Below are positions 1 through 64,000 of a DNA stretch of 64,000 nt, in pieces. Both the position numbers and the translations under genes were made by a program. Below the pieces are notes generated by a model that saw only the letters and a list, made by a program, of their open reading frames with translations, was not told the origin of the DNA and made no database searches. How positions within the stretch are numbered: the stretch's first letter is position 1; every line of letters starts with the position of its first letter. The stretch is from Clostridia bacterium (GTDB lineage: Bacteria; Bacillota; Clostridia; Oscillospirales; CAG-272), in contig JAGATD010000049.1 in NCBI GenBank assembly GCA_017621415.1, forward strand, positions 1,127 to 65,126, read 5' to 3'.

Positions 1-218
1 GCTTCCTCGATGATACCGTCCTTTACGTTAAGCGAAAGCTTACAAGCGCCCTGCTGAGGTGCGCACCAGCCCACACCGTGAGTGTAAGCTGAGATGTCTG
101 CGATGTCCTTTGCCTTAACCCATTTGCCCTCTTCGGGAATGGGAGCGGGACCGTGATGAGGGCCCTTGGCAACAACGCACATGTTTTCCACTTCTTTGGA
201 ATAAACAAGTTCTGCCAT
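1..218 (-). CDS. NifU-like Fe-S cluster scaffold protein (5' part, runs off the window)
   Basis: Not in the ORF track. Manual translation from ATG at 218 (RBS AAGGAG): MAELVYSKEVENMCVVAKGPHHGPAPIPEEGKWV...THGVGWCAPQQGACKLSLNVKDGIIEE, the clostridial NifU_N-like family. Confidence 0.75.
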   Translation of the reverse strand, partial: MAELVYSKEVENMCVVAKGPHHGPAPIPEEGKWVKAKDIADISAYTHGVGWCAPQQGACKLSLNVKDGIIEE

Positions 219-237
219 GATTTATTTTCTCCTTTAA

Positions 238-876
238 TTAAATTAACTCTTTTATAATAGGCTCAATTGCCTCTGCATAAGCCTTACCGATAAACTCTGC
301 GCCGTTTGCATTAGGATGCACTCCGTCTGCGGAATAGTAAAGGGGCTCGGGCTGAGTTTTAACCGCTTCCTCAAAAAGATCATCAAGAGGAATGAATACG
401 TCAGCAAACTCATCAGCAAGGGCTCTTACTATCGGAGTGACGGTCTTAAGATCCTCGCGCAGATAGTCCTTTGTGGGATGGTCGAGAACATAGGGCGCAA
501 TCAATACGATTTTCGCATTGGTCTCTGCCTTAAGGCGCTCAAGAATCGCACGGTAGTTGGTTTCAATCTGCTTATCGGTAGTAAGTATTTTTGCACCGAA
601 ATCGTGTCTGTGCCAGATATCGTTAATACCGATTAGGATAGAAACAACGTCGGGGTCAAAGGCAATACCGTCGGTATAGAGGCGGTCGAAGAGCTGCGAT
701 GTTCTGTTACCGCTTATTCCGAAATTGATAAACTCGAAATCACAGTCCGGGTGTTTCTCCTTGATAAGCTCAGACGCATATTTAGGATATCCCTGCCCCA
801 TATCGTGGTAATTGCGGTGATCTCTTCCTGCATCTGTGATGCTATCACCCTGGAAAAGAATTTTTATATTTTTCAT
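238..876 (-). CDS. SGNH/GDSL hydrolase (esterase)
   Basis: GDSITD block I, GISGN, GIND block III, DGVHP block V. Confidence 0.9.
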   Translation of the reverse strand: MKNIKILFQGDSITDAGRDHRNYHDMGQGYPKYASELIKEKHPDCDFEFINFGISGNRTSQLFDRLYTDGIAFDPDVVSILIGINDIWHRHDFGAKILTTDKQIETNYRAILERLKAETNAKIVLIAPYVLDHPTKDYLREDLKTVTPIVRALADEFADVFIPLDDLFEEAVKTQPEPLYYSADGVHPNANGAEFIGKAYAEAIEPIIKELI

Positions 877-893
877 AGGTTTTACCTCGAAAA

Positions 894-1475
894 TTACTTA
901 ACGATTTCTCCCCATACCTCACGGGATGCGTTAAATACAGCGTTAGCCTCGTCGGTATCGATGTGCATCGCGGGAGCAAACTTCTCGGATACTCTGACTA
1001 CAACGTCGCCGAGGATTGCGGATCTGCCGGAATCGGAATCGATCTTAACAGAAACGATCTCCTTATCAGCAACACCCATATCACTAGCTACCTCGGGAGT
1101 GAGGTGGATGTGACGCTTAGCAGCGATTACACCTTCCTTAAGCTCAACCTCAGCGCCTGTCTCGGGGTTAACAAGCTTGCAAGCGCCACTGCCTGCAACG
1201 TCGCCGGACTCACGGATAGGAGCTGCAACACCTATAGAACGAGCGTCTGTAAGAGAAATCTCAACCTGGCTTGCGGGTCTTGTGGGGCCAAGGATAGATG
1301 CCTTGAGAGTGCCCTTGGGGCCAACTATTGTAAGCTTTTCCTCGCAAGCATACTGACCGGGCTGGCTAAGGTCCTTTTTCTTAGTAAGCTCGTAGCCCTT
1401 GCCAAAGAGGATATCAAGGTCCTCACGGGATACGTGAATGTGTCTTGCAGAGGTTTCGATAATTACCTTTTTCAT
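894..1475 (-). CDS. pduL: Phosphate propanoyltransferase/phosphotransacetylase PduL
   Basis: SARHIH, DLSQPGQYA, RESGD, AKRHIH, MHIDTDEANA motifs. Confidence 0.93.
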   Translation of the reverse strand: MKKVIIETSARHIHVSREDLDILFGKGYELTKKKDLSQPGQYACEEKLTIVGPKGTLKASILGPTRPASQVEISLTDARSIGVAAPIRESGDVAGSGACKLVNPETGAEVELKEGVIAAKRHIHLTPEVASDMGVADKEIVSVKIDSDSGRSAILGDVVVRVSEKFAPAMHIDTDEANAVFNASREVWGEIVK

Positions 1476-1628
1476 TTTAAAAACTCCTTAGGTTTTATTA
1501 TTTGCGGTCACTTTGCTATGTCCGCACATTTCCACCTTGCATTATAGCATAAAATAAAGAGAAAATCAATGCATAAAAGAAAAGATTATCGAAAAAAATA
1601 ACAAAAACCATTCTTCGGAGGCAAAAAA

Positions 1629-2303
1629 ATGGCAGAAGATGAAAGAGACGGCAAAAGCGACGTCGAAAACGGAAAAATGATTAAAGAGGGGGGAGCTGTT
1701 ATTGAGAACTCAGGCGGCTCCTTTTACTGCCTTACGATTATCGGGCAGATTGAGGGACATTATGTTCTCGACAACACTCAAAAAACCACAAAATACGACC
1801 ATGTTATCCCTACCCTTGTAGCTCTTGAGGAAAGTGACAATATTGACGGTATAATTATTTTGCTTAACACTCTTGGCGGAGATGTTGAGGCAGGACTTGC
1901 TATTTCGGAGGTTATTGCATCCTTAAGCAAGCCCACGGCATCGGTTGTGTTAGGCGGCGGACATTCTATCGGTGTTCCCTTAGCGGTAAGCGCTGACCGT
2001 TCGTTTATTGTACCGAGCGCCACTATGACTATACACCCAGTGAGAACAAACGGACTTGTTCTCGGTGTTCCTCAGGCATTTGACTACCTTGAAAAAATGC
2101 AAAACCGTATAATCGATTTTATTGTTAAGCACTCCGGAGTTTCGGAGGAGCACTTCAGAGAGCTGATAAACCGCACAGATACCCTGGTTAACGACATAGG
2201 CTCTATTCTTGACGGATATGAGGCTACAAAATGCGGTCTCATTGATGAAATCGGAGGAATAAAAGAGGCTCTCGCTTACCTTAAAGAGAAAACAGACAAA
2301 TAG
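1629..2303 (+). CDS. tepA: ClpP-like protease TepA
   Basis: IIGQIEGH, KTTKYDH, LNTLGGDVEAGLA, GGGHSIGVP, MTIHPVR. Confidence 0.85.
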   Translation: MAEDERDGKSDVENGKMIKEGGAVIENSGGSFYCLTIIGQIEGHYVLDNTQKTTKYDHVIPTLVALEESDNIDGIIILLNTLGGDVEAGLAISEVIASLSKPTASVVLGGGHSIGVPLAVSADRSFIVPSATMTIHPVRTNGLVLGVPQAFDYLEKMQNRIIDFIVKHSGVSEEHFRELINRTDTLVNDIGSILDGYEATKCGLIDEIGGIKEALAYLKEKTDK

Positions 2304-2379
2304 TTTTTTGCAAATCGGGCTTGTTTTTGCTCATTGTTTATGGTAAAATATACTCAACAAAGCAAATACGGAGGACATT

Positions 2380-3165
2380 ATGGGATTTTTAGACAAGCTC
2401 TTTGGAAAAACAAAGAGTAATAAGATACGAATAAAATTCTTTTCAAAAAAGGATACTCCTGACGAGCAGGAGAGATTTCTTGTATCCGACGAGGATGTTT
2501 TTTTAAACAAGCCCGCAGCAAAGTCCAAGCCTGAGAATACTCCAAAGCAAAAAAACAGTCTACCAAAAAAGACTGATGAAAAAATGATAATTTCGGTCTC
2601 TGCCGATGAGCCTGCTGTTGCTATAAAAAGCAAAAAAACTTCTGCTGAGACAAAAAGAGCGGATAACCTGTCGCAAACCGCACCTATTAACAGAAAAAAG
2701 ACAATTCCTATAAGTGATGCAGACAAGGACCCCGACGAGGCAGGAGCTGTGACTGTTACCGAGGGAAAGGCTACAAGAAACGGCAAATTTGACATAAAAA
2801 AGGCTAAAGACGGCAGATATTTCTTCAGCCTTTATGCATCAAACTATGCGGTTATCGCCTACTCGCAGATCTACTCCTCGTCAAGCGCCGCAATGAACGG
2901 CATTAAGAGCATTATTGCAAATGCGGGTAAAACTCCCATAGAGGACACCACCTTAAAGGCTCCCAAAACCCACCCCTTCCCCAAGTGGGAAATTTACATA
3001 GACCGCGCGGGCGAATATCGCTTCAGACTATATGCGCAAAACGGTCTTTGTATCTGCCATTCGGCTCACGGTTATTCTACCAAGTCCGGCTGCAAGGGCG
3101 GAATTGAGAGCATTGGCAGATTTGCCTCGGATGCGGCAAAGATTGATAAAAAGTATTTGAAATAA
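2380..3165 (+). CDS. YegP/DUF1508 tandem-domain protein with long charged N-terminal extension
   Basis: Two repeats: GKFDIKKAKDGRYFFSLYASN..SQIY..NGIKSI and KWEIYIDRAGEYRFRLYAQNG..GY..GIESI. Confidence 0.8.
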   Translation: MGFLDKLFGKTKSNKIRIKFFSKKDTPDEQERFLVSDEDVFLNKPAAKSKPENTPKQKNSLPKKTDEKMIISVSADEPAVAIKSKKTSAETKRADNLSQTAPINRKKTIPISDADKDPDEAGAVTVTEGKATRNGKFDIKKAKDGRYFFSLYASNYAVIAYSQIYSSSSAAMNGIKSIIANAGKTPIEDTTLKAPKTHPFPKWEIYIDRAGEYRFRLYAQNGLCICHSAHGYSTKSGCKGGIESIGRFASDAAKIDKKYLK

Positions 3166-3173
3166 AACTAAAG

Positions 3174-3249
3174 AGGCGAGCTGTTTTTATGCGGCTCGCC
3201 TTAGAAATATTTGATTTAACATAGCTCGGACCGCCGTTTTGGCGGTCCG
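3174..3249. terminator. Two hairpins between convergent genes
   Basis: AGGCGAGC..GCTCGCCT (3174-3201) and CGGACCGCC-GTTTT-GGCGGTCCG (3227-3249). Confidence 0.65.
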
Positions 3250-3253
3250 TTTT

Positions 3254-3281
3254 AATTTCGAATTTCAAATTTTGAATTTTG
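3254..3281. repeat. Heptamer tandem repeat AATT(T)(C/T)(G/A) x4
   Basis: aatttcg aatttca aattttg aattttg. Confidence 0.6.
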
Positions 3282-3294
3282 GATTCCTCATGGA

Positions 3295-3528
3295 CTAGTT
3301 CCCGAGAGCAATCCAGGCCTCAGCGGTTTTCTTAGACATTCTCTTTATGTCCTCTTTAGGATACTTAGACTCCTCGCCTCCGTTTGTATAGAGGAAATAG
3401 CTGCCGTCAGCGGTTTTGTAGAGTGTTTCCTCGTAACCGTCGGCATCGCCAAAGCTGCCAAATGTTCTCTTCTCAACCACTTCAGACGCAGCGGTATCAT
3501 ACTCTTTTTTGCAAATTATTTTTTTCAT
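3295..3528 (-). CDS. Small hypothetical protein
   Basis: MKKIICKKEYDT..YEETLYKT..YFLY; ATG at 3528 with an AAGGTG RBS. Confidence 0.7.
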   Translation of the reverse strand: MKKIICKKEYDTAASEVVEKRTFGSFGDADGYEETLYKTADGSYFLYTNGGEESKYPKEDIKRMSKKTAEAWIALGN

Positions 3529-3545
3529 AACAAGCACCTTTCTTT

Positions 3546-4898
3546 TTACATTATTATTTCTCTTTTTTTACCTTTATATCCCTTATATTCCGGGGCTATG
3601 TATATTTTTGCTTTCTCGGAATCGCGCGGCGACTGTCCGGCTCCCTTTACTTCCTTAATTCTCACATTTTCAAAATTAAGTCCGTTTACTGTATCAGCGG
3701 TAATGCAGTTTGACGCATTCATCCGAATATCCTTGAAATAGAAGTTATCCATAGCACCGTTCGGAACATTGGCAATCAGTATGCCGTTTTCAACATCGTC
3801 ACAGGTGATATTTTCAAAATAAAGGTTACGCACGGTAGGCATATTAAGACCCGGAATTTCAGGGTCGTCGTTTGCTTCACAGCTATAACGGTAGGTTATG
3901 CGAACACCGTTTGTACCTTTATGCATATGGATGTTACGGTATTCTATATTTTCTACTATACCGCCTCTTCCGTCCTTGCTCTTAATGCTTAAGCAATTGA
4001 TATTCTGATTAAAATCGCAGTTTTCGGCAAGTACGTTTCTGACACCGGCAGACATCTCGCTGCCGATAGTGACACCGCCGCTCATAGACGGACCAAGGGA
4101 GCGGCAATTTCTTATCACAACGTTCTCGCAAGGGATACCAACGTCCCATGCATCCTCGTTTCTGCCCGCCTTAAGGCAGAACATATCGTCGCCTGTCATA
4201 TTTACAGTGCAGTTTTCAACCAAGGCTCTGTTGCAGGACTCGATATTAACAGCATCGGTGTTAGGAGAAACGGTTGGGTTTTCTACCGTGACACCTCTTA
4301 CAATTACATCCTCGCACCATACGGGGTGAACTGTCCAGCAAGGCGAATTTACGAGAGTTATTCCCTCGATAAGCACGTTTTTGCTCTCAAGAATCTGCAA
4401 AAACATGGGGCGCAGACCGAGCTCTTCTGTTCCGTAAACACGCTCCTCTACAGGTCGGCGGTCGAAATAGAGAATATCACGGCCTGTGAGATTCTTTGCC
4501 CACTTCCACCACTCGGGGCCGTTTCCGTCAAGGACTCCTTTGCCCGTTATGGCAACATTCTCAAGGCCTCTGCCGTATATGAGGGGAGAATAGTTCATAC
4601 ATCTGATGCCCTCATACATTGTAAGAACCACGGGATAATCCTCTGGGTTATAAGAGAATGTAATTTTTGCTCCATCCTCAAAATGAAGATTAACATTACT
4701 CTTTAAATGAATTGCTCCTGATATCCAATTACCCTTAGGTACAACTACTGTACCTCCGCCCTGCTCCGCCATAGCATTTATAGCATTATTAAAAGCGAAT
4801 GTGGAAAGGCAGTCCTCTTTTGCTCCAAAATCAAGAACAGAAAGCTGTCTTTCGGGGAATACCGGGTCTTCGGGAAGCTTAAATGGCTTAAAAAACAT
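3546..4898 (-). CDS. Glycoside hydrolase family 28 (polygalacturonase-like), cytoplasmic
   Basis: GAIHLKSNVNL, SPNTDAVN, GDD..CLKAG, IGSEMSAGV; no signal peptide. Confidence 0.88.
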   Translation of the reverse strand: MFFKPFKLPEDPVFPERQLSVLDFGAKEDCLSTFAFNNAINAMAEQGGGTVVVPKGNWISGAIHLKSNVNLHFEDGAKITFSYNPEDYPVVLTMYEGIRCMNYSPLIYGRGLENVAITGKGVLDGNGPEWWKWAKNLTGRDILYFDRRPVEERVYGTEELGLRPMFLQILESKNVLIEGITLVNSPCWTVHPVWCEDVIVRGVTVENPTVSPNTDAVNIESCNRALVENCTVNMTGDDMFCLKAGRNEDAWDVGIPCENVVIRNCRSLGPSMSGGVTIGSEMSAGVRNVLAENCDFNQNINCLSIKSKDGRGGIVENIEYRNIHMHKGTNGVRITYRYSCEANDDPEIPGLNMPTVRNLYFENITCDDVENGILIANVPNGAMDNFYFKDIRMNASNCITADTVNGLNFENVRIKEVKGAGQSPRDSEKAKIYIAPEYKGYKGKKREIIM

Positions 4899-5136
4899 TT
4901 CGGTGTCCTCTGTAAAACTATTTCGTCATTTATTTTATCATATTCCGAGAAAGAATACAAGTAACTTTTTTATCTTTTTTTCAAAAAATGGGTGTTCTTT
5001 TTATCCTTGTGCGTAATTCGACAGTATAATTGCGTCCTTGGTGATATTATTTTTATGCCCTTGTTTTAGTGTTAAGGAGCGAACGCGAGAGATTGCTATA
5101 TCATAGAATGAAATAAAAAACTCTGACGAGGTAAAG

Positions 5137-6324
5137 ATGAAAATACATACTTTTAAATCAGGCGAAACTCTTGAGGGAATTGCAAAGCAATACGGAATAA
5201 CAAAGGAGTGTTTACTTTCTTCCAATATAAACGGTGCCGAGCATGCCGCCCTTGGAGAAGAGCTATTGATACTGACCCCGACAAGAACACACGTTATTAA
5301 ACCTGGCGACACACCCGAGAGGCTTGCTGTAAGATACGGTGTTTGGAAATCGGATATTTTAGCGCAAAATCCATGGATATGCACCGAGGGAATGACTCCG
5401 GGTAAAACGGTTATTTTGAAATATGATGACAGAATGTACGGCACGGCGCCTACAAACGGCTATCTATATCCAGGGTTTGATAAAAAGCGGCTTGAGTGCG
5501 CGATGCCGTATTTGACCTATGTTACCGTATGCTCTGCTGTGGCTGACGCGGCTGGAATAAATTTTGTTTTCAATGACGGAGAAATTGTAGAAAGACTTTT
5601 ATTCGAAAACAAGATTCCCCTGCTGCGTATTTTTGAAAAGGCTGAAGGGAAAAAGCTTTGCGCATGTAAAAGCAGAGCGGCTTATATAAATAAAATAGTT
5701 GATGCCGCAGTCTCGAAAAAATACATGGGAATTGTTCTTTCGGCAGCCAACGGAGATGAAGATTTCTGCAATTACGGTGAGTTTATTGTTGAATTAAGAA
5801 GAGCTATGATAGGCTGCGAGCTTATTCTTATACTTGAGGTTGATGAAAGTGTTCCGCCTGAAATTTGCGAGCTGGCAGACGGCAACATTCTTTTTTATCC
5901 AAAATATGTGACAAACCCCAAGATAAGCTTTGATGACGGAGAGAGACGCTTCTACTCAGATTTCGCAGTCTCTGCCGAGTCGGCAAAGGCATTTATCGAT
6001 ATTCCAGCGCTGGCACGGCTCGAAAACAGCTTTTTAACCCTAGATGAAGCCACAAATACAGCCAGAAAAAAAGGACTTTGTATTAATACGAACACGGAGA
6101 CATTAATTTCAGAATTTTATGATAATGAAAAAGGAAGCTGCGCATTTTCGTCTTTAGGAAACGTAAAAAGCATTTACGACATTATTGAGGAATACGGATT
6201 TATGGGCGCAAGCTTTGATATATCGAGGACTCCTATTACCCACCTGCTTATGTACAATGCTCTTTTCAAAACGGCATCACACACAAATGTAAGAGCTCCC
6301 GAGGGGTGCAGCAAGGAGCGCTGA
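5137..6324 (+). CDS. LysM-domain protein with degenerate GH18-like domain (YaaH/SleL-like)
   Basis: Two N-terminal LysM repeats (HTFKSGETL, HVIKPGDT), then NGYLYP..MPYLTY as in YaaH; DxxDxDxE absent. Confidence 0.7.
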   Translation: MKIHTFKSGETLEGIAKQYGITKECLLSSNINGAEHAALGEELLILTPTRTHVIKPGDTPERLAVRYGVWKSDILAQNPWICTEGMTPGKTVILKYDDRMYGTAPTNGYLYPGFDKKRLECAMPYLTYVTVCSAVADAAGINFVFNDGEIVERLLFENKIPLLRIFEKAEGKKLCACKSRAAYINKIVDAAVSKKYMGIVLSAANGDEDFCNYGEFIVELRRAMIGCELILILEVDESVPPEICELADGNILFYPKYVTNPKISFDDGERRFYSDFAVSAESAKAFIDIPALARLENSFLTLDEATNTARKKGLCINTNTETLISEFYDNEKGSCAFSSLGNVKSIYDIIEEYGFMGASFDISRTPITHLLMYNALFKTASHTNVRAPEGCSKER

Positions 6325-6332
6325 AAACGAAG

Positions 6333-6374
6333 AGGCTGTCTCAAACGCTATAAAAAATGCATTTAAGACAGCCT
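6333..6374. terminator. Hairpin between convergent genes
   Basis: AGGCTGTC...GACAGCCT inverted repeat. Confidence 0.55.
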
Positions 6375-6400
6375 ATAATATGTTTATTGGGAGGTTGATT

Positions 6401-7690
6401 TTATGCCTTTGTTTCGTCAAGGGCCGATTCGGCTTCCTTTTTCTTAAACCTGTTGTTCATAGGAATAAGAATTAGCGCGACAATTACCGAGACAAGAAGC
6501 GATGCGCACCACACGCCCTGTGTTACTCCCCAACCGAAGTTATCGGCAATAACGGCGATAACATAACCCGAGGCGCAAACACCAAGGCTGCCTGCGGTAT
6601 TGTATATACCTGTGGCTGTGGCATTTTTTCCGTATTTCGAAAATCCGGAATTGAAATACGACATAAAGAGTGTCGGAGCCGTTGAAGTGGTGGACATAAG
6701 ACAAAGAATTATCATTGTTGTGATAAGGTTGTCCGAGAAAAGGAGCGCTACTGACAGACCGAGAGTAAGAATCAGAAATACTGCAATTCCCGTCATATCA
6801 CTCATTTTGTCCTTTAGCAAAAATCTTACCATCATTGTTCCCGCAATGCCCGCTATAATAATAAAGATGTTTAGCAGGTTGGAAATTTGGGGAGACATAC
6901 CGTATGTTTCCATTATCATTGTAGGAGAGAGACTCTTTATTCCCTGACCTATAACGCTTCTTACAAACACAGGAATAAGGAGCAGGAACATTCCGCTGAA
7001 CCAGAAGAGTTTAATAGAGCTTCCGCTATAAGATACAGAAGCTGTTGCCTTAACCTCTACGGCTTCTACCCTATCGGGTATCATACATTTGTTAATATGT
7101 CTGTCATAGAAGTGAATTCCTACCGCAAGACCCAGAAGAAGAGCCGCCGAGACAGCAAAGTTATACTCCCAGCTGGGAAGAAACGCGGCAAGCAGATAGT
7201 TTCCGAGAAGTCCCGCGGTCGAAGAAAGCGACATATAAAATATCATTTGCTTTCTATCGCTTCGGCAAAGCTCGCTCGTCATAATCTTGAACACTGAGGG
7301 CCAAACGGCAAACTGAACAACAGCGTTTAACACCCATGTTATAAGCATTACGTAATAATTCTGATTAAAAAATATAATCGAGTTTGCCACAGCGCCGCCG
7401 ATAAGTCCGATCTTAATGAGTAAATGGGGACTGAAGCGGTCTGCCGCCATACCTCCGACTATCTGAAGCGGGGCGTAAACTATATAGAAAGCGGCGGTTA
7501 TTGAGCCTGTCTGGGATTTTGTAAGTATTCCCTCGTTCACTATATCCGCAAGAGCTGCGTTAAAGCAGTTTTTTGTCATATAGACGATGGCATAAAGTAC
7601 AAAAAGGAATATAAAGAAATGCCATGACACAGGCTTGTTTTCAAAGTGGAGATGTGTGTCTCGCTCAACATTATATTTAGATTTTACCAT
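6401..7690 (-). CDS. MFS transporter (OPA/sugar-phosphate-like)
   Basis: About 12 hydrophobic segments, GGMAADRFSP motif A. Confidence 0.88.
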   Translation of the reverse strand: MVKSKYNVERDTHLHFENKPVSWHFFIFLFVLYAIVYMTKNCFNAALADIVNEGILTKSQTGSITAAFYIVYAPLQIVGGMAADRFSPHLLIKIGLIGGAVANSIIFFNQNYYVMLITWVLNAVVQFAVWPSVFKIMTSELCRSDRKQMIFYMSLSSTAGLLGNYLLAAFLPSWEYNFAVSAALLLGLAVGIHFYDRHINKCMIPDRVEAVEVKATASVSYSGSSIKLFWFSGMFLLLIPVFVRSVIGQGIKSLSPTMIMETYGMSPQISNLLNIFIIIAGIAGTMMVRFLLKDKMSDMTGIAVFLILTLGLSVALLFSDNLITTMIILCLMSTTSTAPTLFMSYFNSGFSKYGKNATATGIYNTAGSLGVCASGYVIAVIADNFGWGVTQGVWCASLLVSVIVALILIPMNNRFKKKEAESALDETKA

Positions 7691-9225
7691 TTTTTATCGT
7701 AAATTTCTTCGCCCTCAAACATATCGGCAATATCACGAAGCTGCTCTCTTACAAGCAAGTCGCCGCCCTCGTGGCCTACGTTACCCGAGGTGATGTACGC
7801 GGAGTAGTGACCCGCCTTTTCTGCCTTTTCGGTAGGAAGATAACCGCCCTGACCGCAGCAAAGCTGAACGATAAAGGTCTGCTCGGCGTAGCTTCTCGCC
7901 TTAATTCTGTTACCATAATCAAGGAAGAGCTCAAAGGGATTGGTAACAAAGGCAACAGGACCGAATCTTACAGCATGATACTCAATGTTGTAGATTTCCT
8001 GTGTCTGCTGCATGCGGTAGCGGAGAATCGTGCCCGAATGAACGTACATTTTCGCATTATCCGCATATGTAAACACATCGTTATTCGCATTCTTCTGTAC
8101 GTAATACTCTATTTCACGAACTGCATTGTTATACTCTTCCTTCGTTGCCTTACGGAGAGGCAGGTCAAGACTCTTTACCTTATGGCAGAACTTCATTTCA
8201 TCCATAAGAGCGTCCTTATCAATATCCTCGTAAACCGAGATTATCTCGTTTGCAACCCTCTTACCTGCCTTGTTGCAGCCGGAAATATCGAACATTGAGG
8301 GGTCTGCCTTATGCTTTAAGGGGAGAGGTCTTATAACGTGGGGGTCGTCGATAGGAGTTTCGGGCTGAACCCAACGAACAAGGTCACGGGGACACTGGTC
8401 GCCGCCGGCACCTCCAAGGCCGAGAAGATAAATATCCTTGCCCAGCTTTTCGCGGATTATAGCCTTTGCTCTGCCCCAATAGTCGGCAGAAATAAAGCTT
8501 CTCTGCTCAAGAATCTGGGAGGGACAAGCGATATTCGCAACAACGCCCGTTAGATTTTTATCTGTATCGAATATGTAAAGAAGCTCGATTCCCGAGTCGT
8601 TTCCGCCCTCAAGTGCAACAAAGTTTGCGGAGTTTGTGTCGCCCCACATCTCGGAGGTTCCGTCATCGTAATGAACTCTTCTGCACATACCGACGGCGGC
8701 TCTGCCGAACTCGTTTGAGAACATTGCACCTTTACGGTTTTTCCAAGCCTTTACCGCCGCCTTTGCTATTCTGTCGCTGACAAAAAGAGAGGCTTCCTTG
8801 GGGTCGATAACAGAATCATCGGCGGTAACAAGTGCCTTGTACTCCTTTTCGGGAGGCATAAACTCGGCAAGAATATCTCTTGTTGTAGTGATAGGATTTC
8901 TTCCATCTGTTTCAAACTCGTCAGGAGGCGCAAGTGTATGTGACGTATGGGTGTGGGTTGCTGCTATCATCAGCTTCATCGGGTCAAAACCAGGGCACTC
9001 TTCGCCAACCTTACGGCGTACAAGAGCCGTAACATAGTCTGGAATGCTGGTCATATCGGCAGAGATCATTATCATCTGATCGCCCTGAGCCTCGACCGCC
9101 ATAGCGGTTGCGGTTATTTCCGACTCAACATACTGTGAAATTCTCTCGTAAAACTGTCCCGCAAGACGAACCTTTTTTGTGGGAACGAGGCTCTCCTCGC
9201 CCCAGCCTATAAGTAGTTTTGACAT
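7684..9225 (-). CDS. Neutral/alkaline ceramidase-like putative metal-dependent hydrolase
   Basis: AATHTHTS, ISADYWG, GAGGDQCP, PFELF..YG, GYLPT motifs. Confidence 0.65.
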   Translation of the reverse strand: MSKLLIGWGEESLVPTKKVRLAGQFYERISQYVESEITATAMAVEAQGDQMIMISADMTSIPDYVTALVRRKVGEECPGFDPMKLMIAATHTHTSHTLAPPDEFETDGRNPITTTRDILAEFMPPEKEYKALVTADDSVIDPKEASLFVSDRIAKAAVKAWKNRKGAMFSNEFGRAAVGMCRRVHYDDGTSEMWGDTNSANFVALEGGNDSGIELLYIFDTDKNLTGVVANIACPSQILEQRSFISADYWGRAKAIIREKLGKDIYLLGLGGAGGDQCPRDLVRWVQPETPIDDPHVIRPLPLKHKADPSMFDISGCNKAGKRVANEIISVYEDIDKDALMDEMKFCHKVKSLDLPLRKATKEEYNNAVREIEYYVQKNANNDVFTYADNAKMYVHSGTILRYRMQQTQEIYNIEYHAVRFGPVAFVTNPFELFLDYGNRIKARSYAEQTFIVQLCCGQGGYLPTEKAEKAGHYSAYITSGNVGHEGGDLLVREQLRDIADMFEGEEIYDKKW

Positions 9226-9240
9226 TTTATTTTCTCCTTA

Positions 9241-10590
9241 TTAAATTACTTCAATACCAAGCATATCGCAAAGGTTTGTTATAACCTCGCTATTATCGCC
9301 GTATGAGATGATATAATGCTGACACATAACCTTATCGGTGAAGTCCTCGACATCCTCAAGAAGAATCTCAAGTCCGGGGAGCTGAGGCGCAGGCTGAGTC
9401 CAGCCTGCCTCCTCCCACTTACGGGGTGCGACAGCGTCTCCTACAACCATATGCATATAATACTCACCGTCAATAGATGTAAGACGGCACATTGTAACCT
9501 TTCCGGGCTTTACCTTACTTACATTAAGGATACCCTCGGATAGCTCACCGAATACCGCAGGCATAACGGTTACCCTGCCGTCAACAACCTCGGCCGGAAC
9601 ATAGTCGGGAACACCCGCAAGCACTCTGTCCTCGAAGAACTCATAAAACTCGAGATAGAATGCGCACTGTCCTGTAAGATATTTAACCATAAGCTGAGTT
9701 ATAGAGCCAAGAGAGTCATTCTCGGGAACTGTGCAAAGTCCCGCCTCGTCAGAGAGGAGCATAAATATAGGTGCTGGTGGGAAGCCCAGCAGCTTCTTCA
9801 TTCCGTCAACGTCTTTAAGAGAAACAGCATCATATCCTCTCTCATCGCAGATAGCCTTGGTAGCGAGGTAGTACTTTGCTGCCTTTTTCATCGACTCGGG
9901 ATTTGCGGGCTTCAAGAAATTCCATTTTGACATACAGTTATCGATCACCGCCTGAATTTCTTCAGCGGTAACCTTAGCTGCTCTCTGCTCTATCTCAAGC
10001 ATCTCAAAGGTTTCGATCTCGGGACCTATCTCGCGCTTAAGAGATGCGCCGTCATAAAGTGTACCGTAAAGGTTCATATCACGGTATCCCGCCATACCTG
10101 CCTTTGCGTGACGGAGCTTTTCGCGTACAGCTGCCGCAAGCGCCCAGTTGTAAACTCTCTTTGTTCTTGAAGGGAGTCCTATTATATCGTATATGTATTT
10201 AAAGTTGTAGCCGAGGTCGAAGAAGGTCTTGCGGAGTGCGCTTGTGCCTGCCTGGTCAGCGGTGGTAACAAGTCTGTCACCCTCGGTCCAGCCGCAAAGT
10301 CCCCAAAGAACCATGGGCTTCTCACGGAAGTATTCGGCAACCTTAACCACCGCATGGGTAGGAATCCAGCCCGCTATACAGATAACAAGAACGTCAAAAT
10401 CCAAGCCACGAAGAGATTCTACCGCCCATTTTATATCCTTTTCCTCATAATCATCTGTTACGGGATAGATGCTTTTTACAAGCTCCATTCCCTCTTTCAT
10501 GAGCCCTGACTCGGCTGCCTTACATTTATCAACAATAATTTCTCTCGGAGTATTAACCTCTCCAAAGCCTACAAAAGCTGCTTTTACCAT
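9241..10590 (-). CDS. L-fucose/L-arabinose isomerase family protein
   Basis: Overall layout, VPEND metal motif, VTMCRL, C-terminal QHYIISYGD. Confidence 0.7.
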   Translation of the reverse strand: MVKAAFVGFGEVNTPREIIVDKCKAAESGLMKEGMELVKSIYPVTDDYEEKDIKWAVESLRGLDFDVLVICIAGWIPTHAVVKVAEYFREKPMVLWGLCGWTEGDRLVTTADQAGTSALRKTFFDLGYNFKYIYDIIGLPSRTKRVYNWALAAAVREKLRHAKAGMAGYRDMNLYGTLYDGASLKREIGPEIETFEMLEIEQRAAKVTAEEIQAVIDNCMSKWNFLKPANPESMKKAAKYYLATKAICDERGYDAVSLKDVDGMKKLLGFPPAPIFMLLSDEAGLCTVPENDSLGSITQLMVKYLTGQCAFYLEFYEFFEDRVLAGVPDYVPAEVVDGRVTVMPAVFGELSEGILNVSKVKPGKVTMCRLTSIDGEYYMHMVVGDAVAPRKWEEAGWTQPAPQLPGLEILLEDVEDFTDKVMCQHYIISYGDNSEVITNLCDMLGIEVI

Positions 10591-10631
10591 ACTTTAATAA
10601 TCCTTTCGGTTTGTATTTTCTTTCATTCTCA

Positions 10632-10737
10632 ATTATACAGATGTGGGACTCTAAAATCAATAGTTTGACTTTCGAAAAATTTTTCGAAATTTATTCTGCT
10701 TTTTTCTATTGCGAATTTTTGCTGTTTAGTGTATAAT
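10632..10737. promoter_or_regulatory. Divergent sigmaA promoters with a 20-bp palindromic operator
   Basis: Minus: TTGATT-17-TATAAT (10660-10632). Plus: TTGCGA-17-TATAAT (10709-10737). Perfect palindrome TTTCGAAAAATTTTTCGAAA at 10670-10689. Confidence 0.75.
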
Positions 10738-10768
10738 AGCCTTACCAAATATTTCGGGGGGGCAAAAA

Positions 10769-11734
10769 ATGACACTGACCGAGCTTGCAAGACTTGCTCA
10801 CGTTTCAACCTCAACCGCATCAAAGGCATTTGCCTTAAGCCCTGAGGTAAACGAGCAGACAAGAGATATGATTTTTGATGTGGCAAAGACACACGGCTGC
10901 TTTAAAAAATTCTACCGTTCCGAATACCCAGGACTTGTTTTTGCGGTTATTTGTCCCGAGTTTGACAGCACATATTACTCTGCCTTTATTTCCGAAATGC
11001 AAAAGTATCTTGCAAGATACAACTCCGAAACCACCGTTGCATCAACAGGCTTTTCAAGAGAGACCGAGCGCCGTCTTCTTGAATATTATCAGCGCTACCA
11101 CACGGTCGACGGAATTGTTCTTATAAACGGAATCACCGATATAGTACAGAGAAACGAAATTCCGATAGCAACCGTTAACTGCTTTACAAAAAGCCGCGGT
11201 GTTATAAATGTAAAAAAAGACCTTTTAACACCCATTAAGGAAACCGTAAGGGAGTGGGCAGAGGCAGGAATTACCGAAATAGGATTTATCGGAGACCCAT
11301 GTACAAACGGTAGACGAAGAATGATGGGAGAGGCTGTCACTGAAATTTTAGGCGAGGTTAATACCGACTATTTTGTACGCTCGACAGAAAGGTTTGAGCG
11401 CGGAGGATATCTTGGAGCGCTTGAGCTTATGGACAGAGAAAAAATGCCAAGAGCCATAATCTGCGCCTATGACAGGCTTGCAACAGGGGCTATGCGAGCC
11501 TTTGCGGACAGAGGATTAAAAGTGCCTGAGGACATTGCCGTTGTCGGAATTGATGACGCACCTGCTTCCGGCTACTCTACCCCCTCCCTTTCCTCTATAA
11601 GCCACGAGATAGAAAGCACCTGCAGGGCTGTTGCCGACGCCTTATTTAAAAAAATCAAAGGTGAGGATTTTGAATCTGACATAAATATAGTCTGCAAGCT
11701 TAACAGAAGAGAGTCGTCTGTCATAAAAAAGTAA
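10769..11734 (+). CDS. LacI family transcriptional regulator
   Basis: MTLTELARLAHVSTSTASKA HTH; VPEDIAVVGIDD; PSLSSI; RRES. Confidence 0.93.
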   Translation: MTLTELARLAHVSTSTASKAFALSPEVNEQTRDMIFDVAKTHGCFKKFYRSEYPGLVFAVICPEFDSTYYSAFISEMQKYLARYNSETTVASTGFSRETERRLLEYYQRYHTVDGIVLINGITDIVQRNEIPIATVNCFTKSRGVINVKKDLLTPIKETVREWAEAGITEIGFIGDPCTNGRRRMMGEAVTEILGEVNTDYFVRSTERFERGGYLGALELMDREKMPRAIICAYDRLATGAMRAFADRGLKVPEDIAVVGIDDAPASGYSTPSLSSISHEIESTCRAVADALFKKIKGEDFESDINIVCKLNRRESSVIKK

Positions 11735-11767
11735 ACTGAATTTGATTTTCCAAGAAAAAAACTTCTC

Positions 11768-11796
11768 TTGACAAACAGGCAATATGATAGTATAAT
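11768..11796 (+). promoter_or_regulatory. Consensus sigmaA promoter of mscL
   Basis: TTGACA-17-TATAAT. Confidence 0.8.
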
Positions 11797-11846
11797 AGTT
11801 TCGGCAAAATAATTTATATTTCGACCCGAAACAAAAAGGAGACGTT

Positions 11847-12449
11847 ATGAAAAAATTCTTTGGCGAATTCAAAAAATTTATAACCCGCGGCAATGTTATA
11901 GATATGGCTGTCGGTGTTATCGTCGGTAGCTCGTTTACCGCTGTTGTAAACGGTCTTTGCAACTACATTTTAAAGCCGCTGACAAACTGGCTTTTAGCTC
12001 TTGTTCTTTCCAAGGACACGCTCTCTGAGCTTTACACCGTGCTTCACCCCGCATATAAGCTTGACGACGGTGGTGTTGAAATTCTTGACCTTGCAAACTC
12101 TATTTACATAGACTGGGGTGCATTTATTAACGCAATTATCAATTTCCTGCTTATCGCCTTTGTTCTCTTTACTATCGTTAAGATAATTAACAAGGTGCGC
12201 GAAAGCCAGGAGGCTATATCCGACAAGTTCGATGAGGGCAAGCCCACAAAGGAAGAGCGCAAGGAAATGAAAAAGCGCGGTATTAAGTTCTCTAACAAGG
12301 CTGCAGTTGCTGAGTTCTATGCCGAGAAGGCAAAGAAGATTGCTGACGAAAAGGCTGCAGCAGAGGAAAAAGCAAGACTTGACCGCCTTGCTAATCCCAC
12401 AACAGAGGATCTTCTCAAGGAGATTCGCGACCTTCTTAAAAAAGACTGA
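11847..12449 (+). CDS. mscL: Large-conductance mechanosensitive channel
   Basis: EFKKFITRGNVIDMAVGVIVG; WGAFINAIINFLLIAF; LLKEIRDLLK. Confidence 0.95.
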   Translation: MKKFFGEFKKFITRGNVIDMAVGVIVGSSFTAVVNGLCNYILKPLTNWLLALVLSKDTLSELYTVLHPAYKLDDGGVEILDLANSIYIDWGAFINAIINFLLIAFVLFTIVKIINKVRESQEAISDKFDEGKPTKEERKEMKKRGIKFSNKAAVAEFYAEKAKKIADEKAAAEEKARLDRLANPTTEDLLKEIRDLLKKD

Positions 12450-12561
12450 TTTTTCTAAAATGCGGAGCGCAGTATTAACTTTTTTGTGCTCCGCATTTAC
12501 ATTTTGTACAATATGATAATAAAATTCGACATTTTTTCTTAACATTTATCGAAAATGTCTA

Positions 12562-12590
12562 TTGCTTTTTTTGACACTTAGTGCTATAAT
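12562..12590 (+). promoter_or_regulatory. sigmaA promoter of the riboswitch leader
   Basis: TTGCTT-17-TATAAT with extended TG. Confidence 0.65.
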
Positions 12591-12603
12591 GTTTACATAG
12601 TTT

Positions 12604-12728
12604 CCGGTGAGGCGTGCGGAATTGTAAGAAACCGTTCGCTGAGGAGCTCTGGAGAATCCCTTAAGTGGGTGCCGAAGGTGCAAGGCAGAAACACATCTGC
12701 CGAATCTCTCAGGCAAAAGGACAGAGGC
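12604..12728 (+). ncRNA. Glycine riboswitch (single aptamer plus 5' ghost hairpin)
   Basis: CTCTGGAGA..GCCGAAGGTGCAA..AATCTCTCAGGCAAAAGGACAGAG core, upstream of an AGCS transporter. Confidence 0.9.
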
Positions 12729-12774
12729 GCAGATATCCATTTTGTTTTTTCTGTGCGTCATACTTTTTCACAGG

Positions 12775-12801
12775 GCCACCGATTCTGTCGGTGACTTTTT
12801 T
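12775..12801 (+). terminator. Leader terminator (riboswitch expression platform)
   Basis: GCCACCGA-TTCTG-TCGGTGAC followed by a T run. Confidence 0.6.
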
Positions 12802-12833
12802 GTTTAAAAAATTTTTGAAAGGAACAAAAAACA

Positions 12834-14315
12834 ATGGAAGAAATTCTTCTTAAGATCGCTCAAACGATCAACACCTACCTCTCCGACTACATACTTATTT
12901 TCCTTCTTGTCGGTGTAGGTCTCTACTACTCTATCAGAACAAAGTTCGTTCAGGTTCGCTGCTTTGGCGAGGGAATGAAAAACGTGTTCGGAAATCTGAA
13001 ATTAAAGGGCGGAAAGCAAAAGGGAGGTATATCCTCGTTCCAGGCTTTGGCAACAGCTATCGCCGCTCAGGTTGGTACCGGTAACATTGTCGGCGCATCC
13101 GGCGCTATTCTTGTAGGCGGTCCCGGCGCTATCTTCTGGATGTGGATTATCGCATTCCTCGGTATGGCTACAATTTATGCCGAGGCAACCCTAGCGCAGA
13201 AAACCAAGGTTACAAACGATGACGGAACCGTAGAGGGCGGTCCTATCTACTACATTAAGCACGCATTTAAGGGCGGATTTGGCAAATTCCTTGCCGTATT
13301 CTTCTCGATTGCGGCAGTCATTGCTCTCGGATTTGTAGGAGCTATGGTTCAGTCCAACTCTATCGCCGAAAACTTTGCTTCTGTATTCAATCAGGTAGGC
13401 ATTGACGGAAGCATTGCAAAAATCGTTGTAGGCGTTATTATCGCCGCTATTGCCGGATTTGTTCTTATCGGCGGTGTTCAGAGACTTGCGTCTGTTACAG
13501 AAAAGATAGTTCCCGTTATGGCTTGTCTCTACCTTATCGGAGGACTTATAGTTCTTGGTGTTAATATTACAAATGTTCCCGATGCGTTCGCTATGATATT
13601 CAAGTATGCGTTTGCTCCTCAGGCTATCATCGGCGGCGGTATTGGCGCTGCTCTTAAGGCTGCAATCAGCCAGGGCGCAAAGCGCGGTCTCTTCTCTAAC
13701 GAGGCAGGTATGGGTTCAACTCCTCATGCTCATGCTCTCGCTAATGTAAAGGATCCTCACACTCAGGGTACATCCGCTATGATAGGCGTGTTTATCGACA
13801 CCTTTGTTGTTCTTACAATGACAGCTCTTATCGTTATTTCCACTCTCTACTGTGACGGCACCATCAACCCTGCTCTTCCCGGTACTGAGGGCTCGTTTGT
13901 TGTCGGTAATGTTTCTAAGGCTAATATGGTTCAGCTTGCATTCCAGAAAACCTTTGCTGTTATTTTCGGCGCTGAGGCAGGAAACCTTATCGGTTCTATA
14001 TTTGTAGCGCTGTGCCTCTTCTTCTTTGCTTTCTCTACAATTCTTTCTTGGAACTACTTCGGCAAGGTAAACTTTACTCACCTCTTCGGTAAAAAGTCTG
14101 CTCTCGTTTACTCTGTAATCGCTATTGTTTTCGTATTCCTTGGCTCTGTATTCCAGAACGACCTTGTTTGGGAGCTTACCGACATGTTTAACAACCTTAT
14201 GGTTATCCCCAACGTTATCGCCCTGTTCGCTCTCGGAGGACTTGTTGTTTCCGTGACCAAGTTTAAAAAGAGCAATGAGCTTCCCGAAATCAAGGAAGAA
14301 TCCACCGATAAGTAA
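12834..14315 (+). CDS. Alanine/glycine:cation symporter (AGCS family)
   Basis: AAQVGTGNIVG, GGPGAIFWMW, RGLFSNEAGMGS, FAFSTILSW. Confidence 0.95.
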   Translation: MEEILLKIAQTINTYLSDYILIFLLVGVGLYYSIRTKFVQVRCFGEGMKNVFGNLKLKGGKQKGGISSFQALATAIAAQVGTGNIVGASGAILVGGPGAIFWMWIIAFLGMATIYAEATLAQKTKVTNDDGTVEGGPIYYIKHAFKGGFGKFLAVFFSIAAVIALGFVGAMVQSNSIAENFASVFNQVGIDGSIAKIVVGVIIAAIAGFVLIGGVQRLASVTEKIVPVMACLYLIGGLIVLGVNITNVPDAFAMIFKYAFAPQAIIGGGIGAALKAAISQGAKRGLFSNEAGMGSTPHAHALANVKDPHTQGTSAMIGVFIDTFVVLTMTALIVISTLYCDGTINPALPGTEGSFVVGNVSKANMVQLAFQKTFAVIFGAEAGNLIGSIFVALCLFFFAFSTILSWNYFGKVNFTHLFGKKSALVYSVIAIVFVFLGSVFQNDLVWELTDMFNNLMVIPNVIALFALGGLVVSVTKFKKSNELPEIKEESTDK

Positions 14316-14327
14316 TTAATGTTTATA

Positions 14328-14361
14328 GAAAAATCGGATGCTTTTTCGCATCCGATTTTTC
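14328..14361. terminator. Bidirectional intrinsic terminator
   Basis: GAAAAATCGGATGC-TTTTTC-GCATCCGATTTTTC. Confidence 0.85.
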
Positions 14362-14367
14362 CTTTTA

Positions 14368-15174
14368 TTATTCTCCGACAGTCACATTAAGCTTACCGAT
14401 ACCACCGTCAATATCAACGCGGCAAGCACCGTTTCCTACCGTTTCATTATTAACCTCTCTGCCATTATAGCTCGCTCCGCCAAGACCTGCTGAAAGACTT
14501 ATTTTATAGTCAGACTCAGTGCCTATAAGAATCACATTAGCTTCGCCAACACCCATATCAAGGTCGCATTCTCCAACCATACGGGTGCGAAGCGTGCACT
14601 TTCCTACACCCATTTCAAAAATTAGGGAGCAAAGGCTGCCGCCTCCTATATCAAGCTCACCTGCCCCGCCCTCAATATCCGCATTGCCTGAAGCATAGAG
14701 CTCGTTTATTGTTACTTTTCCCGCTCCTAAAGACATCTCGAGATTTACCGCTGACAGTCTTTCTATATTGACATTTCCCGCACCTGCCTCTAATTTAGCA
14801 TTTACAAAGCTGAAGCCCTCTGGCAGAGTTATTTCAAGAACTGCCCCGTTATAATTCTTAAAAAGCTTGTTTTTTTCTTCTATATTAAGTGTTCCGTGAG
14901 AGACACCGACATAAAGGTCTTTAATATTGCTTTTTACCGAAAATTGATCGCCGTTAAAAATTTTAATTTCCGCCGCCGATATTTCCAAATCAATGTCAGA
15001 AAAGCTTTCGCTTATTTCATAGTCACGCATATCGGAGACTCCTGTCTCCACACCGAAAATACCGAATATAATACTGGCAATACCGCCGATTATGGATACA
15101 ATAAGCATTACGGCAAGGGCGATAGCGCCCCACTTAACTACCTTTTGAAAGGCTTTTAGATTTTCTTCTTTCAT
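14368..15174 (-). CDS. DUF4097 (LiaG-like) beta-repeat membrane-anchored protein
   Basis: N-terminal TM segment, repeated (A/V)GxG-x-V-x-I strands. Confidence 0.7.
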   Translation of the reverse strand: MKEENLKAFQKVVKWGAIALAVMLIVSIIGGIASIIFGIFGVETGVSDMRDYEISESFSDIDLEISAAEIKIFNGDQFSVKSNIKDLYVGVSHGTLNIEEKNKLFKNYNGAVLEITLPEGFSFVNAKLEAGAGNVNIERLSAVNLEMSLGAGKVTINELYASGNADIEGGAGELDIGGGSLCSLIFEMGVGKCTLRTRMVGECDLDMGVGEANVILIGTESDYKISLSAGLGGASYNGREVNNETVGNGACRVDIDGGIGKLNVTVGE

Positions 15175-15854
15175 TTGATCTCACATCCTCCGAACAGGCA
15201 TAACCCATTGATGTAAAGAGTTGGAGCGGCAAGGTCAGAAGACGGCTTTGATTTATTCGAGACACCGCCGAAAACCGAGGTTGAGGATACTTTAACATTT
15301 ATTCCCTCGGGAACAATAATATCAACACCTCCGAACACCGCTGTAACCTTGATTGCGGCATCCTTTTCAATCACAGCGCCTCTCAGGTCACACTTAACAC
15401 CGCCAAAGGCCGCGCAAAGCTCGCATCCAAGAAATTCTTCACCGTCAAAATTCATATTGCAGCCCGAGAAGGTCGCATATCCCTCGGGAAGCTTTTCTCC
15501 CCTGTCGCGCGCACTGTCAATAATTTCCTCGGCAGCCTTACCCTTAATCGAATTATATATCAGCTTTGCACCTATACCGATAATTACAGCAGGAACTATC
15601 AGCTTTCCGAGAAGCTGAAAATCAATAATTCCCCTGCAAGCAAGAAGCAGTAAAACCCCAATACTCAAACAAATGACGTTCCCTATTATATCACGTCGAG
15701 TGATAAGCCCGACAATACCCGGGATAATAAGGAACAAGGTCCACCATCCGTCAAAGAAAATATCAAACTCAAACAGACCGAAAATTTTAAGCCCAAAAGC
15801 TATTCCGGCGACAATAAGGATAATTCCCCAAATAATTCCGCTTGATTTTTTCAT
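15171..15854 (-). CDS. LiaF-like cell-envelope stress membrane protein
   Basis: WGIILI, GWWTLFLIIP TMs; AAFGG/AVFGG/SVFGG/LFGG C-terminal repeats. Confidence 0.75.
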   Translation of the reverse strand: MKKSSGIIWGIILIVAGIAFGLKIFGLFEFDIFFDGWWTLFLIIPGIVGLITRRDIIGNVICLSIGVLLLLACRGIIDFQLLGKLIVPAVIIGIGAKLIYNSIKGKAAEEIIDSARDRGEKLPEGYATFSGCNMNFDGEEFLGCELCAAFGGVKCDLRGAVIEKDAAIKVTAVFGGVDIIVPEGINVKVSSTSVFGGVSNKSKPSSDLAAPTLYINGLCLFGGCEIK

Positions 15855-16528
15855 TTTTTCTCTCCTTTATTAAAATTGTCTATAAGCGTACAAATCTCAT
15901 CAACCGATGAAACCATATGTTCAGCCCCTGACAAATTGAGCTCTTCTTTTGTCCTAAATCCCCAACAAACAGAAACTGTAAGAGCTGCATTCATATTTTT
16001 GCCTGTCATTACATCAACATCGGAATCTCCGATATATACGCACTCGGATGGCAAAGCAGAAAGCTCAGAAAGAATTTCAAGACAGCCCTCAGGCGAGGGC
16101 TTAAGCGGTATGCCGTCTCTGCCGCCGTGTACCACGGTGAAGCTGTTGCCAAAGAAATGTTTGGCAGCGCTTCTAGTGGCAAAATCCGGCTTATTTGAAA
16201 GAACGGCAAGCTTAATCTTCCTTTTCTTTAATTCATCGATAAGCTCGTCTATTCCTTTATATTTTTCGGTCAGATGATAAGGGTCACGGTCGTAGTCAGC
16301 CATATATTCAGAGAGTGCGGCTTCAAATTCCTTTTCATCTATTCCGCCCCTTGAATTAAAGGCTTTAGTTAAAAGCACTCTTGCGCCGGCGCCCACAAAG
16401 AGACGGCATTCCTCCTCGCTTATTGGAGCTCTGCCGTATTTTGTCATTGTACGGTTTACGTAATAACGTATTGTTTCAAGGGTATTTAAAATGGTTCCGT
16501 CAAGGTCAAATATGCAGCATTTTATCAT
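15851..16528 (-). CDS. HAD-IA hydrolase (phosphoglycolate phosphatase-like)
   Basis: FDLDGT, SNK, KPSP, IGDSDVD, WGFR. Confidence 0.9.
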   Translation of the reverse strand: MIKCCIFDLDGTILNTLETIRYYVNRTMTKYGRAPISEEECRLFVGAGARVLLTKAFNSRGGIDEKEFEAALSEYMADYDRDPYHLTEKYKGIDELIDELKKRKIKLAVLSNKPDFATRSAAKHFFGNSFTVVHGGRDGIPLKPSPEGCLEILSELSALPSECVYIGDSDVDVMTGKNMNAALTVSVCWGFRTKEELNLSGAEHMVSSVDEICTLIDNFNKGEKK

Positions 16529-16564
16529 GTTTCTACCTCAATATTGTAAGCCACAATTGACAAT

Positions 16565-17851
16565 TCAGTCGTAAAATCGCTTTTTGTAATTTAAAATCAG
16601 ATTGTCAATTTCGGACTTATTAATACGTTTTTTGTTTCCCTTTACAGCAAGAGTCATATTATCCGGAGCAAAGAGGCGCTTGGCGGCGCTCCTTATATCA
16701 TCGGGAGTTACTCTTTCATACCTTGCGGCACGCTCCTCAAGCGTTGAATACCCCTCATCCATAATATGATTATCATAAGCAAAGGTAAAATTAAACTCTC
16801 TTTGGTCATCGGCTAAAAGGCTGCCGTTTTTGACATATCCCGCTTTCATACACATTGAGTCATCAAGTGTCTCACGTGTAATACCGTAAAGCAAATCAAG
16901 TGCCAGCTCTATCGCCCCGAGAAGCAGGTCTGAGCGTATCTCGAATGAAAAGGCAAAGCTGCCGATGTTCTTGTATCTTTCTACATTTCCCGAAATATCA
17001 TAAACCAAGCCTCTCTTCTCGCTCATTTCGACGAAGAAACGCGAGCTGTACCCACCGAAAAGTATATCGTAAAGAAGGTCTGTTTCAGCCATAGACAAAA
17101 GGGACATATCCATATCAAAGTTAAAGCGGACCATAGTGAAGTCTCCGCCCTTTATGTGAGATGTCAAAGCCCTATTGCCAAAGGTACGGCAAACGGGAGC
17201 TATGTTATCATGAATCTCTCCGCCCGAAAGCTCCCAAGAGCCAACAAGCTCTGAAAGCCGGGACAAAGACTCATCTGTAAAGTTGCCTGTTACGTAAAGA
17301 AATAGGTTTTCGGGGGTAAAGACACGCTTACGGTACTCTTCCAGTCTTGTACGGTTTATTCCCGAAACAGAGCTGAGAGTGCCTGTTATTGAGCCAGAAA
17401 GAGGTGTACCCTCGTTTACTATAACGTTTGTAAAGCCGAGAAGCGAATTTTTTTCATCATTTTCTCTTATCTCCGCTTTTATCCTGCCTCGCTCGGTAGA
17501 AATCTCGGCTGTGGTTAGGGTTATTGGAGATGCGATTTTTGAAATTATATCTGCTCCGATATCAAAGTTAGAAGAGGCGCCCGCTACATAAAATTGCACC
17601 ATTTCGCTAAAGGTTGATGCGTTAAACTCTATGCCGTTTTTATCAAGAAGCGGATAAAGTCCGCCTCTCATAGTAGCATTTATGTTTCTTATAGTTATGT
17701 GCTCGAGAAAGTGGGTAATTCCAGCCTCGTCAGGACGCTCATACATCGCTCCTGCCTTTAGAAACAAGGATATAAAGAAGCCGTGAGACGAGGGATTTCT
17801 TAGGCTGTACATAGGTATTTTGTTTTTTAATATTCTTTTTTCTTCCTTCAA
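16565..17851 (-). CDS. M16 (pitrilysin family) zinc peptidase
   Basis: GITHFLEH (HxxEH), FNAST, EKRGLVY. Confidence 0.88.
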   Translation of the reverse strand: MKEEKRILKNKIPMYSLRNPSSHGFFISLFLKAGAMYERPDEAGITHFLEHITIRNINATMRGGLYPLLDKNGIEFNASTFSEMVQFYVAGASSNFDIGADIISKIASPITLTTAEISTERGRIKAEIRENDEKNSLLGFTNVIVNEGTPLSGSITGTLSSVSGINRTRLEEYRKRVFTPENLFLYVTGNFTDESLSRLSELVGSWELSGGEIHDNIAPVCRTFGNRALTSHIKGGDFTMVRFNFDMDMSLLSMAETDLLYDILFGGYSSRFFVEMSEKRGLVYDISGNVERYKNIGSFAFSFEIRSDLLLGAIELALDLLYGITRETLDDSMCMKAGYVKNGSLLADDQREFNFTFAYDNHIMDEGYSTLEERAARYERVTPDDIRSAAKRLFAPDNMTLAVKGNKKRINKSEIDNLILNYKKRFYD

Positions 17852-17877
17852 ATCTAAGCTCCTTTCTTAATTATAGA

Positions 17878-18134
17878 GACGGGCGTAGTTACCTACGTCA
17901 AGCTCTTTTCACCTCATCCACCGCAATCGCATACCCCAAAGCTCGCTTCGCTCGTTTCGAGGCCCCTGCTGCGGTCCCCCTTCCCCAAGGGGAAGGCTAT
18001 CTGAAGTAATTCGCAAAAGCATTATGTAAGGATTTGATTTTTTTGATGAAGCGCAAGGATTTTTGCGTCGCCAGCCGTAGAAAAACTACGGCAAGAACAA
18101 AAACTCTGAAGCGATTCGCAAAAAAATCAAATCC
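17878..18134. repeat. Cluster of REP-like palindromic elements
   Basis: CGTAGTTACCTACG hairpin; ACCTCATCCACC..GGTCCCCCTTCCCCAAGGGGAA element also at 45056; 16-bp terminal IR 18030-18045/18119-18134. Confidence 0.7.
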
Positions 18135-20526
18135 GTCTCATTTTTGCGAAGGTTGCCATCAACTTCTTTATCTGCCCGTTGTCAAACTTAACCTCGTAAA
18201 GAACATCTCCGCCCATATCGCGGGAGGAAAGCACTGTTCCATCACCAAAAACTGCGTGGGTGACACGTGTGCCGGGGGAGAATTTTTCTATTCCGTATTC
18301 GGCAGCGCCCTGTGCTGAGCGCTTTTTTTGTTCATTGATTCGCGGAGTGCGGTTAAGCTCGGAGAACACAGGTCTTTCCTGTACTGCAGGTCTTGCGCCA
18401 TATGGAGAGTATGCAGGTCTTCTCGGGCTTTCGTTTTCTATTAAATTCTTTGGCACCTCGTCACGGATAAATCCGGAGAGGCGGTTATACATTGTTTTTC
18501 CGTACATAAGACGGCATTTTGTATGTGTTACATAGAGCTTTTCCTTAGCTCTGGTTATGGCAACGTAGGCAAGACGTCGCTCCTCGCTCATTTCTTCCCT
18601 CTCGCCTATGTTTTGTCCCGAGGGGAAAATTCCGTCTTCCATTCCCGCAAGGAAAACAACGGGAAATTCAAGGCCCTTTGCCGCATGAATTGTCATAAGT
18701 ACAACGGCATCAGCTGTCTCATCGTATTTATCCACATCGGCAACAAGAGCTATTTCCTCAAGAAAGCCGCTTGTTGTAGCTTCGATGCCTGACTCAGCGC
18801 ACCTTGCCTCATACTCTACGGCGGCACCTATAAACTCTTTTACGTTTTCTATTTTGCTCTCGCCCTCAAAGCCCTCAGAGAGGAGCATTGTGTGATAGCC
18901 TGAGCGCATAAAAAGCTCCTCGATAATCTCGGAGGTGCGGGTCTTTTCTGCCTTCACACTTTCAATAAGACTAACAAATGATATAAGCTTTTCTGCCGAT
19001 TTTGCAAGAGCTGTATGGCTTTTGGCATCTGCCATTACACTGTACATGCTCTGCCCCAGGGCTGCCGCGATTTCTTCCACCGCACTAACGGTGGCATCGC
19101 CTATTTTACGCTTAGGCTCGTTGATAATTCGCTTAAGCCTCAGGTTGTCGGAGGGGGATATGAGCACCGAAAGGTAGGCAAGCATATCCTTAACCTCCTT
19201 GCGGTCATAGAAGCCCATGTCACCAACGACCTTATAAGGAATACCGCTTTTTGCAAAGGATGTCTGCAGCGAACGTCCAAGAGCATTTATGCGGTAAAGC
19301 ACGGCAAAATCAGAATATCTTCTGCCCGACTTTATGCCGCTTGTTATCTTATCAATAATGTATCTGCCCTCTGCGTTTTGGTCATCGGTCTCACGCAGGG
19401 TGATTTTTTCGCCCTCGCCCTTATCGCACCACAAGCGCTTTTCGTGCCTGTCTTCATTATTCTTTATAATAGCATTTGCGGCGCTTAATATATTTGAGGT
19501 CGAACGGTAATTCTGCTCAAGCTTTATTACAGTTGCGTCGGTATATGTTTTATCAAAATTAAGAATATTTTCGATGGTTGCTCCGCGGAACTTATATATA
19601 CTTTGGTCATCATCACCGACAACCATGATATTGCGGTATCCGTCGGAAAGAAGCTTTGTTAATACGAACTGAGCATAGTTTGTATCCTGGTACTCATCAA
19701 CCAGAACATACTTAAACTTCCTTTGATAATACTCACGCACGTCGCTTTCAGACAAAAGAAGCTCAACCGTCTTCATTATTATATCATCAAAGTCGACGGC
19801 ATTATACTCCATAAGCCTCTTCTGATACAACTTATATATATTACTTATATCCCTGCCTCTTGGGTCTGATGATATATCAAATTTTTCGGAGGTTACAAGC
19901 GAGTCCTTTGCCCTGCTGATAGCAGAAGCCACAGCCCTTGGCGCAAGGCGCTTTTCGTCTATATCAAGCTCCTTCATACAAAGGGTGATAAGCCGCTTTT
20001 GGTCGTCTGTATCATATATAGAAAATCCGTCGCGGTATCCGAGCCTGTCTCCGAACTTGCGAAGAATACGTAAGCATACCGAGTGGAACGTGCCTGACCA
20101 TATATCATCGGCAATCCTGTCTCCGCCAAACGCTACAGCAAGCCTCTCCTTAATCTCTCTTGCAGCCTTGTTGGTAAAGGTTATGGCAAGAACCGACCAG
20201 GGGGATGCGGGAAAGTAGGCAAACTCCGAAAGAGCGGGCATAATTTCATCAGGAGAATTATCAAGAAGAACCTCCATTTCTCCGATAAGAGCAGGAGAAA
20301 GCTCCCGAGGAGCATTATCAGAAAAATATGCATTACCGTACTGTATTATATATGCTATTCTATTGACAAGAACTGTAGTTTTTCCACTGCCCGCGCCTGC
20401 AAGAACAAGTAAAGGCCCCTCTGTTGTAAAGACCGCACGGCACTGCTCGGGGTTAAGAGCCTTGCCAAAGGCTTTTTCAAACAATTTTCGCTTTAATTTT
20501 TGGTATTTATCTAGAATTTCCTGCAT
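18127..20526 (-). CDS. pcrA: ATP-dependent DNA helicase PcrA/UvrD
   Basis: LAGAGSGKT, VDEYQDTN, VGDDDQSIY, EQNYRS, MTIHAAKGLEF, EERRLAYVAITRA; C-terminal Tudor-like tail. Confidence 0.95.
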   Translation of the reverse strand: MQEILDKYQKLKRKLFEKAFGKALNPEQCRAVFTTEGPLLVLAGAGSGKTTVLVNRIAYIIQYGNAYFSDNAPRELSPALIGEMEVLLDNSPDEIMPALSEFAYFPASPWSVLAITFTNKAAREIKERLAVAFGGDRIADDIWSGTFHSVCLRILRKFGDRLGYRDGFSIYDTDDQKRLITLCMKELDIDEKRLAPRAVASAISRAKDSLVTSEKFDISSDPRGRDISNIYKLYQKRLMEYNAVDFDDIIMKTVELLLSESDVREYYQRKFKYVLVDEYQDTNYAQFVLTKLLSDGYRNIMVVGDDDQSIYKFRGATIENILNFDKTYTDATVIKLEQNYRSTSNILSAANAIIKNNEDRHEKRLWCDKGEGEKITLRETDDQNAEGRYIIDKITSGIKSGRRYSDFAVLYRINALGRSLQTSFAKSGIPYKVVGDMGFYDRKEVKDMLAYLSVLISPSDNLRLKRIINEPKRKIGDATVSAVEEIAAALGQSMYSVMADAKSHTALAKSAEKLISFVSLIESVKAEKTRTSEIIEELFMRSGYHTMLLSEGFEGESKIENVKEFIGAAVEYEARCAESGIEATTSGFLEEIALVADVDKYDETADAVVLMTIHAAKGLEFPVVFLAGMEDGIFPSGQNIGEREEMSEERRLAYVAITRAKEKLYVTHTKCRLMYGKTMYNRLSGFIRDEVPKNLIENESPRRPAYSPYGARPAVQERPVFSELNRTPRINEQKKRSAQGAAEYGIEKFSPGTRVTHAVFGDGTVLSSRDMGGDVLYEVKFDNGQIKKLMATFAKMRRI

Positions 20527-20578
20527 TTTCAAACCGTACTTTCGTTATTTTTGCACAAGCCGACAAATAGTTCGTATT

Positions 20579-20851
20579 TTTTACCACAAAAATTGTGAGA
20601 CGTTTCATTAGACTGAAATTTTCCCCCTCTGAATCATGAGCATTTCTTTTTTGAACAAAGTCTAACTTTCCTGTTTTAACAGGTGTAAAAAAGCCTAAAA
20701 ACGGGGGAAAAAACCCTGTTATCCACACTGCCGGATGTGGAAACTGTGGAAAACTTTTTGTCGAAAAAAACCTGATTTTACCAAATTTTCGGTAAATAAT
20801 TTTCTTAGAGACTAAAGTTATCCACATTTTCCATCTGTTTTGTGTTGAAAA
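20579..20851. promoter_or_regulatory. DnaA-box cluster
   Basis: Perfect TTATCCACA at 20719-20727 and 20818-20826; near-consensus TGTGGAAAC (20736), TGTGGAAAA (20745), TGTTGAAAA (~20843), TTTACCACA (~20580). Confidence 0.75.
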
Positions 20852-20993
20852 CAACTCCGTTAAGGGTAAATTATATTTTTCCGTTATTTTGCTTTGAAAG
20901 CTTTCTTTTACGGTTGTTTTGTTTTTTTGTTCGAAAAAATTTCTGCCCTCTTTTTTCAGAGGTTATGTATTCGTTAAACTTACGAACTTTTTA

Positions 20994-23066
20994 TCACTTT
21001 TTTCTATTTGGAGCTCTCTTTGCCCCTGTATTCGATTTTTTCGCTTTTGGTTTTGTGCTTTTTGCGCTCTTGTCTGAAAGCCTTGCGGCTTCGCGCATTA
21101 TTCTGCCTGCATCTTCACCGAATATTTTGTCAATTTTTGTTTTTTTATGCCCTGAGGCAGAGGTTCTGGAGCCGGATTTTGATTTTACATATGGGCCTGA
21201 CGGGCGAAGAGCACCTCTTTGACCTCTTTTTTCGGGGGTGTAGCGGTTTTGCCTGCCCTCACCGAATGCATGACGGACAAGGCACTCGGGAGAATTGCCT
21301 ATAAGGTCCTCTCTGCCGGCTATTTTCAGCGCCTCTCTTACAAGATTTGCATTTTCAGGCTTTGAATACTGAAGAAGAGCTCTTTGGAGCTGCTTTTCGT
21401 GATAGTCGGTTGTTACCGCCACCTTTTTTCCTGTCATTGGATGTATTCCCGTATAATACATCACCGTCGAAATAGTTCCGGGGGTTGGGTAAAAATCCTG
21501 AACCTGCTCGGGCATATATCCCCATTTTTTCAGCCATAGCGCCATTTCAACAGCATCATTCATTGTTGTTCCCGGGTGGCTTGACATAAGGTAAGGCACA
21601 AGGTATTGCTCAAGACCCGCCTTATCACACAGGGCAAAATACTTTTTCTTAAAGCCCTCAAAAACCTCGATAGGCGGCTTTCCCATCATGGAAAGGGCAT
21701 TGTTTGAGCAATGCTCCGGCGCAACCTTAAGCTGTCCCGACACGTGATTTGTGACAAGGCGACGGAAAAATGTATCATCCTCATCATACATAAGGTAATC
21801 AAAGCGGATGCCAGAACGGATAAACACTTTTTTTACTCCCTCAAGCTTCTCGATTTCAGCGAGCATATGTGTATATTCGCTATGGTCGACCTTTAAATTC
21901 TTACAGGGCTTTGGGGACAGGCATTTTCTGTTAGGGCAGACTCCCGATGTCTTTTGCTTTTCGCAAGAGGGGTAGCGGAAGTTTGCGGTAGGGCCTCCAA
22001 CGTCGTTAATATAGCCCTTAAAATCATCAAGCTTTGTTATTTTGCACGCCTCTTCTATTACGCTTGCTTCGCTTCTTGAGCGTACCTCACGTCCCTGGTG
22101 AAAGGCAATCGCGCAGAAGTTGCAGGCTCCAAAGCAGCCGCGGTTATGGGTTATGGAATGCTTGACCTCTGTTATGGCAGGCACTCCGCCAAGAGAATCA
22201 TAATCCGGGTGATAATCTCTCGCGTAGGGGAGTGAATAGACCTTATCAAGCTCTTCCCTTTCAAGCGGGGGCATTGGCGGATTTTGCACCAGCATTTTGT
22301 CCCCGTAATATTCAACAATCGCCTTACCGTTTACCGAATCTGTATTTTTATACTGCGTGGCAAAGGCTTTTGCATATGCTTCCTTATCGGTTTTGAGAAC
22401 ATCGTAGTCCCCAACCTCGATAAAGTCGTAGTGCACAGGCTCACCCGCCTTACAAAGATAAACGCAACCGCGAACGTCACGTATTTTCTTTATGGGAACG
22501 CCCTTATCAAGCAGTTTTGCAAGACGTCTTATAATATTCTCACCCATTCCGTAAGTGAGTATATCCGCCCTTGAGTCAACAAGGACCGAGCGCCTTACCT
22601 TATTATCCCAATAGTCATAATGAGCAAAGCGGCGAAGCGATGCTTCAAGACCGCCTATTATTATCGGCACATCACCGTAGGCCTCACGAATTCTGTTGCA
22701 GTAAACTATAACCGCTCTGTCCGGGCGAGCGCCCATTTTGCCTCCGGGAGAATAGTAGTCATAGGTACGGCGCTTTTTTGAAACGGTGTAATGAGCCACC
22801 ATGGAGTCAATGTTTCCCGATGAAACAAGGAACCCTAAGCGGGGCTTGCCAAACCTGCAAAAATCCTTAGTAGTTTTATAATCCGGCTGAGCAAGAACAG
22901 CCACTCTGAAGCCCTCGTCCTCAAGCACTCTTGTAATTATAGACGCACCGAATGACGGGTGATCTACATATGCATCACCCGTCACATAAACAAAGTCTAC
23001 CTCCGACCAATTCTTGAGCTTTATGTCCTCTGCCGTGGTAGGCAGAAAATCAAGTCTGTTTTTCAT
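20994..23066 (-). CDS. YgiQ family radical SAM protein
   Basis: GDAYVDHPSFG, EASLRRFAHYDYW, RGCFGACNFC, SGQLKVAPEH, QVQDFYPTP. Confidence 0.93.
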   Translation of the reverse strand: MKNRLDFLPTTAEDIKLKNWSEVDFVYVTGDAYVDHPSFGASIITRVLEDEGFRVAVLAQPDYKTTKDFCRFGKPRLGFLVSSGNIDSMVAHYTVSKKRRTYDYYSPGGKMGARPDRAVIVYCNRIREAYGDVPIIIGGLEASLRRFAHYDYWDNKVRRSVLVDSRADILTYGMGENIIRRLAKLLDKGVPIKKIRDVRGCVYLCKAGEPVHYDFIEVGDYDVLKTDKEAYAKAFATQYKNTDSVNGKAIVEYYGDKMLVQNPPMPPLEREELDKVYSLPYARDYHPDYDSLGGVPAITEVKHSITHNRGCFGACNFCAIAFHQGREVRSRSEASVIEEACKITKLDDFKGYINDVGGPTANFRYPSCEKQKTSGVCPNRKCLSPKPCKNLKVDHSEYTHMLAEIEKLEGVKKVFIRSGIRFDYLMYDEDDTFFRRLVTNHVSGQLKVAPEHCSNNALSMMGKPPIEVFEGFKKKYFALCDKAGLEQYLVPYLMSSHPGTTMNDAVEMALWLKKWGYMPEQVQDFYPTPGTISTVMYYTGIHPMTGKKVAVTTDYHEKQLQRALLQYSKPENANLVREALKIAGREDLIGNSPECLVRHAFGEGRQNRYTPEKRGQRGALRPSGPYVKSKSGSRTSASGHKKTKIDKIFGEDAGRIMREAARLSDKSAKSTKPKAKKSNTGAKRAPNRKK

Positions 23067-23069
23067 GTC

Positions 23070-24311
23070 TTAAATAATGAAGCTGTCGAGAGATACCTCT
23101 GTCTGCTCGCCCGACTGCATATTACGAAGCTGAGCCTTACCCGCATCAACCTCTGAGTCACCGATTATAAGAGTGTACTCTGCGCCAATCTTATTTGCAT
23201 ACTTCATCTGAGCCTTAAGGCTTCTGCCAACAACGTCACACTCAGCAAATTTGCCTGCGGCTCTTAATCTCTCTGTAATTTCAAGCCCCTTTACCATAGC
23301 GCGCTCGCCAAGAGACGCAATGTAAACGGTAGGTCTTGCTGCCTCTACATTATCAAGTCCAAGCTCACGCAGAGCGAGAATAAGACGGGTTATACCCATA
23401 CCGAAGCCGATACCCGAAAGCTCGGGACCGCCAAGAGAAGAAACAAGTCCGTCATAGCGTCCGCCACCGCAAACGGTAGACTGAGCACCGATGCCCTCGG
23501 CAATAAATTCAAACACAGTACCTGTATAGTAGTCAAGTCCTCGAACTATATTTGTATCTACCTCATAGTCGATATTCATAGCCGAAAGCGCCTTGCCGAG
23601 AGTGTCAAAATTAGAGTTGCATTTCTCACAGAGGTGCTCTATTGTTTTAGGTGCGCCCTCGGCAATCTTCTTACACTCGGGGCTCTTACAGTCAAGAAGC
23701 CTTAAGGGATTCTTTTCAAGTCTTGTTTTACAGGTGTCGCAAAGCCCATCCTTATGCGCTGTAAAATACTTAACAAGAGCCTCACGGTAGGCAGGACGGC
23801 ACTCCTTACAGCCAATTGAGTTTATATGCAGCTTTACATTAGTAAGACCAAGTCTTTTAAGCACCGAGTTACCGAGAGCGATAATAGTTGCATCTGCCGC
23901 AGGGCTCTGAGAGCCGAACATCTCGGTTCCGAACTGATAAAACTCACGGCTTCTGCCGGCCTGAGGCTTTTCATGACGGAAGCAGGAGATTATGTAATAG
24001 TACTTAAGGGGCATCGGGTCGGAATATTTACCGTTTTCGATTATAGCTCTGGCAACAGATGCCGTACCCTCGGGGCGAAGAGAGATAGAACGGTCCTCTT
24101 CTCTGTCGGCGAAGGTGTACATTTCCTTTTGCACAACATCGGTGGTATCTCCTACACCGCGGACAAACAGCTCGGTATTCTCAAAGGTAGGGGTACGGAT
24201 CTCACCAAAACCGTATTTCTCCGCCTCCTCACGCATAATGCCCTCAATATGTCTCCAAAGGGGAGTTTCATTAGGTAATATATCCATTGTTCCTTTAATT
24301 CTCTGTATCAT
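23070..24311 (-). CDS. hisS: Histidine--tRNA ligase
   Basis: LRPEGTA, FRHEKPQAGRSREFYQ, VRGLDYY, GGGRYD. Confidence 0.97.
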   Translation of the reverse strand: MIQRIKGTMDILPNETPLWRHIEGIMREEAEKYGFGEIRTPTFENTELFVRGVGDTTDVVQKEMYTFADREEDRSISLRPEGTASVARAIIENGKYSDPMPLKYYYIISCFRHEKPQAGRSREFYQFGTEMFGSQSPAADATIIALGNSVLKRLGLTNVKLHINSIGCKECRPAYREALVKYFTAHKDGLCDTCKTRLEKNPLRLLDCKSPECKKIAEGAPKTIEHLCEKCNSNFDTLGKALSAMNIDYEVDTNIVRGLDYYTGTVFEFIAEGIGAQSTVCGGGRYDGLVSSLGGPELSGIGFGMGITRLILALRELGLDNVEAARPTVYIASLGERAMVKGLEITERLRAAGKFAECDVVGRSLKAQMKYANKIGAEYTLIIGDSEVDAGKAQLRNMQSGEQTEVSLDSFII

Positions 24312-24329
24312 TTTTTAATCCTCCGTCTT

Positions 24330-24728
24330 TTAGTTTTTTTCTTCAATAGCTCTGTGCGCACGCTCAAGTAAAAAATCAAGTCTTTCGACGTCGCCTATCC
24401 ATTCAAGCATTCCCACAACAGCCTCAAAGCCTGTGGCAATTCTGTAATCAGATGCCTGAGCTCTCTTTGGCCTGTTAAGATGCGAGGAATTTGCCGCGCG
24501 ACGAAATGTATCAAGCTCGTCCTCAAGAAGGAGCGGCTCGATAGCCCTAAACATCTCGGCCTGCGCCTCGCAGGTTACATAGCCCTTGGCAGCCTCGTTA
24601 AGCTCGCCTGATTTTGCTATTCCCCTCTCAACCAGTCTTCGTCTTACATACAGCGAATGTCTTGCATCTCCAAGATAAGCAAGCGCCATTACCGTTGGCA
24701 GGCTTGCGCCGAGAATTTTATCGTGCAT
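24330..24728 (-). CDS. mrnC: Mini-ribonuclease III
   Basis: LAYLGDA, AQA, YRIATGFEAVVG; ATG at 24728 after GGAGGA. Confidence 0.88.
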   Translation of the reverse strand: MHDKILGASLPTVMALAYLGDARHSLYVRRRLVERGIAKSGELNEAAKGYVTCEAQAEMFRAIEPLLLEDELDTFRRAANSSHLNRPKRAQASDYRIATGFEAVVGMLEWIGDVERLDFLLERAHRAIEEKN

Positions 24729-24870
24729 TTTTGTTTCCTCCACTTAACACGCGGACATTTTTGTCATCATATCATTGTACCATAAAAACAATATAAAATC
24801 AATACATAAAAATAATTAAAATAATAATTTATTTTTCCGAGAATATTTTTTTAAAAAATTTTAAAAAGCC

Positions 24871-24900
24871 TTGCATTTCGCATATTCGTTATGGTATAAT
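24871..24900 (+). promoter_or_regulatory. sigmaA promoter of the yggS-sepF operon
   Basis: TTGCAT-18-TATAAT with extended TG. Confidence 0.65.
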
Positions 24901-24949
24901 TAATTGAATAGAATAGGCTCTGCCATTTTTTTATTAAGGAATTTCTGCT

Positions 24950-25642
24950 TTGAACGGTTTTGAATATATTAAAAACAATCTTGCTGATTTAAATAAAGAG
25001 ATTTCGGAGCTTGCCGAAAAGGTTGGTCACAAGGTCACTCTTGTTGCCGTAACCAAAAGCGGAAGCGACGATGAGCTTCTTGCGCTTGCGGGCTTTGGCG
25101 CTGCCGACATTGGCGAAAACCGCCCACAGGAGCTTCGGCGCCGAGGCGACCTGCTAAAAGAGGCAGGATACACTCCCTCCCTTCACGAAATCGGAAACCT
25201 GCAGCGAAACAAGGTTAAAATGATAGCCGAGTCTGTCACCCTTATCCACTCGCTTGATTCATACGAGCTGGCAAAAGAGATAGACCGTCAGGCCGGCAAA
25301 TACGGCAGGATTATTCCTGTACTTATAGAGATAAACTCCGCGGAGGAGGCTCAAAAGGGCGGCATTATGCCAACAGATGCAATACATTTTTGCAAATCTC
25401 TGTCTGAATTTAAAAACATTGCCGTATCAGGTCTTATGACTATGGGTCCTGTTTGCGAGGAGCCCGAAGAGATACGTCCCTACTTCCGCCGTACTAAGGA
25501 GCTTTTTGACAAAATGAAGTCTATGGGGCTCTTTGAGGGCGAGGCTGTTCTCTCTATGGGAATGAGCGACAGCTACCGTGTCGCTATTGAGGAGGGGTCA
25601 ACGCTTGTGCGTGTTGGCCGCCGCCTCTTTATTAAGGATTAA
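24950..25642 (+). CDS. yggS: PLP homeostasis protein YggS/YlmE
   Basis: LVAVTK, GENRPQE, IGNLQRNKVK, LSMGMSDSY, VRVG. Confidence 0.93.
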   Translation: MNGFEYIKNNLADLNKEISELAEKVGHKVTLVAVTKSGSDDELLALAGFGAADIGENRPQELRRRGDLLKEAGYTPSLHEIGNLQRNKVKMIAESVTLIHSLDSYELAKEIDRQAGKYGRIIPVLIEINSAEEAQKGGIMPTDAIHFCKSLSEFKNIAVSGLMTMGPVCEEPEEIRPYFRRTKELFDKMKSMGLFEGEAVLSMGMSDSYRVAIEEGSTLVRVGRRLFIKD

Positions 25643-25677
25643 AATGAAAATTATGTAAAAATAAAGGAGACAATAAA

Positions 25678-26085
25678 ATGTTTGAATCACTCAGCGAAAA
25701 ACTTAAAAAAATGAGAGATGAGCGCGACGAGTCTGCCGACATCAGCTTCAAGCCCTACGAGGAGCGTGAGCCTGCTATCGATGCGGCATACGAGAAGGTT
25801 GAGCGTTCCGCTCCCATAGTTGCAAATACCGGCGACGATGCCAGCAACATTGAGCTTAAGGTAGTACGTCCCTCTTCATTCGAGGAGGTTGGCACTATTG
25901 CAGACTATCTTCTTGATGGATGCACGGTTGTACTTAACCTTGAGGTTCTTGACACTGCTTCTACCGTCAGAATGCTTGACTTCCTTAACGGTGTTACCTA
26001 CTCCACCGACGGAGATATCAAGAACGTTTCGAAGAGCACATATATTATCACTCCTCACAACGTTGATGTATCCGACGATAAGTAA
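25678..26085 (+). CDS. sepF: Cell division protein SepF
   Basis: RPSSFEE..IADYL..VVLNL..RMLDFLNG; follows yggS. Confidence 0.9.
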   Translation: MFESLSEKLKKMRDERDESADISFKPYEEREPAIDAAYEKVERSAPIVANTGDDASNIELKVVRPSSFEEVGTIADYLLDGCTVVLNLEVLDTASTVRMLDFLNGVTYSTDGDIKNVSKSTYIITPHNVDVSDDK

Positions 26086-26181
26086 TTCCGTATTTTCGGT
26101 AGGATAATATTTTATGTTCACTAGGGGGTGTCGTTTCTTCGGCATCCCCCTGAATTTTCTTGAATACAAAGGATTGTTTTT

Positions 26182-26457
26182 GTGGAAACAGTATTTTATT
26201 TTGCGGCAAAGTTTGTTCAGGTCATACTTGAGGTAGTTTCTATCGCAATGATAGTACGAATGCTTGTGCCCATATTTACAGGCTCGGAGGATAACAAGCT
26301 ATGTATGTTGGCTACCGTTATTTCAGAGCCGTTTATCGCTCCTGTGCGCGCCCTTATGGTGAAATTCAACATCGGTCAAGGCACGCCTTTTGACTGGAGC
26401 TTTTTTGCCACCTACCTTATTATCTGGCTATTGCAAATGTTTTTACCTGCGATTTAA
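26182..26457 (+). CDS. YggT/YlmG family membrane protein
   Basis: SEPFIAPVR..PFDWSF; synteny. Confidence 0.8.
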   Translation: METVFYFAAKFVQVILEVVSIAMIVRMLVPIFTGSEDNKLCMLATVISEPFIAPVRALMVKFNIGQGTPFDWSFFATYLIIWLLQMFLPAI

Positions 26458-26466
26458 GGAGAGCTT

Positions 26467-27030
26467 ATGAATTATTCGGATTTAAAGAACAAGGCCTTCA
26501 AAAAAATGAAGCCCATGGAATATCTTATATACATTTCTATCATAGCCTTCGGAATAATTGTTGACCAGCTGACAAAGTTTATTGTTGCATCAAATATGGC
26601 TGTTCATCAATCCATTCCGCTTATTGAGGACTTTTTGCATATCACCTATACAACAAACGACGGCGCTGCGTTCGGTTCTATGGACAGCGACGTAGGCAGA
26701 ATGATATTTATGGTCGTTTCTTCCGTTATGATAGTTGCTATGCTTCTTTATCTTTTCCTCGGTCATGCGGAGAACCGCCTTTACGGAATTGCCTCAGCAA
26801 TGATAATTTCGGGCGGTATCGGAAATATGATAGACCGCCTTGGCTTTGGATTTTATGTTAACAAAGACGGTATGGGAGAGGTTATCGACTTTATTGACTT
26901 CTGCGGTATCTGGAACGCAATATTCAACGGAGCGGATTCCTTTGTTTGCGTCGGGGCGGGGCTTCTTGTTTTGGCTCTTGTGCTTGATATTATCAGGGAA
27001 TCTAAAGCGCAAAAGGAAAGCAAAAAATGA
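26467..27030 (+). CDS. lspA: Lipoprotein signal peptidase II
   Basis: DQLTK, NDGAAFG, GGIGNMIDR, VIDF, FNGADS. Confidence 0.93.
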   Translation: MNYSDLKNKAFKKMKPMEYLIYISIIAFGIIVDQLTKFIVASNMAVHQSIPLIEDFLHITYTTNDGAAFGSMDSDVGRMIFMVVSSVMIVAMLLYLFLGHAENRLYGIASAMIISGGIGNMIDRLGFGFYVNKDGMGEVIDFIDFCGIWNAIFNGADSFVCVGAGLLVLALVLDIIRESKAQKESKK

Positions 27031-27959
27031 TTTATACTGTTAATGAGGGCGAAGTCGGGCTTCGCCTTGATGCTTATGTTGCCTCTGTTTCGGGGATATC
27101 ACGCAGCGCTGCTGCAAGACTCATTGAAGACGGCGCAGTTCTTGTTTTTGGAAAGGCACAGGCGAAAAAATATGCCGTTAAGGCATCTGATGAAATTTCG
27201 CTTACCCTGCCCGAATGTGAGGAGTGCGAGGCTCTGCCCGAAAATATCCCCATTGATGTGGTTTATGAGGACGATTACATAATAGTTATAAACAAGCCGT
27301 CGGGAATGGTTGTTCACCCGGCTCCCGGTAATTACACAGGCACTCTTGTTAATGCCCTGCTCTATCACTGCAAGAATTCTCTGTCAGGGATAGGCGGAGT
27401 TATCCGCCCGGGAATTGTACACCGAATAGACAAGGACACCTCAGGACTTCTTGTTTGCGCAAAATGCGACGAGGCTCACCTGTCTCTCTCTGAGGAGCTG
27501 TCTCACCACGGAATTATAAGAGAATACCAGGCTCTTGTTTCGGGCGGATTTTCTGCCGATGAAGGCACTGTTGATTTGCCCATAGGCCGCCACCCTCTGG
27601 ACCGCAAAAAAATGGCGGTTATAAGAGACGGCACCGCAAGAGAGGCGGTAACTCACTACAAGGTAGTGGGTCGTTACGGACAAGTTACCCACCTTGCCTT
27701 AGAGCTTGAAACCGGAAGAACTCATCAGATAAGAGTTCATATGTCACATATCGGACATCCCCTGCTCGGAGACCCTGTTTACTCAAAGACAAAAACACGG
27801 TTTGAGCAACTGCACCCTACACTCTTTAACGGTCAGGCGCTACACGCAGGCAGGCTGACTCTCACTCACCCAAAGACAGGCGAGCGAATGAGCTTTGAGG
27901 CTCCACTGCCCGAAAACTTTAAGCGCTGCCTTGAAATTCTTGAAGCAACCGCTAACTAA
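27027..27959 (+). CDS. RluA/RluD family pseudouridine synthase
   Basis: S4 domain, NKPSGMVVHP, HRIDKDTSG, ETGRTHQIRVH. Confidence 0.93.
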   Translation: MIYTVNEGEVGLRLDAYVASVSGISRSAAARLIEDGAVLVFGKAQAKKYAVKASDEISLTLPECEECEALPENIPIDVVYEDDYIIVINKPSGMVVHPAPGNYTGTLVNALLYHCKNSLSGIGGVIRPGIVHRIDKDTSGLLVCAKCDEAHLSLSEELSHHGIIREYQALVSGGFSADEGTVDLPIGRHPLDRKKMAVIRDGTAREAVTHYKVVGRYGQVTHLALELETGRTHQIRVHMSHIGHPLLGDPVYSKTKTRFEQLHPTLFNGQALHAGRLTLTHPKTGERMSFEAPLPENFKRCLEILEATAN

Positions 27960-27983
27960 TATATATTAAGGAAAACAGCTAAA

Positions 27984-29648
27984 ATGATAAAGACTAAAAT
28001 TACCTCTTCTCTCGAAAACATCTTCCCCGACGAGGATTTGAACAAGTATCCCGAAATAACACATATCTCCGCACTCAGGGGAGAAAAAATCTCTTTACAG
28101 CTAATTTACAGCTATATAAAAGATGATGACGAGATTTATATGCGAAAAGAGCTTGCGCCTAGGTTATCAGGAGGTCTTGCGGAATACGCAAAGCTTTACG
28201 ACGTGCGATATGTTCCCGTGGAAAAGCCAACAAACTCCGAATATGATGACAATTATCTGCGCACAAGTCCCGGGCTTTTCCCCGACCTTCTAATCCCCCT
28301 AAAAAAAGGCGAAAGTGTTTATACAACTGCCAATGCACTTGACAGTATGTGGATCGAAATATTTATTCCCGAAGACGGTATCGTAGGTGAACAGTCGCTG
28401 TCCATCAGCCTTACCGACCTGAGAAGCGGTGAACAAACAGAAAATTCGGTTATCATAGAGGTTATAGACGCTCTTATTCCCGAACAAAAGCTTATTTTCA
28501 CCCAGTGGTTCTATACAGACTGTCTGGCAACCTATTATAATGTTCCGATATGGTCAAAAAAGCACTGGGAAATCATAGAGAATTTTGCCAAAAAAGCAGT
28601 AGAGCTCGGTATCAATATGCTGCTTACTCCTGTTTTTACTCCCCCTCTTGATACAAAAATCGGAGGAGAAAGACCCACAACACAGCTTGTTGGAGTAAGA
28701 AAATCAAATGATAAATATCACTTCTCCTGGAGACTTCTTGACAAGTGGATAGATATGTGCAACAGAGTGGGAATAAAATATATTGAAATATCTCACTTAT
28801 TTACACAGTGGGGAGCAACCCATGCGCCGAAAGTTATGGCAACTGTTGACGGTGAATACAAGCAGATATTCGGTTGGGACACAGATGCTCACGGTGATGA
28901 ATACCGAATCTTTATACGCACATTCTTAAAGTCGCTTCTTAATCATATGAAAAAGCGCGGAGATGACAAACGTTGCTTCTTCCATATTTCAGACGAGCCA
29001 CACATGGATCAGCTTGAGGACTACAAAAACTCGAAGAGCATAGTTGAAGATATCCTTTCGGATTATATCATAATGGATGCCCTTTCTGACTATGAGTTTT
29101 ACAAGATGGGCATTGTGAAAACTCCGATTCCCTCAAACGATCATATAGAGCCATTTATTGAAAACAATGTGCAAAACCTATGGGCATACTATTGCTGCGG
29201 TCAGTGCGTAGATGTCTCTAACAGACTTATTGCCATGCCCTCATGGCGTAACCGCTCTATCGGAATGCAGATGTTTAAATACAACATTGTAGGATTTTTG
29301 CACTGGGGATACAATTTCTACAATAGTCAGAACTCCCTTAAAGAAATAAATCCCTATCTTGAATTAAGCGGTGAAAAATGGGTTCCCGCCGGTGACACAT
29401 TCTCGGTTTATCCCGCAAAAGACGCAACTCCGCACCCATCTCTGAGAGCGCTTGTATTCTATGAGGCTCTTGAGGATATGCGCGCTATGCAGCTATGCGA
29501 AAGCCTCTACTCTCACGAAGAGGTTGTTAAGGCTGTCGAGGATGCTCTCGGATTTGAGATTGCCTTTGACAAATGCGCGACAAAATCAGAGCAAATTCTG
29601 AAAATGCGCGAAGCTGTAAATGCTATGATAAAGGCGAAATCACATTGA
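27984..29648 (+). CDS. DUF4091 / GH123-like glycoside hydrolase
   Basis: PPLDT, HLFTQWGA, HISDEP, YYCC, GFLHWGYN, GD..VYP, SLR. Confidence 0.75.
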   Translation: MIKTKITSSLENIFPDEDLNKYPEITHISALRGEKISLQLIYSYIKDDDEIYMRKELAPRLSGGLAEYAKLYDVRYVPVEKPTNSEYDDNYLRTSPGLFPDLLIPLKKGESVYTTANALDSMWIEIFIPEDGIVGEQSLSISLTDLRSGEQTENSVIIEVIDALIPEQKLIFTQWFYTDCLATYYNVPIWSKKHWEIIENFAKKAVELGINMLLTPVFTPPLDTKIGGERPTTQLVGVRKSNDKYHFSWRLLDKWIDMCNRVGIKYIEISHLFTQWGATHAPKVMATVDGEYKQIFGWDTDAHGDEYRIFIRTFLKSLLNHMKKRGDDKRCFFHISDEPHMDQLEDYKNSKSIVEDILSDYIIMDALSDYEFYKMGIVKTPIPSNDHIEPFIENNVQNLWAYYCCGQCVDVSNRLIAMPSWRNRSIGMQMFKYNIVGFLHWGYNFYNSQNSLKEINPYLELSGEKWVPAGDTFSVYPAKDATPHPSLRALVFYEALEDMRAMQLCESLYSHEEVVKAVEDALGFEIAFDKCATKSEQILKMREAVNAMIKAKSH

Positions 29649-29678
29649 TTTAGCAAACATTCAGTTACTTTATATTTA

Positions 29679-29712
29679 AAAAACGAGCATCACAGGGTGG
29701 ATGCTCGTTTTT
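29679..29712. terminator. Bidirectional intrinsic terminator
   Basis: AAAAACGAGCATC..GATGCTCGTTTTT. Confidence 0.85.
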
Positions 29713-29722
29713 GTTTTAGCAA

Positions 29723-30475
29723 TTATGCAACAATAATTTTGCCTTTGAGAATATCCCGCATTTTCTCGGGCGGCTCCTTATCTGTTATAACAATGTCAAC
29801 ATCATCAAGAGGCATAAGATTAAACTGCGCTTGCTGACCGAACTTTGTATGAACGGCTAAAAAAACCTTTTTTGCTGAAAGGCGGCAAACCGCCTGCCTT
29901 AAGAAATTCTCCGCGGGAGAAGTTGTGTCTACAATCATGCCCGAGTCGTTTATACCGTGAGAGGAGAAAAACATAAAGTCAAAATTGAATTTTGAAATCA
30001 TTTCCTCGGCATAGGAGCCGGCAAATCCGTATGAATTGTTTTGAAGCTCTCCGCCTGTGGTATAACACTTTATACCTCTGGTTGAAAGAGTGAGCGCAAG
30101 TTTTACGCTGTTTGTTACAACTGTTACCAGACTGCGCTCTGTCAGATACTCGGCAATGTTAAGCGCAGTGGTAGATGCGTCAATAAATATAACACTTTTT
30201 TCGGTTATGAGCGATGCTGCTTTTTTGCATATTCTCCTTTTTTCGTTAGGCGAAATGCTTTTTCGATGGTTGGCAGGCATCAAAATATGTTCGGAATTAA
30301 GCCTCTTGGCGCCTCCATGGCTTCTTATCAAAAGTCCCCTTGAGTCAAGCTCAGCAAGATCGCGGCGTATTGTTGGCATACTGACATAAAGCCTATTTGC
30401 AAGATTTTGCGCCGATGTATACATCTCCTCGTCAAGAAGCTCTAATATCTTGTCGTATCTCTCTTCTTTTAGCAT
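29723..30475 (-). CDS. DeoR/GlpR family regulator
   Basis: ERYDKIL, VSMPTIRRDL, RSHGGA, FIDASTT, VVTNS; ATG at 30475 after GGAGGA. Confidence 0.92.
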   Translation of the reverse strand: MLKEERYDKILELLDEEMYTSAQNLANRLYVSMPTIRRDLAELDSRGLLIRSHGGAKRLNSEHILMPANHRKSISPNEKRRICKKAASLITEKSVIFIDASTTALNIAEYLTERSLVTVVTNSVKLALTLSTRGIKCYTTGGELQNNSYGFAGSYAEEMISKFNFDFMFFSSHGINDSGMIVDTTSPAENFLRQAVCRLSAKKVFLAVHTKFGQQAQFNLMPLDDVDIVITDKEPPEKMRDILKGKIIVA

Positions 30476-30492
30476 ATTTCCTCCAATGAGCA

Positions 30493-30554
30493 CTTTTGAT
30501 TGTTTATCTGATTTTTAAACAGCTATTGACAAGCGCTTTTGATTGTTTTATTAT
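30493..30554 (+). promoter_or_regulatory. Promoter with direct-repeat operators (likely DeoR sites)
   Basis: CTTTTGATTGTTT at 30493-30505 and 30536-30548; TTGACA(30526)-17-TATTAT. Confidence 0.65.
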
Positions 30555-30602
30555 TATTGTAGTATATTTTTATCGTAATGTCAATATAGGAGGCTCAAAA
30601 AA

Positions 30603-31868
30603 ATGAATATAAATAAGCTGCTTTCGGGTATTTCGGACTGCGTGTGCGGAAAAAAGCACACCTGCACCATAGATTATGTTGAAATCGGAGAGGGCGCACT
30701 TAACATACTCCCCGAAATATGCAGGGATTATAAACACATTCTTCTGGTTGCTGACTGTAACACATACAAGGCAGCGGGAGAGGCGGCATATGCACATCTT
30801 ACAGACAAAATAAATAAAAAGCTTATACTCGGTGACAAGGGTGAGCTTCTTATTCCTGATGAAAAGGCTCTTGACACTATTCGCAGCTCTGTAAGTGACG
30901 AAACCGACCTTATTCTCGGTGTTGGCTCGGGGGTGATAAACGACCTTTGCAAGGAAGTAAGCTTTGAAAATAATCTTCCTTATTATATTATAGCAACCGC
31001 ACCGTCGATGGACGGATATGCATCAGTGGGCTCGGCTCTTATACTTGGGGGAATGAAAATCACAATGAATGCAAGACCGCCAAAGGCTATTATAGCAGAT
31101 TCCGAGGTGATAAGAAATGCGCCTATGGATATGATAAGAGCCGGATACGGTGATATTATCGGCAAATTTTCCTGCCTTAGCGACTGGAAGCTGGCGGCGC
31201 TTTTGCGTAACGAGTACTTCTGCCCTACTGTTTACGAGCTTACATTGAATACTGCCAAAGAGGTGCGCTCACTTGCTAACAAAATTTCCGAACGTGACGG
31301 TGAAGCTATTTCGGCTCTCATGGAGGCTCTTGTTGCTGTTGGAATTGCTATGGCGTATGTTGGAAACTCCCGCCCTGCCTCGGGCTGTGAGCATCACCTG
31401 TCTCATTATTTTGAAATTACGGGTATTCTTAACAGTGAGGATTACTTCGCCCACGGTATAGACGTTGGATTCTCGGCTGTTAAATGCGCTCAAATACGTG
31501 AAAAAATGTTGTCCATAGCTCCTGTAAAAAGGGATTTTGATAAAGAAAAATGGCTTTCGGAAATCAAGAGAATTTATTCCACGTCTGCCGACGGAGTTAT
31601 CGCATTACAGGAGCAGCTTGGCTGGTACGAGGAAGACGACAGTGATACTGTAGCCGCAAAATGGAACGAAATTTGTGAGATTTTGAAAGAAGTTCCTACT
31701 GCCTCCGAGTTTATCTCCATGCTTAGTGAGGTGGGCTTAAATTATTCCGACTTTGAGGAGCTTTACGGCAAGAAAAAGGTTGACGATGCTATCCTTTACG
31801 CAAAGGATTTAAAGGACAGATACACAATCCTCTGGCTTTACTACACCTATTTCAGAGAGGAACACTAA
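30603..31868 (+). CDS. sn-glycerol-1-phosphate dehydrogenase (AraM/EgsA family)
   Basis: CVCGKKH, GVGSGVINDLCK, TAPSMDGYAS, GYGDIIGK, SRPASGCEHHLSH, HG. Confidence 0.88.
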   Translation: MNINKLLSGISDCVCGKKHTCTIDYVEIGEGALNILPEICRDYKHILLVADCNTYKAAGEAAYAHLTDKINKKLILGDKGELLIPDEKALDTIRSSVSDETDLILGVGSGVINDLCKEVSFENNLPYYIIATAPSMDGYASVGSALILGGMKITMNARPPKAIIADSEVIRNAPMDMIRAGYGDIIGKFSCLSDWKLAALLRNEYFCPTVYELTLNTAKEVRSLANKISERDGEAISALMEALVAVGIAMAYVGNSRPASGCEHHLSHYFEITGILNSEDYFAHGIDVGFSAVKCAQIREKMLSIAPVKRDFDKEKWLSEIKRIYSTSADGVIALQEQLGWYEEDDSDTVAAKWNEICEILKEVPTASEFISMLSEVGLNYSDFEELYGKKKVDDAILYAKDLKDRYTILWLYYTYFREEH

Positions 31869-31869
31869 A

Positions 31870-32589
31870 ATGGGGTCCAAAATAAAGCTTTTGGCATTTG
31901 ACCTTGACGGCACGGTTACTCAGCACAAATCTCAGATTGAAAAGGACAATTTAGAGCTTTTTACCGCTCTTTCAAAAAAATACAGGCTTCTTATGGTAGG
32001 CGCAGGCGGCTGCATGAGAATTTTTAATCAGCTTCAAAAATTTCCCATTGATATCATAGGCAACTACGGACTCCAGTTTGCCAAGTACAACGAACAAACA
32101 GGCGAGCTTGAAATAAAAAGAGATGTTGTTTTACCTATTGACAAGGAAAGCGTAGACAAGAGAGCTAGGGAGCTTAGATGCCTCTTCGGGTTTACCGAAT
32201 TTACGGGCGAGAGCGTTGAATATCACCCCTCGGGATGCATAACTATCGCTATTCTCGGAACAAAGGCAAATCTGTCTGACAAGCTTGTTTTTGACCCTGA
32301 CAGAAGCCGCCGCAGAGCTATACATGATGATGTTAAAGCGGCATTTCCCGAATACACCGTTTTCATCGGCGGAACATCGTCCTTCGATATGGCTCCTGCC
32401 CCATACAACAAGGCATATTCCCTCTCAGAATACTGCAGGGAGCACGGCATCTCTCACGATGAGGTGGTATACTTTGGCGACGACTACGGAAAGGGCGGAA
32501 ACGACGAGTCGATTTATCTCTCTGACTTTAATTTTATTAAGATAGACGATTACAGAACTCTGCCCCAAAAGGCCGCATTTTTGCTTTAA
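31870..32589 (+). CDS. HAD-IIB hydrolase, phosphomannomutase-like
   Basis: DLDGTV, GGTSSFD, YFGDDYGKGGNDESI. Confidence 0.8.
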   Translation: MGSKIKLLAFDLDGTVTQHKSQIEKDNLELFTALSKKYRLLMVGAGGCMRIFNQLQKFPIDIIGNYGLQFAKYNEQTGELEIKRDVVLPIDKESVDKRARELRCLFGFTEFTGESVEYHPSGCITIAILGTKANLSDKLVFDPDRSRRRAIHDDVKAAFPEYTVFIGGTSSFDMAPAPYNKAYSLSEYCREHGISHDEVVYFGDDYGKGGNDESIYLSDFNFIKIDDYRTLPQKAAFLL

Positions 32590-32596
32590 TATATAG

Positions 32597-32628
32597 AAAA
32601 CCACGAGCATTTTACTGTTCGTGGTTTT
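32597..32628. terminator. Bidirectional terminator
   Basis: AAAACCACGAGCA..TGTTCGTGGTTTT. Confidence 0.8.
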
Positions 32629-32641
32629 TGTTATGCAATTA

Positions 32642-33454
32642 TTACAGCACCTTAGAGAGGAATTCCTGAAGGCGTGGGTCCTTTGGGTGGTCGAAGACAT
32701 CCTCGGGTGTTCCCTGCTCCTTGATTTTTCCTTCATCTATAAAGAGTATTCTGTCGGCTACCTCTCTGGCAAAGCCCATTTCGTGAGTTACAATAACCAT
32801 TGTCATTCCCTCTTTTGCCAGTTCCTTCATAAGATCGAGAACCTCGCCGACCATTTCAGGGTCGAGAGCTGAGGTAGGCTCATCAAAGAGAATCACCTTG
32901 GGGTTCATAGCCAAAGCTCTGACAATAGCAACTCGCTGCTTTTGTCCGCCCGAAAGAGTTGAGGGATAAACATCAGCCTTATCCTCAAGACCTATTCTGC
33001 GAAGCAGAGCCATTGCGCGCTCGCGCTCCTCTTTCTTTATATCTGCCTTTGTAAGCTTAGGAGCATCACCGCTTTTGGAACTGCGACGAAGCTTTTTTGT
33101 CCTTACATAAACAGGAGCAAGCATAATGTTTTCAATCACGGTCTTGTTGTTAAACAGGTTAAACTGCTGGAACACCATTCCGATATTCTCACGGTGAACA
33201 TTGATATCTATACTTGTATCCGCAATATCAACTCCCTCAAATATTATTGAGCCGGATGTGGGATCCTCCATACAGTTTATACAGCGGAGAAATGTTGATT
33301 TTCCGCAGCCTGACGGACCGATTATTGCTATTTGATCGCCGTTATGAATATCAAGGTCTATTCCGCCAAGAACTTCGTGGTTGCCAAAGCTCTTATGCAG
33401 GTCCTTAATGGAAAAAAGCACCTCGGAGGTTGATTCTATTTTTTTACTTTCCAT
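32642..33454 (-). CDS. Polar amino acid ABC transporter ATPase
   Basis: [42 protein letters not shown]. Confidence 0.95.
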
Positions 33455-33466
33455 TTTACTACCTCC

Positions 33467-34159
33467 TTATCTTCTGTCGCCTGCGCGCAGACGCTTTTCA
33501 ATTCCCTTAATTCCAAAGCTAAGGGTGTAAACTATCGCAAGATAGAAGCAGGCAGCCACCGACATAGGCACTATGTAACTTGCCATATTATTACCTGCGC
33601 CGATTACCTTTGCCGCCTGAGTAAGGTCATACATTCCTATCATACTTACGATAGAAGTTTCCTTGATAAGGGCTATAAGCTCGTTACCAATGGCGGGAAT
33701 AACATTCTTTACAGCCTGAGGGATTACTATTTTCATAAGTGTTACGCCGTAAGGCAATCCAAGCGCACGGCCTGCCTCGGTCTGTCCGATATCAACCGAA
33801 AGAATACCGCCTCTTATACTCTCAGAAACATATGCGCCCGAATTTATACCAAATGCGATTATCGCGGTAATTTCCTGGGGGAAACCTCGAATAGCAAAAA
33901 TAGCATACATCATTATGAAGAGCTGAAGCGCCATGGGTGTTCCTCTTATAACAGTTACATACACCTTGCAAATGATTTTAGGCAGCTTCATCAAAGGAGA
34001 ATCGGGACATATAGCAACAAGAGCTACAAGAGTTCCGAGAAAAAGACCCAGTATCGCAGAAAACAGCGACACAACTAAAGTCGTTCCGAGTCCCGTAAAG
34101 AGCATACTCATATATTTGGCGGAACTGAGAAGCTCCCATATTTCAGCAAAAAAAGTCAT
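33467..34159 (-). CDS. Polar amino acid ABC transporter permease
   Basis: RGTP, NSGAYVSE, GQTEAGRALG, IKETS. Confidence 0.95.
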   Translation of the reverse strand: MTFFAEIWELLSSAKYMSMLFTGLGTTLVVSLFSAILGLFLGTLVALVAICPDSPLMKLPKIICKVYVTVIRGTPMALQLFIMMYAIFAIRGFPQEITAIIAFGINSGAYVSESIRGGILSVDIGQTEAGRALGLPYGVTLMKIVIPQAVKNVIPAIGNELIALIKETSIVSMIGMYDLTQAAKVIGAGNNMASYIVPMSVAACFYLAIVYTLSFGIKGIEKRLRAGDRR

Positions 34160-34229
34160 TATATTTTTCCTCTATAAGCACGGAAAAAGAACTGTGCCGC
34201 AGCACGGTTCTTTTCCCAAAATTCGTTTA

Positions 34230-35084
34230 TTACTTGTTAAGACCCATGTGGTTCATAACCATTTCCTGGATCTTTGCCTCACCAAGCTCAGCGAGAACTT
34301 CATTAATAGCAGTAAGAAGCTCATCGTTACCCTTGGTTACACAGATTGCATACTGCTCTTCAACAGGAGCGTCAGCCTCTCCGTCAGAACCGCTGTAATA
34401 AAGAGGATAGCACTTAAGAGACTTAGAAGAATTCTCAACAAGATACTTTGAGGGAAGCTCATCAATAATGATAACATCTGCGGTAACACCAAGCGCATCT
34501 ACAGCAGCCTGAGCATCGGGCATCTCAACGTGTGATGTGCCTGTGCCATAGAGAACACCGTTGTAACCGTAGTCTTCATCCTCCTCAGTTGCGTTTATTT
34601 CACCGTCAGTGTAGATCCAACCGGTTGTATCGATCTGAGTAGCGATCTTCTTACCGGCGAGAGCCTCCCAAACGATGTACTCAACACCGCCCGCAGTCTT
34701 TGTAGCAACAGAAACACCGTCGGGAACGATAACGTACTGAATAGAAGTGTAATAGGGGTTAGAGAATGCAACCTTTTCCTTACGAGCCTCGGTAATTGTT
34801 ATACCGGCAGCACCGCAGTCAGCCATGGTTCCGTCAGCAACATTGTCTATAATGGTGCCGAAGTCTCCGTCTTTCCAGGTAATCTTTTTACCAAGCTTCT
34901 TTCCCACAAGTTCCATGATGTCAACGTCAACACCAACAATCTCGGTACCGTCATAATACTCAAAGGGAGGGAAGTACGCATTGGTGCGAACGATAATTTC
35001 CTCTGTGTCAGCACAGGAGGAAAGCGCAAATGCTACGCCAAGCACCATTGTAAGTGCAAGAATAAGCGAAACTATTTTTTTCAT
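34230..35084 (-). CDS. Amino acid ABC transporter substrate-binding lipoprotein
   Basis: Lipobox LSSC, TNAYFPPFEY, GVDVD, GITITEAR, FSNPYY. Confidence 0.92.
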   Translation of the reverse strand: MKKIVSLILALTMVLGVAFALSSCADTEEIIVRTNAYFPPFEYYDGTEIVGVDVDIMELVGKKLGKKITWKDGDFGTIIDNVADGTMADCGAAGITITEARKEKVAFSNPYYTSIQYVIVPDGVSVATKTAGGVEYIVWEALAGKKIATQIDTTGWIYTDGEINATEEDEDYGYNGVLYGTGTSHVEMPDAQAAVDALGVTADVIIIDELPSKYLVENSSKSLKCYPLYYSGSDGEADAPVEEQYAICVTKGNDELLTAINEVLAELGEAKIQEMVMNHMGLNK

Positions 35085-35136
35085 TTTTTATATTCCTTTC
35101 TCTTCGGGACTTGCCCGTTTGTTTTTTGATGTCATA

Positions 35137-35165
35137 ATTATACAACAACCTCGTGCGGAAGTCAA
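35137..35165 (-). promoter_or_regulatory. sigmaA promoter of the ABC transporter operon
   Basis: TTGACT-17-TATAAT with extended TG. Confidence 0.75.
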
Positions 35166-35319
35166 GGCTTTTTTGAAACAAAATTCGTTTTTGTTGCATT
35201 TTCATTCATTGCTTCGTTTTGATGTATCTGTTTTTGTGCAAATGTAATAAATTTTATAATAGAATTTTAATTGATTTATTTTCATTAAATATAAAATATT
35301 AATTTCGCAAATTGGTATG

Positions 35320-35378
35320 CCGAATTATATGCACTCTATTCATTGTTTATGCATAACCATTTTGTGCATAATTATGCA
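35320..35378. promoter_or_regulatory. Putative ARG (ArgR) boxes
   Basis: Perfect palindrome TGCATAATTATGCA at 35365-35378 plus weaker copies upstream. Confidence 0.5.
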
Positions 35379-35458
35379 TTTTAATTTGATATTGATTTTT
35401 TTGCCGTTTTGTGGTACAATACTTGTGTTGTTTTATAAAAAATGGGAGGACTGCATTT

Positions 35459-37381
35459 ATGATTGCGCTTTCAACTCAGGACATAAATCTGTCCTTCGGT
35501 ACAGATGTTATATTAAAGGACATATCCTTTGCCGTAAATGACGGTGACAGACTTGGTATCATAGGTGTTAACGGCGCGGGAAAAACCTCGCTTTTCCGTA
35601 TTCTCACAGGAAAATACACACCCGACTCGGGAGCTGTATACATTCAAAAGGGACACACTGTCGGAATTCTGGAGCAAAACCCCGACCTTTCGGCTTTGCC
35701 CGGTGAGACATCCTGCCTTGAATATATGTACACCGCCTTCCCTGACCTTCTTTTACTTGAAAAAGAAATTGAAAGATGTGAAAAAGAGCTTTCCGAGTCC
35801 ACAGGAGACAAAACCATAGCACTTTCCAACACTTTGAACGACTTAAACACTCGATTTTCAAGAGAGGGCGGACTTGAATTTCGTTCGAGATGCAAGGGTA
35901 TGCTTTTACGTCTCGGATTTGATGAAGAACTGATAAATCAGAAGATACGGACACTTTCCGGCGGTCAGTACACCCGTTTGGCTCTGGCAAGACTGCTTGC
36001 AACCGAGCCGGATATTCTTATGCTCGATGAGCCTACGAACCACCTGGATATTGATGCGCTCTCCTGGCTTGAGGGCTTTATCGCAAATTACAAAAAGACG
36101 GTGCTTATCGTCTCTCACGACCGTTACTTCCTTGACAGAACAACAAACAAGACTCTTTGGCTCAGATATTCAAAAGCCAGGCTTTATAACGGAAGCTATA
36201 CAAAATGCAAGGCGGAAGCCGAGGCTGAGGCTGCATCTCTCGAAAAGAGATATAAGGAGCAGCAAAAGGAGATTGCCAAAATTCAGGCAAACATCGACTT
36301 TCAGCGCAGATGCAACAGAGAGCACAACTTTGTTACCATAAGGGCAAAGGAAAAGCAGCTTGCCAGAATGGAAAAGGTTGAGCTTGCGCCAAAGGAAGAA
36401 AAGAGCATCAGGCTCAGCTTCGCAACCGAGGAGGAGTCGGCAGGCGATGTTTTGGAAGCTAAGGAGCTGTCCTTCTCTTACGGCGGAAAGCCGCTTATTA
36501 ATAATATTTCATTCCTTGTGAGAAGATACGAGCGTGTTTTGTTCCTTGGCCAAAACGGCTGCGGAAAATCAACTCTTATGAAGCTGATAAACTCTATGCT
36601 CACCCCAACTCACGGAAAAATCACCTTAGGCTATAACATTAAAATAGGCTACTACGATCAGGAAAACCGCGGTCTATGCGACTCGAATACTGTTTTCGAG
36701 GAACTGAGACATGAATATCCCACAAAAACCGACCTTGAGCTAAGGTCAACTCTTGCTCTATTCCTTTTCGATGCAGACGATATAACCCGAAAGGTTTCTA
36801 CCCTTTCTGGAGGTGAACGAGCAAGGCTCACTCTTTCAAAGCTTATTCTTAAAAAGGTTAATCTGCTTGTCATGGACGAGCCTACAAACCATCTGGATAT
36901 AAGCTCATCGGAGGCGCTTGAAAATGCGTTGCTCGCCTTTGACGGAACGATTATTGCCGTTTCTCACGACAGATACTTTATCAACAGGATAGCAACCAGG
37001 ATAATTGAGCTTGCTCCAACCCACGAGCGCGGGATGTTTGATTACTCGCTTGAGGACTATGACGAGGCATATACCGAATATATGCGCCTCAGAGAGTTAA
37101 AAAAGCAGTCGGCGGCAGAAAAGGAAGCAAAGAGCGCTCAGCCAACAGACTCAAAGCTCTCATACGAGGAGAGAAAAAGAGAAAACGCAGAGCGCAGAGC
37201 CAAGGAGAAAAAAAGAGAGCGGGCTGAGGCAAGAATCGAAGAGCTTGAAGCTGAAATCGAGGCTTTGGACAATGAGCTGTTCGGCGAGGCGGCAAGCGAC
37301 TATGTAAGGGCTGCCGAGATTGACAAGCGAAAAGGCGAAATAGAGGAAGAGCTGCTGGAGCTTTATGGGCTTATAATGTAA
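35459..37381 (+). CDS. ABC-F family ribosome-associated ATPase
   Basis: Two NBDs (GVNGAGKT/LSGGQ/LDEPTNHLD; GQNGCGKS/LSGGE), no TMs, coiled-coil tail; ATG at 35459 after GGGAGG. Confidence 0.93.
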   Translation: MIALSTQDINLSFGTDVILKDISFAVNDGDRLGIIGVNGAGKTSLFRILTGKYTPDSGAVYIQKGHTVGILEQNPDLSALPGETSCLEYMYTAFPDLLLLEKEIERCEKELSESTGDKTIALSNTLNDLNTRFSREGGLEFRSRCKGMLLRLGFDEELINQKIRTLSGGQYTRLALARLLATEPDILMLDEPTNHLDIDALSWLEGFIANYKKTVLIVSHDRYFLDRTTNKTLWLRYSKARLYNGSYTKCKAEAEAEAASLEKRYKEQQKEIAKIQANIDFQRRCNREHNFVTIRAKEKQLARMEKVELAPKEEKSIRLSFATEEESAGDVLEAKELSFSYGGKPLINNISFLVRRYERVLFLGQNGCGKSTLMKLINSMLTPTHGKITLGYNIKIGYYDQENRGLCDSNTVFEELRHEYPTKTDLELRSTLALFLFDADDITRKVSTLSGGERARLTLSKLILKKVNLLVMDEPTNHLDISSSEALENALLAFDGTIIAVSHDRYFINRIATRIIELAPTHERGMFDYSLEDYDEAYTEYMRLRELKKQSAAEKEAKSAQPTDSKLSYEERKRENAERRAKEKKRERAEARIEELEAEIEALDNELFGEAASDYVRAAEIDKRKGEIEEELLELYGLIM

Positions 37382-37417
37382 CTTTTCAAACAAAAAAGCG
37401 AAAAAGGAGGGCTGATT

Positions 37418-38350
37418 ATGGAAACTATTAAATATGAATACGGCAAAAAGCCTAAGCTCTCCCCGTCGGTTTTAGCCCTTGGTTTTTTTGACGGTGTAAC
37501 ACTTGCCCACAGGGAGCTGTTGAAAGAAGCAAGAAAAATCGCAGACAAAAAAGGACTTTCTCTCGGGGTATTTACCTTTTACTCAACCGACCCTATAAAG
37601 CCTCTTTCTGAGAGGATATACTCAACCGAGGACAAGCTTTTGCTCCTTGGCAGATGCGGTGTGGATTTTGTCATTCTGTCAAGCTTTGATGAGCTTTCGG
37701 GGCTTTCTCCCGAGGAATTTGTTAGAATAATTTCCGAGGACCTTGGGGCATCTGTTGCTGTTTCGGGCTTTAATTTCCGTTTTGGAAAGGGTGCGCGGGG
37801 TAATGTGGCAGATTTAAAGAGTCTTATGGAAAAAGGCGGCGGCAGTGCGGTCACCGTTAAGGAACAAACTCTTGACGGAAAAAGCATTTCGGCAACTCTT
37901 ATAAGAGAGTTGATTTCTCTTGATAAAATTGAAGAAGCAAACCACCTGCTTGGCGCTCCGTATATGCTCCGCGGCTTGGTCTCATCGGGAAAGGGGCTTG
38001 GACATTCCTTGGGATTTCCTACAGTTAACACCGATATTCCCTCGGGCAGAGCAACACCTTTAGGGGTTTATCGCTCGGCGGTTCCTATCGGCGACAGGAT
38101 ATATCACGCAGTTACAAATATCGGAAGCTGCCCTACCATGGGTGAAAGAAAGACCCATGCCGAAACACACATAATTGATTACGATGGCGACCTTTACTCT
38201 AAGGATATTGAGGTTTATCTTCTCGGATACCTGAGAGATGAGATAAGATTTAACACACCGGAGGAGCTTATCGCACAGGTCGAGGAAGATAAAAAAAGAG
38301 CAATTAAAGAAAACGGAGAACTGACATGTCAAAAACTTGGACTAAAATAA
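37418..38350 (+). CDS. ribF: Bifunctional riboflavin kinase/FAD synthetase
   Basis: LGFFDGV, GFNFRFG, ISATLIR, LGFPTVN, GVY, NIG..PT, ETHI. Confidence 0.92.
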   Translation: METIKYEYGKKPKLSPSVLALGFFDGVTLAHRELLKEARKIADKKGLSLGVFTFYSTDPIKPLSERIYSTEDKLLLLGRCGVDFVILSSFDELSGLSPEEFVRIISEDLGASVAVSGFNFRFGKGARGNVADLKSLMEKGGGSAVTVKEQTLDGKSISATLIRELISLDKIEEANHLLGAPYMLRGLVSSGKGLGHSLGFPTVNTDIPSGRATPLGVYRSAVPIGDRIYHAVTNIGSCPTMGERKTHAETHIIDYDGDLYSKDIEVYLLGYLRDEIRFNTPEELIAQVEEDKKRAIKENGELTCQKLGLK

Positions 38351-39240
38351 CAGTTGTAGGCAAAACACAGGACCTTGACCGTATTACCGCGGTTATGAGT
38401 ATGCTTGACAACGGACTTATGATAGAAGATTACAGCGATTTTTCTTTGAACGGTATGTACGGTGAGCTGGTTGATGACGAGATTCTCAACGCAGACAAGG
38501 AAACTGTAAAGGTCTCGCTTTTTGTACCCGAGGAGCGCAGCTTTATTGAGTACAAAACCTTCCTTGAAACAAGACTGCCCGCTATCGGAATTGAGGCGGT
38601 AATTGAAATTGACGGAATAGACGAGGACGACTGGGCTGAGAGCTGGAAGCAATATTACAAGCCTGTTCACCTTGACAAAATTACCGTTGTTCCCGCATGG
38701 GAGGAGTACACTCCCGCCAAGGGGGAAATAATTGTAAGAATGGACCCGGGAATGGCATTCGGTACAGGAACCCACGAGACAACAAGACTGGTTATTCGCC
38801 TTATGCAAAACGAAATTAAGGGCGGCGAAAGGCTTCTCGACGTTGGAACAGGATCCGGAATTCTGTCTATTTGCGCATCAAAGCTCGGTGCAGGCAGCTG
38901 TAACGCATATGACATAGACCCCACTGCTGTTAAGGTAGCGCAGGACAATGCCCTGTCCGACGGCTGCTACAATATTACCGTCGGTGTATCCGACCTGCTA
39001 AGGGGGGTTGACCTTTCGGGCGGAAAATACGATATATGTGTTGCGAATATTGTAGCTGATATAATTATAAGAATGCTTCCCGATGTCAGGGATTATCTGA
39101 AATGCGGCGCACCTCTCATTCTCTCCGGAATTATCGGTGAGAGAGCCGAGGAGGTAAGAGAGGCTGTTAAAGCTCAAGGATTCACGGTTGAAAAAGAGAT
39201 AAGTGAAAACGACTGGGTCGGTATGCTGGTTCGAATTTAA
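38326..39240 (+). CDS. prmA: Ribosomal protein L11 methyltransferase
   Basis: DW..WKQYYKP, DPGMAFGTGTHETT, DVGTGSGIL, VANI. Confidence 0.95.
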   Translation: MSKTWTKITVVGKTQDLDRITAVMSMLDNGLMIEDYSDFSLNGMYGELVDDEILNADKETVKVSLFVPEERSFIEYKTFLETRLPAIGIEAVIEIDGIDEDDWAESWKQYYKPVHLDKITVVPAWEEYTPAKGEIIVRMDPGMAFGTGTHETTRLVIRLMQNEIKGGERLLDVGTGSGILSICASKLGAGSCNAYDIDPTAVKVAQDNALSDGCYNITVGVSDLLRGVDLSGGKYDICVANIVADIIIRMLPDVRDYLKCGAPLILSGIIGERAEEVREAVKAQGFTVEKEISENDWVGMLVRI

Positions 39241-39279
39241 AGCAGAATTGAAAATAATAATTTACATTTTGGAGCTTTT

Positions 39280-40014
39280 ATGCCTAGATTTTTTGTAAAA
39301 GAAGAAAATATTTCGGAATCAAAAGTAAATATTATCGGTGACGATGCTTTTCATATTGCCCGCTCGTTGCGTATGGCAGTAGGAGATGAAATTACCGTAT
39401 CTGACGGACAGGGTAGCGCTCTTCTGTGCAGACTTACGAGAATACGAGATGACGAATGCGAATGTGAAATACAAAAAAAGCTTGAATGCAAGACCGAGCC
39501 CCCCTTCCCTATAACATTATGTATGGCTTACCCAAAAGGAGACAAGCTTGAAACGGTTGTACAAAAGGCGGTGGAGCTTGGAGCGACAAGAATAATTCCT
39601 TTCGAGTCATCAAGATGCATAAAGCGCCCAAAGGCAGAAAAGCAGGAAAAGCAAACTCAGCGCTTAAACAGAATTGCGGAAGAGGCGGCAAAGCAATGCG
39701 GCAGATGCACACTTCCGATAGTAACCCCTCCTATGTCTTACGCAGATATGCTTAAGGAAATATCCGAGACAGCACTTCGCATTTTTTGTTATGAGGATGA
39801 AAATAAAAGCAGCATAAAGGACCTGCTTTCAGATACCGTGTTGCCAAAGGATGCCGCAGTTATAGTTGGAAGCGAGGGCGGTTTTTCTCATGATGAGGCA
39901 GAAGAGGCAAAAAGACAAGGCTGCTCGCTTGTAAGCCTTGGCGGCAGAATTTTAAGATGCGAGACTGCACCCGACTTTGCCCTCTCAGCACTGATTTATC
40001 GTTTTGAGCTTTGA
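39280..40014 (+). CDS. rsmE: 16S rRNA m3U1498 methyltransferase
   Basis: HIARSLR, QKAVELG, EAAKQCGR, GSEGGF, LGGRILRCETA. Confidence 0.95.
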   Translation: MPRFFVKEENISESKVNIIGDDAFHIARSLRMAVGDEITVSDGQGSALLCRLTRIRDDECECEIQKKLECKTEPPFPITLCMAYPKGDKLETVVQKAVELGATRIIPFESSRCIKRPKAEKQEKQTQRLNRIAEEAAKQCGRCTLPIVTPPMSYADMLKEISETALRIFCYEDENKSSIKDLLSDTVLPKDAAVIVGSEGGFSHDEAEEAKRQGCSLVSLGGRILRCETAPDFALSALIYRFEL

Positions 40015-40338
40015 TTTTTCTTCCTAAGTATTATATATACGCGCTGTCATATTCGGCTTTATGCAAACTGCATAATTTGCAATCTGAACAAATTTCAGCA
40101 GTCAAAAAGCGAAAAAAAGCCAAAGATTGACACTTTTTTTGGCTCCTGTTGTTATATTTTACAAAGTTTTATCACTTTTTTTGTGAGTTTTTAAAACTTT
40201 TTTTAAAAAACTATTGAAAAATGTTAAAAAATGAGTTAAAATATAGTACAGTATTTACAAATCCTCATTCAGCGCGTTCAAAAGGCACTTTATGAGCGAT
40301 TTTATTTTTTGTTGACTTCAATTAAGGAAGGTTTTATT

Positions 40339-41424
40339 ATGTCAAATCGTATATTTCAAACAGTGATACATCAAATGAAGGATATCATTGGCCGCACAAT
40401 AGGCGTAATTGACGAAAACGGCATCGTTATTGCCTGCAGCGAGTTCTCCAAAATCGGCGAATCAAAGCAGAGAATACGCGAGGAGCTTGCATTTTCCTCA
40501 GAGACTGTCGTTTATGAGGATTATACCTACCGCTTTATCACCGTCGGCGACAAGAACGAGTGTATAGCCTTTGTTGAGGGTAGCGACACACATGCTGCAA
40601 AAATGGCAGAGCTCCTCGCTATCTTTCTCGGCAACATCAAGAGCCTTTATGATGAAAAGTATGACAAGGGCTCCTTTATCAAGAGTATTATCCTTGATAA
40701 CATTCTCCCAAGTGATATTTATATTAAATCTAACGAGCTCCACTTTACTAATGACGAAAACCGCGTTGTTATAGTTGTAAAGTTTATGCCCTCCCCCGAG
40801 CTTAAGCCCTACGAGATTGTAGAATCTCTTGTTGGCGGAGGCGAGTCCGACTATGTAATCAATATCAGCGAGCAGGACGTTGTTATCGTTCGCGAGATAG
40901 ACCGCGCTGTTGAGATTGAAGAGATTGAAAATTATTCAAAAGACCTTCTTGTAAGAATATCCAATGATTACGGAACTCATGCTCTTATCGGTATTTCCTC
41001 TATTGTCGAAAACCTTAAGGAGCTTGCAAGAGCTTACAAGGAAGCGAGAATCGCCCTTGAGGTTGGTAAGGTATTTGATATTGAGAAGCCCATAATGAGC
41101 TACAAAAATCTAGGTATTGGCAGACTTATTTATCAGCTTCCCACCACTCTTTGCGAGATATTCCTCGGTGAGGTATTTAAAAAGGGCTCGCTTGAGTCTC
41201 TTGACCGCGAAACTCTCATGACCGTTCAGAGCTTCTTTGAGAATAATCTTAATGTTTCCGAGACATCAAGAAAGCTTTTTGTTCACCGCAACACACTTGT
41301 TTACAGACTTGAGAAGATAAGAAAGCTCACCGGGCTTGACCTTCGTGAGTTTGACCATGCTGTTACCTTCAAGGTTGCTCTCATGGTTAAAAAGTATCTT
41401 TCCTCAAAGCCCACAAAGTTCTAA
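40339..41424 (+). CDS. CdaR/PucR family transcriptional regulator
   Basis: FFENNLNVSETSRKLFVHRNTLVYRLEKI C-terminal HTH. Confidence 0.92.
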   Translation: MSNRIFQTVIHQMKDIIGRTIGVIDENGIVIACSEFSKIGESKQRIREELAFSSETVVYEDYTYRFITVGDKNECIAFVEGSDTHAAKMAELLAIFLGNIKSLYDEKYDKGSFIKSIILDNILPSDIYIKSNELHFTNDENRVVIVVKFMPSPELKPYEIVESLVGGGESDYVINISEQDVVIVREIDRAVEIEEIENYSKDLLVRISNDYGTHALIGISSIVENLKELARAYKEARIALEVGKVFDIEKPIMSYKNLGIGRLIYQLPTTLCEIFLGEVFKKGSLESLDRETLMTVQSFFENNLNVSETSRKLFVHRNTLVYRLEKIRKLTGLDLREFDHAVTFKVALMVKKYLSSKPTKF

Positions 41425-41544
41425 GCTACATAGCCAAAATTAATACAAGAGGTTGTCGCCAATGCACGACAGCCTCAAAGTATGTAAAGGCATTTTTTTG
41501 ATTTTTATTTCATATAATATTTGGGTATTTAAAGAAGGTAGAAA

Positions 41545-42942
41545 ATGAAAAAAAGACAATTTTCACGACTTCTTCGTATATCGGTTGCAATACTGCTGCT
41601 CGCTGTACTTCTTTCTTGTATTTGCTCTTGCAGAGTTGAGCTCTCAAAAGAGGAGATTGTTGACAACATAAGCTCGGCAGAAGACAAAAGCTACAACTAT
41701 GTTTGGAACTATCTTGTTGATTTTGGTCTTCCCGAATTTGATAAAACAAAATTCACATGGGCAGAAAACGTTTTTGAGTACAACTTCAATTTAGAGGGTG
41801 GATTGCCTAAGACCCTCGACCATGCCAGATTAACCGCACTCACGTTTATCGAAAAGTATTATGATACTATTAATCTGGAAGACAAGGGTGATGTTACAGA
41901 TGCTCTTATCACCTGTTATGTAGATGCTATCGGTGACCCCTACTCTATCTACCGAACCCCTGTTGAGCAGGAGGATTACAGCGGTGATATGAGCGGTAAA
42001 TTCGGCGGCATAGGGGTTGTTATCGAGTATGACCACGAAGCCGAAACACTTATGGTTTCCTCTGTTTATATCGATTCCCCTGCTGAAAAGGCTGGCATTT
42101 TGGTTGGCGACTATATTGTCGGTGTTGAGGGAAAATCCATTGAAGAGATAGGGTACCTTAACGTTGTTAACCTTGTGCGCGGAGAAATCGGAACAGATGT
42201 AAGAATTACCTTAAAGCGCGGTGAGTCAACACTCGAGGTTGTTGCAACACGAGCCGAAGTTGAAGAGAAAACGGTTTCGTATGAAATTCTAGAGGGTAAT
42301 ATAGGCTATGTTCAGCTAGCCAGCTTTAAAGAAAACACCTTTAAGCAGTTTGCAGAGGCTATTGACTCACTTGAAGCATCCGGAGTTAAGGGATATATCT
42401 TTGATTTGAGGAACAATCTCGGCGGATTTGTTTCATCGGTAAGAGATATTGTATCCTACCTGATTCCTAACGGACATCCGATTATTTCTTATCAGTATAA
42501 AACAGGCGGTCTTACCGTTCTTGAGAGTACAGATGATATTCACCCCTCAAAAACCGATCCAACAGACTCATCAAAGCCCTTGACCAAGGATAATAAAATA
42601 ACCGCACCTATGGTTGTTCTCTGCAACGAGTATACAGCCTCAGCAGGAGAGCTGTTCACCGCCGCAATGCGGGACTATAACGAAAGCGGACTTATTAAGG
42701 CAACACTTGTAGGCGCTAAAACCTACGGTAAAGGTATAATGCAGTCTCAGGGCGCATATTTTGACGGCTCAACTATCACATTGACCGTTGCTTACTACAA
42801 TCCCCCAAGCGGTGAAAACTATCACATAGAGGGTATTACCCCAGACCATGTGATAGAAAATGAGCTTGACGGAAACAAGCTAATTGACAAGCAGCTTCCC
42901 AAGGCTATCGAAGAGCTGAACAAGCTGATAAATGCTAATTAA
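41545..42942 (+). CDS. S41 C-terminal processing peptidase with PDZ domain
   Basis: DPYS, FGGIG, SPAEKAG, DLRNNLGG, TASAGE, TYGKG, GITPD; N-terminal signal/lipobox. Confidence 0.9.
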   Translation: MKKRQFSRLLRISVAILLLAVLLSCICSCRVELSKEEIVDNISSAEDKSYNYVWNYLVDFGLPEFDKTKFTWAENVFEYNFNLEGGLPKTLDHARLTALTFIEKYYDTINLEDKGDVTDALITCYVDAIGDPYSIYRTPVEQEDYSGDMSGKFGGIGVVIEYDHEAETLMVSSVYIDSPAEKAGILVGDYIVGVEGKSIEEIGYLNVVNLVRGEIGTDVRITLKRGESTLEVVATRAEVEEKTVSYEILEGNIGYVQLASFKENTFKQFAEAIDSLEASGVKGYIFDLRNNLGGFVSSVRDIVSYLIPNGHPIISYQYKTGGLTVLESTDDIHPSKTDPTDSSKPLTKDNKITAPMVVLCNEYTASAGELFTAAMRDYNESGLIKATLVGAKTYGKGIMQSQGAYFDGSTITLTVAYYNPPSGENYHIEGITPDHVIENELDGNKLIDKQLPKAIEELNKLINAN

Positions 42943-42993
42943 GATTTACAAAAAACACATAATAATAGATATATAATCAGGAGAAATTTGAAA

Positions 42994-43473
42994 ATGGCAG
43001 AAAAGAAAATCTACACCCCTCAGGGCTTTAAGGCTCTCCAGGATGAGCTTGACTACCTCGTAAACGTAAGAGTTGAGGAAAATAAAAAGGAGATTTCTAC
43101 CGCACGCGCATTCGGCGACCTTTCGGAGAACTCCGAGTATGATGAGGCTAAGCAGGAGCAGGGAAAAATTCATGCGAGAATTGATGAGCTTCGCGAGATG
43201 ATTGCAAATGCTAAGGTTATTGATGAGTCTCAGATTGACGAAAGCAAGATAAGCGTTGGTTCTATCGTTGTTCTTTATAACGTAGAGCGCGGACGTGAAT
43301 TCACATATCACATTGTCGGATCATACGAGACCGACCCCAAAAACGGAAAAATTTCCGACTCCTCGCCCGTAGGACTTGCGCTTATCGGCGCGGGTGTCGG
43401 CGACGAGGTAGTTGTTGCGGGTGTTAAGGAGCAGCATCTTCAGATCAAGAGCGTTACCAGAGCAAAGGAATAA
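42994..43473 (+). CDS. greA: Transcription elongation factor GreA
   Basis: ARAFGDLSENSEYDEAK, ISDSSPVG. Confidence 0.96.
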   Translation: MAEKKIYTPQGFKALQDELDYLVNVRVEENKKEISTARAFGDLSENSEYDEAKQEQGKIHARIDELREMIANAKVIDESQIDESKISVGSIVVLYNVERGREFTYHIVGSYETDPKNGKISDSSPVGLALIGAGVGDEVVVAGVKEQHLQIKSVTRAKE

Positions 43474-43519
43474 TTTACTCTAAGACGTAGAAACCCATTG
43501 GCGGAAAGGACTAACAAAA

Positions 43520-45040
43520 ATGTCAAACCAGGAAAACACAAACCAGAATAATATAAATTCTACCAGCGAGCTTGCGGTACGCCGCGAAAAGCTGAATGCC
43601 CTTTACGAGTCGGGCAAGAATCCTTTTGAAATTACAAAGTACAATGTTACACATAAGAGCCTTGGCGCTATTGCGCTCTTTGAGGAAAAAGAGCCAACCC
43701 TTGCTGAGGGCGAAACGGTATCTGTCAGCATTGCGGGCAGAATGGTAAGCCGCAGAATTATGGGAAAGGCTTCTTTCGCGCATCTTCTTGACGGTGAGGG
43801 AAAAATTCAGCTCTATATCGCAAGAGACGGTATTGGCGAAGAGGATTATGCCGCATTTAAAAAGTGGGATATCGGTGATATAATTGGTATTGAGGGTCAT
43901 CTTTTCAGAACGAGAACAGGCGAGGTTTCGGTTCACGCAACCAAGGCTACGCTGCTTTCCAAGTCGCTTCTTCCCCTCCCTGAGAAGTTCCACGGTCTTA
44001 CCGACCTTGAGACAAGATACAGACAGAGATATGTTGACCTTATCGTTAACCCTGAGGTTAAGAAAAACTTTGTTATCCGTTCTCAGTTCATAAAGTTTAT
44101 GCGAAACTATCTTGACAACCGCGGATACATTGAGGTTGAAACTCCTGTTCTTAACACCATTGTTGGCGGAGCATCTGCACGTCCCTTTGTAACCCACCAC
44201 AACACTCTTGACATAGATATGTATATGCGTATCGCTACCGAGCTCCCCTTGAAGCGTCTTATCGTAGGCGGTATGGAGAGAGTATACGAGATTGGAAGAA
44301 TATTCCGCAATGAGGGTATGGACCCAAAGCACAATCCCGAGTTTACCTCTATTGAGCTTTATGAGGCTTATGCAGATTTCCACGATATGATGGACATCGC
44401 AGAGGGTATTATTTCGGGTGCGGCAAAGGCTATTCACGGCACATACGAGCTTGAATGGATGGGCGAGAAGATTGACCTTACTCCCGGCTGGAGAAGACTC
44501 ACTATGGTTGACGCAGTTAAGGAGTACGCAGGCGTTGACTTCGGCGCTATCACCGACAACGAGGAGGCTGTAAAGGCAGCAGAGGCTATTGGTGTTGAGC
44601 TTGCGGAGACAGCAGACAGAACCTGGGGCAACGCGCTTTATGCATGCTTTGACCAGAGAGTTGAAGAAAAGCTTATCCAGCCTACATTTATTACAATGTA
44701 CCCTGTTGAGGTTTCTCCTCTTACCAAGGCGAGCCCCGAGGATCCCAGAGTTACAGAGCGTTTTGAGCTCTTCGTTTGCCACAGTGAGCTTGCGAACGCA
44801 TATTCCGAGCTTAACGACCCCATTGTTCAGCGTGAGCGCTTTATGAAGCAGCTTGAGCTTCGTGACAGAGGCGACGACGAAGCAGAAATGCTCGACGAGG
44901 ACTTCCTTACTGCTATGGAGTACGGCATGCCCCCCACAGGAGGTATGGGTATCGGTGTTGACAGAACGGTTATGATGCTTACAGGCAACGACACTATTAG
45001 AGAAGTAATTCTCTTCCCCACTATGAAGCCCGAGGTTTAA
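43520..45040 (+). CDS. lysS: Lysine--tRNA ligase (class II)
   Basis: [46 protein letters not shown]. Confidence 0.97.
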   Translation: MSNQENTNQNNINSTSELAVRREKLNALYESGKNPFEITKYNVTHKSLGAIALFEEKEPTLAEGETVSVSIAGRMVSRRIMGKASFAHLLDGEGKIQLYIARDGIGEEDYAAFKKWDIGDIIGIEGHLFRTRTGEVSVHATKATLLSKSLLPLPEKFHGLTDLETRYRQRYVDLIVNPEVKKNFVIRSQFIKFMRNYLDNRGYIEVETPVLNTIVGGASARPFVTHHNTLDIDMYMRIATELPLKRLIVGGMERVYEIGRIFRNEGMDPKHNPEFTSIELYEAYADFHDMMDIAEGIISGAAKAIHGTYELEWMGEKIDLTPGWRRLTMVDAVKEYAGVDFGAITDNEEAVKAAEAIGVELAETADRTWGNALYACFDQRVEEKLIQPTFITMYPVEVSPLTKASPEDPRVTERFELFVCHSELANAYSELNDPIVQRERFMKQLELRDRGDDEAEMLDEDFLTAMEYGMPPTGGMGIGVDRTVMMLTGNDTIREVILFPTMKPEV

Positions 45041-45043
45041 TAG

Positions 45044-45229
<186 letters not shown>

Positions 45230-45285
45230 GGTAGAAGAACGAAGTAGGTCGCTTTTTGAAAAAAGCTCAGCAAAAACTTTAATAT

Positions 45286-45330
45286 AAAAAGAACTATGAA
45301 AATGCATTTGCAGATTCATAGTTCTTTTTT
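45286..45330. terminator. Bidirectional terminator
   Basis: AAAAAGAACTATGAA..TTCATAGTTCTTTTT. Confidence 0.8.
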
Positions 45331-45359
45331 GTTTGTGAAAATAGTTTTTCAGTCGGCTT

Positions 45360-45535
45360 TACAAGGCGCGATTATTTTTAGATAGAACACACGATCGGCC
45401 GCCGCCGGGAATAGTTATCCTATTACCATTGCAAGGTGCGAAATTTTTGAGATAGATTTGGTGATCGCGACCCGAAGGCATAGTTACCTATGTCGAGCGG
45501 GAGGGAGCGCCGAATATATCCGAAAATTTTAGCCT
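45360..45535. repeat. Two tandem degenerate copies of a palindromic element
   Basis: CAAGG(C/T)GCGA..TTTT..AGATAGA..GATCG..ATAGTTA(T)CCTAT unit x2; core shared with 17884-17897. Confidence 0.6.
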
Positions 45536-45542
45536 TTACTGA

Positions 45543-48500
45543 TTAGCCCTTGAAGTACTTAACCATATTTGCGAACATCTTTATATCATATTCGCCATAT
45601 ACATTGCGGTAAAGGTCCTTGCCGATACGCTCGGAGTGACCCATTTTACCGAATACACGTCCGTCAGGCGAGGTTATACCCTCAATTGCCCAGGATGAGC
45701 CGTTGGGGTTATACTGAATGTCGTAGGTTGCGTCTCCGTTTTCATCAACGTACTGGGTTGCAATCTGACCGTTCTTTTTAAGTCTCTCGAGAGTCTTCTC
45801 ATCAGCTAAGAATTTACCCTCACCGTGAGAGATAGGAACATTAACGATATCTCCGACATTGCAAAGAGAGAGCCAGGGAGACTTGTTTGAAGCAATTCTT
45901 GTTCTTACAATCTTTGACTGGTGGCGGGCGATGTTGTTGAATGTAAGAGTAGGACAGGACTCGTCGGTGTCCATAATCTTTCCGAAAGGCACAAGACCAA
46001 GCTTTACAAGAGCCTGGAAGCCGTTACAGATACCGCACATAAGACCGTCACGGCTATCAAGAAGATCTGTTACCGCTGCCTTTACTGCCGCACCTCTGAA
46101 GAATGCGGTAATAAATTTACCTGAGCCGTCTGGCTCGTCACCACCGGAGAATCCGCCGGGAACAAAGATAGCCTGTGACTCGGCAATCTTCTTAGCAAAT
46201 GTCTCTGCCGATCTCTTTACACCGTCTGCGGTAAGGTTATTTATAACAAATATCTCGGGATCCGCGCCTGCGTCTCTTACTGCCTTTGCGGAGTCGTATT
46301 CACAGTTTGTACCGGGGAATACGGGAATAAGAACATGGGGCTTTGCGCACTTAACCAAAGGCGCTGCAACCTTTTTCGCGTTATAGGAAACGGTCTCGGG
46401 CTTTTCTTCTTTAAAAGCTATATTGCAGGAATAAATTCCCTCAAGCTTTTCTTCATAAATATTCTCAAGGGTATTAAGGTCAATCTTTTCATCCTTGTAA
46501 TTAAGGCTGTAATCCTCGGTTATCATACCGACAATATCGCCGGCTCTTTCATTCTCAGCAACCTCGAGGAGGAATGCGCCGTAGTTATAACCGAAGATAT
46601 CATCGCTTGAAACTGTTGAGTCAAAGGTAAATCCGAGCTTGTTACCAAGACACATTTTAAGTACAGCCTCTGCAACACCGCCAAAGGTGGGAGTGTAAGC
46701 CGCATATACCTTTCCTGCTCTCATAAGCTCGTTTACTTTCTTATAAAGAGAGAGGAGAGAGTCTGCCTTGGGAAGACCGTTTTCGTCATAGTCGGGCTTA
46801 AGTATTACAAGCTTGTGTCCTGCTGCCTTAAACTCGGGAGAGATAGCATTTGCAGCCTTGTCGGTGGTTACCGCAAAGGAGATAAGTGTGGGAGGAACAT
46901 CAAGCTTCTCAAAGGAGCCGGACATAGAGTCCTTACCTCCGATAGCCGCAATTCCAAGCTCCATTTGCGCCTTGTATGCACCGAGGAGTGCCAAGAGGGG
47001 CTTACCCCAACGCTTAGGATCCTTGCCGGGCTTTTCGAAATACTCCTGGAATGTGAGATATACATCCTTATACTCAGCGCCTGTCGCAACAAGCTTTGAT
47101 GCAGACTCAACTACAGCAAGATATGCGCCGTGGTAGGGCGAAGCCGAGGAAATATCGGGGTTATATCCCCAAGACATAAAGGAAGCAAGGTCGGTATGAG
47201 CCTTTTCAACAGAAATCTTCTGCACCATTGCCTGAATGGGAGTTCTCTGATACTTACCGCCAAAGGGCATAAGGACAGTTCCCGCACCGATAGTGGAGTC
47301 AAATCTCTCAGACAGACCGCGCTTTGAGCAGATGTTAAGGTCGGATGCAACAGCCTTCATACCATCGCTAAAGCTTGCGGGCGCATTCTTTTTATAATCA
47401 ACAATTTTGGGAGTCTCGATTGTAATATGCTTTTCAGCACCGTTAGAGTTGAGGAAGTCACGGCTGATATCAACAATGGTTTTACCGTTCCAAGTCATTG
47501 TGAGTCTCGGATCAGCCTTTACTGTTGCAACAACGGTGGCTTCAAGGTTCTCGGAATCTGCAAGAGAAAGGAATCTATCCTTGTTCTCTGCTTCGATAAC
47601 AACCGCCATTCTCTCCTGAGACTCGGAAATTGCAAGCTCTGTTCCGTCAAGACCCTCATACTTCTTAGGTACTGCGTTAAGGTCGATGTCAAGACCGTCT
47701 GCAAGCTCACCGATAGCAACCGATACACCGCCTGCACCAAAGTCATTACATCTCTTTATCATAGCTGAAACTTCAGCATTTCTGAAGAGGCGCTGAATCT
47801 TTCTCTCCTCGGGCGCATTACCCTTTTGTACCTCTGCGCCGCAGTTTTCAAGAGACTTTAGGTTATGAGACTTGGATGAGCCTGTTGCGCCGCCGCAGCC
47901 GTCACGTCCTGTTCTGCCGCCAAGGAGGATTATAATATCTCCGGGAGCGGGAACCTCACGTCTTACATTTTTAGCGGGAGCTGCTGCGATAACCGCGCCA
48001 ACCTCCATATGCTTTGCGGCATAGCCATCGTGGTAAATTTCATCTACGATACCTGTCGCGAGACCGATCTGGTTACCGTATGAGGAATATCCAGCTGCCG
48101 CAGTTGTAACTATCTTACGCTGGGGAAGCTTGCCCGCAAGGGTCTCGGAAAGAGGCTTTGTGGGGTCTGCAGCGCCCGTAAGACGCATTGCGCCATAAAC
48201 ATAAGAACGTCCTGAGAGAGGGTCACGGATTGCACCGCCGATACAGGTTGCGGCACCGCCAAAGGGCTCAATCTCTGTGGGATGGTTGTGGGTCTCGTTC
48301 TTGAAGAGGAGAAGCCAGGGCTCCTTTTTTCCGTCAACATCTACTGTAATCTTTACAGTACAAGCGTTGATTTCCTCGGATTCGTCAAGTCCCTCAAGCT
48401 TGCCTGCCTTTTTTAGGCACTTTGCCGCAATTGTACCAATGTCCATAAGGTTTATTGGCTTTGTTCTGTTAAGGTACTCGCGGGAGGAGATGTAATCATT

Positions 48501-49235
48501 ATACGCCTTCTCAAGCACCTCATCCTCAAACTTAACCGCATCAACGGTTGTAAGGAATGTGGTGTGACGGCAGTGGTCGGACCAGTATGTATCTATCATC
48601 TTGATTTCGGTGATAGTGGGACATCTGCCCTCTTTCTTAAAATACTGCTGACAGAACTTAATATCGTCAAGGTCCATAGCAAGGCCCTTTTCTGCAATGA
48701 AAGCAGCAAGTCCGTCAGAATCAAGGTCAAGGAAGCCGTCAAGTGTTGCAACAGTCGTGGGAACCGCATACTCGGTAGCAAGAGTTTCACGGGTTGCAAG
48801 AGATGCTTCTCTTGCTTCAACGGGATTGATAACGTGCTTTTTAATTCTCGAAACATCATCCTTTGTAAGTCTGCCGTAAAGCATATATACCTTTGCGGAT
48901 GCGACAGTAGGCTTGTCACCCTGAGAAATAAGCTGAATACACTGAGCTGCAGAGTCTGCTCTCTGGTCAAACTGACCGGGCAGGAATTCTGTTGCAAAAA
49001 CTACCGCGCCGTCATTCTCAACATTCTTATAAACGTCATCAAGCTGAGGCTCGGAGAATACTGTGCCAACCGCGTAGTTAAACAACTCCTCTGTAATATT
49101 TTCAGCATCGTATCTGTTAATAATTCTCACACGCTCAACAGACTCAATACCGAGGAAGGTTTTTATTTCAGAAAGAAGAGCTCTTGCCTCATTGTCGAGG
49201 CCTGCCTTTTTCTCAACATAAATACGATATACCAT
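45543..49235 (-). CDS. purL: Phosphoribosylformylglycinamidine synthase (fused, large type)
   Basis: YWSDHCRH, KNETHNHPTE, DFGAGG, SESQERM, GGKDSMS, GICNGFQ, MGHSER. Confidence 0.97.
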   Translation of the reverse strand: MVYRIYVEKKAGLDNEARALLSEIKTFLGIESVERVRIINRYDAENITEELFNYAVGTVFSEPQLDDVYKNVENDGAVVFATEFLPGQFDQRADSAAQCIQLISQGDKPTVASAKVYMLYGRLTKDDVSRIKKHVINPVEAREASLATRETLATEYAVPTTVATLDGFLDLDSDGLAAFIAEKGLAMDLDDIKFCQQYFKKEGRCPTITEIKMIDTYWSDHCRHTTFLTTVDAVKFEDEVLEKAYNDYISSREYLNRTKPINLMDIGTIAAKCLKKAGKLEGLDESEEINACTVKITVDVDGKKEPWLLLFKNETHNHPTEIEPFGGAATCIGGAIRDPLSGRSYVYGAMRLTGAADPTKPLSETLAGKLPQRKIVTTAAAGYSSYGNQIGLATGIVDEIYHDGYAAKHMEVGAVIAAAPAKNVRREVPAPGDIIILLGGRTGRDGCGGATGSSKSHNLKSLENCGAEVQKGNAPEERKIQRLFRNAEVSAMIKRCNDFGAGGVSVAIGELADGLDIDLNAVPKKYEGLDGTELAISESQERMAVVIEAENKDRFLSLADSENLEATVVATVKADPRLTMTWNGKTIVDISRDFLNSNGAEKHITIETPKIVDYKKNAPASFSDGMKAVASDLNICSKRGLSERFDSTIGAGTVLMPFGGKYQRTPIQAMVQKISVEKAHTDLASFMSWGYNPDISSASPYHGAYLAVVESASKLVATGAEYKDVYLTFQEYFEKPGKDPKRWGKPLLALLGAYKAQMELGIAAIGGKDSMSGSFEKLDVPPTLISFAVTTDKAANAISPEFKAAGHKLVILKPDYDENGLPKADSLLSLYKKVNELMRAGKVYAAYTPTFGGVAEAVLKMCLGNKLGFTFDSTVSSDDIFGYNYGAFLLEVAENERAGDIVGMITEDYSLNYKDEKIDLNTLENIYEEKLEGIYSCNIAFKEEKPETVSYNAKKVAAPLVKCAKPHVLIPVFPGTNCEYDSAKAVRDAGADPEIFVINNLTADGVKRSAETFAKKIAESQAIFVPGGFSGGDEPDGSGKFITAFFRGAAVKAAVTDLLDSRDGLMCGICNGFQALVKLGLVPFGKIMDTDESCPTLTFNNIARHQSKIVRTRIASNKSPWLSLCNVGDIVNVPISHGEGKFLADEKTLERLKKNGQIATQYVDENGDATYDIQYNPNGSSWAIEGITSPDGRVFGKMGHSERIGKDLYRNVYGEYDIKMFANMVKYFKG

Positions 49236-49237
49236 TT

Positions 49238-50509
49238 TTAGTTTTCCTCCAATGCCTTCATAGCTTTAGCTCCGATGTCAGAGCGATAATATGCGTTTTC
49301 AAACTTTACCTTTTCGCATTTTTTATAAGCCGCCTTGATTGCAGAACCTAAGTCAGACGCAACAGCGGTAACTCCAAGTACACGTCCGCCTGCGTTAACA
49401 AGCTTTCCGTCAGAGAGCTTCGCACCGGCAACATACACAGAGTCAAACACCTCATCATCAATGGTGATTTCGTATCCGCTCTCATACTTTTCGGGATAGC
49501 CGCGAGAAGCCATTACAACGCAGCAGGCAGCACCGTTTGCAAACCTTACTTCACATTTATCAAGAGTTTCGTTGGTTGTTGCCATCATTACATCAAGCAG
49601 GTCTGACTCAAGAAGAGGAAGAACAACCTGTGTCTCGGGGTCGCCGAAGCGGCAGTTATATTCAATAACCTTAGGTCCGTCGGGGGTAAGCATAAGTCCG
49701 AAGTAAAGGCATCCCTTAAAGGTTCTGCCCTCCTTGTTCATAGCCTCTATTGTGGGGAGGAATATTTTTTCCATACACTCTTTGGCTACAGCCTCGGTGT
49801 AATAGGGGTTGGGAGCTATTGTACCCATACCGCCTGTGTTAAGTCCCTCATCTCCGTCAAGAGCACGCTTATGGTCCATTGATGAAACCATAGGAATAAC
49901 AACCTTTCCGTCAGTAAAGGAAAGCACCGAAACCTCGGGTCCTGTAAGGAACTCCTCGACAACAATGCGAGAGCCGCTTTCACCGAATTTTTTGTCCTCC
50001 ATTATGGACTTAACGGCATCAACAGCCATTTCCCTCTCTGTTGCTATAATAACACCCTTACCGAGCGCCAAGCCGTCTGCCTTAACTACCGTGGGGATAG
50101 GACAGGTCTTAACATACTCAAGAGCCGCCTCGGCATTATCAAAAACCTCGTATCCCGCAGTGGGAATACCGTACTTTTTCATCAGGTTCTTTGAAAACAC
50201 CTTACTGCCCTCTATTATTGCCGCGTTTGCTCTTGGTCCAAAGCAAGGAACACCGATTGCCTCAAGGGCATCAACACAACCAAGAACAAGAGGGTCATCG
50301 GGAGCAACGACCGCATAATCTATTTTCTCGTTTTTAGCAAACTCTACAATTGCGGGAATATCCTTAGCTCCGATGGGCACAAGCGTTGCGTCTTTTGCCA
50401 TACCGCCGTTACCGGGAACCGCAAAAATCTCGGTTACATTTTTATTTTCTTTTATTTTCTTGATGATGGCATGCTCTCTGCCGCCACCGCCTACTACCAT
50501 TATTTTCAT
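49238..50509 (-). CDS. purD: Phosphoribosylamine--glycine ligase
   Basis: GGGGREHA, KADGLALGKGV, NTGGMG, EYNCRFGDPETQ. Confidence 0.97.
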   Translation of the reverse strand: MKIMVVGGGGREHAIIKKIKENKNVTEIFAVPGNGGMAKDATLVPIGAKDIPAIVEFAKNEKIDYAVVAPDDPLVLGCVDALEAIGVPCFGPRANAAIIEGSKVFSKNLMKKYGIPTAGYEVFDNAEAALEYVKTCPIPTVVKADGLALGKGVIIATEREMAVDAVKSIMEDKKFGESGSRIVVEEFLTGPEVSVLSFTDGKVVIPMVSSMDHKRALDGDEGLNTGGMGTIAPNPYYTEAVAKECMEKIFLPTIEAMNKEGRTFKGCLYFGLMLTPDGPKVIEYNCRFGDPETQVVLPLLESDLLDVMMATTNETLDKCEVRFANGAACCVVMASRGYPEKYESGYEITIDDEVFDSVYVAGAKLSDGKLVNAGGRVLGVTAVASDLGSAIKAAYKKCEKVKFENAYYRSDIGAKAMKALEEN

Positions 50510-50534
50510 TCAGTTATACCTCATAAAATAATCT

Positions 50535-50763
50535 TGTCGCAAAGCGACATATCGAATCCGCATTACTAATGCGGATATATCGAAATTACTAAAAGTAATT
50601 ATATCGAGTGCCTCAAGGCACATATCGACAAAAAACGAACATCAATCACGAACAAAGCCTCGTCGATATACTCGGATTTGCCTCGTTAGATATGCCTCGC
50701 AAAGCTCGGCTCGATATATTCGCTCCCGCGAATTCGATATGTTTTCCGAGCCTCTCGGAAAAC
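50535..50763. repeat. Inverted double array of ATATCGA heptamers with palindromic spacers
   Basis: ATATCGA at 50549, 50577, 50601, 50622; TCGATAT at 50663, 50711, 50734 and TAGATAT at 50687. Confidence 0.85.
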
Positions 50764-50786
50764 GTTCATTGATTGCCTGTCGGCAA

Positions 50787-51971
50787 TTAATGGTGGAACA
50801 GGCGCATGCCCGTAAATGCCATAACCATGCCGTACTTATCGCAGCACTCAATAACCGCATCGTCACGGATAGAGCCGCCGGGCTCTGCTATATACTTAAC
50901 GCCCGATTTCTTTGCTCTCTCGATATTATCAGAGAATGGGAAGAATGCATCCGATCCCAGGGCTACGCCGTCAATTGTATCAAGGTATGCTCTCTGCTCT
51001 TCCTTAGTGAAGGGGGCGGGCTGCTCGGTGAAGTACTTCTGCCAATTACCGTCTGCGCAAACATCCTCTTCGTTCTGGTTTATGTAACCGTCTATAACAT
51101 TGTCTCTGTCAGGGCGCTTGATATCCGCCTTGAAGGGAAGAGAGAGCACCTTGTCGGACTGACGGAGGAACCAGGTATCAGCCTTACCGCCTGCGAGTCT
51201 TGTACAGTGAACTCTCGACTGCTGACCTGCTCCAACACCTATAGCCTGTCCGTCTATTGCGAAGCAAACAGAGTTGGACTGTGTATACTTAAGAGTAATA
51301 AGAGCTACCACAAGATCGCGAACCGCACTCTCGGGCATATCCTTATTCTCTGTAACAATCTCCTTAAGAAGAGCGGGATTTATTTCAAAATTATTTCTTC
51401 CCTGCTCAAATGTAATACCGTACACCTGCTTTCTTTCAACCTCAGCGGGAACAAAGTCAGGATCTATCTTTACGATATTGTAGCCGCCCTTTCTCTTTCC
51501 CTTAAGGATTTCAAGAGCCTCAGGCTCGTATCCGGGAGCTATGATTCCGTCAGAGACCTCTCTTGCTATCATCTTTGCGGTAGTAACGTCACAAACGTCG
51601 CTGAGCGCTACCCAGTCACCAAAGGAGCACATTCTGTCTGTACCTCTCGCTCTTGCATAAGCGCAAGCAAGAAGAGAGCCATCAAGTCCCTCTATATCAT
51701 CAACAAAGCAAGCCTTCTTTAACTTGTCGGAGAGAGGAATACCAACTGCAGCGGATGTGGGAGACACGTGCTTAAAGGAGGTAACCGCAGGAAGTCCGAG
51801 AGCCGCTTTAAGCTCCTTTACAAGCTGCCAGGAATTGAATGCGTCAAGGAAGTTAATGTAGCCGGGTCTGCCGTTAAGAATCTCAATAGGAAGCTCTGAG
51901 CCGTCGTGCATAAAGATTTTAGCAGGCTTTTGGTTAGGGTTACAGCCGTATTTAAGTTCAAATTCTTTCAT
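50787..51971 (-). CDS. purH: AICAR formyltransferase (PurH transformylase domain only)
   Basis: LKYGCNPNQ at the N-terminus (no IMPCH domain), SFKHVSP, KYTQSNSV, GAGQQSR, SDAFFPF, EPGGS, RLFHH. Confidence 0.9.
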   Translation of the reverse strand: MKEFELKYGCNPNQKPAKIFMHDGSELPIEILNGRPGYINFLDAFNSWQLVKELKAALGLPAVTSFKHVSPTSAAVGIPLSDKLKKACFVDDIEGLDGSLLACAYARARGTDRMCSFGDWVALSDVCDVTTAKMIAREVSDGIIAPGYEPEALEILKGKRKGGYNIVKIDPDFVPAEVERKQVYGITFEQGRNNFEINPALLKEIVTENKDMPESAVRDLVVALITLKYTQSNSVCFAIDGQAIGVGAGQQSRVHCTRLAGGKADTWFLRQSDKVLSLPFKADIKRPDRDNVIDGYINQNEEDVCADGNWQKYFTEQPAPFTKEEQRAYLDTIDGVALGSDAFFPFSDNIERAKKSGVKYIAEPGGSIRDDAVIECCDKYGMVMAFTGMRLFHH

Positions 51972-51996
51972 TTTAATCTCCTTATGTTTATACTCA

Positions 51997-52021
51997 CGGC
52001 GGGAGCAAGCCCCCGCACTAC
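51997..52021 (-). repeat. GTAG-type REP element
   Basis: GTAG-TGCGGGGGCTTGCTCCCGCCG on the minus strand. Confidence 0.6.
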
Positions 52022-52023
52022 GA

Positions 52024-52740
52024 TTATACGTTTTTGTTTACTACTCTTGTATCGGTCTCGCCTGATGCGATGTTGATATATCTTACAAAGAGAGAGACCT
52101 TGTTGTCCTCGTTAAGATTTGTCCAGATAAGGTCTGTAAGAGTATCAATATCCACATCCGGAAGAATAAGAGTTTTAGGCTCGCCTTCGAATGAAGGAAG
52201 GGGATTTCCGTCACCGTTATATGTGTGGATAAACTTAGCAACACCTGCTTTGGGGTTAGAGTATGCGTATGTAAATCTCTCACAGGAGGAATCGTCACCC
52301 TCAGCGCTCTTCAAAATAGACATAGCAAAGTTCATATCGCAGCACTCACGGCGGATAATACCCGAAATTCTGGGGGTAAAGTTAGGCTTATCGTCCTCAA
52401 ACTCACGTGTTCTGAGAGCCTGCTCAAAGGTCATCTGCTTGTCCATAAGCTCATAAATCGTATCGGTCTGGTCGCCGTTTGTAACAATTGTTTTGTTGCC
52501 GAGAACTCTTACGGGATAGTAGATGATAAGGTGCGGGTCAACCATTTTTGACTCATCAAACGCCTTGGTACGCATAGCATCACCCTCAAGAACAAAAACA
52601 CGGTTACGGCTGTTCTCGCTTCTGCCCATAATAAAGTAAGCGGTAACTGCCTTTTTCCCGTCGGCAGACTTGCCTATTATAATTCCTCTGCCGTGGTAGG
52701 CAAGAGAGTTAAGCTCTTCCTTAATTGTGGATATTTTCAT
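52024..52740 (-). CDS. IMP cyclohydrolase (PurO-like)
   Basis: YHGRGIIIG, AYFIMGRSENSRNR, IIYYPV, VTNGDQTD, FTPRISG. Confidence 0.85.
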   Translation of the reverse strand: MKISTIKEELNSLAYHGRGIIIGKSADGKKAVTAYFIMGRSENSRNRVFVLEGDAMRTKAFDESKMVDPHLIIYYPVRVLGNKTIVTNGDQTDTIYELMDKQMTFEQALRTREFEDDKPNFTPRISGIIRRECCDMNFAMSILKSAEGDDSSCERFTYAYSNPKAGVAKFIHTYNGDGNPLPSFEGEPKTLILPDVDIDTLTDLIWTNLNEDNKVSLFVRYINIASGETDTRVVNKNV

Positions 52741-52743
52741 TTT

Positions 52744-53376
52744 TTATTCTCCAATATATACTTTATTGTTTTTAACGGTTATTTTTCCGTCGCAGAACAG
52801 CTGCACTGCTCTTGGAAGTATTTTCCACTCTGCCTCTTCCATAATTCTTCGCTGAAGTGTTTCGGGAGTGTCATCTTCCCTTACCTCAACAGCCTTTTGA
52901 AGAACTATTGGACCTGCGTCACACTCGGGAGTAACTATATGAACTGTTGCACCCGAAACCTTAACGCCCTTTTCAAGCGCTGCCTCGTGAACGTGGAGTC
53001 CGTAATAGCCCTTGCCGCAGAATGAGGGAATAAGAGCCGGATGAACATTAAGAATTCTGTTTGGGAATGCTTCATATACCTGCTCGTCAATTATGGTAAG
53101 GAAGCCTGCAAGTACAACAAGGTCTATACCGGCTGCTACCATTTCATCGGCAAGCGCTCTTGAATAATCGGCAATGCTTTCGTAATCACGGCGGGCAAGC
53201 ACCTTTGCTTTGATCCCTGCCCGAGCCGCCCTCTCAAGAGCGAAAACACCGGGCTTCGACGCAATTACCAGAGTGATTTCGCCTGCTCCAAGCTCGCCCC
53301 TGCCCTGAGCGTCAATAAGCGCCTGCAGGTTTGTTCCGCCGCCCGAAACAAGAACGGCAATCTTTTTCTTTAACAT
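52744..53376 (-). CDS. purN: Phosphoribosylglycinamide formyltransferase
   Basis: [31 protein letters not shown]. Confidence 0.96.
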
Positions 53377-54413
53377 AAGATTACACCCTCGTCAGTTTCA
53401 ACAACCTCACCGAGAAGATATGCCTCATCGCCGTTAGCGCGAAGAGTTTCGATAGCCACGTCGGCATCAGCCTTATCAACAACAACTATCATACCGACAC
53501 CCATATTAAAGGTGTTGTACATATCTCTTTCGGGAATGTTTCCGGTCTTTGCGATAAGATCAAAGATAGGAAGAACCTTAACGTCTGCCTTATTTATCTT
53601 AGCGCCAAGTCCGTCGGGGAAGCTACGGGGAATATTCTCATAGAAGCCGCCGCCTGTAATATGGGAAATACCCTTAACACCGACCTTTTCAAGGAGAGCG
53701 AGAATGCTCTTTACATATATTCTTGTGGGAGTGAGGAGTGCTTCACCAACACTCTTTCCGCCCAAAGACTCGCAAGGAGTGTAAAGCTCGGGGGGATTAT
53801 TATCAATATTAAACACCTTACGGCAAAGAGAGAAGCCGTTTGAATGAATACCAGTTGAGGGGAGAGCGATAATAACGTCGCCCGCCTTCATCTTTGTGTT
53901 ATCAATGATCTTCTTTTTATCAACTATACCAACAGCAAAGCCGGCAAGGTCATAATCATGGGCAGGCATAAGCCCCGGATGCTCGGCGGTTTCGCCTCCG
54001 ATAAGAGCGGCTCCGGACTGCACACAGCCCTCGGCAACGCCCGAAACAATAGACGCAATCTTTTCGGGATAGTTCTTTCCGCAAGCTATATAATCAAGGA
54101 AGAAAAGAGGCTTTGCGCCGCAGCAGATAATGTCGTTTACACACATTGCGACAGCGTCAATACCGATTGTATCATGCTTGTCCATAAGCTGAGCAAGCTT
54201 AACCTTTGTTCCGCAGCCGTCAGTACCCGAAACAAGAACAGGCTCCTCCATACCTGTGGGGAGACCAAAGCAACCGCCAAAGCCTCCGACATCGTCGAGG
54301 CAGCCCTCGTTACGAGTACGGGCAATATGCGCCTTCATAAGCTCAACGGCCTTGTATCCCGCGGTAATATCAACGCCTGCGGCAGCGTAGCTTTCAGATC
54401 TTGAATTTTTCAC
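53370..54413 (-). CDS. purM: AIR synthase
   Basis: [43 protein letters not shown]; GTG start at 54413 inferred. Confidence 0.95.
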
Positions 54414-54429
54414 TTTAAACGTCTCACTT

Positions 54430-55839
54430 TCACTTTTTATTTTCGGAAATTTTGTTTTCGTATTTATTTTCGTATTTCTTGGGGATCTCTGTTGGGTACT
54501 TACCGTCAAAGCATGCTGTGCAGTAGCCTGCGGATGTGCCGGTTTTACAAATTTCGGTAACGTCTTCAAGTCTCAGATATCCGAGAGAGTCGGCACCGGT
54601 AATCTTTGTTATCTCCTCAACCGTATGGTTGCAGGCGATAAGAGAATCCTTAGAATCAATATCTGTACCGTAATAGCAGGGGTTGATAAATGCGGGTGCA
54701 GAGGACCTGAGATGTACCTCCTTTGCCCCTGCGCTCTTTAAAAGCTTTACAAGCTTTGCGCAGGTTGTACCTCTTACTATTGAGTCGTCAACAAGAACAA
54801 CTCGCTTACCCCCAACGGTATCTCTGACCGGGTTAAGCTTTATTTTCACCTTATCCTCGCGTACATCTTGACCGGGAGCGATAAAGGTTCTGCCAATATA
54901 TTTATTTTTTATAAGTCCTATACCGTAGGGTATACCTGACTCCTGCGCATAGCCTATTGCGGCATCAAGACCGGAATCGGGGACACCAACAACAATATCC
55001 GCTTCAACCGGATGAGCCTTAGCAAGCAGCTTTCCTGCCTTGCGGCGAGCCTTGTGAACCGCGCAGCCTGCAATAGAGGAATCGGGTCTCGCTGTGTAAA
55101 TATACTCAAAAATGCAAAGGCTTTCGTTACATTCACCGCATCTGTCTGTCAAGGACCTTACCGAACCGCCCTGGAATACAACTATCTCACCCGGGGCAAG
55201 CTCACGAATAAACGTAGCTCCTACAGAATCAAGAGCGCAGGTCTCGTCAGCGACAACATACTGACCGTCATCCCTCTGACCGTAGCACATTGGGTGAATA
55301 CCGTATCTGTCTCTTGCGGCAATCATCTTCTGCGGAGACATGAGCAGCATGCAAAGACCGCCGGAAAACCTAGTCATAGCTTTAGAAACAGCCTCCTCAA
55401 TAGAGGCGGATGTAAGTCTCTCTTTTGTAATAACGCAGGATACAATCTCCGCATCAATCGTTGTATGGAAAATATGTCCCTCAAGCTCAAGCTCTCTTTT
55501 CAGCTCGGCAGCATTGGAAAGCTTGCCCGAGGTGGCGATAGCCATTCTTCCCTTAACATGGTTTACAACCACAGGCTCGGCATTTACCCTATCCTTGGTT
55601 CCCAGGGTACCGTACCTTACGTGACCGATAGCCATATTTCCAAGCCCGAGATTTTGCAATGCCTTATGGTCAAAGACATCATCGACAAGACCCGAATCCT
55701 TATGTGTTGAGAAAATTCCGTCATCATTAACAACAATTCCCGCGCTTTCCTGACCTCTGTGCTGGAGCGCAAAAAGACCGTAATACACACTTGATGCTAC
55801 ATTGCATCTCTCTTTACCTATAATACCGAATACAGCCAT
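54430..55839 (-). CDS. purF: Amidophosphoribosyltransferase with degenerate glutaminase domain
   Basis: [48 protein letters not shown]; catalytic Cys1 absent. Confidence 0.93.
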
Positions 55840-55865
55840 AAAAATTTCTCCTTTAAAAACGCGGC

Positions 55866-56360
55866 TTAAACATTGTACTTTTCTTCAACAGCCCTGTTCT
55901 TCTCAAGTACAACAAGCGCCGCCTCCGAACGCTTTGCTTCAAGCTTTGCGGCGAGTGTATCATCAGAGAGTGCGAGTATCTCAGCAGCCAGGTGAGCCGC
56001 ATTTGCAGCACCGTCTATCGCTACGGTTGCAACAGGAATGCCCGAGGGCATCTGAACCGTAGACCAAAGAGCATCTACACCGCCGGTGTTCTTACAGGAA
56101 ATGGGAATACCGATAACCGGGAGTGTTGTGTTTGCCGCAACAGCGCCTGCAAGGTGCGCTGCCATGCCCGCGGCAGCTATCATAACTCCAAAGCCACAAG
56201 CCTTCGCTCCCTTAACGAACTCAGCCGCTTCAAGGGGAGTTCGGTGTGCCGAATATACGTGAACCTCGAAGGGAATGCCGTAATCCCTAAGAACCGCAAT
56301 ACCCTTTTCTACTATGGGAAGATCGCTGTCGCTTCCCATTAGAATTGCTACTTTTTTCAT
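55866..56360 (-). CDS. purE: N5-CAIR mutase
   Basis: MGSDSD, SAHRTP, AGMAAHL, PVIGIP, VQMPSGIPVATV. Confidence 0.96.
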   Translation of the reverse strand: MKKVAILMGSDSDLPIVEKGIAVLRDYGIPFEVHVYSAHRTPLEAAEFVKGAKACGFGVMIAAAGMAAHLAGAVAANTTLPVIGIPISCKNTGGVDALWSTVQMPSGIPVATVAIDGAANAAHLAAEILALSDDTLAAKLEAKRSEAALVVLEKNRAVEEKYNV

Positions 56361-56383
56361 AAAATCTCGCCTCCTGGTAAATT

Positions 56384-56428
56384 AAAAAAATAAAAGGGCA
56401 GAACTACCCCATAAAGGTAGTGCTGCCC
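56384..56428 (-). terminator. Riboswitch expression-platform terminator
   Basis: GGGCAGCACTACC..GGTAGTTCTGCCC followed by T-rich tail; overlaps the aptamer 3' end. Confidence 0.85.
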
Positions 56429-56497
56429 AGACGGTCGACTTAATACGATTTTTGCTTCCTTGCAGTCAATTCTGCTTACCGTCGGTTACAAAAACCC
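56423..56497 (-). ncRNA. ZMP/ZTP (pfl) riboswitch
   Basis: P1 TTTTTGT/GCAAAAA, AACCGACGG, P2 GCAG..CTGC, 3' GTCGACCGTCTGGGCA; GACGG/CCGTC pseudoknot; upstream of the pur operon. Confidence 0.88.
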
Positions 56498-56509
56498 TTA
56501 CCATTGTAT

Positions 56510-56539
56510 ATTCTACCATATTATAAATATAAAAGTCAA
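56510..56539 (-). promoter_or_regulatory. sigmaA promoter of the pur operon
   Basis: TTGACT-18-TAGAAT with extended TG. Confidence 0.65.
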
Positions 56540-56636
56540 CACAATTGAATAGATTGATGACGAAAAAAGTTGAAAAAATAAACGCCCGCATTTTAGTCAA
56601 CTTATACAAAACCGACTTCAAGGCAAAGCAAACCAG

Positions 56637-57980
56637 TCAAAAAAGCCTTACCAAATAAATCTCGTTTTCCTTTGTCTGGAGAATAATTTTCGAGCCCGAT
56701 ATAGCTACGTTTTCCGCCTTGAAAATATTGGGAGTGCCCCTATCGGAGGTTGGCTGAACCTTTGTTACCGAGCAGGTTTTATACGTCGAGCCTTTGAGAA
56801 CTATTTCTGTTTTTCCGCTATATTTTCTTGTGGTAAGCATAATTGCAGCCTCATCATTTCCTTTAGCCGCAAGAGAATACAGCTCCTTGCCGTAATCCGC
56901 GGTGGTTTCTACCGCCGTTCCGAGGCGGTAAAGCTCGGCAAAGAAGCACATTACGTTATATGCGGAATAGTGGCGGTGCGACGTGTGGTCTTCAACCGAG
57001 AAAAGTCCGTTTTCCACAGAAGAGGCATCCGCCGACGAATAAAACATCATTTCCACACTGCTTTTTTGTGTCAATATAAGCGATGCCGCAAGCTCGGATG
57101 GAAAGCTCTGCGAAAGGCAGGGCGGAATCTGTGATGGGGCAGTATTGTACTTTGAAATTATGCTCTTTACCCTTTTGTGCCCGGCTCCGTCAAGGTATGA
57201 TCTTGCATACTTTGCGTGCATTGCCAACTCCTCGGGGTTAGCTGTCATACATGACCAGCTGAAAAAGTCGATAGGAGCTCCTGTTTCCTCTTTGTTTATG
57301 TAAGAAAGGAACTGCTGCATAAACGGAACATAGCTCTTCATCTCCTCGGTTGCGTCAATGCGGTTAAGCGAATAAAAGCCACCGGCGCCGTAGGCCCCAA
57401 TTTTCAGCTTAGGAAACCTCTCTCTTAAATGATTTGCTGTTATTCTGTATAGCTCAAAATATTCCTCGGCAGAACCGGCAAAGCCCTCGGGCGTGTCGGG
57501 AGAATTCCATATTTCTACATATTTAATATTCCATTTGAAGCCGTTCGCCCACCCCTCGTTGTAATGCATTAAAATGTGCTCGCATATCCTCGCCCATTTT
57601 CCTTTATCCGAGGTTGGCGAAACAAAAAGCTTTTTAGAATAAGGCTCAGCAGCCTCGCCGAAGCAATAAAATATCTCTGCTCCCACAGCCTTTACCGAGG
57701 AAAGGTACAGGTCAGTAGGAAGAAAATTATACGATTCCTCTAAATTCTCGTCAGCCGAGAAATCGGGAAAAATCGAATGTATATTTAAAAATTGATTGTA
57801 ACCATAGTCTCCTGATGTGGCGCCAACTCTGACAAACGGCACTCTCATTCGGCAAAACTCATCTGTAAAGTCGTACGAAAGCCCTGCCCCGCCCGAGCGA
57901 GGTCCGCAATTTACCGAGCACAGGGGCTTTATTCTGCCGCACTTTTTTTCAAAATCAACCGTTATGGATTTTCCCAGCAT
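56637..57980 (-). CDS. GH39-like protein, catalytic residues substituted
   Basis: IFPDFSAD..SY.F..TD.YL, HYNEGWANGF, EIWNSPD, P.DFFSW family motifs. Confidence 0.7.
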   Translation of the reverse strand: MLGKSITVDFEKKCGRIKPLCSVNCGPRSGGAGLSYDFTDEFCRMRVPFVRVGATSGDYGYNQFLNIHSIFPDFSADENLEESYNFLPTDLYLSSVKAVGAEIFYCFGEAAEPYSKKLFVSPTSDKGKWARICEHILMHYNEGWANGFKWNIKYVEIWNSPDTPEGFAGSAEEYFELYRITANHLRERFPKLKIGAYGAGGFYSLNRIDATEEMKSYVPFMQQFLSYINKEETGAPIDFFSWSCMTANPEELAMHAKYARSYLDGAGHKRVKSIISKYNTAPSQIPPCLSQSFPSELAASLILTQKSSVEMMFYSSADASSVENGLFSVEDHTSHRHYSAYNVMCFFAELYRLGTAVETTADYGKELYSLAAKGNDEAAIMLTTRKYSGKTEIVLKGSTYKTCSVTKVQPTSDRGTPNIFKAENVAISGSKIILQTKENEIYLVRLF

Positions 57981-58258
57981 TTTTACACCGTCCGCATATT
58001 TTTATACATACATTGTAGCAATTTTTTGCTTGAATGTCAAGTGTAACAGGTTGATATAGTACGCTCATATTCTTTCATATACGACATTTTTCTGCAAAAA
58101 TTATATTTTTGAGTGTTGAGAACCCACTGATTTTGTGAAAAAGAGAGGATTTCAATTTTTTTTGAATTTTTTTCAAAAAAATCTGTACAAGTGAAAAAAA
58201 ATGTGTTAAAATAGAAAAGTAATTTTATTCGCAATATGCGACAAAGGAGAATCTTCTT

Positions 58259-58957
58259 ATGAAACTTGTTTACAAAGGCAAAACAAAAGACGTTTACGCT
58301 CTTGAAAACGGCAATGTACTCCTTAAGTTTAAGGACGACTGTACCGGTAAAGACGGCGTGTTTGATCCCGGTGAAAACTCGGTTGGTCTTACTATCGACG
58401 GTATCGGAAAGGCTAATCTCCAATCCTCTGTTCACTACTTCGAGCTCTGCAAAAAGGCAGGCATCAAGACCCACTATGTAAGCGCAGACATTGAAAATGC
58501 TACAATGGAGGTTCTTCCCGCAGAGTGCTTCGGTAAGGATCTTGGAGGCGGCGGTCTCGAGGTTATCTGCCGTCTTGTCGCAACAGGCAGCTTTATCCGC
58601 AGATACGGTGAGTACATAAAAGACGGAACTCCTCTTGAGGGCGGATATGTTGAGTGCACATTCAAGAATGATGAAAAGGGCGATCCCCTTGTAACCGGCG
58701 AGGGCCTTGTTGCTCTTAAGGTTATGACCAAGGAGATGTTTGAGAGCCTTAAAGAACAGACTCTTGCTATTACCAAGATTGTTGCTGATGACTTAAAGTC
58801 TATCGGCCTCGACCTTTGGGACATCAAGTTCGAGTTTGGCTACAATAACGGCGAGGTTATTCTTATCGACGAGATTGCTTCTGGCAATATGAGAGTTTAC
58901 AAAGACGGAGTTATTGTTGCTCCCACCGAGCTCACAAAGCTTATAAACAACAGATAA
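58259..58957 (+). CDS. purC: SAICAR synthetase
   Basis: [37 protein letters not shown]. Confidence 0.93.
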
Positions 58958-58964
58958 TTTTTTC

Positions 58965-59006
58965 AAAGCACCCGAGTGTTTTAAAAGAGCTTGGGTGCTT
59001 TTTTTT
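58965..59006 (+). terminator. Intrinsic terminator after purC
   Basis: AAAGCACCCGAG..CTTGGGTGCTTT followed by a T run. Confidence 0.8.
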
Positions 59007-59095
59007 GTTACATTTTTGCGAGATTATGCAAACAATTGTTGTCATGATTGGCAGTTTTGCTGATTTTTCAATCTTGTTTTACAATTTTCAGAAAG

Positions 59096-59204
59096 AACAA
59101 AAAGACGATTTTGAAAACAAAAAGACGATTTGTTTTTTATTCTTTCAAAAATCTTTCTAATAACGTCAATTTGTCTTGACAACCTTAGAAAATAGTGTTA
59201 CAAT
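59096..59204 (+). promoter_or_regulatory. Promoter with upstream 16-bp direct repeats
   Basis: AACAAAAAGACGATTT at 59096 and 59116; TTGACA(59176)-17-TACAAT. Confidence 0.65.
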
Positions 59205-59238
59205 GTACTAAGAAAAAAACATTTTATGGAGTGACATT

Positions 59239-61269
59239 ATGGAACGCAAAATAATTAAAGGTATATCCACTCTTAACCCTGTTGATGTTGAGAGAGAGTA
59301 TTATCTTTACACCGTTGATTATGCGATAAAGCACGGCTTTGACCACTACCAGCTTATCGGTCCCATTCACGACGGAACAAAGGGCAATATTGACGGAATG
59401 ACCTTTTCTAAAAAATACGCTCAGTTCAACGATGAGAAAGATGCCGACTACGTAAACTACTGCCTCGAGGTAGTTAATGAGGGTCTTGAGAAGCTGGCTG
59501 CCGCAGGAATCAAAACCTATATGTGGCATCACGAATTAGAGCTGCCCTATGCATTTAATGCGGCATTTCCCGAGGCTCTTAACGACTACGGTGACATTGA
59601 GGTAACTCACCCTGTTGTTAAAGACTACCTTGAAAATAAAATCCGCGATTTCTTTGAGGCATATCCAAAAATGGACGGCATTATTCTTACCCTCCACGAA
59701 ACAAAGGTGCCTCTCCTCAAGTTGAAAAATCAAAAGCTCACGCCAACAGAGCGTGTAAAGTACGTAACAGAGATTCTCTACAATACCTGCGCAGAGCTTG
59801 GAAAGGAGCTTATAGTACGTCCCTTTGCCAGTATCGAAGAGGATTACGAAATGATGACTAAGGCATATGAGGAAATCTCTACCGACCTTATTATCATGGA
59901 TAAATGGACACAGTTTGACTGGTCGCTTTGCCTGCCTGACAATCGCTTCTTTGCAAAAATCAAAAACAATCCTCTTTTTGTTGAGGGCGATATCTTTGGC
60001 GAATTCTTTGGCAAGGGCAGACTTCCTCTTATGCTCCGCTCACACATAGTTAACAAGTTTACTTATAGCGAAAAATTCTCCCCTATCGGATATGTCGCGC
60101 GTATTGACAGAGCGGGGCTTGACCCGTTTGGTGAGGTTAATGAAGTAAACCTTGTTATTATGCACGCAGTGCTCTCGGGTGATAATGTTGACGAAAGAAT
60201 AAACGAGTTCTTTAACAAAAAGTACGGCAAAGCCGGCGCCGGTGTTCGCGAAATAATGGAGCACACAGAGGATATCCTAAAGAAGGTAATATACCTTAAG
60301 GGCTATTATTACAGTCAGCTCTCCCTCTTCCCCTGCCTCAACCACTGCAAAAATCACTTCTATTTCGAAATGATGCGTGATGATTGGCGAATAGCTTCAA
60401 ACGAGTGGTTTATTCCTATCGGTTGGGACAGAGGCTCGCTTGACAGTGTTATGGAGGAAAAGGCTTCCGCAGTACGTGAGGCAGCCGAGGCTCTTACAAA
60501 GCTTGAGGCGCTCAAGGACGAAATTGAGCCTTCTGCTTACGAAAACCTTTATACCAAGTTCAAGAATCTTGAGCTCGTCGCAAAAATATGGAAGACCCTT
60601 ACCGATGTATTCTACGACTACGCAAAATATTTTGAGTACGGTGACGAAAAGTACAAGGTGGCATTCTACAATGACACAAACAAGCTTTCCGCCCTTAACG
60701 AGGAGGGTAAAAAGGCACTTGGCGACAGCTTCTACTGCATAAGCGGAGACAGCCTGGTGGGAGCCGGAAGATATGAGCTTATTGCCATGTTCCTTGAAGA
60801 AATAAAGGAGAGCTTCTGGCTTGAAGCAAAGGCAAAAGCCGAGCTTGACTCAGAGGAGCTCTATGATTATATTATCGCCGGAGGCGCATCCGAGGGTCAC
60901 GCTCTAATGAAAGAGGTAAACTTCAGCGATACTCTTGTATTTGACGGAGCTCTTTGCCGAATACCCGGTCATATGCGCAGAAAGGGCAATACTATAAAGA
61001 GCACTATTAACGCCCATGGCTGGTTCACCTATGAGATAAAGATAAGACCCTGTGAAGAAAACGAGATAGTAATAACCGCAGGCGGATATGATGACACGGT
61101 TGATATGCGTGTTACTGTGGGAGATAAGGTTTACAACTTTAGCGGCAACGGTAATTTTAACGAGTATGTTATAAGATATGCCGCAGCTGCTGACGAAACC
61201 AAGGTTCGGGTACGTATTGACCGCATTTCTCCCAATGCCCCCTTGGTACGCTCTATAAAGATTAAATAA
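59239..61269 (+). CDS. Hypothetical 676-aa cytoplasmic protein, possibly glycoside hydrolase-like
   Basis: Long ORF with RBS and own promoter; barrel-like N-terminal pattern and beta-rich C-terminus; no family recognised with certainty. Confidence 0.6.
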   Translation: MERKIIKGISTLNPVDVEREYYLYTVDYAIKHGFDHYQLIGPIHDGTKGNIDGMTFSKKYAQFNDEKDADYVNYCLEVVNEGLEKLAAAGIKTYMWHHELELPYAFNAAFPEALNDYGDIEVTHPVVKDYLENKIRDFFEAYPKMDGIILTLHETKVPLLKLKNQKLTPTERVKYVTEILYNTCAELGKELIVRPFASIEEDYEMMTKAYEEISTDLIIMDKWTQFDWSLCLPDNRFFAKIKNNPLFVEGDIFGEFFGKGRLPLMLRSHIVNKFTYSEKFSPIGYVARIDRAGLDPFGEVNEVNLVIMHAVLSGDNVDERINEFFNKKYGKAGAGVREIMEHTEDILKKVIYLKGYYYSQLSLFPCLNHCKNHFYFEMMRDDWRIASNEWFIPIGWDRGSLDSVMEEKASAVREAAEALTKLEALKDEIEPSAYENLYTKFKNLELVAKIWKTLTDVFYDYAKYFEYGDEKYKVAFYNDTNKLSALNEEGKKALGDSFYCISGDSLVGAGRYELIAMFLEEIKESFWLEAKAKAELDSEELYDYIIAGGASEGHALMKEVNFSDTLVFDGALCRIPGHMRRKGNTIKSTINAHGWFTYEIKIRPCEENEIVITAGGYDDTVDMRVTVGDKVYNFSGNGNFNEYVIRYAAAADETKVRVRIDRISPNAPLVRSIKIK

Positions 61270-61392
61270 TTCATTGACAATCGGTGATTGATAATTTTTT
61301 ACAGTATTTTATTATTTTAATTGACTTTTTTGGATATATATGATATAATTTCCCTTAGGATATAGTCCAAAAAACAGAACGGAGCATTTTTT

Positions 61393-62322
61393 ATGAAAAA
61401 GAGTTTATACTTTTTGCTTTTGGCGCTCCTTATTGCTATTATGTCAATAGCATTTACAGGGTGCACCGAAGACGAAACAGAAAATGAAACAGACCCCGAA
61501 AACTGCCAACACATTTTTAACGAAGAGCTTGGTTACACCGGCGACGACGAAGCTCACTGGTATGCTTGTACCTTGGGCTGCGGCGCAAAATACAAGATTG
61601 AAAAGCACGTATGGGGCGACATTAACGAAGCGACTATAACAAAGCAGCCCACCTGCGAGGAAGAGGGACACGCTACCTTAAAGTGTACTGTTTGCGATAA
61701 GGAAAAAATTGAACTTATCCCTAAAACAAAGCATACTGTAGGTGCGGGCTACTCATCAAACACGACTCACCACTGGCAGACATGCGGCGGTTGCAACGCA
61801 GAGATGAACAAGGAAGAGCACAGCCTCAAAATTGCTCACTATGACCAAAATCAGCACTGGCTTGAGTGCGTGTGCGGAGCTCAGGGAGAAAAAGCGAATC
61901 ACTCTTGGGTAACCGTTAACGAAACAACGATGGAGTGCTCTGACGAAAACTGCCAGGCTACAAAAACAATCGTAGCAGAGGGTCATACATGTACATATGA
62001 TAACGGCAGAGTAACACAGGAAGCGACCTGCTCTACCCCCGGTGTAATGACATACACCTGCACCGACCCGAATTGCGGCGCTACCTATACCGCATCTATT
62101 GAGACCACCGACCACGTATACAACGGCGCGTGGGACCACAACGATACCCACCACTGGAGAAACTGCAAGTGTGGTGCAAAGGCTCCCGAGTCCGAAAGAG
62201 AGCCTCACAAATATAGCGACAAGCCCACAACCGACGGTTACGATAAGGTTTATGAGTGCGAGTGCGGACTCTTTAAGACCGAGGGCTCAACAGGCTATAT
62301 AGATCCCGACGGTTGGACCTAA
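61393..62322 (+). CDS. Cys/His-rich repeat lipoprotein
   Basis: Lipobox AFTG-C; repeated HWxxC..CG and (P/A)TC...G...CTxC units; promoter TTGACT-17-TATAAT at 61321. Confidence 0.8.
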   Translation: MKKSLYFLLLALLIAIMSIAFTGCTEDETENETDPENCQHIFNEELGYTGDDEAHWYACTLGCGAKYKIEKHVWGDINEATITKQPTCEEEGHATLKCTVCDKEKIELIPKTKHTVGAGYSSNTTHHWQTCGGCNAEMNKEEHSLKIAHYDQNQHWLECVCGAQGEKANHSWVTVNETTMECSDENCQATKTIVAEGHTCTYDNGRVTQEATCSTPGVMTYTCTDPNCGATYTASIETTDHVYNGAWDHNDTHHWRNCKCGAKAPESEREPHKYSDKPTTDGYDKVYECECGLFKTEGSTGYIDPDGWT

Positions 62323-62335
62323 TAATAAACTATTA

Positions 62336-62450
62336 TTGCCCTGCGGGCAAGCTATGAGTTATGAGGGGCTTTGCCGTGTTATGATGCGCCTCGCGCAGTT
62401 TTAGGGGCAATAACACCTTAACATTTGCGGCTGAGCCTTATTACTCTAAG
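62336..62450. repeat. GTTATGA-type heptamers interspersed with short hairpins
   Basis: TTGCCC-TGC-GGGCAA, GCTATGA, GTTATGA x2, TGCGC-CTC-GCGCA, GTTTTAG. Confidence 0.5.
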
Positions 62451-62458
62451 CAAAATTT

Positions 62459-62508
62459 AAGAGAGAACATTGCGGAGTTAAATCCGTTTTGTTCTCTCTT
62501 CTTTTTTT
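62459..62508. terminator. Terminator between convergent genes
   Basis: AAGAGAGAACA..TGTTCTCTCTT followed by a T run. Confidence 0.7.
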
Positions 62509-62517
62509 ATTTGTTAA

Positions 62518-63753
62518 TTATTCGCCTTTGTTTTCCTCTGCAGGCTCTGAGTCCAACGAGGATTTTTTCTTTTTTACAGCTCTTAAAGTCACGAAAACAA
62601 CAGTTTCTATTACTCCTACCGCGCAAATGACAATTACAGAGGTTATTAAAGCAACTGTCAGATCATTTTCGGTTCTTATCTTGTCAAAATCAATAGTGAC
62701 ACCCTCGCCGTCATCGGCATCACCGCCAGGTCCTATCGGCAAAGAGATAACAGGAAGCTGTCGGCGGCAAATGCTGCATTTGTTATCCGAGCCGGCTGTA
62801 TGAAGCTCGATATTCTGCTTTTCACCGCAGGAGCACTCCTGCCAATGGGCAGCGTCACTGCTCTTGTACTCTACGCCAAAGCTGTGAAAATGGTCTCCCT
62901 CGGTGACAAATGAGCAAACCGAGCACATTTCACCAATATGTACCGAATAGTCCTTTTTCTTGCCGCAAGCCGAGCATCCGTGCCAGTGGCCGTCTTTTCC
63001 TACAAGCCATGACTCAGTGTAGCTATGGCTAAAGGCCGCATCGCCTGTGAACTTCTCGCTTCCCTTTGCTCCGCAAGCGCAGCTGAAGTAAAATTCAGCG
63101 GTGTCAGCGCAGGTTACGGGGCTTACAAGATATCCTGCCGTATTCACCTTTTTATCATAGGTATGCGGTGTAGGCTCACCTACATTAAATGTGGAAGTTC
63201 CCTTTTCACCGCAAATCGAGCAAGAATAATAATACTTAGCGGAAGAAGTGCAAGAGGCGGGGCTTGCCTGGTAGGTTGTATCCTGTTTTGTAAAGCTATG
63301 GTTACATGTTACGGTTATTTTGCCCTCTGTGTTTGTTACAGGCAGGTCTGCGTTTCCGGCTTTAAGCTGAATTTTGCACTGAACGGCAGTGTCACCGAGG
63401 GGCGCATCGGTAAGCACCTTAAACCTTACGGAAAAGATATTACCGCTGACAGAGCCCTCACCGTTAAAAGCGAAAGCTCCCTTGCTTGTCGCCTTGTCAA
63501 AGTTAGAAAGCAGTGCGCCTTGAACATTAAAGCTTCCGTCAATAAGCTCTAGCCTTGTACTGTCAAAAATCACCTCTACAGCTCCGGAGTTTACCCCCTC
63601 GGTGGAGGACACCGAGACGTTAAGAGTAACGGTGTCGCCCTTGGCGCAGGACTTTGTTTCTGTGGTTGCGGTGCTACCCGCGGCGCTTGCGGAAAATGCA
63701 AAAAGTGTAAGCAGCAATGCTGCGGTTATTATAGCAATTATTCTTTTTTTCAT
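62518..63753 (-). CDS. Secreted cohesin-domain protein with Cys/His repeats and C-terminal membrane anchor
   Basis: Signal peptide (ASA-A); [33 protein letters not shown] cohesin-like; HW repeats; TM followed by KKKK. Confidence 0.75.
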
Positions 63754-64000
63754 ATTTCTTCGTCTTCTTTCTTTACAGATACTTTTGCAGGGATAAGGGC
63801 GGAGGCGGGAGTTATTGCAGGCTGAGTATTCCTGAGCGGATAGTCCTCAGGGAAGAATGTATACATCAGGAGATATACCGCATCTCCCGAGTTCACCTCG
63901 CCGTCACCGTCAAAGTCGCTCTCCTGTTTTTGAGCATCTGTTATAGGATAATCCTCCGGGAAGAAGGTGTTCATCAAAAGATATACCGCATCAGCCGATG
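63750..64000 (-). CDS. C-terminal part of a dockerin-domain protein
   Basis: Duplicated dockerin repeat: ..[18 protein letters not shown] / [27 protein letters not shown]. Confidence 0.85.

Follow-up and report, generated by a model that had tools for sequence, protein, structure and literature searches.

The spacer between purH and purD in a Clostridia bacterium genome (Oscillospirales, CAG-272) holds a mirrored array of hairpins alternating with a constant 7-nt word. Is it a regulator of the purine operon in which it lies, a landing platform for a protein, or a passenger that arrived from elsewhere? The original prediction, made from the letters of the sequence, had proposed a structured repeat, either a non-autonomous mobile element or a scaffold for RNA processing or protein binding. 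In what follows, the window is the whole 64,000-nucleotide stretch of DNA that was analysed, coordinates without a locus name are positions in it, and G000 is the genome from which it comes.

Architecture of the array

The array extends from 50536 to 50763 and comprises two arms of four units each around a 34-nt centre, a unit being a variable hairpin plus the constant word TCGATAT, or ATATCGA on the other strand. Every element listed in the original prediction was recovered at its place. On the + strand, the left-arm hairpins lie at 50536-50548, 50556-50576, 50584-50600 and 50608-50621, each followed by ATATCGA (at 50549, 50577, 50601 and 50622). In the right arm, TCGATAT is found at 50663, 50711 and 50734 and the variant TAGATAT at 50687, with a hairpin after each (50670-50686, 50694-50710, 50718-50733 and 50741-50763, in + strand coordinates). 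The 64-kb window contains 16 exact heptamers, both strands included, and 7 of them fall inside a 192-nt stretch of the array, where 0.03 are expected from the genome-wide frequency of 333 matches in 1.97 Mb (Poisson P about 7e-15).

The placement of the array inside the pur operon was confirmed, both flanking genes being supported by Pfam. The features are, in the direction of transcription:

50790..51971, − strand: purH (AICAR transformylase/IMP cyclohydrolase), the upstream gene, from the open reading frame list (Pfam PF01808, AICARFT_IMPCHas, E 5.8e-54)
50787-50789, − strand: purH stop codon
50773..50786, − strand: short hairpin directly 3′ of the purH stop, outside the arrays, paired in both minimum-energy folds
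50663..50763, − strand: B-type arm, four times (hairpin + AUAUCGA) on the transcribed strand
50629..50662, − strand: 34-nt centre separating the arms, with ATATCGAC and GTCGATAT at its borders
50536..50628, − strand: A-type arm, four times (UCGAUAU + perfect hairpin), with a G before the first heptamer
50510..50535, − strand: purine-rich tail (AAGA...) leading into the purD ribosome-binding site
49241..50509, − strand: purD (phosphoribosylglycinamide synthetase), the downstream gene (Pfam GARS_N/A/C)

On the transcribed strand, the third heptamer of the B-type arm reads AUAUCUA in this genome, and the stems of the two units closest to the centre contain tandem G.A mismatches. A RAGA tail followed by a ribosome-binding site is also found after A-type arms elsewhere. 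The centre contains two direct copies of ACGAACA, seven bases apart.

Contigs from 4 gut metagenome runs of 4 studies cover the whole element, nearly unchanged, so that it is not an assembly artefact. Position 50688 is A in this genome and in run X3, and C in runs X4, X7 and X8; as C restores TCGATAT, the TAGATAT word is a private point change. Run X7 alone also differs at 50750 and 50771. Some contig joints skip 276-285 nt. They were examined as possible excision events and rejected as such, 16-34 other letters lying between the two sides; we read them as short spacers of related species present in the same samples, not as excision here.

The element is an insertion at the pur site

The purD gene was located in 25 other genomes of the genus, and the purH-purD spacer, 277 nt long in this genome, could be measured in 23 of them. 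It is 10-116 nt long in these congeners, 10-27 nt in most, and usually consists of just the ribosome-binding site. None of the 23 spacers contains the array, including those of four congeners that have TCGATAT arrays elsewhere. From these empty sites we conclude that the element is an insertion of about 250 nt, private to the species at this site. It is co-oriented with the pur operon, the purD ribosome-binding site is preserved, and no target-site duplication could be recognised at the insertion.

This comparison of spacers among relatives had been suggested by the original prediction, and its outcome supports the non-autonomous mobile element proposed there. So does genome G026, where five near-identical copies with unrelated flanks were found, sharing a sharp left boundary between G and TCGATAT and accompanied by internal-deletion derivatives. 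This is the signature of recent spread within that genome.

A family of TCGATAT arms

Seven TCGATAT arms are present in this genome. Six of them have four heptamers and the remaining one has three. Contigs C27 and C36 contain two arms each, the pair on C36 being the array studied here, and C25, C33 and C56 contain one each. The hairpins of the seven are unrelated, in line with the earlier remark that the spacers are alike in structure and not in sequence. Beyond this genome, a three-heptamer pattern was matched in 6 of 41 relatives. Among 401 genomes of the order, 39 contain it (in 24 of 177 genera), as do 32 of the 301 sampled from the class, against 3/401 and 6/301 for the reversed control pattern; some of the positives are chance matches or other repeats (e. 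g. G164, G659). The structured repeat is thus conserved elsewhere, as had been anticipated, and the element is ordinary for its bacterial class. One genome of the class sample, G705, gave 133 matches, far above any other genome.

Heptamers were counted in 68 arms, taken from 30 fetched loci and five contigs of this genome: 56 arms have four, 6 have three and 6 have five, and a G precedes the first heptamer in 47. A CRISPR array, with repeats of ~23-50 nt and non-palindromic spacers, was considered and discarded, the repeat being here 7 nt long, the spacers palindromic, and the units four in 56/68 arms. A Pfam search of 69 ORFs flanking arrays returned diverse genes with no common function, and no transposase or recombinase among them.

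The two arms are combined in several ways. The order A-B-gene (the gene is described in the next section) was found at L119, G000:C27, L031 and L032, B-gene-A at L125, and A-B without a gene at many loci. Further layouts are A-B-gene-A with two identical A arms (L032), B-A, and a solo A arm (G000:C25). At L017 the arms are directly adjacent, without a centre. At L032 (G286:C85, 517-1150), an A arm, a B arm, the gene and the second, identical A arm are followed by a release-factor gene, and the second A arm copy includes the upstream hairpin. This layout looks like that of a circle integrated at a pre-existing A arm.

In A-B composites (e. g. L020 3177-3359, L023 3052-3225), the arms are separated by a segment complementary to the final five bases of the first heptamer together with the 5′ half of hairpin 1. 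Segment and hairpin 1 vary in concert across loci, four versions being seen, and the two are predicted to form another, long-range helix that closes the A arm. The copy in the window is devoid of this closing helix.

Mirrored arrays with other linkers are also present in this genome. Four copies have a GTGAAGT linker (G000:C11:3587, C27:9177, C31:12293 and C33:10891) and a centre that is conserved and complements the far end; at G000 C18:132891 and C52:52871 the linkers are ATGATAT and ATGAAAT. Altogether, hairpin/heptamer arrays cover under 1% of the genome. It also contains 31 plain period-7 arrays. One of these lies in the window at 3250-3281 (G000:C36:4376-4407; units AATTTCG / TTTTGAA, found with TRF); its unit occurs in about a dozen arrays of the genome, at none of the four PF05635 genes.

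Arrays are associated with PF05635 genes

The original prediction had recommended searching for a gene enclosed by the two arms elsewhere, and such a gene was found. At L125 (G119), four hairpin + ATATCGA units, a ribosome-binding site, a 116-aa ORF matching PF05635 (1477-1827) and four TCGATAT + hairpin units follow one another. The position of the 34-nt centre is therefore occupied by this ORF in L125, and by zero bases in L017. In its order of parts, L125 has the layout of the array at 50536-50763 with a gene in place of the centre; the ends of the L125 gene were compared by eye with the 34-nt centre, and no similarity was seen. About 50 nt beyond the A arm of L125, a lysine riboswitch was detected (1978-2150, 81.8 bits), which places the G119 cassette just upstream of a riboswitch-controlled gene.

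PF05635, the '23S rRNA intervening-sequence protein', is an Avd-like four-helix bundle, and it recurs directly downstream of double arrays. In this genome a 116-aa PF05635 protein (E 1e-22) is encoded after the double array of G000:C27; the closest solved structure to it is PDB 2rld (E 3e-24), which has 5 chains. The enclosed gene had been expected to be a candidate cognate enzyme. This was not borne out, the product being a small ring-forming protein without a catalytic domain.

The association is general in the order. Among the best 30 PF05635 matches, 30 have 7-nt repeats or heptamer-hairpin arrays just upstream, as scored by eye, in the form of plain tandem heptamers or of hairpin arrays with linkers GCTAAAT, GTGATAT, GTTATGA and others, and many PF05635 genes have in addition a reverse-complement array downstream. 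An automated classifier of upstream repeats gave 44/56, missing clear hairpin arrays, and 23/144 for a control contaminated by downstream arms of the same cassettes; it was not used as a test. All four PF05635 genes of this genome have arrays. At the genome level, PF05635 is present in 36/39 array-positive versus 155/362 array-negative genomes of the order, counts in which kin are not independent.

In a quick maximum-likelihood tree of 56 PF05635 proteins, those linked to TCGATAT form one clade (5 rows, SH-aLRT 100), 23 of 23 hairpin-type cassettes fall inside one clade of 26 rows, and identical linkers group together. Simple linkage alone can explain this grouping. No gene with a TCGATAT leader was found among the PF05635 matches of the array-rich genomes G333, G393 and G017, which indicates that solo arms need no matching resident gene. 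Reverse transcriptase (PF00078) had no match in this genome, which is 97% complete, so that its PF05635 genes do not accompany a diversity-generating retroelement as accessory genes.

Cassettes recur at the same sites

The pur site is not used by the window element only. The order purH, PF05635 cassette, purD was found at L081, L095 and L099, in three families and with three different heptamers, the cassette in each case immediately following the purH stop and preceding purD. Cassettes also recur at the rlmD 3′ end (six genomes, including this one) and at the terminators or flanks of tRNA genes. Two ATGAATT-type cassettes located after rlmD, L106 (G017:C38, family f1) and L117 (G333:C1, family f8), are near-identical, and the likeness covers both the protein and the arrays. 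Their presence at a shared site points to horizontal transfer with site preference. At another locus, L118, a terminator and the array start are repeated on both sides of the cassette.

The architecture is that of Gut-1 with another linker

The Rfam family Gut-1 (RF01706) is likewise made of short variable hairpins on a constant 7-nt linker, in gut bacteria. Its Rfam consensus is GUGAAAU + hairpin three times, then a final GUGAAAU. Gut-1 calls for at least three variable hairpins on a constant 7-nt linker, and four hairpins and four heptamers were counted in each arm here; the linkers differ, being GUGAAAU in Gut-1 and UCGAUAU in the window element. No Rfam match was obtained in window 49000-52500 at E up to 10, the curated cut-off of Gut-1 being 50 bits.

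Gut-1 was matched elsewhere, with 66.4, 58.8 and 56.9 bits, at L110, L114 and L090, which have GTGAAAT or GTGATAT linkers. Each of these matches is the A arm of an A-B composite directly upstream of a PF05635 gene. The GTGAAGT arrays of this genome scored 37.8 bits, below the cut-off. At L119 (143-362), three tandem sub-threshold Gut-1-like matches (26.6-35.5 bits, GCGAAAT/GCTAAAT linkers) were seen about 1.2 kb from the TCGATAT cassette of G140.

The element is therefore a linker variant of the Gut-1 architecture, invisible to the current Rfam model. The original prediction called the repeat undescribed and took an Rfam match as the sign to the contrary. The result is divided: the same architecture with a GUGAAAU linker is a known family, yet the window copy itself has no match at E ≤10. 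In the accessible part of its original account (Weinberg et al. 2010, PMC2864571), Gut-1 is a free-standing single-arm non-coding RNA from human gut sequences only, and that part has no mirrored second arm, PF05635 gene, other linkers or insertion. No link of hairpin-heptamer arrays or Gut-1 to PF05635 was found in the literature searched, and among the papers listed for TCGATAT + hairpin none was relevant.

Folding and strand

The element folds better than 200 of 200 shuffles on either strand (z −4.8 for the sense strand, −6.3 for the other). On the sense strand, the minimum free energy is −87.7 kcal/mol, a forced four-helix ladder reaches −82.9, and the fold in which heptamers are forbidden to pair −65.4. 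The ladder is thus 4.8 kcal/mol above the minimum and 17.5 below the fold without heptamer pairing. The arms are reverse-complementary at the heptamers alone. The branched fold through complementary heptamers, put forward in the original prediction, is energetically plausible, but no compensatory change was found between partner heptamers: the variants of L021 and L022 are unmatched in the partner arm, and in G026 one whole arm is ATATCGC with the other arm still TCGATAT. The uniformity of heptamers within an arm looks like the product of homogenisation or protein recognition, not of pairing.

The two right-arm hairpins first described as imperfect do contain mismatches, but these are not sloppy: on the minus strand they are tandem G.A/A.G pairs inside a Watson-Crick stem, a feature that recurs in B-type arms elsewhere. 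A survey of 96 hairpins of 20 composite elements, these two counted, gave the following stem mismatches on the gene-sense strand: A.G/G.A 44, C.T/T.C 5, G.T 4 and A.C 0. The excess of purine-purine mismatches favours the gene-sense strand as the folded one; the G.T versus A.C strand test (4 versus 0) has counts too low to decide. The orientation of the elements also favours folding of the gene-sense strand, 17 of 20 lying co-oriented between co-directional genes according to our own reading of rough greedy ORF maps. The loops carry a further polarity. T-rich loops (TTC, TTGC, TTAC, TGAC) are found in each arm's own TCGATAT orientation, so that on one RNA strand UUCG-like loops would be present in the A arm only. 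Such a pattern is equally compatible with RNA and with arms that are read on opposite strands of DNA.

Discussion

Several known elements resemble the array in part. As described in the available portion of PMC4990558, the Coxiella burnetii intervening sequence (IVS) of 23S rRNA is a selfish element that carries an S23p ORF, has tandem heptamers ahead of the start codon and a terminal stem, and is excised by RNase III, and S23p relatives form pentameric rings, a Xanthomonas homopentamer being cited; intervening sequences of Leptospira and others are cited there too. As far as this portion goes, the likenesses with our element and its relatives are a selfish insert in a host transcript, presumably also in our case, inverted ends that may likewise form a stem here, a PF05635 cargo after heptamers, and a sporadic distribution suggesting horizontal transfer. 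The differences are the following. The S23p IVS resides in 23S rRNA (helix 25 or 45), whereas the window element is in an mRNA operon, between purH and purD. The IVS carries a PF05635 ORF, whereas the window copy has its 34-nt centre only, the ORF being present in the sibling L125. The IVS heptamers are in tandem, according to the same portion, and ours are separated by hairpins. RNase III cleavage is there reported as shown for the Coxiella IVS; for the window element we only infer it.

The TAACTGA arrays of Beggiatoaceae, cyanobacteria and Bacteroidetes, in the text of PMC4679880 at our disposal, are also a dispersed intergenic 7-nt word, often placed before start codons, with a patchy phylogeny and insertions relative to close relatives; unlike the present arrays, they repeat in plain tandem, with no hairpins as spacers. 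That text does not contain the words 23S, S23, 'four helix' or 'intervening'. REP/BIME sequences and MITEs are, like our element, small gene-less structured inserts found in multiple intergenic copies within operons, with empty sites in relatives. The present family is MITE-like in that it is multicopy, that relatives have empty sites and that a full-length form with a gene exists, but it shows no conserved palindrome, no terminal inverted repeat beyond the heptamers, and no transposase or RAYT.

We consider it probable that the element at 50536-50763 is a gene-less derivative of an IVS-like cassette, tolerated in the pur transcript because it is folded. The full cassette consists of a B-type arm, a ribosome-binding site, a PF05635 gene of about 116 aa (S23p/IVP, Avd-like) and an A-type arm. 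In the window copy, the gene would have been replaced by 34 nt; the element was inserted into the short purH-purD spacer. Its position inside the operon suggests that it is transcribed within the pur mRNA. There, looping out of the hairpins would bring the heptamers together, in the way that sister cassettes have them in plain tandem, and the arms could then pair heptamer to heptamer into a compact ladder. By analogy with the S23p-bearing 23S IVS, the folded form may keep the insert harmless to the host transcript; it may also be processed by RNase III, the stable hairpins then capping the flanking RNAs. On this reading, the element is a selfish passenger that does not regulate purine synthesis.

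That the arms serve in recombination at the DNA level is a serious alternative, compatible with this explanation, although we hold it to be rather unlikely that they act mainly in this way. They would be folded or duplex DNA, serving as recombination or attachment sites in the manner of transposon ends or integron attC; a recombinase or the PF05635 protein would read them, the hairpins would extrude on single-stranded DNA, and the window copy would be a leftover site. The permuted and duplicated layouts do look like recombination products, and the identical loop polarity of each arm in its own orientation, the homogenised heptamers, the near-identical cassettes at the rlmD site of two families and the repeated flanks of L118 all go in the same direction. 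Against this, the 69 flanking ORFs searched with Pfam provided no recombinase gene that accompanies the cassettes, the purine-purine mismatches dominate on the gene-sense strand (44 versus 5), and the elements are mostly co-oriented with flanking genes. The passenger explanation and this one are not exclusive, because a mobile element needs a DNA step too.

More speculative, and in our opinion improbable, is the proposal that the arms are the address for a PF05635 ring, arms and protein together forming a self-contained mobile cassette that moves as a circle. It is just as doubtful that the A-B junction would be the joint of this circle and that solo A arms (before purD, or at G000:C25) would be its landing sites. 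If this were true, Gut-1, dispersed heptamer repeats and the S23p/Avd-like family would share one function.

Somewhat less credible still is the idea that the ring-forming PF05635 protein docks on the arrays, each subunit on one heptamer while the hairpins loop out. Solo arms such as the one before purD would then put their neighbours under PF05635 control, as a regulon or a sponge. Relatives of the protein do form five-subunit rings (PDB 2rld, 5 chains; the Xanthomonas homopentamer in the portion of PMC4990558 mentioned above), but 56 of 68 arms have four heptamers, not five. Protein clades go with heptamer sequence, a co-variation equally explained by simple linkage. Arms are placed directly before ribosome-binding sites, yet the flanking genes have no common function. 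Finally, array-positive genomes nearly always carry PF05635, but G333, G393 and G017 have many TCGATAT arms and no PF05635 gene with such a leader among their matches.

It is very unlikely that the element is of the REP/BIME type, or an IS200/IS605-derived miniature moved by a Y1 (HUH) transposase. What could suggest it is the short constant single-stranded word with hairpins beside it, the clustering of inverted units and the presence of one Y1_Tnp gene in the genome. However, the hairpins are unrelated within and between arms, unlike those of REPs, and what the arms enclose is a PF05635 gene and no transposase. The Y1 transposase was in any case rejected as the mover: the sole Y1 gene, located at the end of a contig, is of the ordinary IS200 type and has no arrays around it. 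The least tenable reading, a pur-specific cis-regulator of purD (riboswitch, attenuator or PurR operator), takes its appeal from the location inside the pur operon, directly before purD, and from the two ACGAACA copies of the centre, which resemble the CGAAC core of the Bacillus/Lactococcus PurBox, possibly by chance or as a remnant; it is contradicted by the absence of the array from the same spacer in 23 of 23 congeners, by the same arms beside unrelated genes and by the lack of an Rfam match.

To our knowledge, Gut-1 has been an orphan motif since 2010, and we know of no function assigned to S23p/PF05635 since it was found inside 23S rRNA intervening sequences. The locus studied here and its relatives show that the Gut-1 architecture and PF05635 belong to one insertable unit, many linker variants of which are missed by the current Rfam model. 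To this picture the window contributes another copy, a new linker class and the recurrence at the purH site. For genome annotation, it follows that such arrays are not to be read as gene-specific regulators. Ordinary operons are colonised by the unit, and certain positions are used repeatedly: the 3′ ends of purH and of rlmD, and tRNA gene flanks. It also offers a tractable case of a mobile element, being a small cassette whose full-length, permuted and gene-less forms are clear, with evidence of recent horizontal transfer.

Follow-up and report, generated by a model that had tools for sequence, protein, structure and literature searches.

PurF serves as the textbook example of a purF-type glutamine amidotransferase, and EC 2.4.2.14 names glutamine as its donor. 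The purF gene of the window (the whole stretch of 64,000 nucleotides of Clostridia bacterium DNA analysed here, JAGATD010000049.1:1127-65126) begins with a methionine at the place where the nucleophile Cys1 is expected, and this raises the question of which nitrogen source the protein uses, if it is an enzyme at all.

The open reading frame (54430..55839, minus strand) starts with ATG and encodes a PurF of 469 aa. The NCBIfam equivalog TIGR01134 matched it with 472.2 bits (cut-off 350), the match spanning positions 2-432 of the 432-position model, and the Pfam matches were GATase_7 (57.2 bits), GATase_6 (48.7 bits) and PF00156 (Pribosyltran, 34.8 bits). In the alignment with Bacillus subtilis PurF (1ao0_A, E 2e-124), query residues 2-453 lie continuously on chain residues 2-450, so that M1 falls on the Cys1 position and A2 on the Gly2 position; the E. 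coli alignment concurs. The following features were located on the gene, with the basis of each assignment given in brackets:

54430..55839, minus strand: purF, coding for a predicted glutaminase-dead amidophosphoribosyltransferase of the [4Fe-4S] type (profile matches and alignments)
55135-55839, minus strand: predicted Ntn-type domain of PurF, approximately residues 1-235 (alignment, GATase_7/GATase_6)
Approximately residues 236-469, minus strand: type I phosphoribosyltransferase (PRTase) domain of PurF (PF00156, alignment)
55848..55853, minus strand: Shine-Dalgarno (SD) sequence AAGGAG, 8 nt 5' of the purF ATG (sequence)
55837..55839, minus strand: start Met on the position of the nucleophile Cys1 (alignment)
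55576..55578, minus strand: Glu88, corresponding to E. coli Gln86, a clade-fixed change (alignment)
55525..55533, minus strand: Thr103-Ser104-Gly105 replacing His-Asn-Gly in the oxyanion-hole motif (alignment)
55114..55116, minus strand: Fe-S ligand Cys242 (alignment)
55093..55095, minus strand: Thr249, corresponding to E. coli Phe259 and adjoining the PRPP-contacting Tyr258, a clade-fixed change (alignment)
54763..54792, minus strand: PRPP-binding loop, intact, residues 350-359 (alignment)
54676-54678, minus strand: Fe-S ligand Cys388 (alignment)
54520-54522, minus strand: Fe-S ligand Cys440 (alignment)
54511-54513, minus strand: Fe-S ligand Cys443 (alignment)

The main motif claims of an earlier sequence-only reading of this DNA were confirmed. 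The AAGGAG ribosome-binding site does precede MAVFG, 8 nt from an ATG that lies on the Cys1 position, and the window PurF has neither Cys1 nor a propeptide; its nearest canonical relatives have M..EE-CGVFG, and the Cys-less clade begins at the Cys position. The reading of ATSGKL in place of AHNGNL holds in both the 1ao0_A and the E. coli alignments, the exchanges within residues 102-107 being H100 to Thr and N101 to Ser (E. coli numbering), and the PRPP loop (residues 350-359) and the four Fe-S cysteines (C242, C388, C440 and C443) are intact, as that reading had stated. The stop codon of purE occupies 55866-55868, 27 nt upstream of the purF ATG. Since the second residue is Ala in the window protein, and Gly, Ala or Ser in the clade as a whole, the initiator Met is probably cleaved off. 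Judged by sequence and context, the window protein is a PurF orthologue that lacks the two catalytic features by which purF-type (class II, MEROPS C44) amidotransferases are defined, namely, the nucleophile and the oxyanion hole, according to PMC9140057.

The [4Fe-4S] PurF of B. subtilis (1AO0, 1GPH) shares with the window protein the two-domain layout, the cluster cysteines, the PRPP loop and the position in the pur operon. However, the B. subtilis enzyme has an 11-residue propeptide, whose removal exposes Cys1, and an Asn-Gly oxyanion hole, whereas the window PurF is without these and carries Met for Cys1, Thr-Ser for His-Asn and the changes Q86 to E and F259 to T.

Loss of the Cys in a sole and tightly conserved PurF means that free ammonia is most likely the substrate. 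We consider it likely, from the analysis presented here, that the gene encodes a working PurF with a dead glutaminase, which would make phosphoribosylamine (PRA) from PRPP and free ammonia; this is the best reading because the PRTase half is intact and constrained, the channel wall is intact and the copy is the only one. The precedent named in the sequence-only reading agrees with PMC3261824, which cites Mei and Zalkin (1989): E. coli PurF with Cys1 replaced by Ala or Ser loses glutamine use and retains the NH3-dependent reaction. These laboratory mutants, in which NH3-dependent synthesis remains, offer a model for the window enzyme. At the same time, each of them carries one engineered change in a PurF that has no Fe-S cluster, whereas the loss in the window is natural and old, is accompanied by further fixed changes and concerns the sole PurF.

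With ammonia as the substrate, the course of events would be as follows. An ancestor within the genus would have exchanged the propeptide and the Cys1 codon for a start ATG preceded by a ribosome-binding site. Following the presumed removal of Met, the chain would start at residue 2 and possess no nucleophile; the oxyanion Asn and His100 are gone too. The PRPP site and the flexible loop are unchanged, as are the Fe-S cluster and the ammonia-channel wall residues Y74 and I335. PRA would then be made from PRPP and NH3/NH4+ drawn from the ammonia-rich gut, with the ammonia probably entering via the emptied glutamine pocket and passing through the retained channel.

Residues were counted in 130 sequences of the clade against 127 canonical PurFs, in E. 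coli numbering. Position 1 is Met in 130/130 sequences of the clade and Cys in 127/127 canonical ones. H100 has been replaced by Thr in 123/130, and Asn101, present in 127/127 canonical PurFs, is found in 2/130, the other residues at this position being Ser (68), Ala (49), Cys (8), Asp (2) and Glu (1); the Ser of the ASES motif appears as D, T, S, N or G in the clade. Q86 is Glu throughout the clade (130/130), with Gln in 124/127 canonical PurFs and Glu in none, and F259 is Thr throughout (130/130), with Phe in 119/127. The neighbouring Y258 contacts the pyrophosphate of PRPP, according to PMC7056826. Compared with the six nearest canonical relatives, the clade has only 12 diagnostic sites, and three of these, C1M, Q86E and F259T, are at otherwise near-invariant positions. 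T333, F334, I335, K349, Y258 and the PRPP loop (DDS..R.T) are retained in 129-130/130 clade sequences, and each of the four Fe-S cysteines is Cys in 130/130.

A bolder version of the ammonia proposal, which we regard as conceivable but rather doubtful, is that the pocket has been rebuilt: Q86E and H100T, along with a position 101 that is small or acidic and a chain that has lost one residue, could create a site that captures ammonium where the retained channel (Y74, I335) opens, and F259T could retune the PRPP end. The clade would then represent a purpose-built ammonia:PRPP aminotransferase, about a dozen fixed steps from canonical PurF, in which the retained R73, T76 and D127 might additionally sense glutamine.

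The description of this protein as a PurF without a glutaminase site was correct for the catalytic residues, which are lost, but not for the glutamine-binding residues R26, R73, Y74, T76 and D127, which are all present; since they are invariant, the phrase was an overstatement. In the clade, R26, G27, R73, Y74, T76, P87 and G102 are retained in 130/130 sequences and D127 in 128/130. The divergence of the clade reaches approximately 67% identity despite the retained residues of the glutamine pocket. The invariant R26, R73, T76 and D127, which a purely ammonia-fed enzyme would have no obvious need for, argue against an ammonia-only reading. One possibility is that they are required for closing the loop and forming the channel; another is that the pocket can still accommodate a ligand, either ammonium, with the new Glu aiding its capture, or glutamine as a signal. 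In the alternative that survives best, although it is improbable in our estimation, the pocket would bind glutamine or another amino acid uncleaved and act as a sensor of nitrogen status, by which the Gln loop is shut and the PRTase site activated, with ammonia still being the substrate. This proposal draws on the conservation just described, as well as on E. coli PurF, where R73 forms a salt bridge with a glutamine analogue and closure of the Gln loop keeps the PRTase loop shut, as described in PMC7953260. However, Y74 and the loop are perhaps needed only for the channel wall with I335 and for shielding of the PRPP site, and R73, Y74 and T76 are lost in other Cys-less lineages.

For the ammonia-using enzyme that we favour, the selection on the two domains is of direct importance. 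Of the sites with 90% or higher conservation among canonical PurFs, the clade retains 40/41 in the C domain and 28/34 in the N domain. For the closest non-identical pair of loci (L002/L036), dN/dS was 0.073 (dS 0.74) in the N domain and 0.026 (dS 0.95) in the C domain; the medians were 0.10 and 0.085, respectively, over the 36 usable pairs of 378, dS being near saturation for most pairs. The ratio of N- to C-domain divergence was 1.4-1.9 within the clade and approximately 1.1 among canonical PurFs, a comparison limited by the greater divergence of the canonical pairs. Even so, the higher ratio suggests that some relaxation of the N domain is real, and on these rates the domain is somewhat relaxed yet not decaying.

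The surroundings of the gene agree with its having a function in purine synthesis. Its placement in the main pur operon, proposed earlier, was verified by the family matches of its neighbours; the order on the minus strand is purE, purF, purM, purN, PurO-like, purH, purD, purL:

56510..56539, minus strand: promoter-like site (TTGACT, 18 nt, TAGAAT, with TG) before the operon leader (consensus match only)
56418..56499, minus strand: ZMP/ZTP riboswitch aptamer RF01750 in the purE-purF leader (54.5 bits, gathering score 39, full model 1-86)
56395..56410, minus strand: terminator-like hairpin and T run between the aptamer and purE (consensus match only)
55866..56360, minus strand: purE (TIGR01162, 184.9 bits, cut-off 149.6)
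53370..54413, minus strand: purM (TIGR00878, 433.5 bits; GTG start probably near 54413)
52744..53376, minus strand: purN (TIGR00639, 200.2 bits)
52024..52740, minus strand: PurO-like IMP cyclohydrolase (PF07826, 225.7 bits; under the NCBIfam cut-offs)
50787..51971, minus strand: purH, AICAR formyltransferase (AICARFT) part only (NF005492, 680.4 bits)
49238..50509, minus strand: purD (TIGR00877, 521.5 bits)
45543..49235, minus strand: purL, single-chain full-length FGAM synthase of 1230 aa (TIGR01857, 1879 bits)
58259..58957, plus strand: purC-like gene on the opposite strand (PF01259, 131.3 bits; TIGR00081, 107 bits, cut-off 189.9 not reached)

The hairpin at 56395..56410 is the probable expression platform of the riboswitch. 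The ZTP riboswitch, the promoter-like site and the hairpin all lead into purE-purF, and so the operon context supports a reading in which PRA is made. The listed purM open reading frame opens further upstream, at a TTG. A 447-aa open reading frame upstream of purE is GH39-like, and a 676-aa one after purC has no family match; neither has an evident link to purines.

The earlier suggestion to look for a second canonical purF was followed in the source assembly (1.97 Mb in 60 contigs, 97.4% complete), and none was found: TIGR01134 has one match in this genome, the window gene, which is also the only one with a GATase_7 (PF13537) domain. No further PurF-like match was present in any of the ten genomes with the window-type PurF. 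At the same time, canonical PurB was not found in the source genome, where TIGR00928 matched only FumC and ArgH and ADSL_C matched nothing, so the annotated pathway is one enzyme short. In a sample of 41 relative genomes, PurB exceeded the cut-off in 15; by PurF type, it was found in 0/10 window-type genomes, 0/12 genomes having only the MGGFFG type (another Cys-less PurF, described below) and 11/14 canonical ones. Since the three canonical genomes lacking PurB share the genus of the window, its absence looks like a trait of the lineage and not like a partner of the Cys loss.

The missing PurB could nevertheless be taken to mean that the window PurF is a non-catalytic relic or regulator, with PRA supplied in another way (by spontaneous reaction of ribose-5-phosphate or PRPP with ammonia, or through side reactions) or replaced by purine salvage, and alternative routes to PRA are indeed known in enterobacteria, according to PMC7668255. 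We consider this very unlikely, because the PRTase domain is the most strongly constrained part of the protein (omega 0.026), the PRPP-site, loop and Fe-S residues are retained in 129-130/130 sequences, and eight other pur genes are intact, under the ZTP riboswitch.

The preferred reading, with free ammonia as the donor, also has to be weighed against the remaining use of glutamine by the cell. PurL keeps its glutaminase triad, as had been claimed: GICNGFQ and GHSER were both identified by alignment to Thermotoga maritima PurQ (3d54_D). Glutamine synthetase is present in the genome, and together with the PurL triad, this indicates that glutamine is available and is used one step after PurF. 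GlmS and GATase_2 were not found in the genome, and as PF13537 matches PurF alone, no asparagine synthase B was detected; these searches (GlmS, GATase_2 and PF13537) thus yielded no working Ntn-type amidotransferase. From the genes present, the amidotransferase change is specific to the Ntn-type enzyme. The nitrogen of PRA could still come from glutamine if a separate glutaminase docked onto PurF or a new internal nucleophile had arisen, and the retained glutamine-binding residues, together with position 104, which is Cys in 8/130 sequences and Ser in 68/130, can be cited for this. Such an arrangement seems to us marginally less credible even than the relic: the operon has no extra glutaminase gene among its family matches, and position 104 is variable (S, A, C, N, D or E). 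Moreover, Ntn chemistry depends on the nucleophilic residue's own free amino group, as stated in PMC9140057, and the E. coli C1S mutant is without glutamine activity (as cited in PMC3261824).

All of the above presupposes that the Cys1 loss is genuine and inherited. Among the closest clusters at 90% identity, which are 75-92% identical to the window protein, the start M[GAS][VLIF]FG was found in 120/120, and in all 120, the oxyanion Asn was lost or was sitting in a changed motif. The Cys-less traits are common to 28/28 related loci. A quick maximum-likelihood tree, built from 58 sequences, unites these 28 loci in one clade (SH-aLRT 99) that arises from within the Cys1 PurFs of the genus, a topology suggesting that Cys1 was lost only once. 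Ten same-genus genomes, the source genome included, carried the window-type PurF among the 41 relatives. In 10/10 Cys-less genes of the genus, the SD sequence stands 6-9 nt before the ATG, which exactly replaces the TGC (Cys1) codon, and the propeptide-coding region of canonical relatives corresponds to the SD region of the Cys-less genes. The survey of Cys1-less orthologues that had been proposed thus revealed a trait inherited across the whole clade under purifying selection. As with the other computational checks suggested there, its outcome favours the reading of the protein as an NH3-using PurF.

Additionally, three sequencing runs, one from each of three other studies, gave contigs that cover the start, with one synonymous difference nearby (at 55828); the Met start was kept and a Cys start was restored in none of them. 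The earlier opinion that a sequencing error is not involved is therefore upheld by the agreement of the 28 loci, the 120 clusters and these contigs. A true start with Cys further upstream was considered as a candidate and ruled out by an in-frame stop, the lack of an in-frame ATG, GTG or TTG (or of any Cys-Gly start) between this stop and the purF ATG, and the well-placed SD. An apparent EEEC-M upstream of the L009 gene proved to be the translated SD region, with no real Cys. Although mis-called starts hiding Cys1 have been reported for archaeal purF genes (PMC3261824), the probability that the window case is such an assembly or annotation artefact is practically negligible, given the upstream stop with no start codon before the ATG, the correct SD spacing, the identical structure across 28 loci and 120 protein clusters, and the three concurring independent contigs.

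The window clade is not the only PurF group that has lost Cys1. An MGGFFG PurF-like family from gut Clostridia resembles it in being without Cys1 (MGGFFG start in 120/120) and keeps DDSxVRGT and the C-terminal CxxC in 120/120; its gene lies between purE/purC and purM in 4/6 loci examined. However, this family is only 30-35% identical to the window protein, scores 174-203 bits with TIGR01134, which is under the cut-off, and differs in the deletion of the R73-Y74 loop, the change of N101 to Val and a C-terminal insertion; in the quick tree, it occupies a separate deep branch. The window-type Cys loss is later than, and independent of, this much older family. The MGGFFG type was the only PurF-like match in 12/41 relatives. 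In an even draw from the order (201 genomes, each with a completeness of 90% or more), counted by hand and with the type assigned by E-value only, 57 genomes had matches only in the weak range (1e-33 to 1e-58) that typifies the MGGFFG family, 129 had strong matches and 15 had none.

The PurF of Anaerococcus and other Peptoniphilaceae has Ser1 and Asp101, so that the nucleophile Cys and the oxyanion Asn are replaced, as in the window protein, and it was the only PurF in 3/3 genomes of the Anaerococcus group that were searched. In that type, however, Ser substitutes for Cys1, which is not lost outright; the clade is an independent one, and cultured strains exist. A similarly starting (MSGVVG) cluster representative, P0127, also has Q86E. 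Mlab_0150 of Methanocorpusculum labreanum is a natural PurF homologue with Ser for Cys1 as well, but according to PMC3261824, this is a paralogue of recent origin that accompanies a canonical purF, and the authors judged it not to be the real PurF, whereas the window genome has no canonical copy.

More generally, Cys1 was present in 129/150 representatives of clusters at 50% identity, and 12 representatives, from approximately 10 separate lineages in a FastTree phylogeny with midpoint rooting only, lacked it; the N-terminally short, Asn101-keeping P0175, P0198, P0209 and P0243 were excluded from this count as probable fragments, and P0152 may be a mis-called start. An acidic residue at 86 or 101 occurred in 5/11 Cys-less lineages against 1/129 Cys-bearing representatives. 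Glutamine-holding residues of the R26/R73/T76/D127 type are lost in the more degenerate Cys-less lineages. Databases label all of the Cys-less forms plain amidophosphoribosyltransferase. In the openly accessible full-text literature, no bacterial PurF that naturally lacks the Cys was found to be described, PMC10912719 and PMC7668255 yielding nothing on the matter; the sole natural case met there was the archaeal Mlab_0150 (PMC3261824).

The habitat can be considered from the records of the relatives, whose titles name MAGs of uncultured Eubacteriales, Oscillospiraceae or Clostridia and, as their origin, the colon and rectum of sheep and the cecum of roe deer, and from the sequencing runs containing the window DNA, which are labelled animal gut or feces. 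An Amt transporter was not found in the source genome, and this, together with the gut origin, fits the ammonia-rich niche that was suggested.

If PRA is indeed made from free ammonia by these proteins, a sizeable share of gut Clostridia would begin purine synthesis from ammonia and not from glutamine. Metabolic models of nitrogen flow in the rumen and hindgut would then change, and the predicted sensitivity to glutamine analogues would also be affected. The window clade is the most useful experimental case, since its loss is recent, its genus also contains canonical sisters and no more than 12 sites are diagnostic, so that the step from glutamine to ammonia could be retraced residue by residue.

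The leader of the operon that begins with purE and purF combines a ZTP-sensing element with promoter- and terminator-like features, and further downstream in the operon the PurH function is divided over two genes:

56395-56539, (-): promoter-like site, ZMP/ZTP riboswitch (RF01750, 54.5 bits) and terminator-like hairpin, forming the operon leader
within 50787-52740, (-): PurH with AICAR-formyltransferase only (NF005492), adjoining a PurO-like IMP cyclohydrolase (PF07826)

Canonical adenylosuccinate lyase (PurB) was not found in the whole genome to which the window belongs: the TIGR00928 search matched FumC and ArgH only (loci L069 and L070), and ADSL_C had no match anywhere in it. PurB scored above the cut-off in only 15 of the 41 relatives, and in 3 of the 25 genomes of the window's genus. 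The 676-aa open reading frame directly after purC (59239-61269, (+)) gave no match in Pfam or NCBIfam.

Loss of Cys1 also occurs in other PurF lineages. The large MGGFFG family of PurF-like proteins (L026-L031; P0271-P0390), which occupies the purF slot of pur operons, has neither Cys1, nor the R73-Y74 loop, nor Asn101 (E. coli numbering); it was the sole PurF-like match in 12 of the 41 relatives and, among 201 genomes drawn from the order, is probably the sole one in 57. In Anaerococcus and related Peptoniphilaceae (L058-L063), a group that includes cultured strains, PurF begins MSG[VI]VG, placing Ser at position 1, and of five loci inspected, four showed AHDGNL (Asp101); this Ser1/Asp101 protein was the sole PurF in all three Anaerococcus-group genomes searched. 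A 51% identical PurF in another genome of the order (G126:C23:32877-34247), a 469-aa open frame whose alignment begins at query residue 1, may be a candidate for a further Cys-less lineage.

With regard to nitrogen supply, the Amt ammonium transporter (PF00909) was not found in the 97.4%-complete assembly, which carries a glutamine synthetase and a second match within a 702-aa frame. Neither GlmS nor GATase_2 was found in the whole genome, and the sole GATase_7 match was PurF itself, so that PurF contains the only Ntn-type amidotransferase domain there. A NagB-like gene adjoins nagA (L067:1435-3350) and scores under the NCBIfam cut-offs; as a candidate maker, it could provide glucosamine-6-phosphate from ammonia.
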